A stretch of 64,000 bases of DNA from Stegostoma tigrinum. Taxonomy: Eukaryota. The notes below the pieces were generated by a model. It saw nothing but the letters and a program-made list of their open reading frames with translations, had not been told where the DNA came from and did not search any database. Each line of letters opens with the position of its first letter. Position 1 is the first letter of the stretch. The translations under genes and the position numbers were made by a program. Shown one piece after another: positions 1 to 64,000 of the stretch. The DNA is taken from positions 80,438,924 through 80,502,923 of the forward strand of contig NC_081355.1 of NCBI RefSeq assembly GCF_030684315.1. The letters are read 5' to 3'.

Positions 1-1689
1 CTTCTGCTGGAGACCAGCCTATGGACAATTTATGAATAATTTCCTTTCTTGTCTTGTTACTCAGCCAAGTTTTAAATTTCATATGCTGCAGAGATTAACT
101 GACTTATTTTTCACTTTTAGCGCGATTGTGTATGCATGTTTTTGCATTAATGCTACTTGGATATGTTGTATAATTTAAAACTTTGTTAATATTTTCAGCA
201 TCAGTTTTAGCGAGTTTCAGAAATAATGTTGACAATTTACTGGTCAACCTAAGGAACCTCGCCAGCTGATTTTGTATACCAAGTTATACACAGTGAAGAG
301 TCTTCTAAAAAAAATAAATTGGCATTATTACCACTCTTTTAAATTCTAGTTCTACTGGAATCAACTTAGTGATGGAGTGAAAACAGGAATCAATTCACCC
401 TTCCTGAGTTAGTCAGAACAGCGATCAAAAAAATTCCCAAAACTCTTCAAAATGGCATAATCAGAAACAGGGAAGAAAGGATAAGAGATGGTGAATGAAA
501 GTCAAGGTGTTGCATGGCACAGAGAAAAGTAGCAGGTGTGCCAAAAATAGCTGATTTACCAATGTCCACTTTGAAGAAACCATTACCTGTCGGGTTTAAC
601 TGCTTCTACTTCTCTTCAGCTGTCATGTTACTTGGGGTCTTGCAAACATGGCCAGCCAGTGTCGCATATTTTCCTGCACAAAGGTTACATTAACACATAA
701 AGGACAGCTATAAACCACCCATCCCCGGATAACATTAGTTCCACTGAATGGTCGCATCTAAATTCTTAACCCGTCTCTTTCAGACGCTGTTCAATATTTG
801 GACTGGAGCATGAATGTTGGTTAAACACTTAATATTGGTGGAGAGGATAAGAATATTAGCCTTCTTTCAGTGCTGGACATTCTTTCAGCCAGCTGACACT
901 GCTTCAATATAGTTGGCAGCCTGGGAGCAGATTGGATTGGCCCAATATCCTGGTCTCCTTAGCTGATCTTGGGGGAGTCAGAAGCTCATCTGGGCACTAC
1001 CCATCTCGCAGGAGCTGCAGGGCCATGCCTGCAAAGTGGGGTGAGGACTTCTCCCTACTGTCATTTCTGGGGGAAAAAAAATCAGAAACCATGCAGGTCA
1101 ACTCAGGACTGACAGTGGATATCTGGGTGACAGCAGGCTTTTCCTGATGGTGATGGGGATGCCAGTAAATTATAGGATTTCCAGTGAATTGCTCTGAGAA
1201 CTGCTGGTGGTAAGATGGGGTTGAATTACTGTGTGATTTTCACCATGCGGGCTCTAATGATAATGAAAGCTGGGAATTTGGTAAGACATGGCAAGAAAGC
1301 CCATTTGGTCTCATAGTGGGAATCAGTCCACCAAATTCCACATGACTTACACTTACCCAAAGAAAGATGCTTTACGCATTTTGAAATTGTTGCTTAAAAT
1401 TTATCTCTTTTGTAAAAAAAACTTGACACTTCCTTCTATGGTCTAGCTGAAAGTGGATTGAAGAGAGAGGAAAGCGCAAAGTTAAGTTAGAATCGCTGTT
1501 TCTATGGCAGAATAGCCAAGATAGTCTTTCCTTTGAAGTCCTGACATTCATTTTGACTTTGAAAATCCCATTGGAAATCCATGATGGACACCAAACATCC
1601 TGCTGCCCAATAAAATGAGCTGGGGTTGGGATGAATTAGAAAGGTAGGGTCATAAAATGTGGTTTGTAGTTTGTGCAGAACTTGTTAAG

Positions 1690-2760
1690 AGATGGAATTC
1701 TGTACAAGGAAATCTGAAGTGATCCATTTTGAAAGGAAGAGTATTACTACAGGAGGTACAATAACCGTAAGACTAAGATTTTATTTGCTCAGATCATTGG
1801 AAGTTTAAGTTGAGAAATTCATTTGAAAGGTATCTTAAAACCCTGTGCCTTATAAGTCACTGCAGATAGCCCAAAAGCAAGGAAGTTCCAGTGAACCTTA
1901 TATTGATTGTCTGTTAAATAATGTTTAATCTATTTTGATTTCAGTTCATTTGTTATAGTGAAAGTCTTAAATACTTGAATTTCTGTTGATTACTGGGAAT
2001 TTCAATTATTTTAAAAGGTTTTCAGTATCTGTGGGAGCATGGCACTTCACTGAAATACTGTATCCAATTTTGACTGCCAGTCTTTAAGAAGAATGTGTGA
2101 AGGTTTCAAGAAGGACACAGAAAGAAATAATGAAAACAATTCCAGAGATGATGAACTTCAATTTGTCAGGAGAGATTGGAGAAGCTGGGATTGTTTCTTA
2201 TTACAAAACTGAAGGTTGGGAGGAAATTTGTTGGAAGTAATTCAATCATAAGTGGTCTAGACAGATAGGCAGAAACTGTTCCCATTGACAGGAATGTCAG
2301 GAACTGAAGAACACAGATTTAAGATTGGCTAAAGAACCTAAGGTGATACATGAATTTTAAAACTTGTATTTATATAGTATATCTCACGTCCACCAGATAT
2401 CTCAAAGTGCTTTACAACTAATGGATTATTTTGAAATGAAATCATTGTTGGAATGTGGGAATTGTCGTAGCTAATTTGCACATTGCAGGCTCCCACAATA
2501 GCAATCTCATCTTGTTTATAAGGAAAAGACATTTTCTCATAGAGAGCAGTTAGGATTCTGAATGCACTGTCTAGAATATGGTGGAATCAGGTTCACAAGG
2601 GGCTTTCAAGAGGAAATTGGATTATTATTTGAAAAGGAAACAACGTGCACAATTAGGGAGAGAAAGCAGGCAAGGGGCACAAGGTCAATCTCTTTTGGAG
2701 AGCTAACACAGCTATAGTCAGCTGAATGGTCTCTTTCGGTGTTGTATCATTCTCTGTTTC
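1690..2760 (+). mobile_element. Degenerate 3' portion of a CR1-type LINE (post-RT ORF2 and 3' UTR), interrupted by a SINE fragment
   Basis: Decayed CR1 motifs: gaagtgatccattttg (EVxHF), ggagagattggagaagctgggattgtt (ERLEKLGL), and a 3' tail tgtatcattctctgtttctg. Many stops and indels. Confidence 0.7.
2360..2505 (-). mobile_element. Old DeuSINE-like (SacSINE1/AmnSINE1-type) 3' fragment
   Basis: The reverse complement contains gtgcaaattagct...aaagcactttgag...ctatataaatacaagt. It resembles the tail at 36360-36455 and my recollection of Deu-domain SINE tails. Confidence 0.45.
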
Positions 2761-3439
2761 TGAGAAAGGGAGTGATAAAAAGTGATGATAAGCCCCGGAT
2801 ACATAATTCAACAATCCTGTATCCCTAGTCCTCCACTTCATCCCTGTTGTCCCATAAATATCCACCTCACTACCTCTGATTAATAACAATGTTTGAAGAA
2901 AGGACATATCTGAGAAAGGCAAGATTTTGATTGTGTGTGCCTCCTTTCATAAAATGGATCCATATCCAGGAGGCTTGAATTTGAGTTCAAAATTCAATGT
3001 TTGTGGTTAGCTCACTGGTCAGACCGAAATGAGCAGCAAAGGACCAAGTCTGGGCTATTGCACTGGCACAGCCCCCCTTAACTGATTATGTTTCACTGCT
3101 TGGGAGTAACATCCTAATTTTGACTTTTCAGGCCAGTAGTGAATTTTAGTAAATATTGGCCCAAACCTTTGAGCTTGATACTCTTTAAGTCTTCAATTTA
3201 TTCTGCCAATATCACAGAGTTAGAGAAGATCATATACTCTCAACATTCCAAGCAAGAGCTATATTGCTGGTGATGCAGCTAAGGCTCCTGTCACAGGAAG
3301 GAGGCCAGAATGAGCAAGCTGAGAATTTGGTTTGTACCAACAGATACAGTAGGACTTGTGACACTGGCCAAGGAGCAGATAAGGAAAGAAATGTTCTGGG
3401 CTCTACCAGGATATCAAGGTTACTTATTTTTAATAACTT

Positions 3440-3720
3440 GTGAGATGTTCAGAGTTGTGAGTTGGCCAGCATTTATTGCCCATCTCGTTACCCTTGAGAA
3501 GGTGGTGATGAGTTGCCTTCTTGAATTGCTGCAGTCTATGTGCGATAAGTTGACTCACAATGTCATTCGGGAGGGAGTTTCAGAATTTTGACCCCATGAT
3601 AGTGAAGGAACAGCAATATATTTTCAAATTAGGATAGTGAGGGACTTGGTAGGGAACGTGCAGATGGTGATGTTCCCATATCGCTGAAGTCCTTCTAGAT
3701 CACAGCGATAATGGACATGA
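3440..3720 (-). mobile_element. 3' end of LINE family B
   Basis: ggccagcatttattgcccatctcgttacccttgagaaggtggtgatgagttgccttcttgaa aligns with 39370-39435, the better-preserved copy. Confidence 0.75.
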
Positions 3721-4929
3721 AAGGTGAGAGGTGAGTATGGAGGTGAGTTACTTACTACAGGATTCCTGACATTCCTAGCAGTTAGGCCTAAGTCTAGTAT
3801 TTGCATAATTCTGATCACCTTCATCTCCATATCTGACACTGGCGCATACTTGTAATTGTGGCAAACATATCAACCACAGCAAACAGCATTACTGACCTGC
3901 TTCACTCTCCTGCAGAAGAGGTCACAAATCATTGCTACATTTTACCCTATATTAGTTCAGCTACCTAATGTTTCCTAACATTGGTTATTTCTTATTAAAG
4001 CTTAATCTTTAAAAAAACAGTTCCAAATGCAAACAGAGTTTAACATTGCCATAAAACACTGCTCATGATTAAAATATATTTCGCAGTGTCCAGTGTTATG
4101 GAGTTCCTGTAATATTGTGTTGATATCACAAAATATATATTTATTGTTATGCACAATAATTTGCGTTAATCAATTGCCCTTCAGGATCGAAGACTGATAG
4201 ATGATTGCTAAAGATCAAGGAGAATTGAATCATGCAGTCTTAGGAATTTTAGTCACTTCCACACAAAATTCTTTTCAGCATTATAATTTCTTTACACTTG
4301 GAGTGCATATTCATGAGGACACACATATACAAACAAAAATCAGGCATTTACGTACAAACTTAAGAACTCACAACCAAATTTTAGAAATTATTGTATGTTT
4401 CAGAGATTTAAACAATGAGATTAAGGTAAGGATGTTCTCTGCCTTTCTTCTTAAAGCTTAAGTTGATTTGGATAAAGTTCAATTTTCTGAAAATTTGGCA
4501 AAAGTGATCCAGGCATCTTGCTATTTCACACAGAAGTTTCAATGCAAATAATAAAGGTTTATACATAGTAAATTTGGACAAATTACAGTCAGGAGGTATC
4601 TATTTTACCGTAGTGTAATAGAATCATAGAGTGAATCATCAGAACATTGAAGAACACAGTGCACAAGAGTTCAAATAGAGAATGTGTTTGAAAACAAAGG
4701 GGCTGGAAAATATGGCTGGATAGAGGTTCTTTGGTGTGCTTGCATTTGTAGGAAAGAAAAAAGCTTGCTAGTTGTCCTCACCTATTTCTGTTCCTAATAA
4801 TTCTTATGTCCCTCATGGATGATGAAGGGTATGAACTCACTTTAATCTCTATATACCCTGGGAGTAATTGGATAATGACCTGGTATGAAAAGGTTAGCTG
4901 ATTTTGTGTTTTCTCTATCACAATGGGAA

Positions 4930-5215
4930 AATATCTCAAAGCCTTTCTTTGACCTCTTCATCAGCCACTAATTTATTTTTTCTAGTTTATGCAGAGGTTA
5001 AAATCATCCTTGATTGATACTCTTCCTTTGTTGCACACATCCAAACATTCTTCTCGTATATTTTGTTCTACATTAGGGTACCTGAGCATCACTCCCACTA
5101 GTGACTTCTTTCCCCTAGTATTTCTCATCTCCACCCAAACTAATTCTATATCCTGATTACCTGAATCAAGGTCATTTCTAACTATTGCCCTCATATTATC
5201 TTTGATTAAAATGGT
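4930..5215 (-). mobile_element. Old CR1 ORF2 endonuclease fragment, the outer host of the nest; it resumes at ~10615-10990
   Basis: ORF 4982-5194 reads ...IELVWVEMRNTRGKKSLVGV...DDFN (APE, GDFN-like). At ~10660-10690 the minus strand reads ITEIWLHD, the GITETW-type motif that precedes it in APE. Confidence 0.7.
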
Positions 5216-5313
5216 AACGATAAGACCATAAGATCATAAGACATAGGAGTGGAAGTAAGGCTATTCAGCCCATCAAGACCACTCCGCCAATTAAATCATG
5301 GCTGATGGGCATT

Positions 5314-8275
5314 TCAACACCACTTCCCTGCACTCTCCCCGTAGCCCTTGATTCCTTTTGAGATCAAAAATTTGTCGATCTCTGCCTTGAAGGCATCCAA
5401 CGTCCCAGCCTCCACTGCACTCTGCGGCAATGAATTCCACAAGCCCACCACTCTCTGGCTGAAGAAATGTCGTCTCATTTCAGTTTTAAATTTACCCCCT
5501 CTAATTTTAAGGCTGTGCCCACGGGTCCTAGTCTCCCCGCCTAAAGGAAACAACTTCCTAGCGTCCACCCCTTCTAAACCATACATTATCTTGTAAGTTT
5601 CTAGTAGATCTCCCCTCAACCTTCTAAACTCTAATAAGTGCAATCCCAGGATCCTCAGCCATTCATCATATGTTAAACCTACCATTCCAGGGATCATCCG
5701 TGTGAATCTCCACTGGAAAGGCTCCAGGGCTAGTATGTCCTTCCTGAGGTGTGGGGTCCAAAATTGGACACAGTATTCTAAATGGGGCCTAACTAGAGCC
5801 TTATAAAGCCTCAGAAGCACATCACTGCTTTTATATTCCAACCCTCTTGAGATAAACGACAACATTACATTCGCTTTCTTAATTACGGACTCTACCTGCA
5901 AGTTAACCTTTAGAGAATCCTGGATCAACGCTCCCAGATCCCTTTGTACTTCTGCTTTGCAAATTTTCTCACCATTTAGAAAATAGTCCATGCCTGTATT
6001 CTTTTTTCCAAAGTGCAAAACCTCACATTTACTCACATTGAATATCGTCAGCCATTTCCTGGACCACTCTCCTAAATTGTCTAAATCTTTCTGCAGCTTC
6101 TCCACCTCCTCAGTACTACCTGCCTGTCCACCTATCTTCGTATCATCGGCAAACTTCGCCAGAATGCCGCCAGTCCCTTCATCCAGATCATTAATATACA
6201 AGGTGAACCGCTGTGGCCCCAACACTGAACCCTGCGGGACACCACTCATCACCGGTTGCCATTCCGAAAAAGAGCCTTTTATCCCAACTCTCTGCCTTCT
6301 GTCAGACAGCCAATCCTCAATCCAAGCCAGTAGCTCACCTCGAACACCATGGGCCCTCACCTTGCTCAGCAGCCCCCCGTGAGGCACTGTATCAAAGGCC
6401 TTTTGGAAGTCTAGATAGATAATATCTACTGGGTTTCACTAGTCTAACATACTTATTACCTCTTCAAAGAATTCTAGCAGGTTTGTCAGGCATGACCTCC
6501 CCTTACTAAAACCATGCTGACTTGTTTTAATCTGACCCTGCACTTCCAGGAATTTTTGACAATGGATTCTAGAATTTTACCAACTACCGAGGTTAGGCTA
6601 ATCGGCCTATAATTTTCCATCTTTTGCCTTGATCCTTTCTTAAACAACAGCAATTTTCCAATCATCAGGGACTTTCCCTGACTCCAGTGACTTTTGAAAG
6701 ATCACGACCAAAGCCTCCGCTATTTCCTCAGCCACCTCCCTCAGAACTCTAGGGTGTAGCCTGTCGGGGCCAGGAGATTTATCAATTTTTAGACCTTTTA
6801 GCTTTTCTAGCACTTTCTCTTTTGTAATGCCTACCATACTCAACTCTGCCCCCCTGGTTCTCCCTAATTGTTAGCATACTACTCATGTCTTCCACTGTGA
6901 AGACTGACGCAAAGTACTTATTAAGTTCTTCAGCTATTTCCTTATCTCCCATCACTAGCCTTCCAGCGTCAATTTGGAGCGGCCCAATGTCTACTTTTAC
7001 CTCTCGTTTGTTTCTTATGTATTGAAAGAAGCTTTTACTATCATTTCTGATATGACTAGCTAGCCTACCTTCATATTTGATCTTCTCCTTCCCTATTGCT
7101 CTCTTTGTCATGCTCTATTTGTTTTTGTAGCCTTCCCAATCTTCTGATTTCCTCCTGCTCTTGGCCACTTTATATAATGCCTCTTTTTCTTTGATATATT
7201 TCCTGACTTCCTTTGTCAGCCATGGCTGTCTAATCCCACCCCAGATAATCTTTCTTTTCTTTGGGATGAACCTCTGTACTGTATCCTGAATTACACCCAG
7301 AAACTTCTGCCGTTGTTGGTCTACTGTCTTCCCCGCTCGGCTCTGCTTGCAATCGATTTTCGTCAATTCCTCTCTCGTGCCCCTGTAATTACCTTTATTT
7401 AACTGTCATACCATTACATCCGATTTTGCCTTCTCTCTTTCAAACTGCAGATTGAACTCTACCATATTAAGATCGCTGCCTCCTAAGTGTTCCCTTACTT
7501 TAAGGTCTTTTATAAAGTCCGGCTCATTACATAGCACTAAGTCCAGAATAGCCTTCTCCCTTGTGTGCTCCATCACAAGCTGTTCCAAAAAGCCATCCTG
7601 CAAATATTCCATGAATTCCCTTCCTTTGGATCCACCAACAACATTATTCATCCAATCCACCTGCATATTGAAGTCCCCCATGATCACTGTGACCTTGCCT
7701 TTCTGACATGCCCTATCTATTTCTCAGTGCATCTTGTGCCCCTGGTCCTGATCATTGTTAGGAGGTCTGTACATAACTCCCATTATAGTTTTTTTGCCTT
7801 TGTGGTTCCTCAATTCCACCTACACAGACTCCACATCTTCTGACTCTATGTCATATAGTGCCGTAGATTTAATTCCATTCTTAACTAACAAGGCAACCCC
7901 ACCCCCTCTGCCCACCTCCCTGTCTTTTTGATATGTTGTGAATCCTTGGATGTTTAACTGCCAGTCCTGAACTCCCTGCAACCGTGTCTCTGTGATGCCT
8001 AACGCATCATAATCATTCAAGAGGATTTGTGCTGTTAATTCATCTACTTTGTTGCGAATACTACGAGCATTTGGATAAAGTGTCTTAATGCTAGCTTTCT
8101 TATTATTATTAGAGAGTTTGGAAATCCCAAGATGTCTTAAGTTATCCTTCCTTTTTGCTGTATTTCTAGTCTGCCTCGAGCTTAAATCCACCTGTACACA
8201 TGCTATCCTGTTGCTTATCTTTCCATTTAACTCCATACTCCCTGTCTCTTTCACTTTCCCTTTACCCCGACTCAC
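5314..8275 (-). pseudogene. CR1 ORF2 (APE endonuclease plus reverse transcriptase), frameshifted into several pieces
   Basis: APE motifs: NARSIRNKVDEL, GITET, MGDFN, ILDLVL, GGSDL. Linker: KSPGPDRLHPRVLRE, VPDDWKIA. RT: GVPQGSVLGP, KFADDTKI, KCEVLHFG, LVRPHLEYCVQFW, TRGHSLK. Confidence 0.95.
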
Positions 8276-9009
8276 TAGTTTAAAGTCCTACTGACCACCC
8301 TATTTATCCTTTTCGCTAGAACTCTGGTTCCAGATCGGTTCAGGTGGAGACTGTCCCAACGGTACAGATCCCCCCGGTTCCAAAACTGATGCCAATGCCC
8401 CATGAAATGGAATCCCTCTTTCCCACACCAATCCCTTAGCCACGTGTTTACTTCCCTAACTTTCTTTTCCCTATGCCAATTGGCACGTGGCTCGGGCAGT
8501 AATCCGGAGATTATGACCCTTGAGGACCTGTACTTCAATTTCTTTCCTAGTGCTTCATAATCCCTGAACAGGTCCTCTACCCTAGCTTTGCCTATGTTGT
8601 TAATCCCAACATGGACCACAACAGCTGGATCCTCCCCCTCCCGCTCCAATATCCTTTCAACCTGGTCGGAGATGTCCTGCACCCTGGCACCGGGCAGGCA
8701 ACACGCCATGCGGGACGCCCGATCCAGCTTGCATAGGATACTATCTGTTCCTCTAATTATAGAATTCCCTATAACCACCCAGGTGGATAATGTTGTTAAG
8801 AAAGCATATGGTGTTTTGGCTTTCATTAACAGGGGGATCGCGTTTAAGAACCGTGAGGTTATGCTGCAGCTTTACAAAACCCTGGTGAGACCACACTTGG
8901 AATATTGTCAGAGATAATGGGAACTGCAGATGCTGGAGATTCCAAGATAATAAAATGTGAGGCTGGATGAACACAGCAGGCCAAGCAGCATCTCAGGAGC
9001 ACAAAAGCT

Positions 9010-9037
9010 GACGTTTCGGGCCTAGACCCTTCATCAG
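9010..9037 (-). ncRNA. Minimal hammerhead ribozyme core (PLE type)
   Basis: Reverse complement reads CUGAUGA-A-GGGU(CUAG)GCCC-GAAA-CGUC. Confidence 0.75.
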
Positions 9038-9043
9038 AGAGCT

Positions 9044-9071
9044 CTGATGAAGGGTCTAGGCCCGAAACGTC
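9044..9071 (+). ncRNA. Minimal hammerhead ribozyme core (PLE type); predicted cleavage after GUC at 9071
   Basis: ctgatga a gggtctaggccc gaaa cgtc. A stem I is possible between GAGAGCU (9037-9043) and AGCUUUU (9072-9078). Confidence 0.78.
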
Positions 9072-11009
9072 AGCTTTTGTGCTCCTGAGATGCTGCTTGG
9101 CCTGCTGTGTTCATCCAGCCTCACATTTTATTAACTTGGAATATTGTGTCCAGTTCTGGTCGCCCTATTATAGAAAAGATGTGGAGGCTTTGGAGAGGGT
9201 GCAAAGGAGGTTTACCAGGATGCTGCCTGGACTGGAGGGCTTGTCTTACGAGGGAGAGGTTGACTGAGCTCGGACTTTTCTCTCTGGAGAGAAGGAGGAA
9301 GAGAGGTGACCTGATCAAGGTGTATAAGGTAATGGGAGGCATGGATAGAGTCGATAGCCAGAGACTTTTCCCCAGGGCAGGATTAACTGCCACGAGGTGG
9401 TCATAGTTTTAAGGTGTTAGGAGGAAGATATAGAGGGGACGTCAGAGGGAGGCTCTTCACCTAGAGAGTTGTAAGCGCATGGAATAGTTTGCCAGTGGTA
9501 GTCGTGGAAGCGGAGTCATTAGTGACATTTAAGCGACTGCTGGACATGCACATGGACAGCAGTGAATTGAGGGGAATGTAGGTTCGGTTATTTTATTTTT
9601 GGATTAGGAATATTCCACGGCACAACGTCATGGGCCAAAGGGCTTGTACTGTGCTATACTTTTCTATGTTCTATGTTCTGTGTTCTATAAGAACTACCTG
9701 TCTTTTTGGTCCCCCCTCTTGAATGACCTTCTGTGCCACGGTGCCATGGTCAGCTGGCTCAACCTGTCCGCAGTCCTTTTCCTCATCCGTACAGGGAGCA
9801 AGAATCTCATACCTGTTGGTCAAGGTCAAGGGCTGAGGCCCCTGCAATCCTGAACTCGGAATCCCCCTTCCTGCCTCACTTAGAGTCACACCTTGTCCCT
9901 GAACACTTTCTGAATTTGAGTTATTTAATCTACCGGGTGTGACTGCCTCCTGAAACAACGTGTCCAGGTAACTCTCCCCCTCCCGGATGTGCCGCAGGGT
10001 TTGAAGCTCAGATTCCAGATCATTTACTCTGATCCGGAGTTCTTCCCGCAACTAACACTTGCTGCAGATGTGGTCGCTGCCGTTCACAATGGGATCAGCC
10101 AGCTCCCACATCATACAGCTACAGCACATCACCTGTCCAGCCATTACTACTTATTTAGTTAACTTTTACAGCTTATGTATTAAATGCTTTCTAGTACTTC
10201 TCTGCTACATTCTTTTTCAATTAAGCAATTAAACTTTTAAACAATTACACAATACACAAGGATATACATCGAAAAGCCTTACACCTAACAACACACGAGA
10301 GTCCTTCTCGGTTAGAGCTCCCGCTCTTTCTGCTGCTGGAACAGGAATGGAGGGCTCCACCGGTCAAGGTAGGTATTTGCTAATCTTTAAAGCAGAGACT
10401 CACCCACCTGTAGGCCTCTGATCGACGCTCCCGCTCTTCCTGCTGCGAGTCTGTGGACTTTTAATTAGGTTAGAGGAGGAGGGAGGGAGGGAGGCCCTGC
10501 TGCGTAGGACTTGGGGCTTCGAGGTAAGTGTTTAAATAACGGTCGCTTCCCTTTCCAACTGCCTCTCGGCTCTGACTTCACTTCCACCGGGGTCCACTTG
10601 GCCTCGCCTTCTTGAATGTCATATACCCCACTATATTCAGAACTAATGCTTGTCATCATGCAGCCATATCTCTGTAATGACTGCCTAATCATTACAGATT
10701 TACTTAAATGGAAGTTAGTAATTAACTTATTTTGTTATTAATGTTCCATGTATTCAGAAACAGGGCCTTTAGTTTGTTTTGTTTTCTTTGTTATCTTGAC
10801 TCTCAGTGTTTTTAAAGTGTTTTTTCTGACCTTCTTTTCCCTGAATACTATTTTGTTCTCCTGCCTCACCTGATCCCTTAATTTGACAAATTTTCCAGAG
10901 CTTGATCTCTCAACAGCATCATTTAGTTTAAAGCTCTCTCTAATTAATTTGTAATGCAGTTTGCTAGAACTCTGGTCCCTGCTGAGTTCACGAAGACGAT
11001 GGAAGGCAA

Positions 11010-11545
11010 TGGCTGAATGGTATTACTGCTGGACTGTTTAATCCAGAGACACAGGTAGTCATCAGTGGAGCCTCCGGTGAAGTGGTATTATTCTCTTCTG
11101 CTTGGAATTTATATTGTCTGGTCTGTTATGGTGAGCACTGTCATTTCCGTTTTGATCTGTATGGGTTTGTATATGAGGTCCAATTCTACGTGTTTGTTGA
11201 TTGCAGTACGGGTGGAGAACAGTGCCCCTATCTATGTTTGGCTTGGACTACTATGGTTACCTTGTCCCATTTGAATTGATGGCCTTCATTGTCTGAGTGT
11301 ACCGATATTAAGGAGAGTTCTTCGTGCCGTTTTGCTGCCAGCTGATGTTCACATGTTCTGATGGCTAGTTTCCTTCCTGCCTGTCCGATGTAATGTTTGT
11401 GGCAATTGTTCTCTACCTAGTCTGACCTACATGTGACTCCAGCCCCAAGACAATGTGGTTGGCTCCTAACTGCTCTCTGGGCAATTAGGGATGGATAATA
11501 GATGCTGGCCTAGCCAGCGATGGGCTCAATGAATTAAACAAAAGA
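11010..11545 (+). mobile_element. SINE (partner of LINE family B), interrupted by a PLE fragment
   Basis: The head aatggtattactgctggactgtttaatccagagac and the tail ...gggcaattagggatgg...atgctggcctagccagc...aatgaattaaacaaaa match the copy at 59455-59945. Confidence 0.65.
11056..11411 (-). pseudogene. PLE family B GIY-YIG endonuclease C-terminal fragment and start of the pseudo-LTR
   Basis: Hand translation: NNCHKHYIGQAGRKLAIRTCEHQLAAKRHEELSLISVHSDNEGHQFKWD, then after a frameshift AINKHVELDLIYKPI. It ends at ggaggctccactgatga, a truncated HHR. Confidence 0.85.
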
Positions 11546-11549
11546 CAGT

Positions 11550-12410
11550 ACCTGCAGTATAGTCTGCACTTTTCTTTGTATTGGTGCCCCTCAAATCAGA
11601 ACCCACTTCTATCATACCAGTTTTCAAGCCAGATGTTCATTTCACTAATCTTATATGCCCTCTGCAAATCGGCATATGACTCTGTTAATAATGCAGAAAT
11701 CATTACCCTTGAGGTTCTACTCTTCAGCTTAGTACTGAATACCTTGAGCGGTCTAAACAGAAATACTTTCCTACCCCTACCTATGTCTTGGGTAGCTATG
11801 CGGATCATTGTAACTGCATTCTTCACTCCTGTCCCAAGTTCCTGTCCTGCCATGAGCAGATGTACGATGGCACTGGGCAGATAACACAGCCTTCTGGACT
11901 CAGGATCTCTGCTACATAAAACATGCCTTACTTCCCTCACTGTACTCTACCTGACAACGTTCCTCAGCTCAGCCCTCCTTCAGTGAATGGCTTCCTGTGC
12001 CATGATGCCACTGTCAGTTAGCTCATCTAAACTACAGCCTTCTACCCTCATCCAAACAAGCTGAAAAAAAATCCTCAAACTGTCAGACAATACAAAGGCT
12101 GAAGCTTTTGCACTCATGTCCTCTGGGTCTCCAGGCCACTCGATCCGCAGACATCCTGCCCCTGACCATTGACTAAATCAGAACACATTATCTAAATGGG
12201 TATGACTACCTTGTGGAATAGATTGCCCAAGTAACCTTTCTGTCCCTGGTAGGGTGCAGATTCTGCAGCTTGGTCCCCAGCTCACTGAATCACTCTGGGT
12301 TTCTTGCAGCCGTAGCAACTAACTGTAGATGTGTTTGACCTGGAATGCACAGAAGTCAGAAGCACCTACAATCTGTAATTGCAACATATCACCATCCCTG
12401 CCATCTTTAT
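11550..12410 (-). mobile_element. Degenerate CR1 ORF1 (esterase and zinc-finger region)
   Basis: ORF 11596-11940 reads ...CYLPSA...KLKSRTSRVMISALL...MNIWLENW, paralogous to 8275-8826. Confidence 0.75.
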
Positions 12411-12794
12411 TGTGTATTAACTCATCACTAATGTTCACTTAATTTACTTATTAATGATACTTCTCTGATAAATCTATTTTACTGGCAATGCGTTTTTTTA
12501 ATAATGTTGAAAATATATAATTATTAATAAACTACCTGAGTTGTGATTGAAAAATGAACCTGATAGCCAAAGATAAAGCTCCTTTAATGGTTTGTGTCTC
12601 CCAAAGCTGAACACCTTCGTATTGTTTAAGCTTGTTCACTCTCTCACTGATATTGAATGCGGTGGTACTCCCTTTGCTGTTTCCAGCCTCCCAACTCTCT
12701 GGCTGTTTCTGAACACTACACCACCCTCTTGCACTGTATTAAGCTTCTCAATTCACTTACTCAGGTCCTGATGGATTTCATCCGATTGAAACAG

Positions 12795-13345
12795 CACAGG
12801 AAAAGAATCCCCTTCGGCTCTTTGCACCCGCACAGGTCAAAAACAATTATTTAACTATTCTAAGATAATAAAATGTGAGGCTGGATGAACACAGCAGGCC
12901 AAGCAGCATCTCAGGAACACAAAAGCTGACGTTTCGGGCCTAGACCCTTCATCAGAAAGGGTCTAGGCCCAAAACGTCAGCTTTTGTGCTCCTGAGATGC
13001 TGCTTGGCCTGCTGTGTTCATCCAGCCTCACATTTTATTATCTTGGAATTCTCCAGCATCTGCAGTTCCCATTATCTCATTTAACTATTCTAATCCCATT
13101 TTCTGTCACTTGTTTCAGAGCCTTGTCAACACAAGTGCACATCTAAGCACTTCTTAAATGTTATGAGGGTTTTATTCTGCCTTTACTACCCCTACGGACA
13201 GTGAATTCCAGATTTCCACCAGCCACTGGGTGAAAAAGATTTTCCTCACGGTCCCTTGTAAAACTCCGTCCATTTACTTTAAATCTACACCCCGTCCTCC
13301 AAGGGGAAAATTTTCTTCCCATCTAGTCTCTTTATGCCACTTAAA
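12795..13345 (-). mobile_element. CR1 3'-end fragment hosting a PLE foldback
   Basis: gtgaattccagatttccaccagccactgggtgaaaaagattttcctca is the reverse of the RxxFFTQxxxIWNSL region. Confidence 0.7.
12864..13078. mobile_element. PLE family A foldback mini-element; intact HHR core on the minus strand at 12928-12955
   Basis: Inverted arms meet at ~12956. TSD atttaactattctaa at 12849-12863 and 13079-13093. The plus-strand arm lacks CUGAUGA. Confidence 0.9.
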
Positions 13346-13639
13346 ACGTTTATACCTTTCAATCTACTGTGGCATTACTTCACAGAGATTAAAAAAAACA
13401 TAAGTTGGAAATAAAGCATCATTAAAGAATTGACTTTATAGCCAGATAAAAAAAAGTTCAAACAATCTTTACATTGTAGTAGCTCAGTGCAGGAGCTCTG
13501 CATGTGTTCCAACTGCCCACACCAGAGCTCAGTCCAACAGCCGTGCTTACTCTGCTCCAAGCCTCCAATCTGTTCCGTACCGGCACTCAGCTGCCCCAAG
13601 GTAAGTTGCAGGACTGTGTCCACTGCGCATGTCTCTGCC

Positions 13640-14150
13640 CAAGGCTCACAGCCCACGCTGGTCCTAGGGCTCACAGCCCACACTACACCTGGCACTCATA
13701 GCCCGTGCTTCTCCAGTGCTGGTTCCTCACACATTGCTCCAGAGACTCACAGTCCACTCTGCTCCAGGGACTCACAGCTCACACTGCTCCAGTGCTGCTT
13801 CCTCATGCGCTGCTCCAGGGACTCACAGCCCACTCTGCTCCTGGGACTCACAGCCCACTTTTCTCCTGGGACTGACAGCCTGCGCTGTTCCTGGGGCTGA
13901 CAGCACACGCTGTTCCTGGGACTGACAGCCCGCGCTGCTCCTGGGACTGACAGCCCACGCTGTTCCTGGGACTGACAGCCCGCGCTGTTCCTGGGACTGA
14001 CAGCCCACGCTGTTCCTGGGACCGACAGCCCGTGCTGTTCCTGGGACTCACAGCCCGCGCTGCTCCTGGCATTCACAGCCCGCACTGCTCCAGTGTCGCT
14101 TCTTCATGCACTGCTCCAAGGACTCACAGCCCACGCTGTTCCTGGATTCG
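13640..14150. repeat. GC-rich minisatellite with a 25-bp unit (ACTGACAGCCCRCGCTGTTCCTGGG)
   Basis: Units start at 13921, 13946, 13971, 13996, 14021 and 14046, and degenerate toward both flanks. Confidence 0.95.
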
Positions 14151-14310
14151 TCTCCAGGGCTATGGGGAGAAAAAAAAAAGAAAAATCGAGGGAAAAAAGG
14201 AAGATAACGAACAGGTGGAGCAGTGAAGCTCTGGCAGGATATCTTACCCCGTTACCAGCTTGCCGAATAGTTTTATCACCGAAATAAAATTGAGGGCCTC
14301 CCATTCTCTT

Positions 14311-14462
14311 GTAGAGATTCTGGATGTGAGTTTGCTCGCTGAGCTGGAAGGTTCGTTTTCAGACGTTTCATCACCATTCTAGGTAACATCATCAGTGAGC
14401 CTCCGACGAAGCGCTGGTGTTATGTCCCGCTTTCTATTTATCTGGTTAGGTTTCCTTGGGTT
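14311..14462 (-). mobile_element. PLE family B pseudo-LTR with HHR core at 14362-14395
   Basis: Reverse complement reads UCA-CUGAUGA-U-GUUACC(UAGAAU)GGUGAU-GAAA-CGUC-UGA. Nearly identical to 51603-51745. Confidence 0.85.
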
Positions 14463-14469
14463 ACCCTTT

Positions 14470-14790
14470 GGGGCGGCATGGTGACTCAGTGGTTAGCACT
14501 GCAGCCTCACAGCGCCAGGGACCCACGTTCAATTCCCGCCTCGGGCGACTGTCTGTGTGGAGTTTGCACGTTCTCCCCATGTCTGCTTGGGTTTCCTCCA
14601 GGTGCTCCGGTTTCCTCCCACAGTCCAAAGAAGTGCAGGTTAGATGGATTGCCATGCTAAATTTCCCACAGTGTTCAGGGGTGTGTGGGTTATGGGAGCA
14701 TGGGTCTGGGTGGGATGCTTCAAAGGGCGGTGTGGACTTGTTGGGCCGAAGGGCCTGTTTCCACACTGTAGGGAATCTAATCTAATCTAA
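14470..14790 (+). mobile_element. HE1-type V-SINE, full length
   Basis: tRNA-like head with A box tggtgactcagtgg and B box gttcaattcc. V-domain ctgtgtggagtttgcacgttctccccatgtctgcttgggtttcctcc. CR1-like tail gggccgaagggcctgtttccacactgtagggaa(tctaa)3. Confidence 0.93.
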
Positions 14791-15620
14791 CCCAGTTAAT
14801 GTTGGAGAAGTTGAAATTCCCTTCCATCGCTACCCTCTTATTTTTATACATCCCTGAAATTTACCTGCATATCTGCTCTTCTATTTCTCTCAAACTATTT
14901 CGGTTCCTACAGCACACTCCCAGCAATATGATTGCTCCTTTCTGATCTTTAATTTCTACCCAAATGGCTCCATTTGAGGAGCCTTCAAAGAAGATGCACG
15001 CATCAAAATTTCAATACCTCCTTTTCTTTTACCTTTTCCCTGTCTCGCCTGAAGACCCTACATTTTAGAATATTGATCTGCCAATTTGCCCTCTCTCAAT
15101 CGTGCCTCACTGACAGCAACAAAATCATACCCTCACGTTTCAAATTGTGGCCTCGAATCATCTGCCTTCTTTATCAGACTCTTTGCATTAAAATAAATAC
15201 AACCAACTTCGCTAAAATCCCTGGCACCTTAGCTAAGCCTAGAATGTGTATGCCTTAATGACTCCTTGTTGTCTCTTCCAATTTAGGCAATTCATTTTCC
15301 CTGCTCAATATTCTCTCTGGATCCCCTGCAATGCCCCTCTACCCCTGCCAATTTAGTTTAAACCCTCCCAACAGCATTACCTTCCCGCAAGGATGCTAGT
15401 CTCGTTCTGGTTCAATTGCAAGACATTCACCTTGGAAAGGTCCATCGCTCCAAAGTCCCAGAAATCTAAAGCCTTCCCTCCTGCGCCATCCCTCAAGCCA
15501 TGCATTCATCTGAAATAACCCTTTTTTTAAGGCTCACTCACATGTGGCACTTGAAATAATCCAGAAATTACAGCCTTTTAGATCCTGTTCTATCATGTAC
15601 TTCCTGACTCCCTGAATTAT
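14791..15620 (-). mobile_element. Old CR1 ORF1-ORF2 junction fragment
   Basis: Contains the reverse of gggaatttcaacttctccaacattaactggg (GxFNFxNINW) and tttagtttaaaccc (end of ORF1). Confidence 0.6.
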
Positions 15621-18600
15621 TTTGCAGAACTACAAAGAAGATGCTGTTTTCTACCTATTGCTTATCAGCAGTGTCCAGAAAATAAAGCTATCCATGAAAA
15701 AAGCTCAAGAGATGGTCTGCCTCTCTGTAGTTTTGACTTTTTTCAGTGAATTTTGGCCACAGGTCATTCAGGGTTAAGAATTATATTAACATGACTGCGG
15801 TATTGCTCTATTTGTGTCAGGAGACTGGCTCTGGAAGTGTAAAGCAATGATGCAAGATGACACAGGGTGGAATGAGCTTGTAGGACCTAAAAAGAAAATA
15901 ATCGCCCAACTTAATATTTCCACATTAGATTATAATAAGGGCTTGATTAGTTTTTACAGGTGATAACATTTCGCCTAAAACTCAGCCACACTCCTGCAAC
16001 CTTATATCCTGAAAATCACTTCTCAGAAATCAATTGCCCAGTACTCACTGAAATTCCAATGATGCTTTATGTACAGAATGCTTCTTGTAGGCTACTGCAT
16101 TTGATGTGTAGAATCAAAGCTCGTAAGAAATCATAAAGCAGCCACTATTGACTTTGACAGATCTTGTCTGGGCTGGTAATTCCTTTTCCCACCTCTGATA
16201 CTTCATCGTCCCCAAGCTATGCAGCAAGTGCCACATCTGATTCTTTACCTCTTTTATTTCCATAGTCTTCTGAATAAATCCTGGTTTACTTGCATATTTC
16301 AGTTGTGAGTTGATAGGTACAGATTCTAATTCTATTGCCCATGTGGCAGTATTTAAAATACACTTAACGTCAGAAATGTAGCCTATTTATATTGTGACTC
16401 CTGACAGATTCAATATTTGATGTGACCTGAGCTACACTGAATTGTTTTTTGTGCTGAGCATCATACATTTTAATCATCATTTGCTGTATTGCCACATTTT
16501 GCCCTTCTGCAGACAATCTTTCTCTTTCCTGTAAGGTTTTAGTTTGCTCTTTAAAGCAGAAGACAGGTCAGTTAATCTTCCCTACAATGCACTGGGGAGT
16601 AGCGAACACTCTGCACTCAGCCACATTAACATATTCTGTCACTATACCTGGAAGGCTTTTACTGTACAGGAGAACAGATATGAAATGTACAGCTTAAATG
16701 TGTCAGAAATTACCAGTGAATTAAAAGTACAGGTGAGTATGGAAAGAAAAGGCATATTGCCATCACTTTGCCTGACAGGAAATTTATTTTGCTATAGCTG
16801 AAATGTAATTAACCTCCACTGTGAGAAAACTCTATTACTAACAGCTATTCTGCCATGCAAAGTGCAGTGCATGGAAATGTTACAGGCTGTCAAGCAGAAA
16901 GACATACTTGTCTGAATTTTAAACTAAACTTTCATTTTTCCTCACATCCTGTTATCTTCAGTGAAGCCGCAAATTGATGGAATATATATAGTTTTTTAAA
17001 AAAGTATCAACCATTAAGAGGTTTCTGAAGATTTTCCTGAGCTAAAACACACAATTATACTAAGTTCTTTTGTGGGGGCGGGGATGAAATAACTATTTCT
17101 CTGTTTCATGAAAGGCAGTCTGCCATGTACCAGAGTGACATTCAACCATGAACAGTTTCACTGCAGCCATCTATAAGAAAATGTCACTGAGTCCTCCCTT
17201 GGTAATCAATTATGAACATTTTCACTGCTTCCTCTCATTTAAAGACAGAATGAAAAATTATCCTCCATTATTCGTCTGTTACTGAAAGTTCAAATGAAAA
17301 ATTCTTAGCCTATATGTTTTCTGATCACGGTTAACATTATTCACTCTGTTCCTTAGGAAGTTAACTAAAATGGCACAATCTTGTACAGCCCTTGGCTTAA
17401 AAGCCACATGAATATAGTGTTAGCTGGAAACTGCAGGGGGTGTAAATTTTTCTAAACTACAGGCTTTGCCTTAGAGTGACAGCTCTGCAATTAGAAGCTT
17501 CCAGCTCTTGCCTTGCTTAGCAATATGATGGTACTCATATATGCCTCATACTTTTTTGGATTTTGCATGACATATTTTAATGACATAGTTTCTTTTGAAA
17601 TGTTACATTTATTAATGCTACTGTAGCTTTTTTTGCTGTCTTGTGTTGTGTTATTAATTTTACCACTAGGGAGAAACAGAACAAGTGACTTAGTTTCCAG
17701 AGTATTATCAGAGTCCCAGACATTACTTACATCAGAGCTATCAATCTAAGAATATATTTCACTGACACTCAGAAATCATGCCTAACCCAAGGAATATTAT
17801 AGGGACATGTAGACCCTTTATCCTGTTATAATAAACAATATGTTAAAATGAAAAACTTTGATGTAGCAAACAGAGGAGTGGGAGAGGGTATGATGCAGTG
17901 GGAGAGAGCCAAGCAGTCATATGCTGCTTTCCTGTTTTGTTTTTCTATTTTTATCTTTAAAATTTCACACAAAAAATCATTCCATCCTTCCTTTCTTTCA
18001 TTGTATTGAATGGTAACAGTCTTCATGGTTCAAACATTTATGATATCCGATATAGATGTGTGATCTCAAATGGTACAATAGCTAACTTCTTGATTTATCT
18101 CCTCTTCAGTCTTGGCCTTAGGTGTGCTATGAAATATAGCGTTTTTGAATTTGTAAAATATACCTATCAAGACAAGTGAATCAGAATAGAGCCAACACTT
18201 GAATCAAGACCCAGGGTTTTAACATTCTTATATTAGAAATTTCGAAGCATGTGCAAAATCTTCCTTCAGTATGGGCTCCTTGAACTGTTAGTATTGTCAT
18301 TTGATGCTCAGACAGAAAACAAATCTAAAATTGAGCCCGTGAAGTTACACAGGAAGATATTAGGGCATGAAACCTTAACACAATCACTCGAGACTCACTT
18401 CGGTGTAATTTAATACAGGTGCTCTGTGTAAGATCAGGTCTGGGTTATTGTTAGGGGGGAGTCCATTCTTATATCAGTGACCGACCAACAACAACCTTAA
18501 TTAACTATAGCTATATAAAGGGGATAGTAAGATAGCACATCTGTGGAATCCTGAAGCTTTAGATCCCAGTTCCAGGTGATCTGATGCCATTATGCACAAC

Positions 18601-18744
18601 CTCAGTAGCTATTTTTTAGAGTAAAGGTATAGCTGACTCTTTACTCCATAGTGTTGAGCAATTGATTTTAAACTTTCTAGGTGCCGCCACTAACAGCTGT
18701 CTTCTCATGATGAAATTCACCAAGTTTTCACTCATACTGTAGTT

Positions 18745-18840
18745 CTGAGGAAGGGACTCAAAACATTAACTCTGCTTTACTCTCCACAGGTGCTTCCAGA
18801 CCCGTCGAGCTTCTCCAGCAATTTTTCTTTTTTGTTTGTT
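18745..18840 (+). mobile_element. Old PLE pseudo-LTR with decayed HHR
   Basis: ctgaggaagggactcaaaacattaactctg...gcttccagacccgtcgagcttctccagca is homologous to 33626-33710. Confidence 0.6.
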
Positions 18841-18899
18841 TCATCATTTTGTAGCTTTCATGAATACCAGCAGTGAATGTTGCAATGATGTATGCAATT

Positions 18900-19260
18900 A
18901 AACGTCACTACAGAACTACACACCGCACGACAGAAAAGAAAATGTTCCTCATGTGACCTCTTGGTCTTTTGACCCTCTTGACACTGGAAACAATGTTTCC
19001 AATTTTTTTCTATCATAACTCTCAGAATTTTGGACGTGTCTATTACATCTTTCTTCAACCTCTTTTGTTCTAAGGAGAGCAGTCCCAGCTTCTTTAGTCC
19101 ATCTCATAGATGAAGTCACTTTTTAGCACAACTTAATAAATCCCCTTTGCATTCTCTCCAATGTTTTGACATCTTTCTTAAGGTGTTGTGAGCAGAATTG
19201 AACATAATATGATGGCAGGAGTCTTAGCAAAGATTTATAAAGGTTTAGTGTAACTATTTT
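18900..19260 (-). mobile_element. Degenerate CR1 3' ORF2 fragment
   Basis: Reverse of cacaacaccttaagaaagatgtcaaaacattggagagaatgcaaaggg (xxKDVxxLERxQR). Confidence 0.65.
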
Positions 19261-19783
19261 GTGGTGTGACGTCTTTTAATGTGCAAGGAGCAGTACTGAT
19301 GTGATAAAGTTACTGGATGAGTAATACCTAAGTATATGATTGTTTTGCAATACTTGTGGTTGCAGAGGAGTAGGGATGCCCCATAGGCCAGAGGTTTTTG
19401 GTTTGTTTGTCAGTCCCTCTGCCCTTCCGATCGTAGAGTCTGGCATCAGCCAAATGCCTACATCTTTGCCCAGTCACAACTTTAAGTCACTGTCCCCCAA
19501 ACATAATTTCTGATATTCTACCCCAACGACCTAAACTACAGACTTTTCTCTTCCACTCCTGATCACTACATAACTGTAATGGATCCAAGATATGTCCCTG
19601 GGATGCTGGTATTCCTTTCCAACCACTGGCTCAGGTATCCTTTCAGTATATGCTAAGTAGCAGACAAAGCTATAAATGTTAAAATAATATTGTGACAAGG
19701 ATCACCACTCTCTAACACCAACTTTGCGTCTTTACCTGCCCCATTGCTTTGTTTGTCTTGTACTATCAATATTATTTTTAATT

Positions 19784-19993
19784 AAGCATCGATAAAATAT
19801 GAGGCTGGAGGAGCACTGTAGGTCAGACAGTATCAGAGGACCAGGAAAGTCAACAAATGGGGTAGGGACCCTTCATTGGGACCCTTCATCAGTTGATTTT
19901 CCTGCTCCTCGGATGCTGTCTGACCTGTTGTGCTCCTCCAGCTCCACGTTTTATCGACTCTGACTTCCAGCATCCACAGTCCTTGCTATTTCC
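19784..19993. mobile_element. Older PLE foldback mini-element
   Basis: Diverged inverted arms (gctggaggagcac...ggaaagtcaac / gttgattttcc...gtgctcctccagc). 12-bp TSD ttatttttaatt at 19772-19783 and 19994-20005. Confidence 0.8.
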
Positions 19994-22900
19994 TTATTTT
20001 TAATTGGTGTACTCTGATTTCCACTTTATCCTAGACCTACCCTATTATTTTCTCACTTCCACAACTCCATATCCTCCATCCATTTTCACTAAGTTTACAC
20101 CTCCAACATTTCCATGGAAAATGTACCTACCAGATTTAAGTTTCCAATGTGTTCACATTTTATTTTCCTTTAAGAACTGTAGGCTAGTCTTAAGCCATAA
20201 AGTCTTGCTTTAAATAGTGATATTACTAATAATATTACTAAATAATATTTGCTTTCCTGCTGAAGCACACAACAATGAAATATTTTGAAAGTGTGGCTGC
20301 ATGTACCAATTGTTATAATTAGTAAGCAGCTTGAAGTTGGCCTACTACCTGTATTCCACTTAATGATCACAGGTTAATTGTGCATCTCAGTCCTGATCTC
20401 ATGTTCTGGAGTGAACCAATTTATAAAACTAACTCTTTCATCAATATACTTCAGAAACCATAGAAAACTGAAAATACCCCGAGATATCTTGATTCTTAAA
20501 CTGACCTTACAACATATCAGCTTTCATTTATCTACAGTCTTACATCCCCCAAGCACGTCCCAAGAGATTTAAGAACATAAAAAAAAGCACATAAGAAGAG
20601 CTCATATACCCTCGAGCCTGCCCTGCCATTCAATATGTCATAGCTAATAATTAACTTTAGCTTCACTTTTCCACCCAATCCAATGCCACTTGAAAGTTCA
20701 AAGATCCGTCTATCTCAGCCTGAAATATATTATGTGACGGCCTAACAACAAGCTTCTGAGTTAAGGAATGTTAAAGACAACCAACCTTGAGTGTAGAAAT
20801 TTCTCGTCGTGTCAGTCCAAAGTGCTTGATCCATTAAGGGACGTTGAATCAGGAGGAAAGGCAGGGTAAAACACCAGTCACCCTCCTGACTCCATGGCTA
20901 ATTTGCTGCCATGTAAAGGATTTCATCCACCACTGATTGCAGGGGGATGATCTTCGCTACGTAGTGAGAATATTCAGTCAAGCTAGTAGCCGCTGTTTGG
21001 AGTTAGTTGTGAGGGACCTCCCTGACTAGGTGCCGGCTGTGGCTTTTGGAGGGTTTCCCAGTAGTAAGGCCAAGAAAATAAACTCCCTGCTTTGTGAACA
21101 GACATGACCTCAAAATCAGGCTGGGTACAAAACACACCTCTGACAAGAAATGAGCAGGACGGCAGCTTAGTAAGAGAGCTGGCAGTTCTCTTATTTCAAC
21201 CTCATCGAGGACCAATGTTTCAGGTAATTGTACTTCACAGAAATTATTATCTTTGTAATCCTCCAGTTCATATAGCCACAGCTACAGCCTCGAAGTGGGG
21301 CAAGATCGGTAGTGCCAGTAGTTGTCAAAGTGATCACAGCTCTTAATGCCTCAGAGAGGTGAGCAAAATGGACATTGAATGGACTTCTGATTTCCTCATG
21401 GAACAAGGTACCATTGACCACAAAAACATTAACTTGCATTGTCCTTAAGAATCTTAATATTTTTGTCAAGAAAAAAGATTCCATTCTTTCAATGTGGTTG
21501 CAAATAACAATGGGCTAAACATCTTACAGCTGAATGATGTCATGAGATCATAAGATATAGAAGCAGAATTAGGCCATTCTTCTCATTGAACCTTCTCTGC
21601 CATTCAATCATGGTGATATATTTGTCAACTCTGTCCTTCAGCCTTTTTATCCTGGTAAGTGTCTTTTATCCCAGGACAGTTTTTGTTCTAGCTGTGTAGA
21701 GACCACAGGACAGGTCAAAGGCCGCCTATTGGAAGAAAGGGTTATCCAATCATCACATGGGGCCAGACTCTGGTCCAGAACCCAAGCACATTGACACAGC
21801 AGGAAAACAATGGAATTTGTGTTTCATATTCAAATTTTATCAATTTATATGTTATATTCAAACTAAAAAATACTCATCTTTGTCTTTCTCTTAATATCTA
21901 TTCTCCATGTATCTTTGCCATCTTGGTGCTTCCATGGGAACTTTCTTCAGTGCCTGCACCATATCTGCATCAATGGCTATGGATTTTTAAGTTTGGAGTC
22001 TGTAGTGGGTCTTGGAGGTGCCTTAGAGTAGCTCAGTGTCTAGATATCAGATTAGTCTGGGCTTCAGGAGTCAAGCTAGCTGGCATACAGACAATAGCAA
22101 GGACACTGGAGGAGAGGTAAGGCAGGCAGCAGGAATGTTGGGTTCAAGGATATGCAAATAGAGAAGGCACCCAGTTCCATTTTGGAAAGAATGGACTGTA
22201 AATTGAGCGCAGATCCCTGCGCATATACAGAATTAGACTCCACTTTCACATTGCCTACAAATTTCTTTTCAGGCTTTCCAATAGCACCTAACATTTTGAT
22301 TGTTCATGCCTGTGAGCCGTCTTCTGATCCCTATGTCAGTGTTTTTATCTGAATCTTCTGCAACGGAACTATTGTGCAATCTTGGTCCACAGCAAGCTGA
22401 TGCCTGCACTATCCCACTCCTGCCCACTTGCGCTGATTTTCTTACTGCACCCAGATTCCTCCTTTTCTCAGTTTCAGAAATCTGTGTCTGAGTTGCATAT
22501 AAGTTTATAGCCTGGATTTTCAGAAGATAGAAATGGAAAGAAACCTGTAAAGATGATGGATATAATTTATGAGTAATTTTCAAAATCTATGCACTCTTTC
22601 CTTGTAAAGAGGAAATTTGCATGGCTTTGAGTAAAGAACACTGGTGAATGACTAATTGAGTTGCTCTTTCAAAGAGCCATAACAGGCATGATTAGCAAAA
22701 TGCCCTTCTCTGTGCAGCGCATTCAATACTTCTCTGATTCAATGATGCTGTGTCAATTGAATACAATGCTGATTGCTCAGAATGAAATGTTATCTTCATT
22801 TGGGGTTGCAGACTAGTAATGTGAGGATAAAGAACGGCAGTGGATTGTTAATGTTTTTCAGGTCCAATATAAGAATGTTTTTGCTTCCCTGGATTAGGAC

Positions 22901-23805
22901 ATTTGTGAGGAAATGAAATTTAACCTCGCTAGTCAGGAGGTGAGCTTGTATGATAAAATTTAAAGGACATCGGACGGACAGTGTATAATGAATTAAGGGA
23001 ATTTACCAGCAATACAGTGATGATTGCTTGTGATGCTAATGGAAAGATGTTGGTAACAGCTGCCAGCTGGCTATACAACAGCTGTAAGTATTACATGTGG
23101 ATTATTATCATTTAATGATGAGAATGGTTCATTTGACCACAACATAATCTTATTCCAAGCACAAAAATGACTACATCTCCTGTTTCATTAGCTTCATGTG
23201 CATATACTGCAAGCCTATTTAATACTGAGAAAGATAGATCAGTTACAATGATAATAAGCAGCAGGTTGTGATTTTGTTGTTATTGCTTTAGAAGAGTTGG
23301 ACTTGTTCATAAGGTGAAACTGGAGTACTGAAAGAGTGATGGCCCCAAATCATTGTATGGATTTGGCTACTTTTAGACGTTTTTTAGTATGGTTGCAGCA
23401 CTGCTTTTTCTTCAGGTTTCTAACATGTTTTGCTTATACTTTTAATGTTCTTAATTCAATTACAAATATAAAAGCATTTACTTAAATCAGTTGCTCTGCT
23501 TTAATTGGTTGCAATGTTAAAAATGAGATCTCAATTGGTGCACTATTTGTTTTCTCCCACATTTTCTAATAATGCAATGCCAAAAGTGCAGGAGGAGATT
23601 TGATGAGGTTCCAGAACTAAGCCTTTAATCTCAATTTCATTGTTGGATATAAGTAGTTGCAGGGAAGAGGACATTTCAGCATCTTGGAAGTCAACACACT
23701 CCTCATCAATCATCACCACTGTCAATCCTTATTATCTTGGACTTTGGCAACACTGCCTTTCTTCACCTAAAGTGAAAGAAAGTTGTAACAAATGTATGAA
23801 GATGC

Positions 23806-24260
23806 AGAAATAATTGGAACTGCAGATGCTGGAGAATCCAAGATAACAAAGTGTGAGGCTGGATGAACACAGCAGGTCAAGCAGCATCTCAGGAGCACAA
23901 AAGCTGACGTTTTGGGCCTGGACCCTTCATCAGACAGGGGGATGGGGAGACGGAACTGGAATAAATAGGGAGAGAGGGGGAGGCGGACCGAAGATGGAGA
24001 GAAAAGAGGATAGGTGGAGAGGAGAGTATAGGTGGGGAGGTGGGGAGGAGATAGGTCAGTCCAGGGAAGACGGACAGGTCAAGGAGGCGGGATGAGGTGG
24101 TAGGTAGGAAGTGGAGGTGCGGCTTGGGGTGGGAGGAAGGGATAGGGGAGAGGAAGAACAGGTTAGGGAGGCGGAGACAGGCTGGGTTGGTTTTGGGATG
24201 CAGTGGGGGAAGGGGAGATTTTGAAGCTTGTGAAGTCCACATTGATACCATTGGGCTGCA
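23806..24260 (-). mobile_element. PLE family A 3' end: GIY-YIG C-terminus, pyrimidine-rich UTR and pseudo-LTR
   Basis: The minus strand from ~24258 reads QPNGINVDFTSFKI (PLE endonuclease C-terminal PxGxN motif). It is followed by the same pseudo-LTR as the foldbacks. The HHR at 23906-23933 has G12>A. Confidence 0.85.
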
Positions 24261-25571
24261 CCTTTTCTTGCGTAATAATTTTTTTGACAATTAAATTCCA
24301 CAGTTAATTCTCCAAAAGGTATTGCTGATATTTTTTTTAAGTTACCTACGCATGGAAGAAAAAAAATGCAAAGTGGGGCTTCAGCAAGATTGAAATCAAT
24401 GCAGCCACCACAGCAATACAAATAGAAAATGGCAGAGATGCTCAGTAAGGCCAACAACATCAGTGGAGATAGAACCAAAATTTTAACTGTCTTCTATGAC
24501 ATCTCATTAGATCTTTCTGACCTCAAACATTATGTTGGATTTTATGGCGACTACCCAATCTTTTGGTAGAAGCAAACGCATTTGGTTCAGTATCTCAACT
24601 GACAGACTGGAAACATTTTCTCCACCAGACATCCAAAATTGGGGACTGAAGGCATCCAGTCGAGTCAATATTGTGAGGGAGCCAGGTCAATGAATAAACA
24701 CTGTCTTGTAAATAACAACAAATAAGCTTATTCAAGTTTGTGTTTTAAGTTTTGGCCTTGTGACTTTTAGCTAATGGTCTTTCCTTTGAATTTAACCTGC
24801 AGGAAGTCTGCATGTCACAAGTGATACTTGAATCTTCATCTCACAGCTGCTCTGATGGCCCAAGGTGTAATCTGGTTTAATTCATCAGTCTTTAACTTTC
24901 ATGCATTTTTTTCTGATGCTTTAAACCTTTGAGCACTAACTTCGGGTATACACACATTTATCACATGATCAACTGTCCAAAAGCTAAAAGATCTGCAAAA
25001 GATATGGATCTAACCAGAATTCATGCCCTTTGGATAGACATTGAAAGAATTCATAGATTGTGAGCAGATCCAGGGAAAATGTTTATTAAATGAGTTCTCA
25101 GATAGGCAGCTGGGAAACAGAATAGTTGAATTAGCAATTATATCCACCCAATCTTTCTTGAAAGACATTGCATTGCAAAGGAAATGACTAACTCAAAGGA
25201 AACAAGATGTCAATTAAGTTCATAGGCTTTATAGGAAGTAGCATGCAACAGCTGAATAATTGCCAAGTAACTAGTAAAAAGAAATTATTATAAGCATAGG
25301 ATTTAGGGGCATTAGAAAGTAGCCAAGTGTCTGTGAAAGTAGCCAGATGAGAGGACTAGTTGAACTGTAAGTATTCATAAAGAGGCAGCATGAGCAAGAA
25401 GATAAAAGTTTGTTCTTGTGGACACATTGAACAATGGAAGCATGTCTTTCTCTGCCATAGAGATAAAACATTAGTTTTAAAAGATTACACATAAATTAAA
25501 GAAAAATACACAGGCAGACAGCAGTTTTTGTAGGGCACAGAAGAGTCAAATTTACTATTAATTCCTTTAGA

Positions 25572-25910
25572 GGTCATAGAATCCCTGTAGTGTGGATACA
25601 GGTCTTTTAACCCAAGAGGTCCACATTGACTTTCTGAAGATTATACCACCCAGACTCACCCCCGTAACCTATCCCTGTAATCCTGTATTTCTCATGGCTA
25701 ATCCATTTAACCTACACATCCCTGGACACTGTGGACAATTTAGTATGGCCAATCTACCTAACCTGCACATCCTTGGGTTGTGGGAGGTAACCCAGCCAGA
25801 CACAAAGAGGATGTGCAAACTCCACACAGACATCGCCTGAGGGTAGAATTGAACATGGGCCCCTGAGGCCGTGAGGCAGCAGTGCTAACCATTGAACCCA
25901 TGATACACCA
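25572..25910 (-). mobile_element. HE1-type V-SINE (older copy)
   Basis: tgtgcaaactccacacagaca...gtgaggcagcagtgctaacca is the reverse-complement match to 14470-14790. Confidence 0.88.
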
Positions 25911-27379
25911 GATTATGAGTATAGCTTTCCTTCAATTGTTTTGATTTATTAACAAATTTTTAAATTGATCATAAACATTATGTGTACAATTAAAGTAGAA
26001 AAGGCATGTTATAGCTATCTTTGATATTCCATGATATAATATTCATATTCATTCATAACGCAAGGCTAAAATTGACATGGGCAATTGCAAATATGCTACC
26101 CCCACAAATTCTAAGAAACATATACCCATACAGACAGGAAGCCAAAACAAAACTCTTTTCGCATACAATGATTCACTAATCCCATATGCAGGATCAACAG
26201 TACTAAAGTGCAGACAAAATCAATCTGTTAAGATGTCAGAAATGTTCAACATCGTAAACACTGCTGAACCAGTGTAGGTATTGTAGGTACATAGAATAGT
26301 ATGACTACAGACATGCTATAATCCATAGGATCAGTTAAACATCATTAAATACAACAAAAACTAGAGCAGATTATTCAAGAACATTACAGAGCTGAAGGAA
26401 TGATAGAAGGAAAACAGAATATTTTCCCTGAGTTGGCAGAGCTAAAATCTCAACTCTCTGCTGTGGACAGAAATAATTAAAGATCAGGAGATAACGCCTG
26501 AACTACTAGTTCAGGATAAATCGAAAACGTTCTCTGGAAAAATAGTATCTTTTGGAGAGATCGCTTCTGAGTTCATACTGATGAATGAAGAGCTGAAAGA
26601 AAAACGAAGAAATTAGAATGAACTACATGCATTGCATCATCAACCCAATTAAAAGATTGCCAGTTCAGAGGAAAATATGGGGAACCACGCATATAAATCA
26701 AATCAGGCTCAGCAGGAGCAGGTACAGAACATTGATGTGAACTCTATTAATGCTGGTAAAAAAAATGAGAGAGTTACAAAATTAGGTTGGGGTGCACAGC
26801 ACATACAACAGGAATCTGAGTTCTATTCAACAATACCCCTGTGGCAAAAAAAAGTGCAGGCAGGACACAGATAAAGCCAAATAATCACTGAAGAAACAAG
26901 TAGAAGTTTCCAATCTTCAAAGGAAACAAAAAGGAGGAAGAACAGTTGCAAAGATTGGACAGTTCTTAGACCACTACTGGAAGGGTAAAAAATAAACTAA
27001 GAGTAGGTGAAGCTTCCATTGAAATCAAAAATTACAGAATGTCAAACCAGGCGTCATCTGGAAGCTGAAGAAAAATAATTAACACCAAAAAGATTTAAAC
27101 CACTCAAAACAACTTGAGAAATGAAATCTGGTACAAAATTCTGGGGGATAAACAAATTCTCAAAAAGCAATCATAGTACATGAAAGAAAATCTTCACAAT
27201 GCAAACCAGAACAAACAATATCAATGATTATTTTAGAAATCAAAAACACTTACAAACAAAGCTACAATCACAAAAAAAAGGTATTTCAGTAAATGATCTA
27301 TATCCGAGAGGTATATATGCTCATTTGTCATTGTGAATAGTCAAAATTTCTTTTAGAAAGAAAGGTTTATTTAAATGTA

Positions 27380-27690
27380 AGATAACAAGGTGCAGAGCGG
27401 GATGAACACAGCAGGCCAAGCAGCATCATAGGAGCAGGAAGGCTGACATTTTGAGCCTAGACCCTTCTTCAGAAAAGGTTGTTTCAGAGGAAGCAGGGTA
27501 ACTTCTTCAGGGTAGGCATCCTCAGAAGAGGCTTTGCAGTGGGGTTAGAATTGTTTCAGAGATAGCAGGAAATGCAGATGCTGGAGAATCTGAAATAACA
27601 AGGTGCATAGGTGAATGAACACAGCAGGCCAAGCAGCTTCAAAGGAGCAGAAAGGCTGACGTTTCGGGCCTAGACCCTTCTCCAGAAAAT
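27380..27690 (-). mobile_element. Tandem PLE pseudo-LTR pair (two HHR-like cores 213 nt apart)
   Basis: Direct repeats at 27380-27476 and ~27594-27689. Cores at 27445-27472 and 27658-27685. Confidence 0.85.
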
Positions 27691-29899
27691 TTCTCTGTAG
27701 CATTCAGAAGTCGATATGTTGTGTGTATATAGTGCTGTGACTCTGCTTAGTAATGACTCTGCAATGAGTCTTCAGCCTACACACTGAGCAATTTTTTGAT
27801 TAGATGTAATATTTGCTTTATAACTTGTGATGTTATGTTTCTACCGTTTTAAATAAAGTAACCCATATGATGAATGATTTATTATTAGACCATCTCCACT
27901 ATCATGATGCTTCTCCTCCTACTCACACCTTCAGAGCAGCATTTGTAACTCCGATATCCTTTCTCTTCTCTTTTATTCTATTTTTTAGTTTAAATTGCAA
28001 CAATGTCATTTGCACAGCTTTCTTTTAAGGTAAATAGATTGCCTTAAAGAAAACCAGACTAGACGCATCACATGCTGATTGGGTTCCTGCTCACTGCAGA
28101 AAAAGCGAGCTGCCAGACGTGCTTGAACTGATGCCACAATCATGCTAACAGAGTTAGGCATCAAGTTTATGGCCTTGTGCACTTCCAGTGGAATTGACAT
28201 GGGCAGGTCGTAGATTGCAATCCTCATACCGGAGTAATGGGGAGAACCAAATCGTAGCCCATCACATTTATTCCTTCTACTTATTTCCAAAAAAGTAAAG
28301 ATAACTCGCGTGGAGATTTCAATCTTTCAGTTTGTGAATTGATTTCATAGATTTTGAAAAGGTGAAACAGAATTTATGTTTTCTTATTCTTAATTTTTCT
28401 TTCTGTAATTTTTTTCGTCTCATTTTTAATCCAAACTTTCATTTCCCCATTTTATTTGTCGTCGTGTACAGATGCGACTTTGGTTTCATCTACTTTCAAT
28501 ATTTCACAATTATATAATTTACGAGTAAAAGGATCATTGTTTCTGCCTTCATTTCTACATCTCCCAGATATTGTGTTGCCCTTGCTATGTTCTTATCTGC
28601 ATATACCTCTAGTAACTTTGTTGGCAACCTTTAAAAATAGTAGTAAGAACATATAATTGTAAGCCTGATTAATGGTGCATGCCATGAGATAGCCTGTTGT
28701 AGCTGAAACTCATACACAAAATAAAGAATCTATGCATTTATTAAAGGCGGAGAAAAGTGAATGTATAAATGCAACAAATCAATCCTAACCACATTATTAA
28801 ATGAACAGCACAAAAGCATCACTCACTATTCTAAAATCTACAAAAATACCTTTGACTAACAGACAATCAACGACACTAAATATTCTTCAAGGTGCAATGG
28901 AAAAGAACAGAAAGATCAGAGCTACTATACTGTTAGAAAAAGCCACCGAACAATTGCTGATGTGTCCTGAAAAAGTTGTATGACAAATATGTCAACTGAA
29001 ATTTGGCAAAGACATTGTCTCTTTTTTTGCAGCCACTGCAGCATTTGACAAGTGAAATAATTAATGTACCATCCATAATAATAAATTGATCTCCTATAGT
29101 AAAGTTTATGATAAACATCCATTCAGAATAAGTGTAAGCTTCTGCCAGTCAAAGCAGTTAACGTTGTGCCCTTTTCGTACTTGGAAAATATTGTACTTAG
29201 ACCACATCATTAAAGACATAATCTTTTTTGACAATAGAGTTTTGTCTGATCTCAATGTTATCCAAACTCTGTTAGGATAGGCAAGTTTCCGCATTATTAT
29301 AACTATTACCAAGATAAACCTCTCCAAGCTTCCAAAAAAACTCCATCTTCCTGCTATTCAATTACATTAATTTACTCCTAGTACAATAATTTATTCTTTA
29401 TTATTTCCAAACCTGGTGAGGATTTGGAGCACCATTTTCTGAGGCCAAGTTTCTTTTTAAAGCTGCATTGTGTCATTTATCATTATTGCTAGCCTCCTTC
29501 CCTTTCTCCTTCTGTACTTCTGCTGACAGTGGAATGCCAAAAATATTGGGGACAGTATTTATGCATGTCAGTAGTTCCTTCTTGGAAAATCTTGGTATAA
29601 TGCTCATGATTTTCCCTTAATTTGCAGTAGACGCATTTTTTAAAGCTGGATGCTCACAGTTTTGAAATGATTTCTAGGATTGCTTCATGTGGCTATTTCA
29701 CACCTTAATTAGGTTTTCTACACTCTACCTGCATTCAAAATGATAAATAAGTTTGGCAATACATGTTGCACCTAGGCAAGTTAAAAAAAAGGTGGAACTT
29801 CCAAGTTCAGGGCATTAATCAAAGTATAATGGTAAGCAGATAAATTCCTATTGAGGGACCTAGCTCACTAGAGAATGACAAGTGATCAGGAGTTGACAT

Positions 29900-31170
29900 G
29901 ATCAATGGCAAGCAAGGAATTTTCAATGGCTTGTTTCAAATGTCTGCAAAATTCCCTAGTTTAAATTGGGACACAAGAGGCTTCCTAACAGAATTTAAAA
30001 TGTTTAAAAATTATGCAGAGTTATGGACCATAGAAAATTGGAGAGCAAGCCTGAAAAATTGTTGCCTACAAAACTACAGAACTCTGTAAGAGACAGTTGA
30101 GAAATTCCATCCCTGCTCCAGATATGAAGTGAAGACAGAGGAGGTCGAAAAAAACAACTTTCAAAGGCTGGACCATAGATGCATAGTGATCAGTGAAGAA
30201 TATCCCACACAAATAATCACAGGCAGATCTGGTGGGAAACCCTTAGAAGGAATAAGACATTGATTTAGTCATCTGTTGGCTAGACAGCAACAATAAAAGC
30301 CAAATCCTTATCAAGGACAGCTTAAAATAAAAATCTTGCAAGCATGAATCAAGATTAACACTGTTGCATGTGGTGACAAAGTAGCACAGAGAAAAGTAAT
30401 TGAAAAAGTGGCAGTAATGTTCAATAGTCCAGGAGAAGGGAGTAAAGAGATTACTGAAGTAACTTAGAACAAAATAGTTTGCAACAGCATTTCACAAGCT
30501 AAGAAATAAATGCACAATCCAGCTGAAAGAGTCTCTGGCATAGTGACCACATCAAGAGTCAATGCAAGGTTTAGCAGCATGGGAAAGGTTACAATACTGG
30601 AAAGAATAAATTAAAATGTCGAATAAACCACCCAAAAACTTAAAAAGCCATAGATCCTGAATTTATATGAACTGAGAACTTTGGAAGGGCCAATTCAAAC
30701 TCAAAACTAAGCACTTTGGGAATATAAAAAGATTCCTGAGATATTGATTTACTTCAGTGTGGACATTAAGTCTGAAGCTGAACAAGTCAACACATTACTT
30801 AGTTTGAGCCGGAACATATGGTGTAATTGCAAGACAAGGCATGAATGAGACTTCAGATGAATTTGAAATAGTCTCAAAAGCATTTGATAACATGTTAATC
30901 AGGGAGAAATAAAATTTTGCAAAGGGCCAAATTCAGCAAATGGCTCCAGAAGTCAGATGAATGAGCAGATGGTTGTATTTTTGCAAGTTAGTTGAAGGAT
31001 GTAATTATGCAGAATTAAAAGAAAGACTAGTTCATAACCATATTGTAGTTAGCATCATTGACAAATTCGTATCAAACTTATTACAATCTAAGGAAAACCT
31101 CACTGTAGAAAAGGCATTACAGCTGATGAGACAAACTGAAATCTAGAAATAGAACAGATCAGTTTTCAGT
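29900..31170 (+). mobile_element. Ty3/Gypsy gag remnants
   Basis: FPSLNWDTRGFLTEFKMFKNYAELW, KSEAEQVNTLL and LVEGCNYAELKERLVHNHIVVSIIDKFVSNLLQSKENLTVEKALQLMRQTE resemble the gag motif CxYxxLxExxIRDRIVxGIxD...LTLEKA. Confidence 0.7.
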
Positions 31171-31194
31171 GATGAAGATATACTTTGATTCATA

Positions 31195-31350
31195 GGGCTG
31201 CTCTCTCATCAGAAAGAAAGGCACAACTGGTGGTGATTTAACCCAAGGGTCACTATGGCTCAGATGAGGGGTGAGGTTGAGAAGACAGTCCTTCATGATA
31301 GCCTCAGCCAGGACAAGAATTGATTGTGCACAGTTAGCAAAACTACATCA
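31195..31350 (-). mobile_element. Unclassified short interspersed repeat; second copy at 47035-47190 (+)
   Basis: ggtggtgatttaacccaagggtcac...ctcagatgaggggtgaggttgagaag is the reverse-complement homologue of ccttctcaaactctacccgtgcctgaggtttggtaactctcagattaaaccatcacc. Confidence 0.6.
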
Positions 31351-31359
31351 CAATCCACG

Positions 31360-32600
31360 GGATGTAGATGTCCCAGGCTGAACCAGTATTTATTGCTAAT
31401 CCCTAACTTCCCTTAGAAAGTGGTGACAAGCTGCCTTGTGAACTGCAGCAGTCTATTATTATTATTTGACCCTGACTACCATTATGGTGGGAGTTGTAGG
31501 ATTTTAATCTGGCAGTTTTGAAGGGATGATAATATGTTTCTATGTTAGAATGAAGAGTGGCTTGGATGTGAACTTTGAGGTGGTGGTGTGTTCCCGTGTA
31601 CCTGCTATCCCTGTCCTACTGGATGGTAGAGCATGTGGGTTTGAAAAGTGCTGTCTAAGTAGTCTTGGTAAATGTTTTACAGTGCATTTTGCAGATAGTA
31701 CACACTGTTACTACTACACGTCAGCGGTGGGGGATTGATTTGTTGTAGTGGCATACAGGTAGTGCCAGTCAAGTGTGCTGCTTTCTCTGATATTATCAAG
31801 TTTCTTGTGTTGTTGCACTCACCCAGGCAATTGGGAAGTATTCCATCACAATCCTGGCTTGTTCCTTTCAGATGGTGAACAGTCTTTGGGGGGGTCAGGA
31901 AGGGAATTACACTCTGCAAGACTCTTAGAATAAATTAGCCATTGAATGTCAAGTGGTGATCTCTTGTTGGAGATGGTCGCTGCTTGGTGCTTGTGTGGTG
32001 TGAATATTACTTCTCAGCCCAAGCTTGGGTATTGTCCGGAATTTGCTGCATTTGGATATGAACTGCTTCAGGTTCTAAGGAGTCGTGAATGTGTTGATTG
32101 TGCAATCATGTACGAACATCTTCACTTCTGACCTTATAATGAGGTGAAGATTATTGATGCAACAGCTAAAGATGGTTTGGCCCATGTATACTAACATGAG
32201 GAACTCCTGAAGAGACATCCTGGAAATGAGATGAGTGGCATCTAACAATCACAACCATCTTTTTTTTCTGGAGTTATAAATCTAACCATTGGAGAGTCTT
32301 CCCACAGTTGCCATTGAATCCAGTTTAGCTTGGGATCTTTGATACTATACTCATTTGAATACAGCCTTGTTGTTCTCTCACTCACCTTATCACTCTGACC
32401 TCACCTGTGAAAATGTGGCTCTTTTTGGCGATGTTTAAACCAAGGCTGTAGTGAGGATAGGAGCTGAGTGGCCCTGGTGAAACCCAAACTGGGTGTCACT
32501 GAGCAGGTTATTTCTGAGCAGGTGCTACTTGACAGCTCTGTTGATGCCACCTTCCAGCGATTTACTGATTGGCTGGGAACTAGCCATGTTGGACCTGTAC
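31360..32600 (-). mobile_element. LINE family B, RT to 3' end, degenerate
   Basis: Collinear with 39335-40570 (e.g. ggagctgagtggccctggtg, gaggaactcctg). Confidence 0.8.
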
Positions 32601-32619
32601 TTTAATAAGCCAAAGTGGC

Positions 32620-33930
32620 TTGGGGTGCAGACACTCGCAGGAACATCCACGTCAGAGGCATGGGGTCATTCAAGAGAATATTAGTGAGCTTGCAGGGCCA
32701 ATAGATTCCTTAAAAAAGATGAAGGGCAGGGCCAAAGAGTGCAGAGGACACTTGACATCAAGAGATGCATAGGACTGGATTGGCAAAAGGAATCTGATGG
32801 TGCATATTGAAGACACAAAACTGTGGATATGCTCAAAGATTATAGAATTGCAGGAGTTGCTTAAAAACTGAAATTAGGAAAGTGAAGAGGGGGCATGGAA
32901 GATTACCGTGATGTTAGGACTATCTGGAAGCATTTTGTATGGAATTATGGAGCAAGGGAACAACCAGGAAATAATTAGGGCCCATTAGAGACCAAAGTTG
33001 CAATCTGGATTGAGCCATAAGACAAAGCTGAGATTTTAAATGAGGACCAAGTATTTGCACTCATGTTAGATGAGAACATTGCAGGTTTAGAATTCAGAGA
33101 AGAGGACTGTGATTTACTTGAAGATTAAGCATTGAGAAGGAGGAAGCAGCAACGGTTCTAGTGTACTTTATAGGCTCAAGTCCAGATGAGATGCATCCAA
33201 TGCTGCTGTGGAAGACAAGGGAGAAGGTTTATAGGGGCTCTGTTATTAATTTTAAAATCTTTTCTGTCCACAGGAGGGTTGCCAGAGGACTGAAGGACAG
33301 CTAATATGGTACCATTACCAAATGGGATGGTAGGGATAAACCAGAACTCTGCAGGTCAATTAGTCTAATATTTATGTATGAAAATTACTGGGGGACAGAA
33401 TTAATTTCCATTTTAAGAGGCAAGGATTAATCAAGGCTATTCTGCATGGCCTGTTGGGGGACCATGTCTTTAAAAAAATTGAGCTTTTCAAGGGGGTGCT
33501 CGGATGCGTAGATGAAGGTAAGGCAGTTGATGTTGACTATATGGGCTTCGGTAAGAATTTTGACAAGGCCTCATGTGGTGGACTGGTCAAGAAGCTAAGA
33601 AATAAAAACAAAATCCTGAGGAAGGGTCACTAGACCCAAAACGTTAACTGATTTTTCTTTTGCAGATGCTGCCAGACCTGCTGAGCTTTTCCAACACCTT
33701 TGTTTTTGTTCCTAATTTACAGCATCCGCAGTTCTTTAAGTTTTCATTTAGAAGCTAAGAAACATGGAGATCCAGAGCAATTTGGCAACTTAGTGTTTTG
33801 GTGTCAGTGGATGGAGCTGGTTTGAAGGGAAGAATGGGCTACAACTTTTCCTTCATTCCTTGTTTCTAATTCTGCCGAACCTGTGATCATTTTCCTGGTA
33901 TTTTGTGACTGGAAGTCTGTGTCCAGTAGC
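32620..33930 (+). mobile_element. Degenerate CR1 ORF2 fragment
   Basis: Motifs PDEMHPMLL, VPEDxRTANMVP and AVDVDYMGFGKNFDK. Contains a PLE insertion and a templated insertion. Confidence 0.8.
33603..33749 (+). mobile_element. PLE pseudo-LTR (subfamily C) with HHR-like core at 33626-33655
   Basis: CUGAGGA-A-GGGUC(ACUA)GACCC-AAAA-CGUU. 13-bp TSD agaagctaagaaa at 33590-33602 and 33750-33762. Confidence 0.82.
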
Positions 33931-34789
33931 AAAATGACATCCACATAGAACATTAGTCATTGATGAATTTCCAATTTATACTTCCTTTCTGGTCCCTAAC
34001 TCAGACGTTAAAGCTGAAAGTCAGGATAAAACTATTGAAGCATTGTAAAACAAGAACAAAAAAGTTCTAACTGCACTCTTAAATCTCAGGTCTACTCCAC
34101 TAAAATGTGGGTTCGATTCATTAGGATGTTAATAGGCAGCTTCTCAACCAAGCAACAACAAAAAAAAACTTCCAGATCCAGAAGCTCTGGATGATCACAG
34201 AGTTGAAAACTGAGAGCAGTCTTATCAAAAACACTAGGCTACCGACAGTAATTGGAAGTATCATACCAGGATTGTTCCCAAGTTGATAGAAGAAGAAAAA
34301 GCATGAGTAAGAGATAAGTCAGGGATGAGTCATTGTCTGGAGAAACGTTAATCAGCATATCTTATTTTGTACAAACTTCAGAAGGTGCTATACACAGAAG
34401 CAGGAGGAATCTTATTGCTATTCATTAAAGGCAGTGGTTAGATTTTGAGGAAGAAATTAACACAATAAAGAACCAAATACTGGAAATTTGAACAGAGGTT
34501 CTCCAAACCAAAACACAAGAGTTTGGATGGAGACTGACTATCTTCCAACTTTGACGAGACCATGATTATGGAGAGTCGTGAACCCTCCTGACAGATCAAA
34601 CTTGTGATGTCACAGACTTGTCGGTAAATGGGGTAATATGTATATCTGAATGTTAAAAATAAAATATGAGTGAAGGCTCAGGGAAGTATTAGCATCTAGG
34701 ATCCTGTGAATAGCACCTCTCATAATAATGATGTTATTGATCATATGATCAAGAGACTACCAGGGAAATGATCACAGGTTCGGCAGAAT

Positions 34790-35890
34790 TAGAAACAAGG
34801 AATGAAGGAAATGTTGTAGCCCATTCTTCCCTTCAAACCAGCTCCACCAATTAATGTGAACATTGCTGATCTGACACTTAATTTTACCCACACAATTCCC
34901 ATAACCCATTACATCATTGGTAATTAGAAATCTATCAATTGCTTCTTTAAACATACTTGCACACACAAAAAAAGCAAGAAACAATAGTAGTAAATTCCAA
35001 AGATTCACAATGTTCCGAGTACTAAGCCCTGAATGGCATATCACTTATTTTTAAATTGTGCCCCTTGGTTCTAGACTCCCCACTGAAAGGTAACATCTTA
35101 CTTGCATCTACACTATCTAATCCATCCAAGTATTTTGTAGGTTTCTATGACATCGTCTCTCATTCCTCAAAACTTTATCCTGAGGAGAGACCAAAATTGC
35201 TAAAATATTCTAGAGGCTGTCTGACCAATTCTCCGTACGATTGAAGTGAGACTTCACTGCTCCTTTAATCAAACCCTCTTGTGATAGTAGCTAACATTCT
35301 GTTAGCCTTCCTGATAGCTTGCTTCAGCTCTATGCTAGCATTCAATATCTTTGCACATCCATGAATAACTTCACAGAGGCCAGTATCCCATCACCAAGTC
35401 ACCCTCTATTAACATGTGAAAAGGTCTTAACTCTGGTCTGCCTCCCTCAGAGCCAGCTCTCTACCTCAGCAGAACCTCTGACACTCCTATTAACATCTAT
35501 CAGCCAGGGCTCCTTGATTGGACCAGATTAACAGCCCAAATCAGGGAATTCATATTCTACAAAGTCCACCTGGCGGATCTTGTTACGGCCAGTAGGCTTT
35601 CCAACATCTTAACATTTAAGAATTACAGTGCTCATCTATTTCTCCTACTAAAATGGATAACCATGTACTTTTCCACATTATATTCCACCTGCCATGTTCT
35701 TCCCCATTCACTTAGCTTACCCATATATTCCTGAAGGTGCTCTACATCATGCTCACCACACATATTTGCCACGTACAAATATTTAACATACATTGTCAAC
35801 AGTTTTAGTGTAAGTACAAATCCTTAGAGTACCTCACTAAATACTGTCTACCAATGCAAGAATTACCCATTTATTCCTACTTTGTCTTCT
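34790..35890 (-). mobile_element. Degenerate CR1 3' half
   Basis: ORF 34772-35044 reads NLWNLL...FKEAIDRFLITNDVMGYG. Also the reverse of ctagaaccaaggggcacaatttaaaaataag (RTKGHNLKI). Confidence 0.8.
35362..35587 (-). mobile_element. Probable solo LTR of an LTR retrotransposon, inserted in CR1
   Basis: A ~225-bp non-CR1 block. On the minus strand it begins (c)GTAACAAG, has a CCAAT, a decayed TATA-like and poly(A)-like signal (ttaatagagggtgacttgg), and ends ...gttattCA. No clear TSD. Confidence 0.55.
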
Positions 35891-36354
35891 GTTTTACATC
35901 TACCTACATAAATCTGTAAATAATACCTTAACATGTACTAAACTGGTTATAGTTTGTGCATACCAACAGCTCCAAAAGCTTTCCAAAACTAGGCCAACCA
36001 ACATGCAACAAAGTTCTGCAAAAATGCATATTTAAAAAGAAAAAAAGGGGTCAATTTTCAGCATCTAGCAGTAATCCATTCATCAACATTCATAGATCAG
36101 GAAGTACATTAGTCCCACTTGAAGCTGTTCAGATTGATTTTGGTCAATAAAAATAATCCTTTTCCTCTTGGTTACTTCAGAAATGAATTGGGTGAATATT
36201 CAGCCCTGTCATTTGACCATAGGGTATAAGTATGGAATTTTTGCACTCTCACAATTAGGAAGTGCTGACCCTATTTGGATTGGGGTTTATACTTGGAACT
36301 TGTCAAAATTAATGTTGTGTTGAATGTCTGATGAGTTAGCAGCTCCTTGAGGGC

Positions 36355-36455
36355 TGATACATTACAACACGACTACACTTCAAAAAGTGCTTAATTGGCT
36401 GTGAAGTGCTTTGGGACATCTGTGGTTGTGAAATATAAATGCAAATTCTTCCTTA
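36355..36455 (+). mobile_element. DeuSINE-like 3' tail fragment
   Basis: acattacaacacgactacacttcaaaaagtgcttaattggctgtgaagtgctttgggacatc...atataaatgcaaattc. Confidence 0.5.
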
Positions 36456-37139
36456 CTTTTTTTTGCTGAAAATTAAAGGGATGTGGCTTCCTAAGGTTAA
36501 AAAGCATCAAAACAAATTTGCTTACATTTCCAAAGTGCCTTTGGCATTCAACATGCTCATATGGCATTTAAAGGCCATACTGAACTCAGTATATTAATAA
36601 AATATTGTTTTTCCAAAGAGAGCTCGTTTTCAGTGCTATGACTACAAATTCAAAAGATACATGGGTGAAAGAAGAGGCTGCCAAAATATTCTATACCTAT
36701 ATGATTTAGGGGACAGGTGAGGTGTAATTGCCAAGAGGACACGGCATGTAAATGCTTTGCTTGATGCCCAGTAAATTGGTGATGATGCATTCTAAGACAA
36801 ATATGAGGACTGTCATTCCCGCTGGCATTCCAGAAGACCCTCCCAGAACATAGAAAAGCAGAAGTTAGCAGATGGTGTCGCAATTGTGTATGTGATTCAC
36901 AAAACCCAGAAACTGATGTAATCAGCATTTCAGCTCCGTTAAGATGACCATGTGGAACACTGTTGACAGATACATGGTGCCTAACATCATTGGTCAATCT
37001 GCTACATATTTACTGCTGACCTTATACTGAGCTCTCAATCAGCCTTGTACTGCATTACAGATCGTGCAAGCATGAACAATGGAAATAAAAATAAAAGTAA
37101 AAATGAAGTAAATTAAGATACCAGTTTAGTATGTTCTAC

Positions 37140-37960
37140 ATTATACCATCTTCAGCTGCTTTGTCAATAAATTTTACTTCATCAAACAGTCAGAAGTGAG
37201 ATGTTCACTGATGGCTACACAATATTCAGTACCATTCCCGATGTTTCAGATACTTAAATAGTCCATGACCAAATACAACAGGACCTGGAAAATATTCAGG
37301 CTGGCTGCTACGGGCAAGTAACATTTCCAATACACTTCCTGGAAGTCATCATTGTCCAGACATTGAATCAGACCAAATGGACGATACCAGTACTGCGGCT
37401 CTAGGAGCAAGTCAGAGGCTGGAAAATAAGTGGCAAATAATTCACCTTCTGACCCTTCAAAGCCTAACCATCATCTACAAGGTGTAAGTCAGGAGAATGA
37501 TGAAATATGCTCCTCTTGCCTGGATGAGTGCAGCTTCATGCTACTCAAAAAGCTTGAACCATTCAGAATAAAGCAATTTCACTCCTCATAATGCGTTCAA
37601 CATTCACTCCCTCCATCACTAACACAGTTGCAGCCGTGTCGGCCGTGAGCAGGATACACTACAACATCACGATAAGGCTCCTTAGATAGCAACTTCCAAA
37701 CTCACAAATCTTGATGATCTGAAAAACAAGTGCAGCAGATATATGGGAGTAGCGTCACCTGCAGTTGTTCCTCCTGGACACTCACCATCCTGATTCAAAG
37801 CTCTATCAACAGTCCTTCACTATCACTCAGCTCAAATCCTGAAACTACCTTCTCAACAACATAATGGGGCCATCTACACCACTGCAGCAGTTTGAGTAGG
37901 AACTCACTACTACCCTCGCGTGCATTATTCAGATGAGCGGCAAATTTTGCCCATTCCCAT
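37140..37960 (+). mobile_element. LINE family B, RT to 3' end, degenerate
   Basis: atcttcagctgctttgtcaataa...atgttcactgatggctacacaata (IFSCFVN...MFxDxxT) and atctacaaggtgtaagtcaggagaatgatgaaatat. Confidence 0.8.
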
Positions 37961-38410
37961 GAAAGAAAAAAGCCCTCAGCCATGCTTTCTATCACCAATT
38001 CTAGTTTTTTCTCAACCAGAATTGGCCCAATCCACCATTTGCATGCCTTTCGGTGTTTATATGACTGCAGAAGGTTGTGGGACTTCCTTTGATGTTAACT
38101 ACTAGCCTATTTTCATATTTCCTCTTTGCTTTGCTTATTTTCTTTTCCATTACTTCCTTGAATTTTTATGTTCACTCTGGTTCACAACTCTATTTTCTCC
38201 CTGACATTTTTCCAAAGTACACTTCTTTTTATCATAACTTGTACTATTTTTGTCATCCAGGGACCTCTGGAATTGTTTGCTTTAACTTTCCTTTTCAAAG
38301 GAATGTACCTTCATTGTGTCCAAACTTTTGAAGTTAGCCAACCGCTCAGCTGCCATTTCTCCTGCCAACTTTTGACACTAATTTGTTCAACCGGGATCTA
38401 TTCTTATCCT

Positions 38411-38635
38411 GGGTTAATGGGAACTGCAGATGCTGGAGATTCCAAGATAATAAAATGTGAGGCTGGATGAACACAGCAGGCCAAGCAGCATCTCAGGAGC
38501 ACAAAAGCTGACGTTTCGGGCCTAGACCCTTCATCAGAGAGCAGACCTGATGAAGGGTCTAGGCCCGAAATGTCAGCTTTTGTGCTCCTGAGATGCTGCT
38601 TGGCCTGCTGTGTTCATCCAGCCTCACATTTTATT
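38411..38635. mobile_element. PLE family A foldback mini-element; HHR cores at 38510-38537 (-, intact) and 38547-38574 (+, one C>T)
   Basis: Inverted arms around a 9-nt spacer. 15-bp TSD atctattcttatcct at 38396-38410 and 38636-38650. It sits within old CR1 sequence (~38000-39300). Confidence 0.9.
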
Positions 38636-39334
38636 ATCTATTCTTATCCTATTGGGTTTTAAGTTGGCTTTTCCCCAATTTTTTATTCTTATCTGGTTTG
38701 TTCATTAGCCTCTTCTATTGTCACATGTAAACAATTATGTAGCGATCACTATCGCATAACTGTTCTCCGACTAACATTTGATCTTCTAGTATCACCTTTG
38801 TGGACCATCAGTGCTTCCTTTCTCTTCCTACTGCTGTCAAAAATCCTCCTGAATATATTTGAAGGACTGTTGCCCTTCTTGCTCTTTATATCAGTGTTAT
38901 CGCAATCTATATTTGTGTAAAGAACCTCCCCATTGTAACTACTCAATAGCATTTGTACTTCTCTGCAATTTCTTACAAGTTTGTACTTCTACATTCTTCC
39001 GATAAATTGATGTTCTGTCGATTACGTTGACCAATGTAATTAGACCTCTTTTGTTTCTGATCTTTAGCCAAGTTAATTCTATTGACCATTCTGGGAAATC
39101 CTCTTTTTCTTGCACTGCAATAGTCTCCTTAATTCTTAATCATTATTGCCCTCTGTCCCTCTTTTGGTCCATTGTGACCACCCCTGACACATTATATTCA
39201 GAAATATGCAACATGTAATCCTACACTTCTTTGAAAACCAGGTTGCTGTTAACAGCTACAGCATCACAAATGTACACAGTAATCTTTGCCTACAACTCGC
39301 CAATCTTATTTACCAGAACCCATACATTCACTTC

Positions 39335-40570
39335 TGTTTATTCATTTTGTGGGATGTGGGCATTGCTGGCTGGCCAGCATTTCTTGCCCGTCCCTTGTTG
39401 CCCTTGAGAAGGTGCTGGTGAGCTGCCTTCTTGAACGGCTGCAGTGGGTTTGTCCACAATGTTATTAGGGAGGGAATTCCAGGATGTTCACCCAGTAACA
39501 ATGAAGGAACAGGAATATATTTCCAAGTCAGGATGGTGAGGAGCTTCGAGGGGAACTTGAAAGTAGTTTGGTGTTCCCAAATGTCTGCCACCTTTGTCCT
39601 CTTAGATGGAAATGGTTGTGGGTTTGGAAGATGCTGTCTGAGGATCTTTGGTGAATTTCTGTGCGCATCTTGTAGATAGTACACACTGCTGCTACTCATC
39701 ATTGGTGGTGGAGAAAATGGATGTTTGTGGGCATAGTGCCAATCAAGTGGGCTGCTTTGACCTAGATGGTGCCAAATTTCTTGAGTGTTGTTGGGGCTGC
39801 ACTCATCCAGGAAAGTGGGGAGTATTCCATCACACTCCTGACTTGTGCCTTGTAGATGGTCGACAGGTTTTGAGGAGTCAAGAGGTGAGTTACTCACTGC
39901 AGCATTCCTAGCTTCTGGCCTACCTTGTAGCCACTGTGTTTATGTGGTGAGGCCAGTTGAGTTCCTCATCAATGGTAACCCCCAGGATGTTGGTAGTGGA
40001 GAATTCAGTAATGGAATACAATTGGATGTCAAAGGGTGGTGGTTAGATTGTCTCTTGTTGGTGATGGTCATAGCCAGGCATTTCTGTGGTGTGATTGTTA
40101 CATGCCACTTGACAATCCAAGCCTGGATATTGTCCAGATTGAACATGGACTGCTTCAGTATCTGAGGAATCATGAATAGTGCTGAACGTTGTGCAATCAT
40201 TGGTGAACACCCCCACTCCTGACCTTATGATGGAGGGAAGGCTATTGGTGAAGCAGCTGAAGATGGCTGGGCCTAGGACACTAACCTGAGGAACTCCTGC
40301 AGAGATGTCCTGGAGCTGAAATGCTTGACCACCAACAAGCACGGCCATCTTTCTATGTGTCAGGTATGACTCCGACCACCGGAGAGTTTTACCCCGGATA
40401 CCCATTGATTCCAATTTTGCTCAGGCTCTTTGATTCCACACTTGGTCAAATGTAGCCTTGATATCACGGGCTGTCACTCTCGCCTCACCTCTGGAATTCA
40501 GCTTTTTTGCCCATGTTTGAAGCAAGGCTGTAATGATGTCAGGAGCTGAGTGGCCCTGGTGGGGACCCTA
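39335..40570 (-). mobile_element. LINE family B (CR1-group non-LTR), best copy in the window: RT C-half and 3' end
   Basis: ORF 40043-40414 reads MGIRGKTLRWSESYLTHRKMAVLVGG...SAGVPQVSVLGPAIFSCFTNSLP...FTND. ORF 39940-40200 reads DNIQAWIVKWHVTITPQKC. Confidence 0.9.
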
Positions 40571-41899
40571 ACATAGACTTTATTGGTTTCTTCCTTACTC
40601 TAACCACAAATTTTAACTTATTATCCTGAATTCTAACCTTTCTATCCAACCCAGTGTTTTGTGCCCTGTGTATTTCTCTCTGTTATTAAATTCTGTTTTC
40701 CACACCTTTGCTGTTTAGTTTAAACCATGCGCAGTAGTACTAGCAAAAATAGCCCACATGGTTGTCAGCCCAAGATCTGTTCAGGTGCTCAGCATCCAGC
40801 CTGTGCAGTTTTCATCTTCTCCAGAGCAAGCCCTAATCTCCCAAAAGTCAAAAGTCTTCTCTCCTACACCAAGATTTAGGCTATGCATTCATCTGTCATA
40901 TCCTTCTATTTCTGTCCTCACTGGGAGTAAAATGGAGACTACTGCTTTTGAAGTACAGCATGATTATTTTCTAACTAGTGCCTTACATTCTGACTGCAGG
41001 ACCATACACTTTTTTGACGAAAGTTGTTTCTGTTATAGCCTTCCCCTCTCAGGATACTCCACAACTCAATGATTTCCTGAACCCCCCCTAAACAGAAGGA
41101 ATCCACCACTAGGATGCATTACTGTAACCATGTATCTAATCACTGTGGAATAATTGATCACTGCTGCTTTTTGAGAGTTCCTTGTAAACCCCTGTGCAGT
41201 TGTGCCACCTATAATGCCATGGACCTGACACTGCCTGTACAAATATTAATAAATCTTGCCAACACAAATAAGCCTTGCACCTATTAATACAACCTCACCA
41301 ATGCTGATGAATCCAATTAATACTTAACTTACTGTTTTAGTTGCAATAAATCTCGCATCAGGAAAGAGTGAAAGATAATACAAGTTACTAGACATCAGTT
41401 AATCACTTCCTCCTTATTAACAACACTTGAGTTGTTTAAAATATTAATCCACTAGTCGTCGAGACTTAGTCCCTAAACAACAATACTCACTAGACAATCA
41501 ACATCTCACCTGCACAAAATGTGTCCAGATGTGGTCTATATTTATAAGTCAAGGTTAATAGCCCATTTTATTCAGAAGCAAATCATCCAGAGAGACAGCA
41601 TAAGAAACGCACTTGCCTTTTCCACTTCTCATCATCAACTTGTGAGGTCTGTCTATTCACTGTTGTAAACGGATGAATCAGTGTCGGCAATTGCAAAAAC
41701 AGAAAATCATTCAGTAGCATTAATTAAAACCCCAAATGTTGAAATCAGACTGCAAGGCTATAAAATACCAATTTTGTGAGACTTTTGAAAAAAGCAGTTT
41801 TCTACAGCTTTCATATTTCACTGTCTCAGATGAATGGCTAAAAATGAATTTGCATTATTTTGAGGCACTTTGTCTTAACTCATGTTTCTTTAGTTTTTA

Positions 41900-42505
41900 A
41901 AACTGTTTTATGGTATGTGCACACCTCTGGCAAGGCGAGCATTAGTTGCCCATCCCTAAATGCCCTATCAAGGTATTGAGCCGCCTTGGTGAGCTACTGC
42001 AGTTTGGTGCAGGTGCACCTACAGTGATACAGGGAAGGAAGCTCCAGGACTTTGATCCAGCAGCAGAGAAGGAATGGCAATAGAGGGCCAAGTCAGTATG
42101 GTGGGTGAATTGAATGGTTTCTGACTTGCATGGATCAGCTACTTTGTTCTTCTAGGTGGCACAAGTTGTGAGTTTTGAAGGTACTGTCACAGGGCCATTA
42201 GTGTTGCAGAGCAGTGTATGCTGCTGCCCCCGTGCATTGCTGGTGAAGTAAATGAATATCTAATTTAGTGAAGTGAATGTCAGTCAAGCAGAATACCTTG
42301 TCCTGCACGTCATTGAGTCTTTTTAGTTTTTTTGCAGCTTCACTCATGCAGGCAGTGGAGAATATTTCATTATGTGCCTTACACATATTTTATAGACGGT
42401 GGACAACCTTTAAGTAGATAGAAGATGATTTACTAACTGAAGAATTCCCAGTGTCTACTACTCTTGTAGCCACAGTATTTATATAGCTGGTCCAGTTCAG
42501 CTTCG
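41900..42505 (-). mobile_element. LINE family B 3' fragment
   Basis: gcattagttgcccatccctaaatgccct...cttgtagccacagtatttatatagctggtccagttcag. Confidence 0.75.
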
Positions 42506-43559
42506 GAAAACAAGTCAAGTTTGGATTGCTTTGTAACATGTATAATAATCTGTAGGATGATAAATGACTTCTAAGTTAAACAGCAAGTGAAAAAGATAGA
42601 TCGAGATAGGAATTTCATATTACAAACTACAGGAATGCCGTGTCCAGTTTGAGGCATGTTGTTTATTTAATGGGAAATCAAGATCAAACACCAATTGATT
42701 GAGCAATCAATGAATTCTGAGAAGTCTATTATGCTTGTTTTAAAGGATTCAAAAGCTCAACACTATCCATTAAACTTGCAGGGAAACTATTGATCCTTTC
42801 AGAAAGAAGAATGTTGGGATCACTTCATCATTAATATGTGGAACTGTTCAGTACCTGAATGTCCTCCAGGCCAGCGATCATCTTTGACATTACAGTTTTC
42901 AATAAATACAGAGCTTCTGAAAAAGATGAATACTTTGCATTAAAACCATCTATAAATTGCATGAGTGCTTCTTTGCTTTATTATCTGCATGATTTTTAGC
43001 ATATTTAGCATAAACACCTCTGCCCGCACTCCCTACTATTTCCAATCAATAATTGCATATACAGAACAAAGAGTTGATTAAAGATGTTGGATTTCTTTTT
43101 AAGGCCCATTGTGTTACTGAAACCAATACAAATTAAAACAAGGTAATAACTGCCACAAAAGCCATGCACTAGGTTCATTAAGTCCAAAGTTCCCATGTTA
43201 ATTTTCACGTTTATCCCATAGCATTATCCAGAAGGCCTGATCAGAGTTGGGCTTTAATGTCCATTTTGAGTTGAGAATGCTAAAGGGAAGACTGCATTTA
43301 AATTTATTCTTAACATGTGGACAACTCTGCCTTAGGCCCACCTGTGCTAGTAAAAGCTGTGCTCCCTTGCCTAGTCGATGCCTGTTTACATGTTGTTCAC
43401 TTACTGGAGGAGCTAAGGAGCTTTGTGTTTATTCTCATCAGGCATTGTGAAGAATAGCCTTGGTGCAATTGTGTTACAGAAACGAGTATTATTAAGGACC
43501 TCAGACATGTGGATTACTTTGTTAGCCTTATAATTCCTTCTGAATCCACTCAAACTACA

Positions 43560-44580
43560 GAGCCACAGATCATCGGAAATCTATTGTGCAGGAAGGGTTA
43601 TCAGCCAATTGTCACGGCACTGGCCCAAAGAAGAAAATAATCTATAAGACTAGCTGTCCATCCTAATCCCACCTTCTAGTGCCAGGTCTGTAGCTATGCA
43701 GTTTGTAGTATGTCAGATACAGGTGCAAGTCCTTTTTACATGAGTTGACGATTTTCACCTAAACAACTAAACTGAGTAGTGAATTGCAGAGACCTACCAC
43801 CTTCTGTGTAAAAGCTTTTCTCATGTCTCCTCACATCCTTCTACCAATCACCTCAACATTTGTGACTTCTGACAATTGAACACTTGGTTGTGCAGGAACC
43901 TTTCTTATCTATTCTAACTAGGCCACTCATACTTAAGTGAACTAGGTCACCATTTAGCCTCCCCTTTCCAGGCTTTTCTCATTGTTAAATATTTTCAAGC
44001 CAAGCAACTTTTCTGTAAATTTTCTCTGTACTTTCTCCGGATCAATTGCCTTCTTCTTGCAATGTGGTGATCAGAACTGGATGCAAAATTCCAGCTCTGG
44101 TCTAAGCAACAGTTATGCAGTTCCAACATCGCAAACCTGTTTTCATATTGTATACCTTGCTTAATAAAGGAAAACATCACATATGCTCCCTTTTCCATCT
44201 TACTTACCTAAGCAGCCACTTTCACAGAGCTGTAAATATGATCTCTAAAGTTTCATACTTCCTCTCAAAATCTTTCTGTTTATTGAGCATTCTCTAGCTT
44301 TGTTTGCATTACCTTACAGTAATCTGGATTGAATTCCATTTGCCAATTTACCATTCATCCAACCGAACAATTGATATCATTATGCAGTTGACAGCTATCC
44401 TCTTCACTTTGAATTACTGATTTCATTTGAGTCATCTGCATTTTTCCCAATAATGCCATTCACAAAACTATCTACCATTACACTTTGTTTCCTTTCACTG
44501 AGACAACCTGCCATGTTCCGCTCTATATCGTGGGCTTTCGAACTAGCCTGTAATATGGAACCCTGCCAAATGTCATCGAC
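43560..44580 (-). mobile_element. Degenerate CR1 3' half
   Basis: Reverse of ctggaattttgcatccagttctgatcaccacattgcaagaagaag (LEFCIQFxSPHCKK) and WQGSIL/NADD remnants. Confidence 0.7.
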
Positions 44581-44589
44581 AGCCAAGGG

Positions 44590-46120
44590 TGAGGTATTGA
44601 AGATTTGGTGTTGGTTAATATGGTGCCATTGTCTAAGAAAGGCTGTAAGGAAAAGCCTGGGAACTTTGGACCAGTGAGCCTGACGTCAGTGGTGGGTAAG
44701 TTGTTGGGAGGAATTCTGAGGGAAAGGGATTACATGCATTTGGAAAGGGAAGGACAGATTAGGGATAGTCAACATGGCTTTTTACATAAGGAATTGTGTC
44801 TCATTAACTTGATTGAGTTTTTTTGAAGAAGTAACAAAGACCGATAAAGACAGAATGTTGGAGCATATCAAATGGACTTCATCAACGTGTTTGACAAGGC
44901 CCTACATGGTAGACTGGCTAGTGAGGTTAGATCACATGTGATCCAGGAGGAGGTGGCCAATTGGACATAAAAATTGGATTGAAGGTAGGAGACAAAGAGT
45001 GGTGGTAGATGGTTGTTTTACAGACTGGAGGCTCGTGGCCAGTGAAGTGCCACAAGGATCAGAGCTGGATATACTGCTTTTCATCATTTATATCAATGAT
45101 ATGGATGTGAGTATAGGAGATATGATTAGTAAGTTTGCAGATGTCACCTAAACGGATGATGTATTGATCTGTGAAGAACAGTATCAAAGTACAACCAGAT
45201 CTTAATCAGATGGACCAATGGATCAGGGAGAGACAGATGGAGCTTAATTTAGATAAATGTGAGGTACCTGTATTGCATGTTGGTAACACAAACCAGGGTA
45301 GGTCTTATAAAATTAATGGTAGGGCCCTGGGAGTGTTGCCGATCGAAGAGACTTAGGGATACAGGTACATAATTTCTTAGAGGTAGAGTTGGAGGTAGAC
45401 AAGGTGATGATAAAAGGATTTGACATGCTTACCTTTATTGGTTGAAACATTGAGTGTAGGAGTTGAGATGTCATTTTGCAGCTGTACAGGACATTGTTGA
45501 GGCTACTTTTAGAATACTCCATAAAAAATTGATCACTCTTCTATAGGAGGGATAAACCTGAATATGGTGCAGAAGAGGTTTGCATATTGCCAGGACTGGA
45601 TAGTTTGTGTTACAGGGAGATACTGAATAGGCTGGGGCATTTTTTTCCCTGAAGTGTCAGAAGCTGAAGGGTGACCTTATAAAAGCTTATAAAATCATGA
45701 GGGGTATAAATAAATTGAATAACCAATATATTTTTTTCTTAGGGTGGGTGAGTCCAAAACTAGAGGGCATAGGCTTAAAGTGAGATGGGAAAAATTTAAA
45801 AAGGACCTGAGGAGTAAGTTTTCATGTGGAGAGTGGTATGTGTATGGAACAAGCTGCCAAAGTGGTGAAAGAGGGTACAATTTTAACCTTTTAAAGATGT
45901 CTGGATGGGAATATGAATAAGAAGAGTTTGGGGGGGACGGGCCAAATGCTGGCAAATGGGACTAGGCCAGGTTGGGATGTCTGGTTGGTGTGGAAAAGTT
46001 GGACCAACAAATCTGTTTCCATGAGATAATGGGAACTGCAGATGCTGGAGATTCCAAGATAATAAAATGTGAGGCTGGATGAACACAGCAGGCCAACCAT
46101 GTTGTATGACTCTATGAGTG
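44590..46120 (+). mobile_element. CR1 RT to 3' tail, degenerate
   Basis: VPLSKKGCKEKPGNFGPVSLTSVVGKLL...DSQHGF...CLINLIEFF, KFADVT, LNLDKCEV, and tail tgtatgactctatga. Confidence 0.9.
46024..46096 (-). mobile_element. 73-bp PLE family A 3' terminal fragment in a CR1 3' UTR
   Basis: Identical to 8912-8984. Flanked by ccatg at 46019-46023 and 46097-46101. Confidence 0.88.
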
Positions 46121-46429
46121 ACTAACATCCACTTACTGAGTTGGTTGGTTTATTTTTTTACATTATTCAAACCTGCAGGTGGTTCCACATAAATAGTTCT
46201 GGCCCTTGGATCACATTTTATGTCTGGTGGGAGCCTAATGGATGAACAGAGAAATTGTCTGCAATCCATTTCTGCCAAGTCCTGGCTTATATGGGTCATA
46301 GCAAAAATCAATGGAATCTGCATCTGGAAAGGAAACAACATACCGCAGCGTAACCTGGAATATGGCATAAGAAACAGGAACAGGAGTAGGCCGTACATTT
46401 CCCCATTGAATACGGTCTATAGCTTATCA

Positions 46430-47000
46430 TAGAGTGGAGGTGGTGGGGGCAGGGCTCCTCCAGCGATCAGGGGCAGTGGACTTTATGGGATGGTGGCACT
46501 GGCAGGACGGCCAGAACTGAGCCATAGTGAGATGGTGGTAGTGGCCTGGTTTGACAATGGAGCCAGGGACTCCTGGTTGTGAGGCCAATGTGGGTTCAGG
46601 ATGAGACCCAGCATCAGACATAACATAGGCGAGGTGGGCACAGTGGTGAAGAGATGGAGCCGAAAGAATGGTGTCTCCGACGTTAGTGGGCCTCGCACAC
46701 ACAGCGGGGTGGTTTTGAAAGTTTCACTGGTCAGCCAGCTCAGGCTCCATGTCTCCCTTTCAGTTATATATTTTATCCTTAAATAATTCTCTTTCGTAGA
46801 GTCATATAGCATGGAAACACAATTCAGCCCAACTAGCCCATGCTAAACATAATCTCAATTTAAACTCAGTTATATCTTTTATCCTTTTTATTCTGAAATT
46901 ATTCAAAATGGTGCCGGACTGTGGCGACCATTGAAGCTTTTCACTGCATCTTAGTGTATTATTTAATGTTAAATGCAAGTGACAATAAATAAATAAATTG
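46430..47000 (+). mobile_element. Unclassified non-coding retroposon; homologous copy at 52770-53550 (-)
   Basis: Shared 3' end ttcaaaatggtgccgga(c/t)tgtggc(g/a)ac...cttttcactg...aaatgcaa(g/a)tgacaat followed by an (AAAT)n or (TCAA)n tail. Confidence 0.6.
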
Positions 47001-48609
47001 TGCAAAGTAAATACATCATTAATAACAACAAGAGCTCAATTCCTGTTCAAGCTAAAGTTACCATTAGGGATATTCCTTCTCAAACTCTACCCGTGCCTGA
47101 GGTTTGGTAACTCTCAGATTAAACCATCACCATTTTCTCTCTAATGGAAGAACAATGTTATGGTCTGATAACCATAGACTTCACCTTATAGAATAAGTAC
47201 CCAACCAGTTTAGCTAGACATTTGTAATGTCACTGCTCCACAAAGCCAGTAAACGATGTCATGGGCTAAAATAGGCAAAGTTTCAGCATGCTGTAAAGTG
47301 AGAGGTGGTTAAATGCAACCTGACTTACCTTGGCTAGTTTTCATTAACCCTTTTTAACACAGTGAGTTAGGTAAATAGGACAAGGTTCAAGAGAATGTCC
47401 AACATGACTTTACTGAATAATTTATTAAGGAAAAGTTACCCAGCTCTGTCAATCTTTTCACAGGTCTCTTCAGAAAACAGTTTTAAATATCAAAGTAAAC
47501 AATCTCAAATTTACACTATCTACTTCTGAACCACTTCTGAGGATTTTCTACATCCTATCCCCAGGTCCCTACCAATGAATTTGAACTGTTTTTCTGAAAG
47601 AGCCCATTAATACCCATTTACCATGGCTGGGATAGGCTGTTACTTGGTCTTTGAGGGTTGGCTGATGTCTCAGGATCTGCAGTTGCCGATTTGGTTTCTC
47701 CCTCTTGCGTAGCATTGCTTCTGGTGTCACTGAGGTGGTCTCTTTGGTGCTCATCAGCCTGATGAAGCTCACCACAAGGTACAAAGAGCTGGAGATTCTG
47801 CTCATCGAAGGTGCTCTTGGGAGATGCTGTTGAAAATTGTGGTAAAGCAGAGAGAACTGGGCCTCCACGTTGCCCCTTTTATCTCTCTCTTCATGTCTTT
47901 CTCAAAGATTCTATGCCCAATACTCACATTGAGCAGGGGCAGAAAGATCCAATCTGGTGACTGCTTTCAAAATCTGTAAATCACAAAACCTGGCTTTGAA
48001 CCTTCAGCTTTCAAGTGCTGTCCTTGTCATGCTATCCATCTGGCTTTTTACTAAGCTGGGTACCATCAAGTCTGTGTAACATTCTTCTAACAAATCAACT
48101 TCACTTAAGGTAGAAACAATGGTTCATTCTGAAACATGTGATCATTAGGGCCTGACCAGGCAGTTCCAGGCCTGTCTGGGATCAACAGGAAGCTGTTTGT
48201 CCACGATTTGGTTACAGGAAGACTGCCTATCCTAACTTGGCAGTTTGGAAAATTGAGCCTGGCTAGGTTTGAATTTGGCTTCCACATTTTGAGATTTTAT
48301 CCATGCTTATGAAAAAATATCAATATTCCTGGAGGTCTTTGGTCACCTGATCACAAGGAGGACCCATTTTCTTCTATCTGTTACTGCCACATACTGGTAG
48401 AGTGAACAAAAACACCACAATAACAAGATATCTTTCAGAACAGCGACCAAACAGAAAGGTATAGTTTCAGTAGAAGTGCATCATTTTTGTAGTTAACCAG
48501 TAATGACATGATTTGTACACCATAGATGCCATACTTTAATGCTGTGTAATGTAGAAACCCAGTGCCTAATGCATAAAAATGCCAAAGATTGCACCACGCC
48601 AGTACATGA

Positions 48610-49060
48610 TGGATCAGAAAAGTGGATCATTCATTGTTGCTAAAACATTACACAAAATTGTGAGATGTTATTCTCAAGTAAATAGAACTGTAAGTAGATA
48701 CAGTGAGAGAAATGCAAAGATGACTGTACTAGTAAGAAATCTCCATGTCAGCATGAAGAAACACCATTAGTTCCAGTTTAGGCAACAAAACCTTTTGAAA
48801 TTACAGCCGGTGGCATTGTGGGTCCATTGGCTTTATCTAAGAAAGGAAATTATTTCACCTCGGTCTGTCATGATTACTTTCCCAAATGGCCTAAAGCATT
48901 TGATACACCTAATAAAGAAGTTGAAACTGCAGATAGATCTGGTTAATGAACTTACCAAAAGATACTAGTGCACTGGTCATTCACACTAGTGTGGAGATTT
49001 GAGTCTTGTATCACAAGGGAAATACACCAGTTTCTAGAAAATTTAAAGACAAAAAGAGCA
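48610..49060 (+). pseudogene. Ty3/Gypsy integrase remnant
   Basis: Hand translation of 48788-48940: KPFEITAGGIVGPLALSKKGNYFTSVCHDYFPKWPKAFDTPNKEVETA, matching the rve start PFxxxxxDIVGPL...GNxY...DYFxKWPxA. The upstream KTLHKI resembles the HHCC region. Confidence 0.85.
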
Positions 49061-49934
49061 CTACCTACAATTTGATAGTTAGCTTGGAAATCACAGAGCT
49101 TACTGGTTAGAAAGAGAAAGAAATACATTTACCAGCATTTGTCATGGGTTATTGAACCAGAATTCATGCATCAATTCATCAATTCTTTACAAGCTTTTTG
49201 TTATCCTACGTGAGTGAGGCATAAGATTGGTAAATAGTATCTTGATTTAAAGTCCGCGTGTTTCCCCTTGGCTTGCATCAACACATATTGAGGATTTGAA
49301 GAAAAGATTGTGGAAAGAATTGTCTTACGATAAAAAAAATGTGCAGCAAAGTAATCACTGCAAAATACTTCTGGTAAAGAGTTGGCAACACTATATGTAT
49401 CTCATCTTGTCACAGATTGCAAAGCTTTGCTCCAAAATTGCAGTGATTCCTATTCTCATGCCTGATGTGTTTGTTTTTATATCTTTGATGCGTGACACAG
49501 TAGCCATTTACTATGCCCTTGACTCAATAATATAGCTCTACATAGACTTACTGATATATCAAATGATATCCATTTCTATGCAGTATAACAGTGTGAAGAA
49601 TTTCCACCTCTTCATCTCAGCATAATTCTAAATTGTAGCCAACATAGTTGAGACAATGACATAGTAAAAGAAGAAAACATATAAATCTCTCAGTCATGCA
49701 TTTATTTTTAGATTTACAGCAAGCAACGAAGAAATCCAAAAGGATCCAGATGTGTAGGAAAACAAAAAGTTCATACATGGCAAATCAACATTCAAATAAA
49801 ACCTCAAAATAATTCTGGTAGAAGTCACAGACCTTGGTAGACTTGTAGCATTATCTTCTCATTTCAAGTTTTATTTGGATTGCGAATAAGATAAAGCGTT
49901 CCCTAGTGTTATGCATGGAAGATGTCATGCTCAA

Positions 49935-50175
49935 CGCCCCCAGAGAGTGGTGGATATATGGAACGCTCTGCCCCAGAAGGCAGTGGAGGCCAACTCTCTG
50001 GATACTTTTAAGAAAGAGATAGATGGAGCTCGTAAACATAGAGGAATCAAGGGTTATGGGGATAAGGCAGGAACAGGATACTCATTGTGGATGATCAGCC
50101 ATGATCAAAATGAATGGTGGTGCTGGCTCGAAGGGCCGAAAGGCCTACTCCAGCACCTATTGTCTATTGTCTATT
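49935..50175 (+). mobile_element. Short, well-preserved CR1 3' end
   Basis: QRVVDIWNALPQKAVEANSLDTFKKEID...GIKGYG and an (attgtct)n tail. Confidence 0.9.
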
Positions 50176-50319
50176 AAATGCAGGTCGAAACACACAGACG
50201 AAAACTGTATAGTCACTTGCAGAAAAAAAAGTAGTTACAGAGAAACTGTACAAGCTGTTCAGACAGATCTCTGAGGTACGGATGCTCACTACTAATTTTC
50301 AGAAAAAGTTGTTCTTGAG

Positions 50320-50900
50320 ATGTGGGTGTCAGAGCTAAGCATTTATTGCCCTTGAGAAAGTGGTGTTGAGACTTTTTTTTAATTCATTCACAAAGTGCAA
50401 ACTTCACCTGGCTATGCTAGCATTTATTGCCCATTCCTAATTGCCCCTGAAAAATGGTGTTGAATTGCTTTACTGAATTGCTGCATCCTGAGAATGTTGG
50501 AAAACCAACAGTTTTGGTGAGGAATGGAGTTCCAGGAATTTGAACCATTGAGATTGAAGGAATAGCAAGACATTTCCAAGGCAGGATAACAAGTGATGGC
50601 AATCACACACATTTGCTACCTTTGTATTAATTAAAATCATAGATTTGGAAGATGACATTGAAGTTGGCGCATTTCTCCAGTGCTTTGTTAAGATGGTCCA
50701 CACACTATCTTTCAACACCATGTCATCTGTAGCTACTTCGTTTGTTACAGGTGCAAACCAAGCATTTCTACATCAGGTACAAATTCCCTGTCAAATAGCC
50801 CCAGCAAGGCAGTTCAAGTATAAACCTCCAGGATGTTAATTTAGGCAGTTCATCATTGGCGATGCCATTGACCATCAAAAGGTGATGGTTAAATTCTCAA
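50320..50900 (-). mobile_element. LINE family B 3' fragments (two adjacent 3' ends)
   Basis: gcatttattgccc occurs at ~50339 and ~50420. Confidence 0.7.
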
Positions 50901-51553
50901 TTTGAGTCTTAATTACAACCAGACCCTGAGCAAGGTCCCAACTTGCTGGGGATCCAAACCAAATTCATCAAATTATGAAGCTCCAGGGTGAGAAGGGATG
51001 ACTTGGCTCTCCTGGGTTATTCACCAGTCCCCTTGAGTCACCAGAGCAAGGTTAATTTTGTGAGGGTCTCCTTCCCCTAAATCCAAATGAACTTATATTT
51101 TGAAAGGAACCAATATTGGAGTCTTGGCTCTGCATTTTGGTGGAAATTCTATTATTTGGATTTGTTTTGGCCATGACTGAGTTACTGCATTCAGAGCAAG
51201 AGAGAAATTTGCATTGTTTTACCTATAGTTTTCAGGTGTTTTAATGGCTGTTTTCAAAACTGTGGACCTTATAGCTTTCTAGTTTCCACACTGAGGCTTC
51301 TTGCCAAAGGCTGGCATTGCAGTCAGTTCTTAATCAAATTTTTGTATATTCTTGAGGGTAAAATGTCTGCAAGAGTTGTTTTCACGCTGAAAGGGGAAGG
51401 ATAGCCAGGTCACTTATTTCTCTTCTTGTTAAGTCTTTTTCCCTCTGATAAGTCTACCTTACACTTTGTAAATGGGGCATTTCATATTTTATTAAACAGA
51501 CACTGAATTTCCATCCTTTCTGTAGCTGTTTTTTTCCAAAATGGAAAAACACA

Positions 51554-51781
51554 ATGGAAAATCTACCATCCCCTAAGAAAAAGAACAGGAAATGACATCA
51601 CCAACCCAAGGAAACCTACACAGATAAATAGAAAGCGGGACATAACACCAGCGCTTCGTCGGAGGCTCACTGATGATGTTACCTAGAATGGTGATAAAAC
51701 GTCTGAAAACTAACCTTCCAGCTCAGCGAGCAAACTCACATCCAGAAACTCAACCTGAGCTACAAATCTTCTCAAAACTCG
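51554..51781 (+). mobile_element. PLE family B 3' end and pseudo-LTR; HHR core at 51670-51703 with G12>A
   Basis: Peptide tail IYHPLRKRTGNDITN, then ctgatga t gttacc tagaat ggtgat aaaa cgtc. 13-bp TSD atggaaaaacaca at 51541-51553 and 51782-51794. Confidence 0.88.
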
Positions 51782-52061
51782 ATGGAAAAACACACTTCAT
51801 AGCAATTAAAATTAATAGATGTTCTAAATTACTAAATAATTTGGATTTCTGATCCATCATATAGCAATCCCCAAACCATACTTCTGGTAACTACATAAAT
51901 ATACTTTTCATTTCTCAGATATAAACTTTTGCTTACTGCAAGCCGATGTTGAATTTCCCTTCAGCGTGTTGAGTAATGCTGCTGAATATTCACAGGCAAA
52001 CACTTTGACGTGCACAATACAGAACTGATAAACTTATAAACAGCCCACCCATTATAGCACT

Positions 52062-52238
52062 AGATAACAAAGTATAGAGCTGGATGAACACAGCAGGCCA
52101 AGCAGCATCTCAGGAGAACAAAAGCTGACGTTTCGGGCCTCGACCCTTCATCAGAGAGGGAATGGGGAGAGGGAACTGGAATAAATAGGGAGAGAGGGGG
52201 AGGCGGACCGAAGATGGAGAGAAAAGAAGATAGGCGGA
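52062..52238 (-). mobile_element. PLE family A pseudo-LTR with intact HHR core at 52127-52154
   Basis: CUGAUGA-A-GGGU(CGAG)GCCC-GAAA-CGUC. Collinear with 23840-24018. It abuts a plus-strand HE1/CR1 tail at 52240-52310. Confidence 0.88.
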
Positions 52239-52769
52239 GAGGGTTGCTCTCCGGAAGGTCGGTGAAAATTTGATGGGCCAAATGGCCTCCCTCAACACTG
52301 TAGGGATTCCACAATGCTATATCTCAGGCCACTGCTCCTTCCAAGTTGTCTTCTTATATGAATCAACACAGGTGTTACATTGTTGCCAAGAAGTGCAAAT
52401 AAACAATCAATTGGAAGTTTAGAACTCCGACCTTTTTGTATTTCATTCTCTTTGGTGGTTATTTCAAGTTTAAAATATAGGATATTAATTTTCTGTTTGA
52501 TTTCTGTTTTTACTGCTTTCTCTAAAATAGATTCCACCTGTTGTATTATGGCAGAGATTCTAGGTGACATAGGTAATGTATCTTTAACTCAGTCACATGA
52601 CATTGTGAAGTGCAATGTCCAAATATAAAGGTACCCACCTTGCCTACAGTCACTGTCTGCGTAAAGAAATCAGTGTAGTTAGTCAGTTAAGTGCACAATG
52701 CGCACTAACATCCATTAGCAACAACTCAAGCCACATGTATATTGTAACCTTGTAAATAGTTCGTACTTG

Positions 52770-53550
52770 AATTGAATGATTGATTGTCATTTGCATTTAC
52801 ACCAAATAATACAGTAAAATACAGTGAAAAGTTTGAATTGTTGCCACAATCCGGCACCATTTTGAATAGTTTAAGAATAGAAAGATAAATCTTAAAGAGA
52901 ATCTATCTTCATTCTGTCACCTCCACCATGAGCCCTGAGCCCCAAGCCAGCTGACCAATGACATCTGCACCTTCACCCCTCCATCACCACCTTGCTGTTA
53001 CCTGTGTCAGGCCCACTAAAGTAGGAGCCACCACACCTTTCTTTGTTGCTGGGCCCACCTCGCTGACACTGATGTCAATGCCAGGTTCTGTGCTGAACCC
53101 ACACTCACCCTGAAACCAGGAGTCCCTAGTCTGCTGCCACCACGATAACTTTAGGAATCCCTGCCCCGGGCCTTCGATAAATGGGAATCCTCCGCTCCAC
53201 CACCAGGCCAAGCTATTGCCAATGGTCCCACTCCAGCTGCCTTCCTCTGACATGTCATTTCCTGACCCCGCCATATTGAAAAGTCCACTGCCACTGCCAC
53301 CTCCAATCACTTTGCTGCCATTCTATACACAGCCTGCTATCACTGGCAATGTTGATGCTGCTGATTAACCCACAGCAAAATATTTTAAAGAAAAGATTAA
53401 TGAATGACAAAACAAATAAAAAACAAAACAAAAAAAATGAGCAGGAGTGAAAAGAATAAAAAGGAAAAGACAAGAAAGCAGATCAGAGCGGATGAGTGCC
53501 AGGCTGAAGTGCCTATGCACAGCTCTGCTTCTCTGCCACCATCTTGGGAT
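52770..53550 (-). mobile_element. Unclassified non-coding retroposon (see 46430-47000)
   Basis: On the minus strand it starts ccaagatggtggc, has a GC-rich body, shares the 3' end, and ends in a caatcaatcattcaattcaa tail. Confidence 0.6.
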
Positions 53551-53879
53551 GGCTGTAAGTTAACTTCATGATATCTGACTCACTAGAACCTGACTATCTG
53601 TGGGATTTACTACAAGAGCTAATATAATTGTAATATAATTGTAGATCACTAACAGCGTCAAAACCATTGGCTTCCATTCTGTAACAGAGCTTCCACAACC
53701 AACATACTCTTAGCCCCATTGTCCAACTCCTCTCACCCTCCAATCAACCACTTATTTAAACCATTACCCTGCATTCATCAAGCTTTAAGTTATTTATTTC
53801 AAACTCACTAACTTGCTGATTGACTTCAAAAATCCTCATGTTGGCTGTGGTAGTTCAATCAACTTCCATAGCCTCCCTA

Positions 53880-54710
53880 TAAGACCAGAAGACCATGAGA
53901 AATAGGAAAAACTCCATATGCCAACTTTTTGCTCACTTGCTTGACTCATAAAAATCTCTCAGTAAACTGTTTGTATCCCTCTGCAACCTGCTTTTCCAGA
54001 TATTTTTGTATCACCTGGAAATTTGGTTAGAGTGTATTTACTTCCTTCCTCCAAGTCGTTGATATATATTGTAAACAGTTGCGGCCCAGCACTGACCCCT
54101 GTGGAACCCCACTGCTCACTGCTTGCCGACCTGAAGAAGAATCCCTTATGTTTCCTGCCCATTAACCAATTCTCCATACATGTGAATGTACAACCTTTAA
54201 CACTGTGGGCTCTTATCTTATGATTAAATTTTTGTGAAGTGCCTTGTTGAATGATTCCTGAAGTCCAAATGCTACACAACTACTGGCTCTCCTCTATTGA
54301 CTTTGGGTGGGACTTCCATGCAAAACTCTAATAAATTAGTTGGACATGATTTCCCTTTCATAAAACCATGCTGACCTTGATTTATTGGATTATGGTTTTG
54401 CAAATGTTCTGCTATTACTTCACTCATGACTGATTCCAATATTTTACCAACAATAGATGTGAAGCTAATTGGGATAAACTATTACTTACTTTTTGCCTCT
54501 GTCTCTTTATGCTTTGAGGTGCCACATTGGCAGTTTTCCAATCCTCTGATACCACTCCAGAATACAGCTAAGTTTTGGAAAATTATAGCCAATGTTTCCC
54601 TTATTTCTGTAGTTACCTTCATTAGGATCCTAGGATGCATGCCATCAATACCGAGGGACTTATATGTCTTTAGTCCCATTAATTTGTCTAATACTACTTC
54701 TCTAGTTGAT
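53880..54710 (-). mobile_element. Degenerate CR1 RT fragment
   Basis: KSLGIDGMHPRILM and GPQLFTIYINDLEEG...KFPGDTKISG. Confidence 0.85.
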
Positions 54711-55494
54711 GCTGATGGTACTCAGTTACCCTTATTCTATTTTCCCATGCGTGGTGTTCAACTTATTCTTTTTTCTCTTGCTATAAAATGTTCAGTGAGC
54801 TTGTAAATATGGACTATGCTATAATTACAAATCGTTATTGAATTGTATTCAGAAGCAAAAATATCATTACAATTTCACTCTCTTATTCTTTCATTTCCCC
54901 TACTTTTCTCTTTCCTATTTTGGACAAACACTCAAGGTGCTGGTAAAATAAATAGAGACAAGAGACAATAGAGAAAGATTGAATTTCATGCTGTTTTATG
55001 TGAATGAAGTGAAAGCTCATTTAATGTCCCTTTGCCTATGTATTTTAGAACCAGTTGAAAAGGTTTTGCCCTGCTGCTTGTGCTCAGGTTTGCTATACAA
55101 AATAACAGTTTGTCTTGTGACCATGTTCATCACGCTTTTACAATTATGAAACTGATAGTAACTGATCTCTAATCCATTGAATTATATTGCATAGTTTTGT
55201 CTTCCCTCAGTGCTGGCTGTAAATTGTAAAAGACTCGGCTGTTTATTATTTATGTTTTCACATTACTCAGCTTTAGTTTCGTCGAGCAGTGACACTTCAA
55301 TCAATTATTTCCCTGAGATCAGTAAGGGAATTTCTGCTGTCAATTTGATACTGGTACTGTAGCATCAGTATTCATTCTGTACCTACTTCAATTCAGCATT
55401 TTTTTCATGTGTTAGGCCAATATAAAATGCAATGCAATTTTCAGAAGAAATGTTGAAACAACACTGCTCTGTCCATTTAATTTACAGCAATACC

Positions 55495-55900
55495 TTGTGG
55501 GGTCTGGTCTCCTTGGAGAAGAGAAGATTAAGAAGATTTAATAGAGTTTTTCCAAAATCCTGAGGAGCCTGGACAGTGCAGTTTGGGACAAACCGCTCCA
55601 TTTAACAGAAGGATCCAAATCCAGAGGATGCCAATTTTATGTGAAGCATCAAAGACCTGAGAAAAAAACATTATAATGCAGCTAAAGATTAGAATCTGCG
55701 ATGCACTCCCTGAGAGTGCAGTGAAGGTAATTTAATCTAGGTCTTTGGGCAATTATCCAATTCTCTTTGAAGGCAAAAACATTTGCAAAGCTACAAAAAA
55801 AATTTGAGAAGAGTGGGACCCAATAAGCTGCTCTAGCAGAGAGTCAGTACAATCACCAAACTGCTTCCTCTGTGTTATAATCAGTCTTATGATTGAAACT
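55495..55900 (+). mobile_element. Old CR1 3' fragment
   Basis: ctccttggagaagagaagattaagaagatttaatagag (SLEKRRLRxDLIE). Confidence 0.65.
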
Positions 55901-56299
55901 TTAGAACTATTCCTAACTTTAATCATGACTGAAATTTCCTTTCGTGGTGCTTACAATAAATATAGTTTGCCAGATCATATGGATATTTTGGCAACCTGGA
56001 AACCCCACAGCACGTGGGGTCTGTAAAAAGTACACCATTTCACATCCTACATTTGCAGTCAACAGTTTTTCATCAGTCAATTCAATGAAAACAACATCAG
56101 AGACTGTCCATTTTGATCCTCACCCATTTCATAAGAAGTTTTTCAAGCTAATACCATGCTGGATGAGGAATAATCATGGAGTTATTTCCTTTGGTAGTAC
56201 ATGTGTCTATTACTCTAATATTTTAAGTTCTGAGTTTGGGAATCCAGCAAATACAGGGCTGTACTCACTCAACTAAGCAGTAGCATCATACAAATGGTA

Positions 56300-57420
56300 T
56301 CAAATAGAAGCAAGAGTAGGCCACTTTGTCCTCTGAAACTCTTCTAGGCAATAAAATCTAGTTGATCTAATTGTACCTTAACTCCGCCTTCTGGCCTGCC
56401 CTCAATAACCTTTGAATGCCTTAAAGATCAGCCCTTGAATGCCTTAAGGATCAATTGATATATTTAATGTGTCAGTCTTAACCAGCCTTTTGTTAAGATA
56501 ATTGCAAAAGCCAACAGTCCTCTGAGAGAAAAGTTTCTCTTCATTACTGCATTATATAGTGGAAGCTTTAATTTAAACACTGTCTCCTAGTTCTTCAAAA
56601 GGAAAAATATCCTGTACACAGTTTTCTTCATATCATCTCACCATTGCCCTGGACTGGTGTATGAAGTCTTACCAATAATTCTGCTGCAATAAAGAACAAC
56701 ATTCCATTTGGCTTTCTAATTTCTTGGCATAACTTCATTGTAACATTTTTTTATGATTCATGTGCGAAGACATCAAGATATTTTTGGATAAGATAAATTT
56801 TATAATTGTCTATTTAAATAATACTTTGCTTTTCCATACTTTCTTTAAATTGGACAAATTCAATTTTCTCAGAATATACTTCATTTATCATTTTTTGTTC
56901 ACTTATCTAATGCACTTATATACCATATTACAATCTTTGCATTTTCCTCTAAACTTGCATTCATCAGCTAACTTGACCACAATCTGTCCCTTCATCTAAG
57001 TCATTAATATAAGTCATAAATAGTTGAGTACCCGGCATCGACACCTCTGTCGCTAGTTATACTTTGCCAACTTGAAAATGATCCTTTAATTCCAGATCTC
57101 TGTTGTTGGTTATCCAATTCTCTATCCCTACAAATGCATCTCTTTTAGCACCATGAGCCGTTATTTTGCTATCTTATGGAACCTACTGATTTTTCTTTTG
57201 GAAATCCAAATATGCTGAAATTACTAGCTCCCTTTTATCCATTCTGTTTGTGGCAATCTCATAAATTTGTCAAGCAATTTCTCATTCTCAAAATCAATGT
57301 TATTCTGTTTGATGATATTTTGATTTTCTAAATACCCTGCTATCATCTCTTCCTGGCTTTTTGCCAATGGCAGATGTTATACAGAGTGGCCTATAACTTG
57401 CAGTTCCTCTGTCTCCTTCC
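56300..57420 (-). mobile_element. Very degenerate CR1 fragment
   Basis: atagaagcaagagtaggcca (reverse of the tail) and tcatctaagtcattaatata (reverse of YINDLDE). Confidence 0.6.
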
Positions 57421-58486
57421 TTTGTTGAAAGTTAAGAGGGGTGTGGAATCTTTGAAAACATGGACAAGGAGCCAGACCTGGAAGTGGTTGACTGCAGTCA
57501 GAAATTGCACAAACTCGCCACCTTTAGAGGATTACAATTTGGCCTTAAGAAGAAATTTGCAACTGCTCAGCTGAAGAGAAGAACAGATTTGGTAGCATCT
57601 GTGTTCAATGACCATGGCACTAAAGATGCCGTTTGTAGGTAATAACTTGGTGAATCTGTTGTTACAGGAAGTGTAGTACAAACAAGCTGCTTTGGTAAAG
57701 ATCATTAACAAACTGAATGGAGCCTCTCAGCTTGACTACATTTGTGAGCAAATGAAGAAACAGTTTAATATTGTCTGGTTTACTGCTAAGGCAAGCAGAA
57801 GTGCTGAGAAATTATATAATAGTCCAATGCAATTAAATAGAAATGTAGCAGGAGAAAAAAAAGACAGATTTTTGATTTCTGATCATTCCAAAATAACATG
57901 CAAATTATGATTTGGTGTGTTCACTTATTCTGTCCATCATTCAGTCACTTTGTCTTCAATAAACTTTATAATACTGACTGCTGTAATATTAGTATTCAAA
58001 TTATTTATGACAGCTTCACTTGTCATTTCTGAGATAGATTGATGTATTATACCTGTAGTTGCAATGAATTATTATTCAGGAGATTTTTTTGTGGATTCCA
58101 GTAGCAAAGAAAAATCTGAAGAAGTCAATAATAATGTCAATTTGCATGTCCAATGATGTTTCTCTATGCTAATGAAAACTTTGAATACTGCTCAAAGATT
58201 TCTCACAGGCACATTTTACTTGAGACTTTTATAAACAATGAAAATTGAAATAGAACACATATTTTACAAACATTAGAAAGTTGAATTTATGTGGCACCGT
58301 TAACATCCCAAGGTGCTTCACGTAGGCATAACCACAAAATGATCATTGATCCAAAGAAGATGTCAAGAGTGTTAACCAAAACCGGGTTAAAGAGTTATGT
58401 TTTAAAGGAGGATCCTCAGTCACGACAAGAGAAGAAGACATAAATGGTTCACAGAGGAAATGTGAGAATACAGGGCCTAAGAACAG

Positions 58487-58692
58487 TATCAGAGATAGCA
58501 AGAACTGCAGATTCTGGAGTCAGAGATAAACAGAATGGAGCTGCAGGAACACAGCAGGCCAGACAGCATGAGAGGAGCAGGAAAGTCAACGTTTTGGGTC
58601 GGGACCCTTCCTTAGAACCCTGAAATGTCAGCTTTCCTGCTCCTCTGATGCTGTCTGGCCTGCTGTATTCCTCCAGCTCCACACTGTGTTAT
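58487..58692. mobile_element. Older PLE foldback mini-element
   Basis: Arms ggagctgcaggaacacagcaggccagacagcat...ggaaagtcaac and gtcagctttcctgctcctctgatgctgtctggcctgctg...ccagctcc. Degenerate TSD cta(a/g)gaacag at 58477-58486 and 58693-58702. Confidence 0.8.
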
Positions 58693-59454
58693 CTAGGAAC
58701 AGATTGTTTGGTGCATTTGCCACCAACGTCTGCTCACTTTATGGGTAAAAAGAAACAAGAAAAAGTGAGTAATAACTGTTGGTGAATCATTGCCACCTTT
58801 ACAATGCTCCCCAATTATGCAGCTACTCTGGGGCATGGAGAGACAGGACAGAACTGGACCTGCACCTGAAACGGGTGCCAGCTGCTACCCCATTGTTTAC
58901 GTGTGAATGAAGAACAGGACATTTGCTCTGTCATTTCTATTTCCTTTTGTAGCCATAATGAAATTGGCAAACGTTTTGCATTTTAATCTCCCTCAGAACA
59001 TGGAATCAGAGTGAGTAAGCTTGAGAAGCCAGTGAAGACAAAAATAACCCACGTCTTCTAGACTTGAAACTGGTTCTCAGATCATGACACTGTAATCAAA
59101 CAAAGCGCATTCTAGAGAGAGGCAGCAAGTTGCACTGCAATTGTCCAAATCTGAGGTAAAGAAACAGCTGAGAAAATGATTTCCACATTATTAAGAGCAG
59201 CAGTAGAACACTTCTTTCTTCAAAAAAATTGCAATCCTGATCAAAAATGCTCAGAACTATTGTACGAGAAATGACATACTTCACTACTTTCAATTGGCTA
59301 GAAACAGAACTGGATAAGCTTGAATTCCAATGAATGAAGATGTAATTAACCTGTTCTGATAGTAGACTTTTTTTCTCCCAGCTAATTAAGAATGTAATTC
59401 AAAAAAAAATTGATGCAAATTCATTCTGTTTATTGTGAGCGATTGACCGAATGT

Positions 59455-59945
59455 ATAATCACTAAACCATTAATCTAGAGACCCAGGGAATGTTTTGGGG
59501 GTTTGGTTTGAATCCTGCCATGGCATGAATTCAATAAAAACAAAGTCTGGAATGAAGAGTCTAACGATGACCATGAAACCATTGTTAATTGTTGGAAAAA
59601 CTCGTCTGGCTCACTACCGTCCTTTAGGGAAGGAAACTGCTGCCCTTATCTGGTGTGGCCTACAAGTTACTTCAGCTCCGTGGCAATTTGGTTGACTCTT
59701 AACTGCCGTCTGGGCAATTAAGGATGGTATGGATAATGAAGAGGGGTGTGCAGATCAGGTGGATTAGCCATGCAGAGTTGTAGGGATAGGGTGGAGAGTG
59801 GGGTTTCCAGGTTGGATGCTTTTCAGTGTCAGTGTGGACTCAATTGACTGAATGACCTGCTGTCAGATTGGAGGGATTGTATGATGCTGTGATTAAATGC
59901 TGGCTGGGTTAGCCACGCCCTCATCCAGTAAATGAATAAAAAAAA
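59455..59945 (+). mobile_element. SINE sharing its 3' end with LINE family B; an HE1 3' fragment is nested at ~59735-59890
   Basis: B-box-like ggtttgaatcc. The tail gggcaattaaggatgg|taaatgctggctgggttagccacgccctcatccagtaaatgaataaaaaaaa is split by gtgcagatcaggtggattagccatgc...gggattgtatg. Confidence 0.7.
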
Positions 59946-61969
59946 CACAGCCACCACAGATTGATTATAAATCTGACGAAGGTAAGAACATTCTCTGTGA
60001 AGGTTACATTTCACCTCTTGTGAGTACTGCTTGCTCATAACTGAAGAGATCTTCGAAGAAAAATGTTATGACGTTTAATAGAATGGACATGGCTAGGATT
60101 CAAATATTTAACAGCTGTATTACAAACTAGAAGTTCTTCTGAACTTCTGGGACTCAATTTCCACCAGGTGTTCATATTTCCACTGTGCTAAAAGGATCAT
60201 AAAGATAATTGGCTGACTCGATGTACCAGCTGCAAACCTTAGTCTGTCAGAGAGAGAGAAAAAAAATAGGAATTCCATCACAACTTATACATTTCTTTTC
60301 AACCATGTTAGTCAGAAAAACATGTGCAGCATGCGGGGTAGAGTGGTGATATTCTCTTGCAATCGGAGACGTGGTTGTGACTGACAGCTTGGCATTTAAC
60401 ACCCCTTGCTAGCTGCCGTGACAAAATTGGCTTTCTTTTTAAGTGCCCTACTCTGAGTGGTGAGGGAACTACCACAAGTTGTCAGGCTGTATTTCCAGAG
60501 TTTTGACTATGTAACAGTGGGGCATGCTTTCCAGGGAGCGACAATTCATGCAGATTATCATCCAACCCTTCCACATTTCTAGAATGAGATTTTGATTAAG
60601 CATTCCCCTCAGAACTGTGGAGCCATACTTCCTTCTGACAACGCTTTCATAGCACAGAACTGTCAGGCAAAAGGAAACCCTGCCCCTTTTCAGAGCAGTT
60701 AGCTGTTACATTTTGAAATTAAAAGACCCTAACAGTCACTTTGACTATTACTGTCAACTGGCAAGCACATAAGGCAAGTGTAATGTTTGGGCACTGGGAG
60801 GGTCGTGTTCTGGATAGTTGTGGTGTCAGATAAATTGGCAGTCAGGTAATTGGCCTACGGTGACATCATGCCAGGTAAGTGAAGTGTGAGCTGACGATGA
60901 GATAATGTGCCAGCTGGAACGATACCAGAAAGTATCACGTAGGTTGGGTGCCAGGGGACCAGGATACTATCCCAGAAGTGGTTAGGGTATTTACTAGATA
61001 GACAGCCAGCTAAGTTAGGATAGAGACTCAGCTTTGTAGCATATCAGCTGAGGTGTGTGTGGGGTGCCAACTGGGTGCAAGGTGGCAGCAGTTCAGGAAC
61101 GTGTTTGGGGTAGGTTGGGATGGGTAAAAAAATCAAGCGCAGCGGAGTTGGTGGGGAGTCTGGGTATCAAGTCAGGGAAGTTCAAGCCTAGTAACTGGGT
61201 GAGAGGTGAATTAGACCTAGTTTGGCAATGGAATGGACCTGCCCATTTGTGACAGGGTAGGGAGTGGAGGGATATGGGTGTTCAGATCCAGTGCCAGGAG
61301 AGGGGTGAATGTGGGAGATACGTCAAACAGTGGAGTGTGGGATGAGGGGGGCAAGGGCTGTGTCTTGAGTTCTGCGCAGGGATATGTCAGGTGCCATGTT
61401 AGGGCTGCCAGGTCTCCAGCGATGGGTGTTGGGTCCGAGAGAGAAGTTGGGTCCCCAGGGCAAGGGGTATCACATCCTGGGATGGGTGCCTCTTCCTGGG
61501 GTATGGTGTTGCCTCCTCAAAACCGTGCAGACAAGTCCTGGAGCAGAGGTGTCATGTCAAGTGTTGGGGACCTTCTGTCTGGGCTGGTTGATGAGTGTTG
61601 TTTGGGTCCCTGCGGAAAGGGACAGTTTAGGCTGGGTTCTGTGTGGCTGGGGTTATGTCTCAGGGAGGTGTGTTGGGTGAGGATCTCCAAATGTAAGGGC
61701 CTGGAGGAGCTGTAGTTGAGGGAGTGTTGAATAAATATAGGGTCAGTTTAACGGTTACTCAGGAACTTGGCAGTGAACTTTGTAACATAACGTTCCCTGA
61801 GCAACTGCATTGCAACAATCTGAAGTCTTCAATTGTTATGGAGACGTTTGAAGAGTGGCCCAGCAGAAAATTCAATTACTCGGGCACATCCTTCTGCGTC
61901 TGCTATGACGGGGATTCTGCAGGGTCCCCATGCCCAACTCCCACCTATTCTGGTGAGTGGAAAATCAGT

Positions 61970-62700
61970 CCCAGCGTAGCAATGTACATCATATCCAAGT
62001 CAGGGTGGTGGAAAGCTGAAAGGTAAACTGAAGGTGATGGCATTCCCCATGCAGCTGCCAGCGATGAACATTAAACATGGAAAGATATTGTTGAAACTTG
62101 GTGAGCTGCTGTAGCACATTCTGTGGATAGTACACACAGCTGCCAATGGTTCAGAGAATGAATATTGCAGTGTCTACATTGGAAGCTAATCAAGTTAACT
62201 ATTCTGTCCTGGTTAATATCAAATATTGATGCAGATGCACTTGTTCAGGCTTCTCTTTCCTGGCCTGCACCTTGTGTGTGGCGTCATTTTACAGGGTCAG
62301 GAGGTGGCACAGAATACCTACTCTCTGATCTGCTTGAGCCACCATAACATTCATGTGGTGCTTGCAATCAGGTTTTAAGTAAATGGTAATATCCAAGATG
62401 TTGATGGTAGAATATTCAGTGATGGTGAGACTGTTAAATGTCAAAAAGAAGCCATTGGCCAAGCTCTTGTTAGAGCTGGCCATTATTTACTTTGTGAGAG
62501 ACATGATATTGCCCTCCTCTAAGTCCAAGTCCACATGTTGCCCAGGTCTTGCTACACACGGGGATGGACTGATTCGGGGAGTTGTAACTTGAGCTGACAA
62601 CTGTGAATCATTAACCAATCTGACCTTGCAATGGAGAAGTCATTGATGAGCAGCTGAAGTTGGTTGATTCTAGAACAGTGTCCTGAAGAGATCCTGAAGA
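61970..62700 (-). mobile_element. LINE family B, degenerate fragment
   Basis: tccaagtcagggtggtgg..., gatgttgatggtagaatattcagtgatggtg and ttgatgagcagctgaagttggttg align with 39520-40270. Confidence 0.7.
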
Positions 62701-64000
62701 AATAGATCAAATAGAAATAGCATCCAATAATCTCAATTATCTTGCCTATGTCGAAAAATAGAGATGTTCACAGAGTCTGTTCCTCTCAGTAGTTGTTCAA
62801 TTGTCTGCTACTATTTGTAGCAGGACATGGTAGTACTGCAGAGCTAACCTAGCCTATTATTTTTGGTCCCTTTATCTCTGCCTCTGACATCCTGCCACTG
62901 CTGTTACATATAGTGCTGTAGTTTCAGTTGCTTTTCAATTGCTGATGCTTTTTTTCTCATGGAATGTAGCTTGATTCTGAATGGAAAAGTGAGGAATATA
63001 TCAGGTGAATTTACTACTTGAGATGGTACATCTTTTTCCCCACTCCTGATGACCAACTGAGCCCCATGAATTCCATTATAACAGTAGGTTTCTAGATCTT
63101 TCCAGCTATTACAGTATGAACTGGCAGGATCCATTGAGTCCTGCAGCTGAACACAGGAATTAATCAATGCAGGGACTATGAGGCAATACTGCAGTCAAGC
63201 ACTGGTACATTTGCAGTGGGTGAATTGGTAATCATGAGGTCAATTACTTTATTCCTTCATGTTGATTCTCATCTGTCACAAGCCCTAACTGACAATTCTG
63301 CCGATTTAGTCTTAGTCAGTTCATGGTGGTATTACCAAATCATTTTTGATGATAAGCAATGGAGAATCGCATCCAGAATATCTTCTATCCCCAGTGTTTT
63401 TCTTCCAGTGGATTCAACACTTACCAATTAACAAAAGTTGGTTGTATTCAGCCAGCCCATTCCTTATCTACTGTTAACTTGAAACAATGAAAAGTAATTT
63501 GCTACAGACCCATTGTTGTAAACTTATAGTTACCTGTCAACACTACCTCACTGTGTCTCCACTATTGGATCTATCCTGCTTGTATACCATAAGATGAAGG
63601 AATCTTAAGGATTGCTGATCTACATGATCCTGAAAGTATAACTATGTCAGGCTGTTGCTTGACTAATCAATGGTACAGTTCTCCTGGCTTTGCAGACCAG
63701 CCCTCAGCTGTTAGTAAGGAGGATTTTGCAGGGTCAATTAGGCTTTCATTGTGTCTTGCTTCAACTCCTAATTCACAGCTGAGTGGTCTGTCAAGTTTAA
63801 TTTTTCTTATTCTTTGTCGGGGTTCAATACAAATAAATGACTTGCTCGGCCATTTCAGAGAGCAGCTACGAGTCAATCAACTTGGTCAGATCCATAGCTA
63901 ACCAGATGTAAAAATGTTACCTATCTATTTGAGAAATTATTAAAATTATTGCAAAAAAAAATCCTGGGAAAGTTTTTTTGAAAAATATGTTCTTCCATAT

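Follow-up and report, generated by a model that had tools for sequence, protein, structure and literature searches.

Short mirror-image inserts in the Stegostoma tigrinum genome are stump-sized inverted insertions of a Penelope-like element, likely primed on both target strands

This work suggested that the mirror-image insert at 8909-9133 of the window (the whole 64,000-nucleotide stretch of Stegostoma tigrinum DNA that was analysed, NC_081355.1) consists of two ends of a Penelope-like element (PLE) placed head to head within one TSD, and that it arose, with a probability of roughly 0.8, through nicking and priming on both target strands. Judged from its sequence, no shorter form exists of what is otherwise an ordinary PLE insertion; the insert has the layout of a classic 5-kb insert minus the middle, and each small mirror-image insert of this kind was likely built afresh from two short cDNAs joined head to head. 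Such foldbacks are stump-sized inverted PLE insertions, a known layout in a genome rich in PLE, and not a new mobile class.

The preliminary description of this DNA had reported a 225-bp insert with perfect 92-bp arms, a 14-bp TSD and a hammerhead ribozyme core on each strand, and these features were confirmed: the perfect arms lie at 8948-9039 and 9042-9133, both TSD copies are 14 bp long, and the core CUGAUGA...GAAACGUC is found at 9044-9071 (plus strand) and 9037-9010 (minus strand). By another measure the arms are 101 nt at 99%, since that alignment extends into the TSD. The insert as a whole folds better than every one of 200 shuffles (z = -29). However, it is not symmetric, which corrects the earlier picture: 39 bp, corresponding to the PLE tail, are present on one arm only. 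With the C of CUGAUGA numbered as +1 of the element end, the features are as follows.

8895-8908, plus strand: left TSD copy, 14 bp, within a LINE RT-coding remnant; the empty site was found in other copies of the host LINE, with the 14 letters shared
8909-9041, minus strand: arm with the tail, spanning -3 to +129 of the PLE end; over 133 nt it matches the 5' pLTR of the intact element in L220 at 99.2% identity
8909-8947, minus strand: PLE tail, 39 bp, confined to the tailed arm (tail as defined in PMC11167929 and in passages of PMC8557442)
9010-9037, minus strand: minimal hammerhead core, whose stem I in register is only 2 bp
9037-9078, plus strand: hammerhead core (9044-9071) with a 7-bp stem I supplied by the junction (9037-9043 with 9072-9078), in the local fold only
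9042-9133, plus strand: arm lacking the tail, spanning -1 to about +90 of the PLE end
9134-9147, plus strand: right TSD copy

In the local fold of the plus-strand core a cut is predicted after 9071, whereas in context this core is buried in the long hairpin. The insert sits in a further piece of LINE-type RT coding sequence, similar to the stretches at 5317-6435 and 7823-8871 (both minus strand), which we take to be LINE-type ORF remnants (an RT end; esterase-like and endonuclease-like frames).

The PLE origin that had been proposed for the foldbacks is borne out by the identity of the longer 8909 arm to the pLTR of an intact element. This element, which was reached by searching with the sequence downstream of the tail (L220, 3768-6998, minus strand, G000:C1), has an ORF of 1076 aa, with an RT followed by a Cys motif and a GIY-YIG domain, flanked by two pLTRs. 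The Pfam matches of the ORF (RVT_1, E 3.5e-5; GIY-YIG, E 1.5e-3) are both below Pfam's curated cut-offs. Its hammerhead cores are 3621 bp apart and flank the ORF, with a truncated tandem copy upstream, which is the partial tandem layout of pseudo-LTRs. The parent thus has what defines an EN+ PLE, namely a single ORF running from RT to GIY-YIG and pseudo-LTRs that derive from partial tandems and carry a hammerhead core, and the inserts have an inverted 5'-truncated copy next to the 5' end, a tail at one end and a TSD, as EN+ PLE inserts do. Furthermore, a C-x4-C-x2-C-x-H motif stands directly before the GIY-YIG domain, as expected of the extra Zn-finger-like motif of the Neptune clade; such a motif between RT and EN is common to Neptune and Nematis, according to part of PMC8557442. 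Solo copies of the element end run upstream into a pyrimidine-rich stretch in the window, and into the GIY-YIG frame in the neighbouring DNA. The classic 5-kb insert (L217) is made of an inverted truncated copy and a full-length copy; it is flanked by a 14-bp TSD and carries the tail at one of its two ends only. In one head-to-head pair of 1.5 kb the arms are identical at 679 of 681 positions, and the family of L220 looks recently active from its sequence. At G000:C1:49657922-49658672 the tail-to-ORF junction is repeated directly, in three copies spaced by 362 bp that are possibly a retrozyme-like tandem.

Four more foldbacks had been described in the window, and all of them are present (at 38445-38639, 12857-13049, 19780-19966 and 58530-58687), but the two-core layout did not hold, the unchanged pair of cores being found only in the 8909 insert. 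The plus-strand core at 38547 has an altered stem III palindrome, the insert at 12864 has one core, and the core pattern was unmatched in the inserts at 19784 and 58487. The copies of the PLE end outside 8909-9133, with their annotated extents, are the following.

12864-13078: foldback with the tail on the plus arm and one core (12955-12928, minus strand), missing from the same site in a related species
19780-19985: older foldback, arms 79% complementary, no intact core
23805-24260, minus strand: solo copy of the PLE end, extending upstream into the pyrimidine-rich 3' part of the element
27379-27686, minus strand: older direct partial tandem, with core, tail and PLE ORF start, then a second copy beginning just before the core
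38415-38635: foldback with the tail on the minus arm, a 15-bp TSD and 5 extra central bases
46023-46099, minus strand: short solo copy, tailed, without the core
52062-52243, minus strand: solo copy lacking the tail, with about 85 nt of the element's upstream sequence
58490-58695: older foldback, arms 86% complementary, no intact core

That the inserts are real and young follows from two observations: short-read contigs from two samples cross from unique flank into an arm of the 12864 foldback, and a contig from a related species, whose flank is about 7% diverged, skips 12851-13080 exactly and so represents the empty site. Together with the empty site of 8909 in LINE copies, this rules out the possibility, raised earlier, that the palindromes are assembly artefacts. 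The window also contains an inverted pair of 89 nt, 98% complementary and 857 nt apart (33812-33900 and 34758-34846), which is not related to the PLE end.

A census was made in 1.424 Mb, comprising the window and 136 stretches of 10 kb from nine contigs. Arms whose heads were at most 60 nt apart were taken as head-to-head pairs, a rule that misses pairs with very long arms and leaves a few of the 65 pairs found doubtful. The sample contained 304 arms, 130 of which form these pairs. That foldbacks are abundant, as had been claimed, is clear from the 54 pairs shorter than 300 bp, which would correspond to about 120,000 in the genome if the rate holds; the strict two-core centre alone has 4144 exact-match loci in the genome. 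However, a core on each strand is not the rule: both cores were recognized in 10 of the 65 pairs, one in 27 and none in 28, by a core pattern that old copies may fail through decay. In the stretch L037-L038, at about 12283-12573, two telomere-type hexamers lie between the arms of a foldback centre. A TSD of at least 8 bp flanks 48 of the 65 pairs and 28 of the 31 young pairs, compared with 16 of 300 random control sites.

The 3' ends of the census arms are at +92 to +95 or at +124 to +129, and we equate these two positions with the two internal start sites that bound the tail in the anole element (PMC11167929). In 61 of the 65 pairs one arm is tailed and the other tail-less, while two pairs are tailed on both arms and two on neither. 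Unpaired arms split 79 to 93 by tail status, with 2 unclear, from which a mixed pair would be expected in 50% of cases (p = 1e-14). This could be explained if the PLE enzyme nicked both target strands about 14 bp apart and primed one cDNA per strand, one strand being primed at the tail-giving site of the RNA (+124 to +129) and the other 35 nt earlier (+92 to +95). Each cDNA, about 95 or 130 nt long, would end by running off the capped 5' end of the RNA, and its end would then be joined to that of the other cDNA, often via 1-4 self-complementary bases, the template usually being one RNA or RNAs of the same source. In the twin-priming model of L1, each of the two cDNAs represents its own part of the RNA, whereas here they would start 35 nt apart and overlap, and the product of such overlapping cDNAs is a palindrome. 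We infer with good confidence that the strands are primed at the +124 to +129 and the +92 to +95 sites, respectively, before their cDNA ends are joined. Against one site per strand, neither start site showed a strand preference in vitro (PMC11167929), and against two primings, the tail rule is broken in four of the 65 pairs, and the full-length insert at L219 is tail-less at both ends.

The point at which the arms stop bears on the RNA that was copied. It had been proposed that the foldbacks turn round just 5' of the core, and this preference was upheld, with 36 of the 65 pairs having at least one arm that starts at -6 to +1. The arms stop sharply at about -3, roughly 4 nt short of CUGAUGA, and many of them have an additional G there. 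Among 144 arms of at least 90% identity, 59 stop at +2 to +56, 39 of the remaining 85 stop at -7 to +1, and 12 of the remaining 46 stop in the next 100 nt, so that the stop rate is 6.6% per nt at -7 to +1, compared with 0.95 downstream and 0.30 upstream. The same peak was seen in unpaired arms (2.9% per nt, compared with 0.64 downstream and 0.25 upstream), which indicates that the stop is a property of the template and not a product of foldback formation. Exact copies starting at -3 number 7339 genome-wide, and among 100 matches listed, all on contig 1 and counted by hand, the preceding base is G in 71. In the same kind of tally it is G in 35 of 100 for the 4256 copies starting at -2 and in 34 of 100 for the 3293 copies starting at -4. 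Classified by eye, 13 of the 100 listed copies at -3 are untruncated with a point change, 33 have host DNA next to them and the others border on element sequence; in the 33 host-flanked solo copies, G precedes 20 (26% expected, p = 3e-5). For 50 of the 4144 centre loci, those listed, the junctions were -3/-3 in 13, -3/-1 in 6 and -3/+1 in 5, so that three junctions make up 24 of the 50, in contrast to the earlier statement that the junction differs between copies. Joins with C as the next base, such as these three, are thus common, while the -3/-2 junction has 61 copies in the genome.

Reverse transcriptases add a C opposite the cap, as known from work on L1 and retroviral enzymes. An extra cap-templated C on a cDNA ending at -3 would explain both the excess of G and the rarity of the -3/-2 join. 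It is therefore somewhat more probable than not, as far as the sequences can tell, that the stop at -3 marks the 5' end of a capped PLE mRNA, with the 95- and 130-nt arms as run-off copies of its leader and with the cap-copied C pairing with a G of the other cDNA. We found no paper describing a cap-derived G in our literature search. Alternatively, with both primings kept and this one step replaced, the stop at -3 could be a stall of the RT at a C-rich tract or at the ribozyme fold; this is a real possibility, if not the one we favour. Stops are also raised at -2, at -4 and through the core region, the parent is C-rich immediately upstream, where the tract could stall the RT without any RNA end, and the excess of G in foldbacks comes in part from the sequence of the opposite arm. 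However, the excess is specific to -3 and persists in host-flanked solo copies, and the -3/-2 junction is rare. Initiator-like and TCT-like motifs around -3 were discounted as too degenerate in pyrimidine-rich DNA. In copies at L222:2776-5332 and L042-L060, the sequence stops at about -3 and then resumes at an internal position of the element, as expected from template jumps following run-off. Tentatively, and at a little under even odds, two primings and the capped end may be combined in one picture: on a capped mRNA, a dimeric enzyme would use two fixed priming sites close to the 5' end, one for each target strand, and run off the cap after ~95 or 130 nt, as in retroviral strong-stop DNA, and the ends would join each other (giving a foldback), the target (a solo copy) or another place on an RNA (partial tandems and pLTRs).

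The proposal that foldbacks form anew at insertion was supported, but its "turning round", understood as one strand folding back, did not fit many pairs, in which neither arm is contained in the other. Of the 61 mixed pairs, 32 have the tailed arm reaching further 5', 22 have the tail-less arm reaching further and 7 have arms that start level, and in 5 of those 22 pairs the tail-less arm is longer at its 5' side by more than 250 nt. Each arm therefore has sequence absent from the other in 22 of the 61 pairs, and neither arm can have been copied from the other unless later deletions were common. Self-priming, in which one cDNA or antisense RNA folds on a short palindrome and copies itself into the second arm, as proposed for rotifer PLEs in part of PMC3846280, is thus unlikely here, even though short palindromes often underlie the junctions and the longer tailed arm in the 32 pairs is what it would give. 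Within pairs, 423 of 484 diagnostic cells have the same subfamily letter, compared with 54% between pairs. Such agreement would also result if one arm were copied from the other, and this, like the possibility that deletions after insertion made the arm starts unequal, counts against two primings. In contrast, the arms belong to different subfamilies in 2 of 45 scorable pairs (L165 and L176), and the central palindrome at -3 is absent from the parent, whose upstream bases are C-rich. L176:1360-1600 is a single foldback with a clean TSD and two arms of different subfamilies, which points to two RNA molecules in this one insertion. Three observations speak for two primings and a defined 5' end of the RNA, and against self-priming: the tail on one arm per pair, arm ends that are independent of each other, and the sharp stop with its extra G.

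MITEs are defined by symmetric terminal inverted repeats, a short fixed TSD and a uniform unit that is copied by a DNA transposase. A separate MITE-like class, as suggested in the preliminary description, was not recovered: the ends are asymmetric in 61 of the 65 pairs, the TSDs are mostly 12-17 bp, the sizes are graded, with foldbacks passing into inserts of 0.3-5 kb that share both ends, and the parent is a retroelement. That a few master foldbacks gave rise to a MITE-like or SINE-like family, with the whole foldback being copied each time, is very improbable, although the inserts are numerous and similar in size and their centres recur in the three junction types among the loci listed. Besides asymmetric ends and TSDs of 12-17 bp, the size range is continuous up to full-length inserts, and the same junction is found with the tail on either arm (for the 8909 type, two cases have it on the -3 arm and one on the opposite arm) and with arms of different subfamilies (2 cases). 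Furthermore, the anole enzyme depends on sequence downstream of the start sites, which is missing from one arm, and the enzyme of this family may need it as well. The inserts also do not have the direct tandem units, each with a complete hammerhead, of non-LTR retrozymes, their order being inverted and both cores being present in only 10 of the 65 pairs.

The core, stem II and palindromic 15.2-16.2 of a type I minimal hammerhead are present, although an Rfam scan of the window found no hammerhead and gave 9 weak matches, with only sub-threshold miRNA-like hairpin matches at the insert. Stem I, which the preliminary description left out of account, is 2 bp in the parent and on the minus strand of 8909, and the 7 bp on the plus strand are made by the junction only. 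The preliminary description suggested that the foldbacks could act as a switch between ribozyme and dsRNA, and a functional switch of this kind is extremely improbable: although the 8909-type junction (6 of the 50 loci listed) completes a type I hammerhead on one strand, with a stem I of 7 bp, the head-to-head order means that transcription from either side reaches the antisense arm first, the unpaired probability of the core was 0.00 at all five transcript lengths modelled (plus strand, equilibrium model), the hairpin of 8909 has -198.8 kcal/mol compared with -11 for the ribozyme fold, few pairs keep both cores, and minimal PLE hammerheads cleave weakly and not as monomers, according to part of PMC4209133. 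Instead, the foldback is predicted to be a dead end, whose read-through RNA from either direction would form a 90-bp dsRNA that buries the ribozyme core. There is a hint of ribozyme activity elsewhere in the copies. Starts at +29, the predicted cut site, number 2402, compared with 383 at +31, and among 100 of the former that were listed, 62 are symmetric joins on a 4-nt palindrome, 12 more have microhomology and the remainder is ~1.6 times the control. Symmetric joins among 100 rows listed were 21 at the predicted cut site, compared with 2 and 5 at two neighbouring 4-nt palindromes. This cluster of ends hints at cleavage in vivo, or at an RT stall at the base of the fold that gives the same ends. 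If the former is true, the second class of ends would show ribozyme cleavage in the germline.

The layout of insertions with an inverted pLTR has already been published, and the EN+ PLE insertions described in the passages drawn on here (Craig et al. 2021, PMC8557442; Arkhipova et al. 2013, PMC3846280) share with those in this genome the 5'-truncated copies, an adjacent inverted 5'-truncated copy, a TSD, a tail of 30-40 bp at one end, a palindrome at the inverted junction and a hammerhead in the pLTR. They differ in that both copies are here reduced to ~95 and 130 nt, in roughly 100,000 stumps. Those passages favour self-priming and give no counts of tail pairing or stop points. In the Poseidon element of Anolis (PAc; Frangieh et al. 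2024, PMC11167929), both strands were nicked and extended in vitro and the enzyme is predicted to be a dimer; both systems have two internal RT start sites, between which the tail lies, and a hammerhead upstream of these sites. However, PAc belongs to a different clade, its hammerhead, which requires protein, overlaps the start of the ORF, whereas here the ATG is 166 nt after the core, and the paper does not cover inverted inserts or the natural 5' end of the RNA. The minimal hammerheads of metazoan PLEs, in the sections consulted of Cervera and De la Pena (2014, PMC4209133), have the same core, palindromic 15.2-16.2 and extra base before stem II, but a stem I of 4-5 bp, whereas that of the parent here is 2 bp, as reported for D. 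virilis; in Schistosoma, pairs of such hammerheads lie 100-700 bp apart on opposite strands. Non-LTR retrozymes are likewise non-coding PLE-derived sequences with type I hammerheads, but they are described, in the part drawn on, as direct tandem repeats and not as inverted pairs (bioRxiv 10.64898/2026.07.22.740005). With L1 twin priming, as presented in part of bioRxiv 10.1101/2024.12.14.628481, the foldbacks share the priming of cDNA from both target ends and joining in inverted order. A search of the main texts of openly accessible papers found neither such foldbacks in cartilaginous fish nor a run-off model for PLE, nor the tail-pairing and stop statistics, all of which may be known from subscription papers, Repbase/Dfam entries or supplements.

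How PLE tandem and inverted inserts form is named as an open question in part of PMC8557442. The pairing and stop statistics bear on this question and can be tested in the existing in-vitro PLE system. In addition, by analogy with the Harbinger repeats of frogs and Penelope of lizards (parts of PMC5625713), ~100,000 built-in hairpins of 90 bp would likely be a large source of dsRNA for A-to-I editing. The insert itself is probably a dead-end by-product, and it is in their numbers that the foldbacks offer clues to how PLEs are copied.
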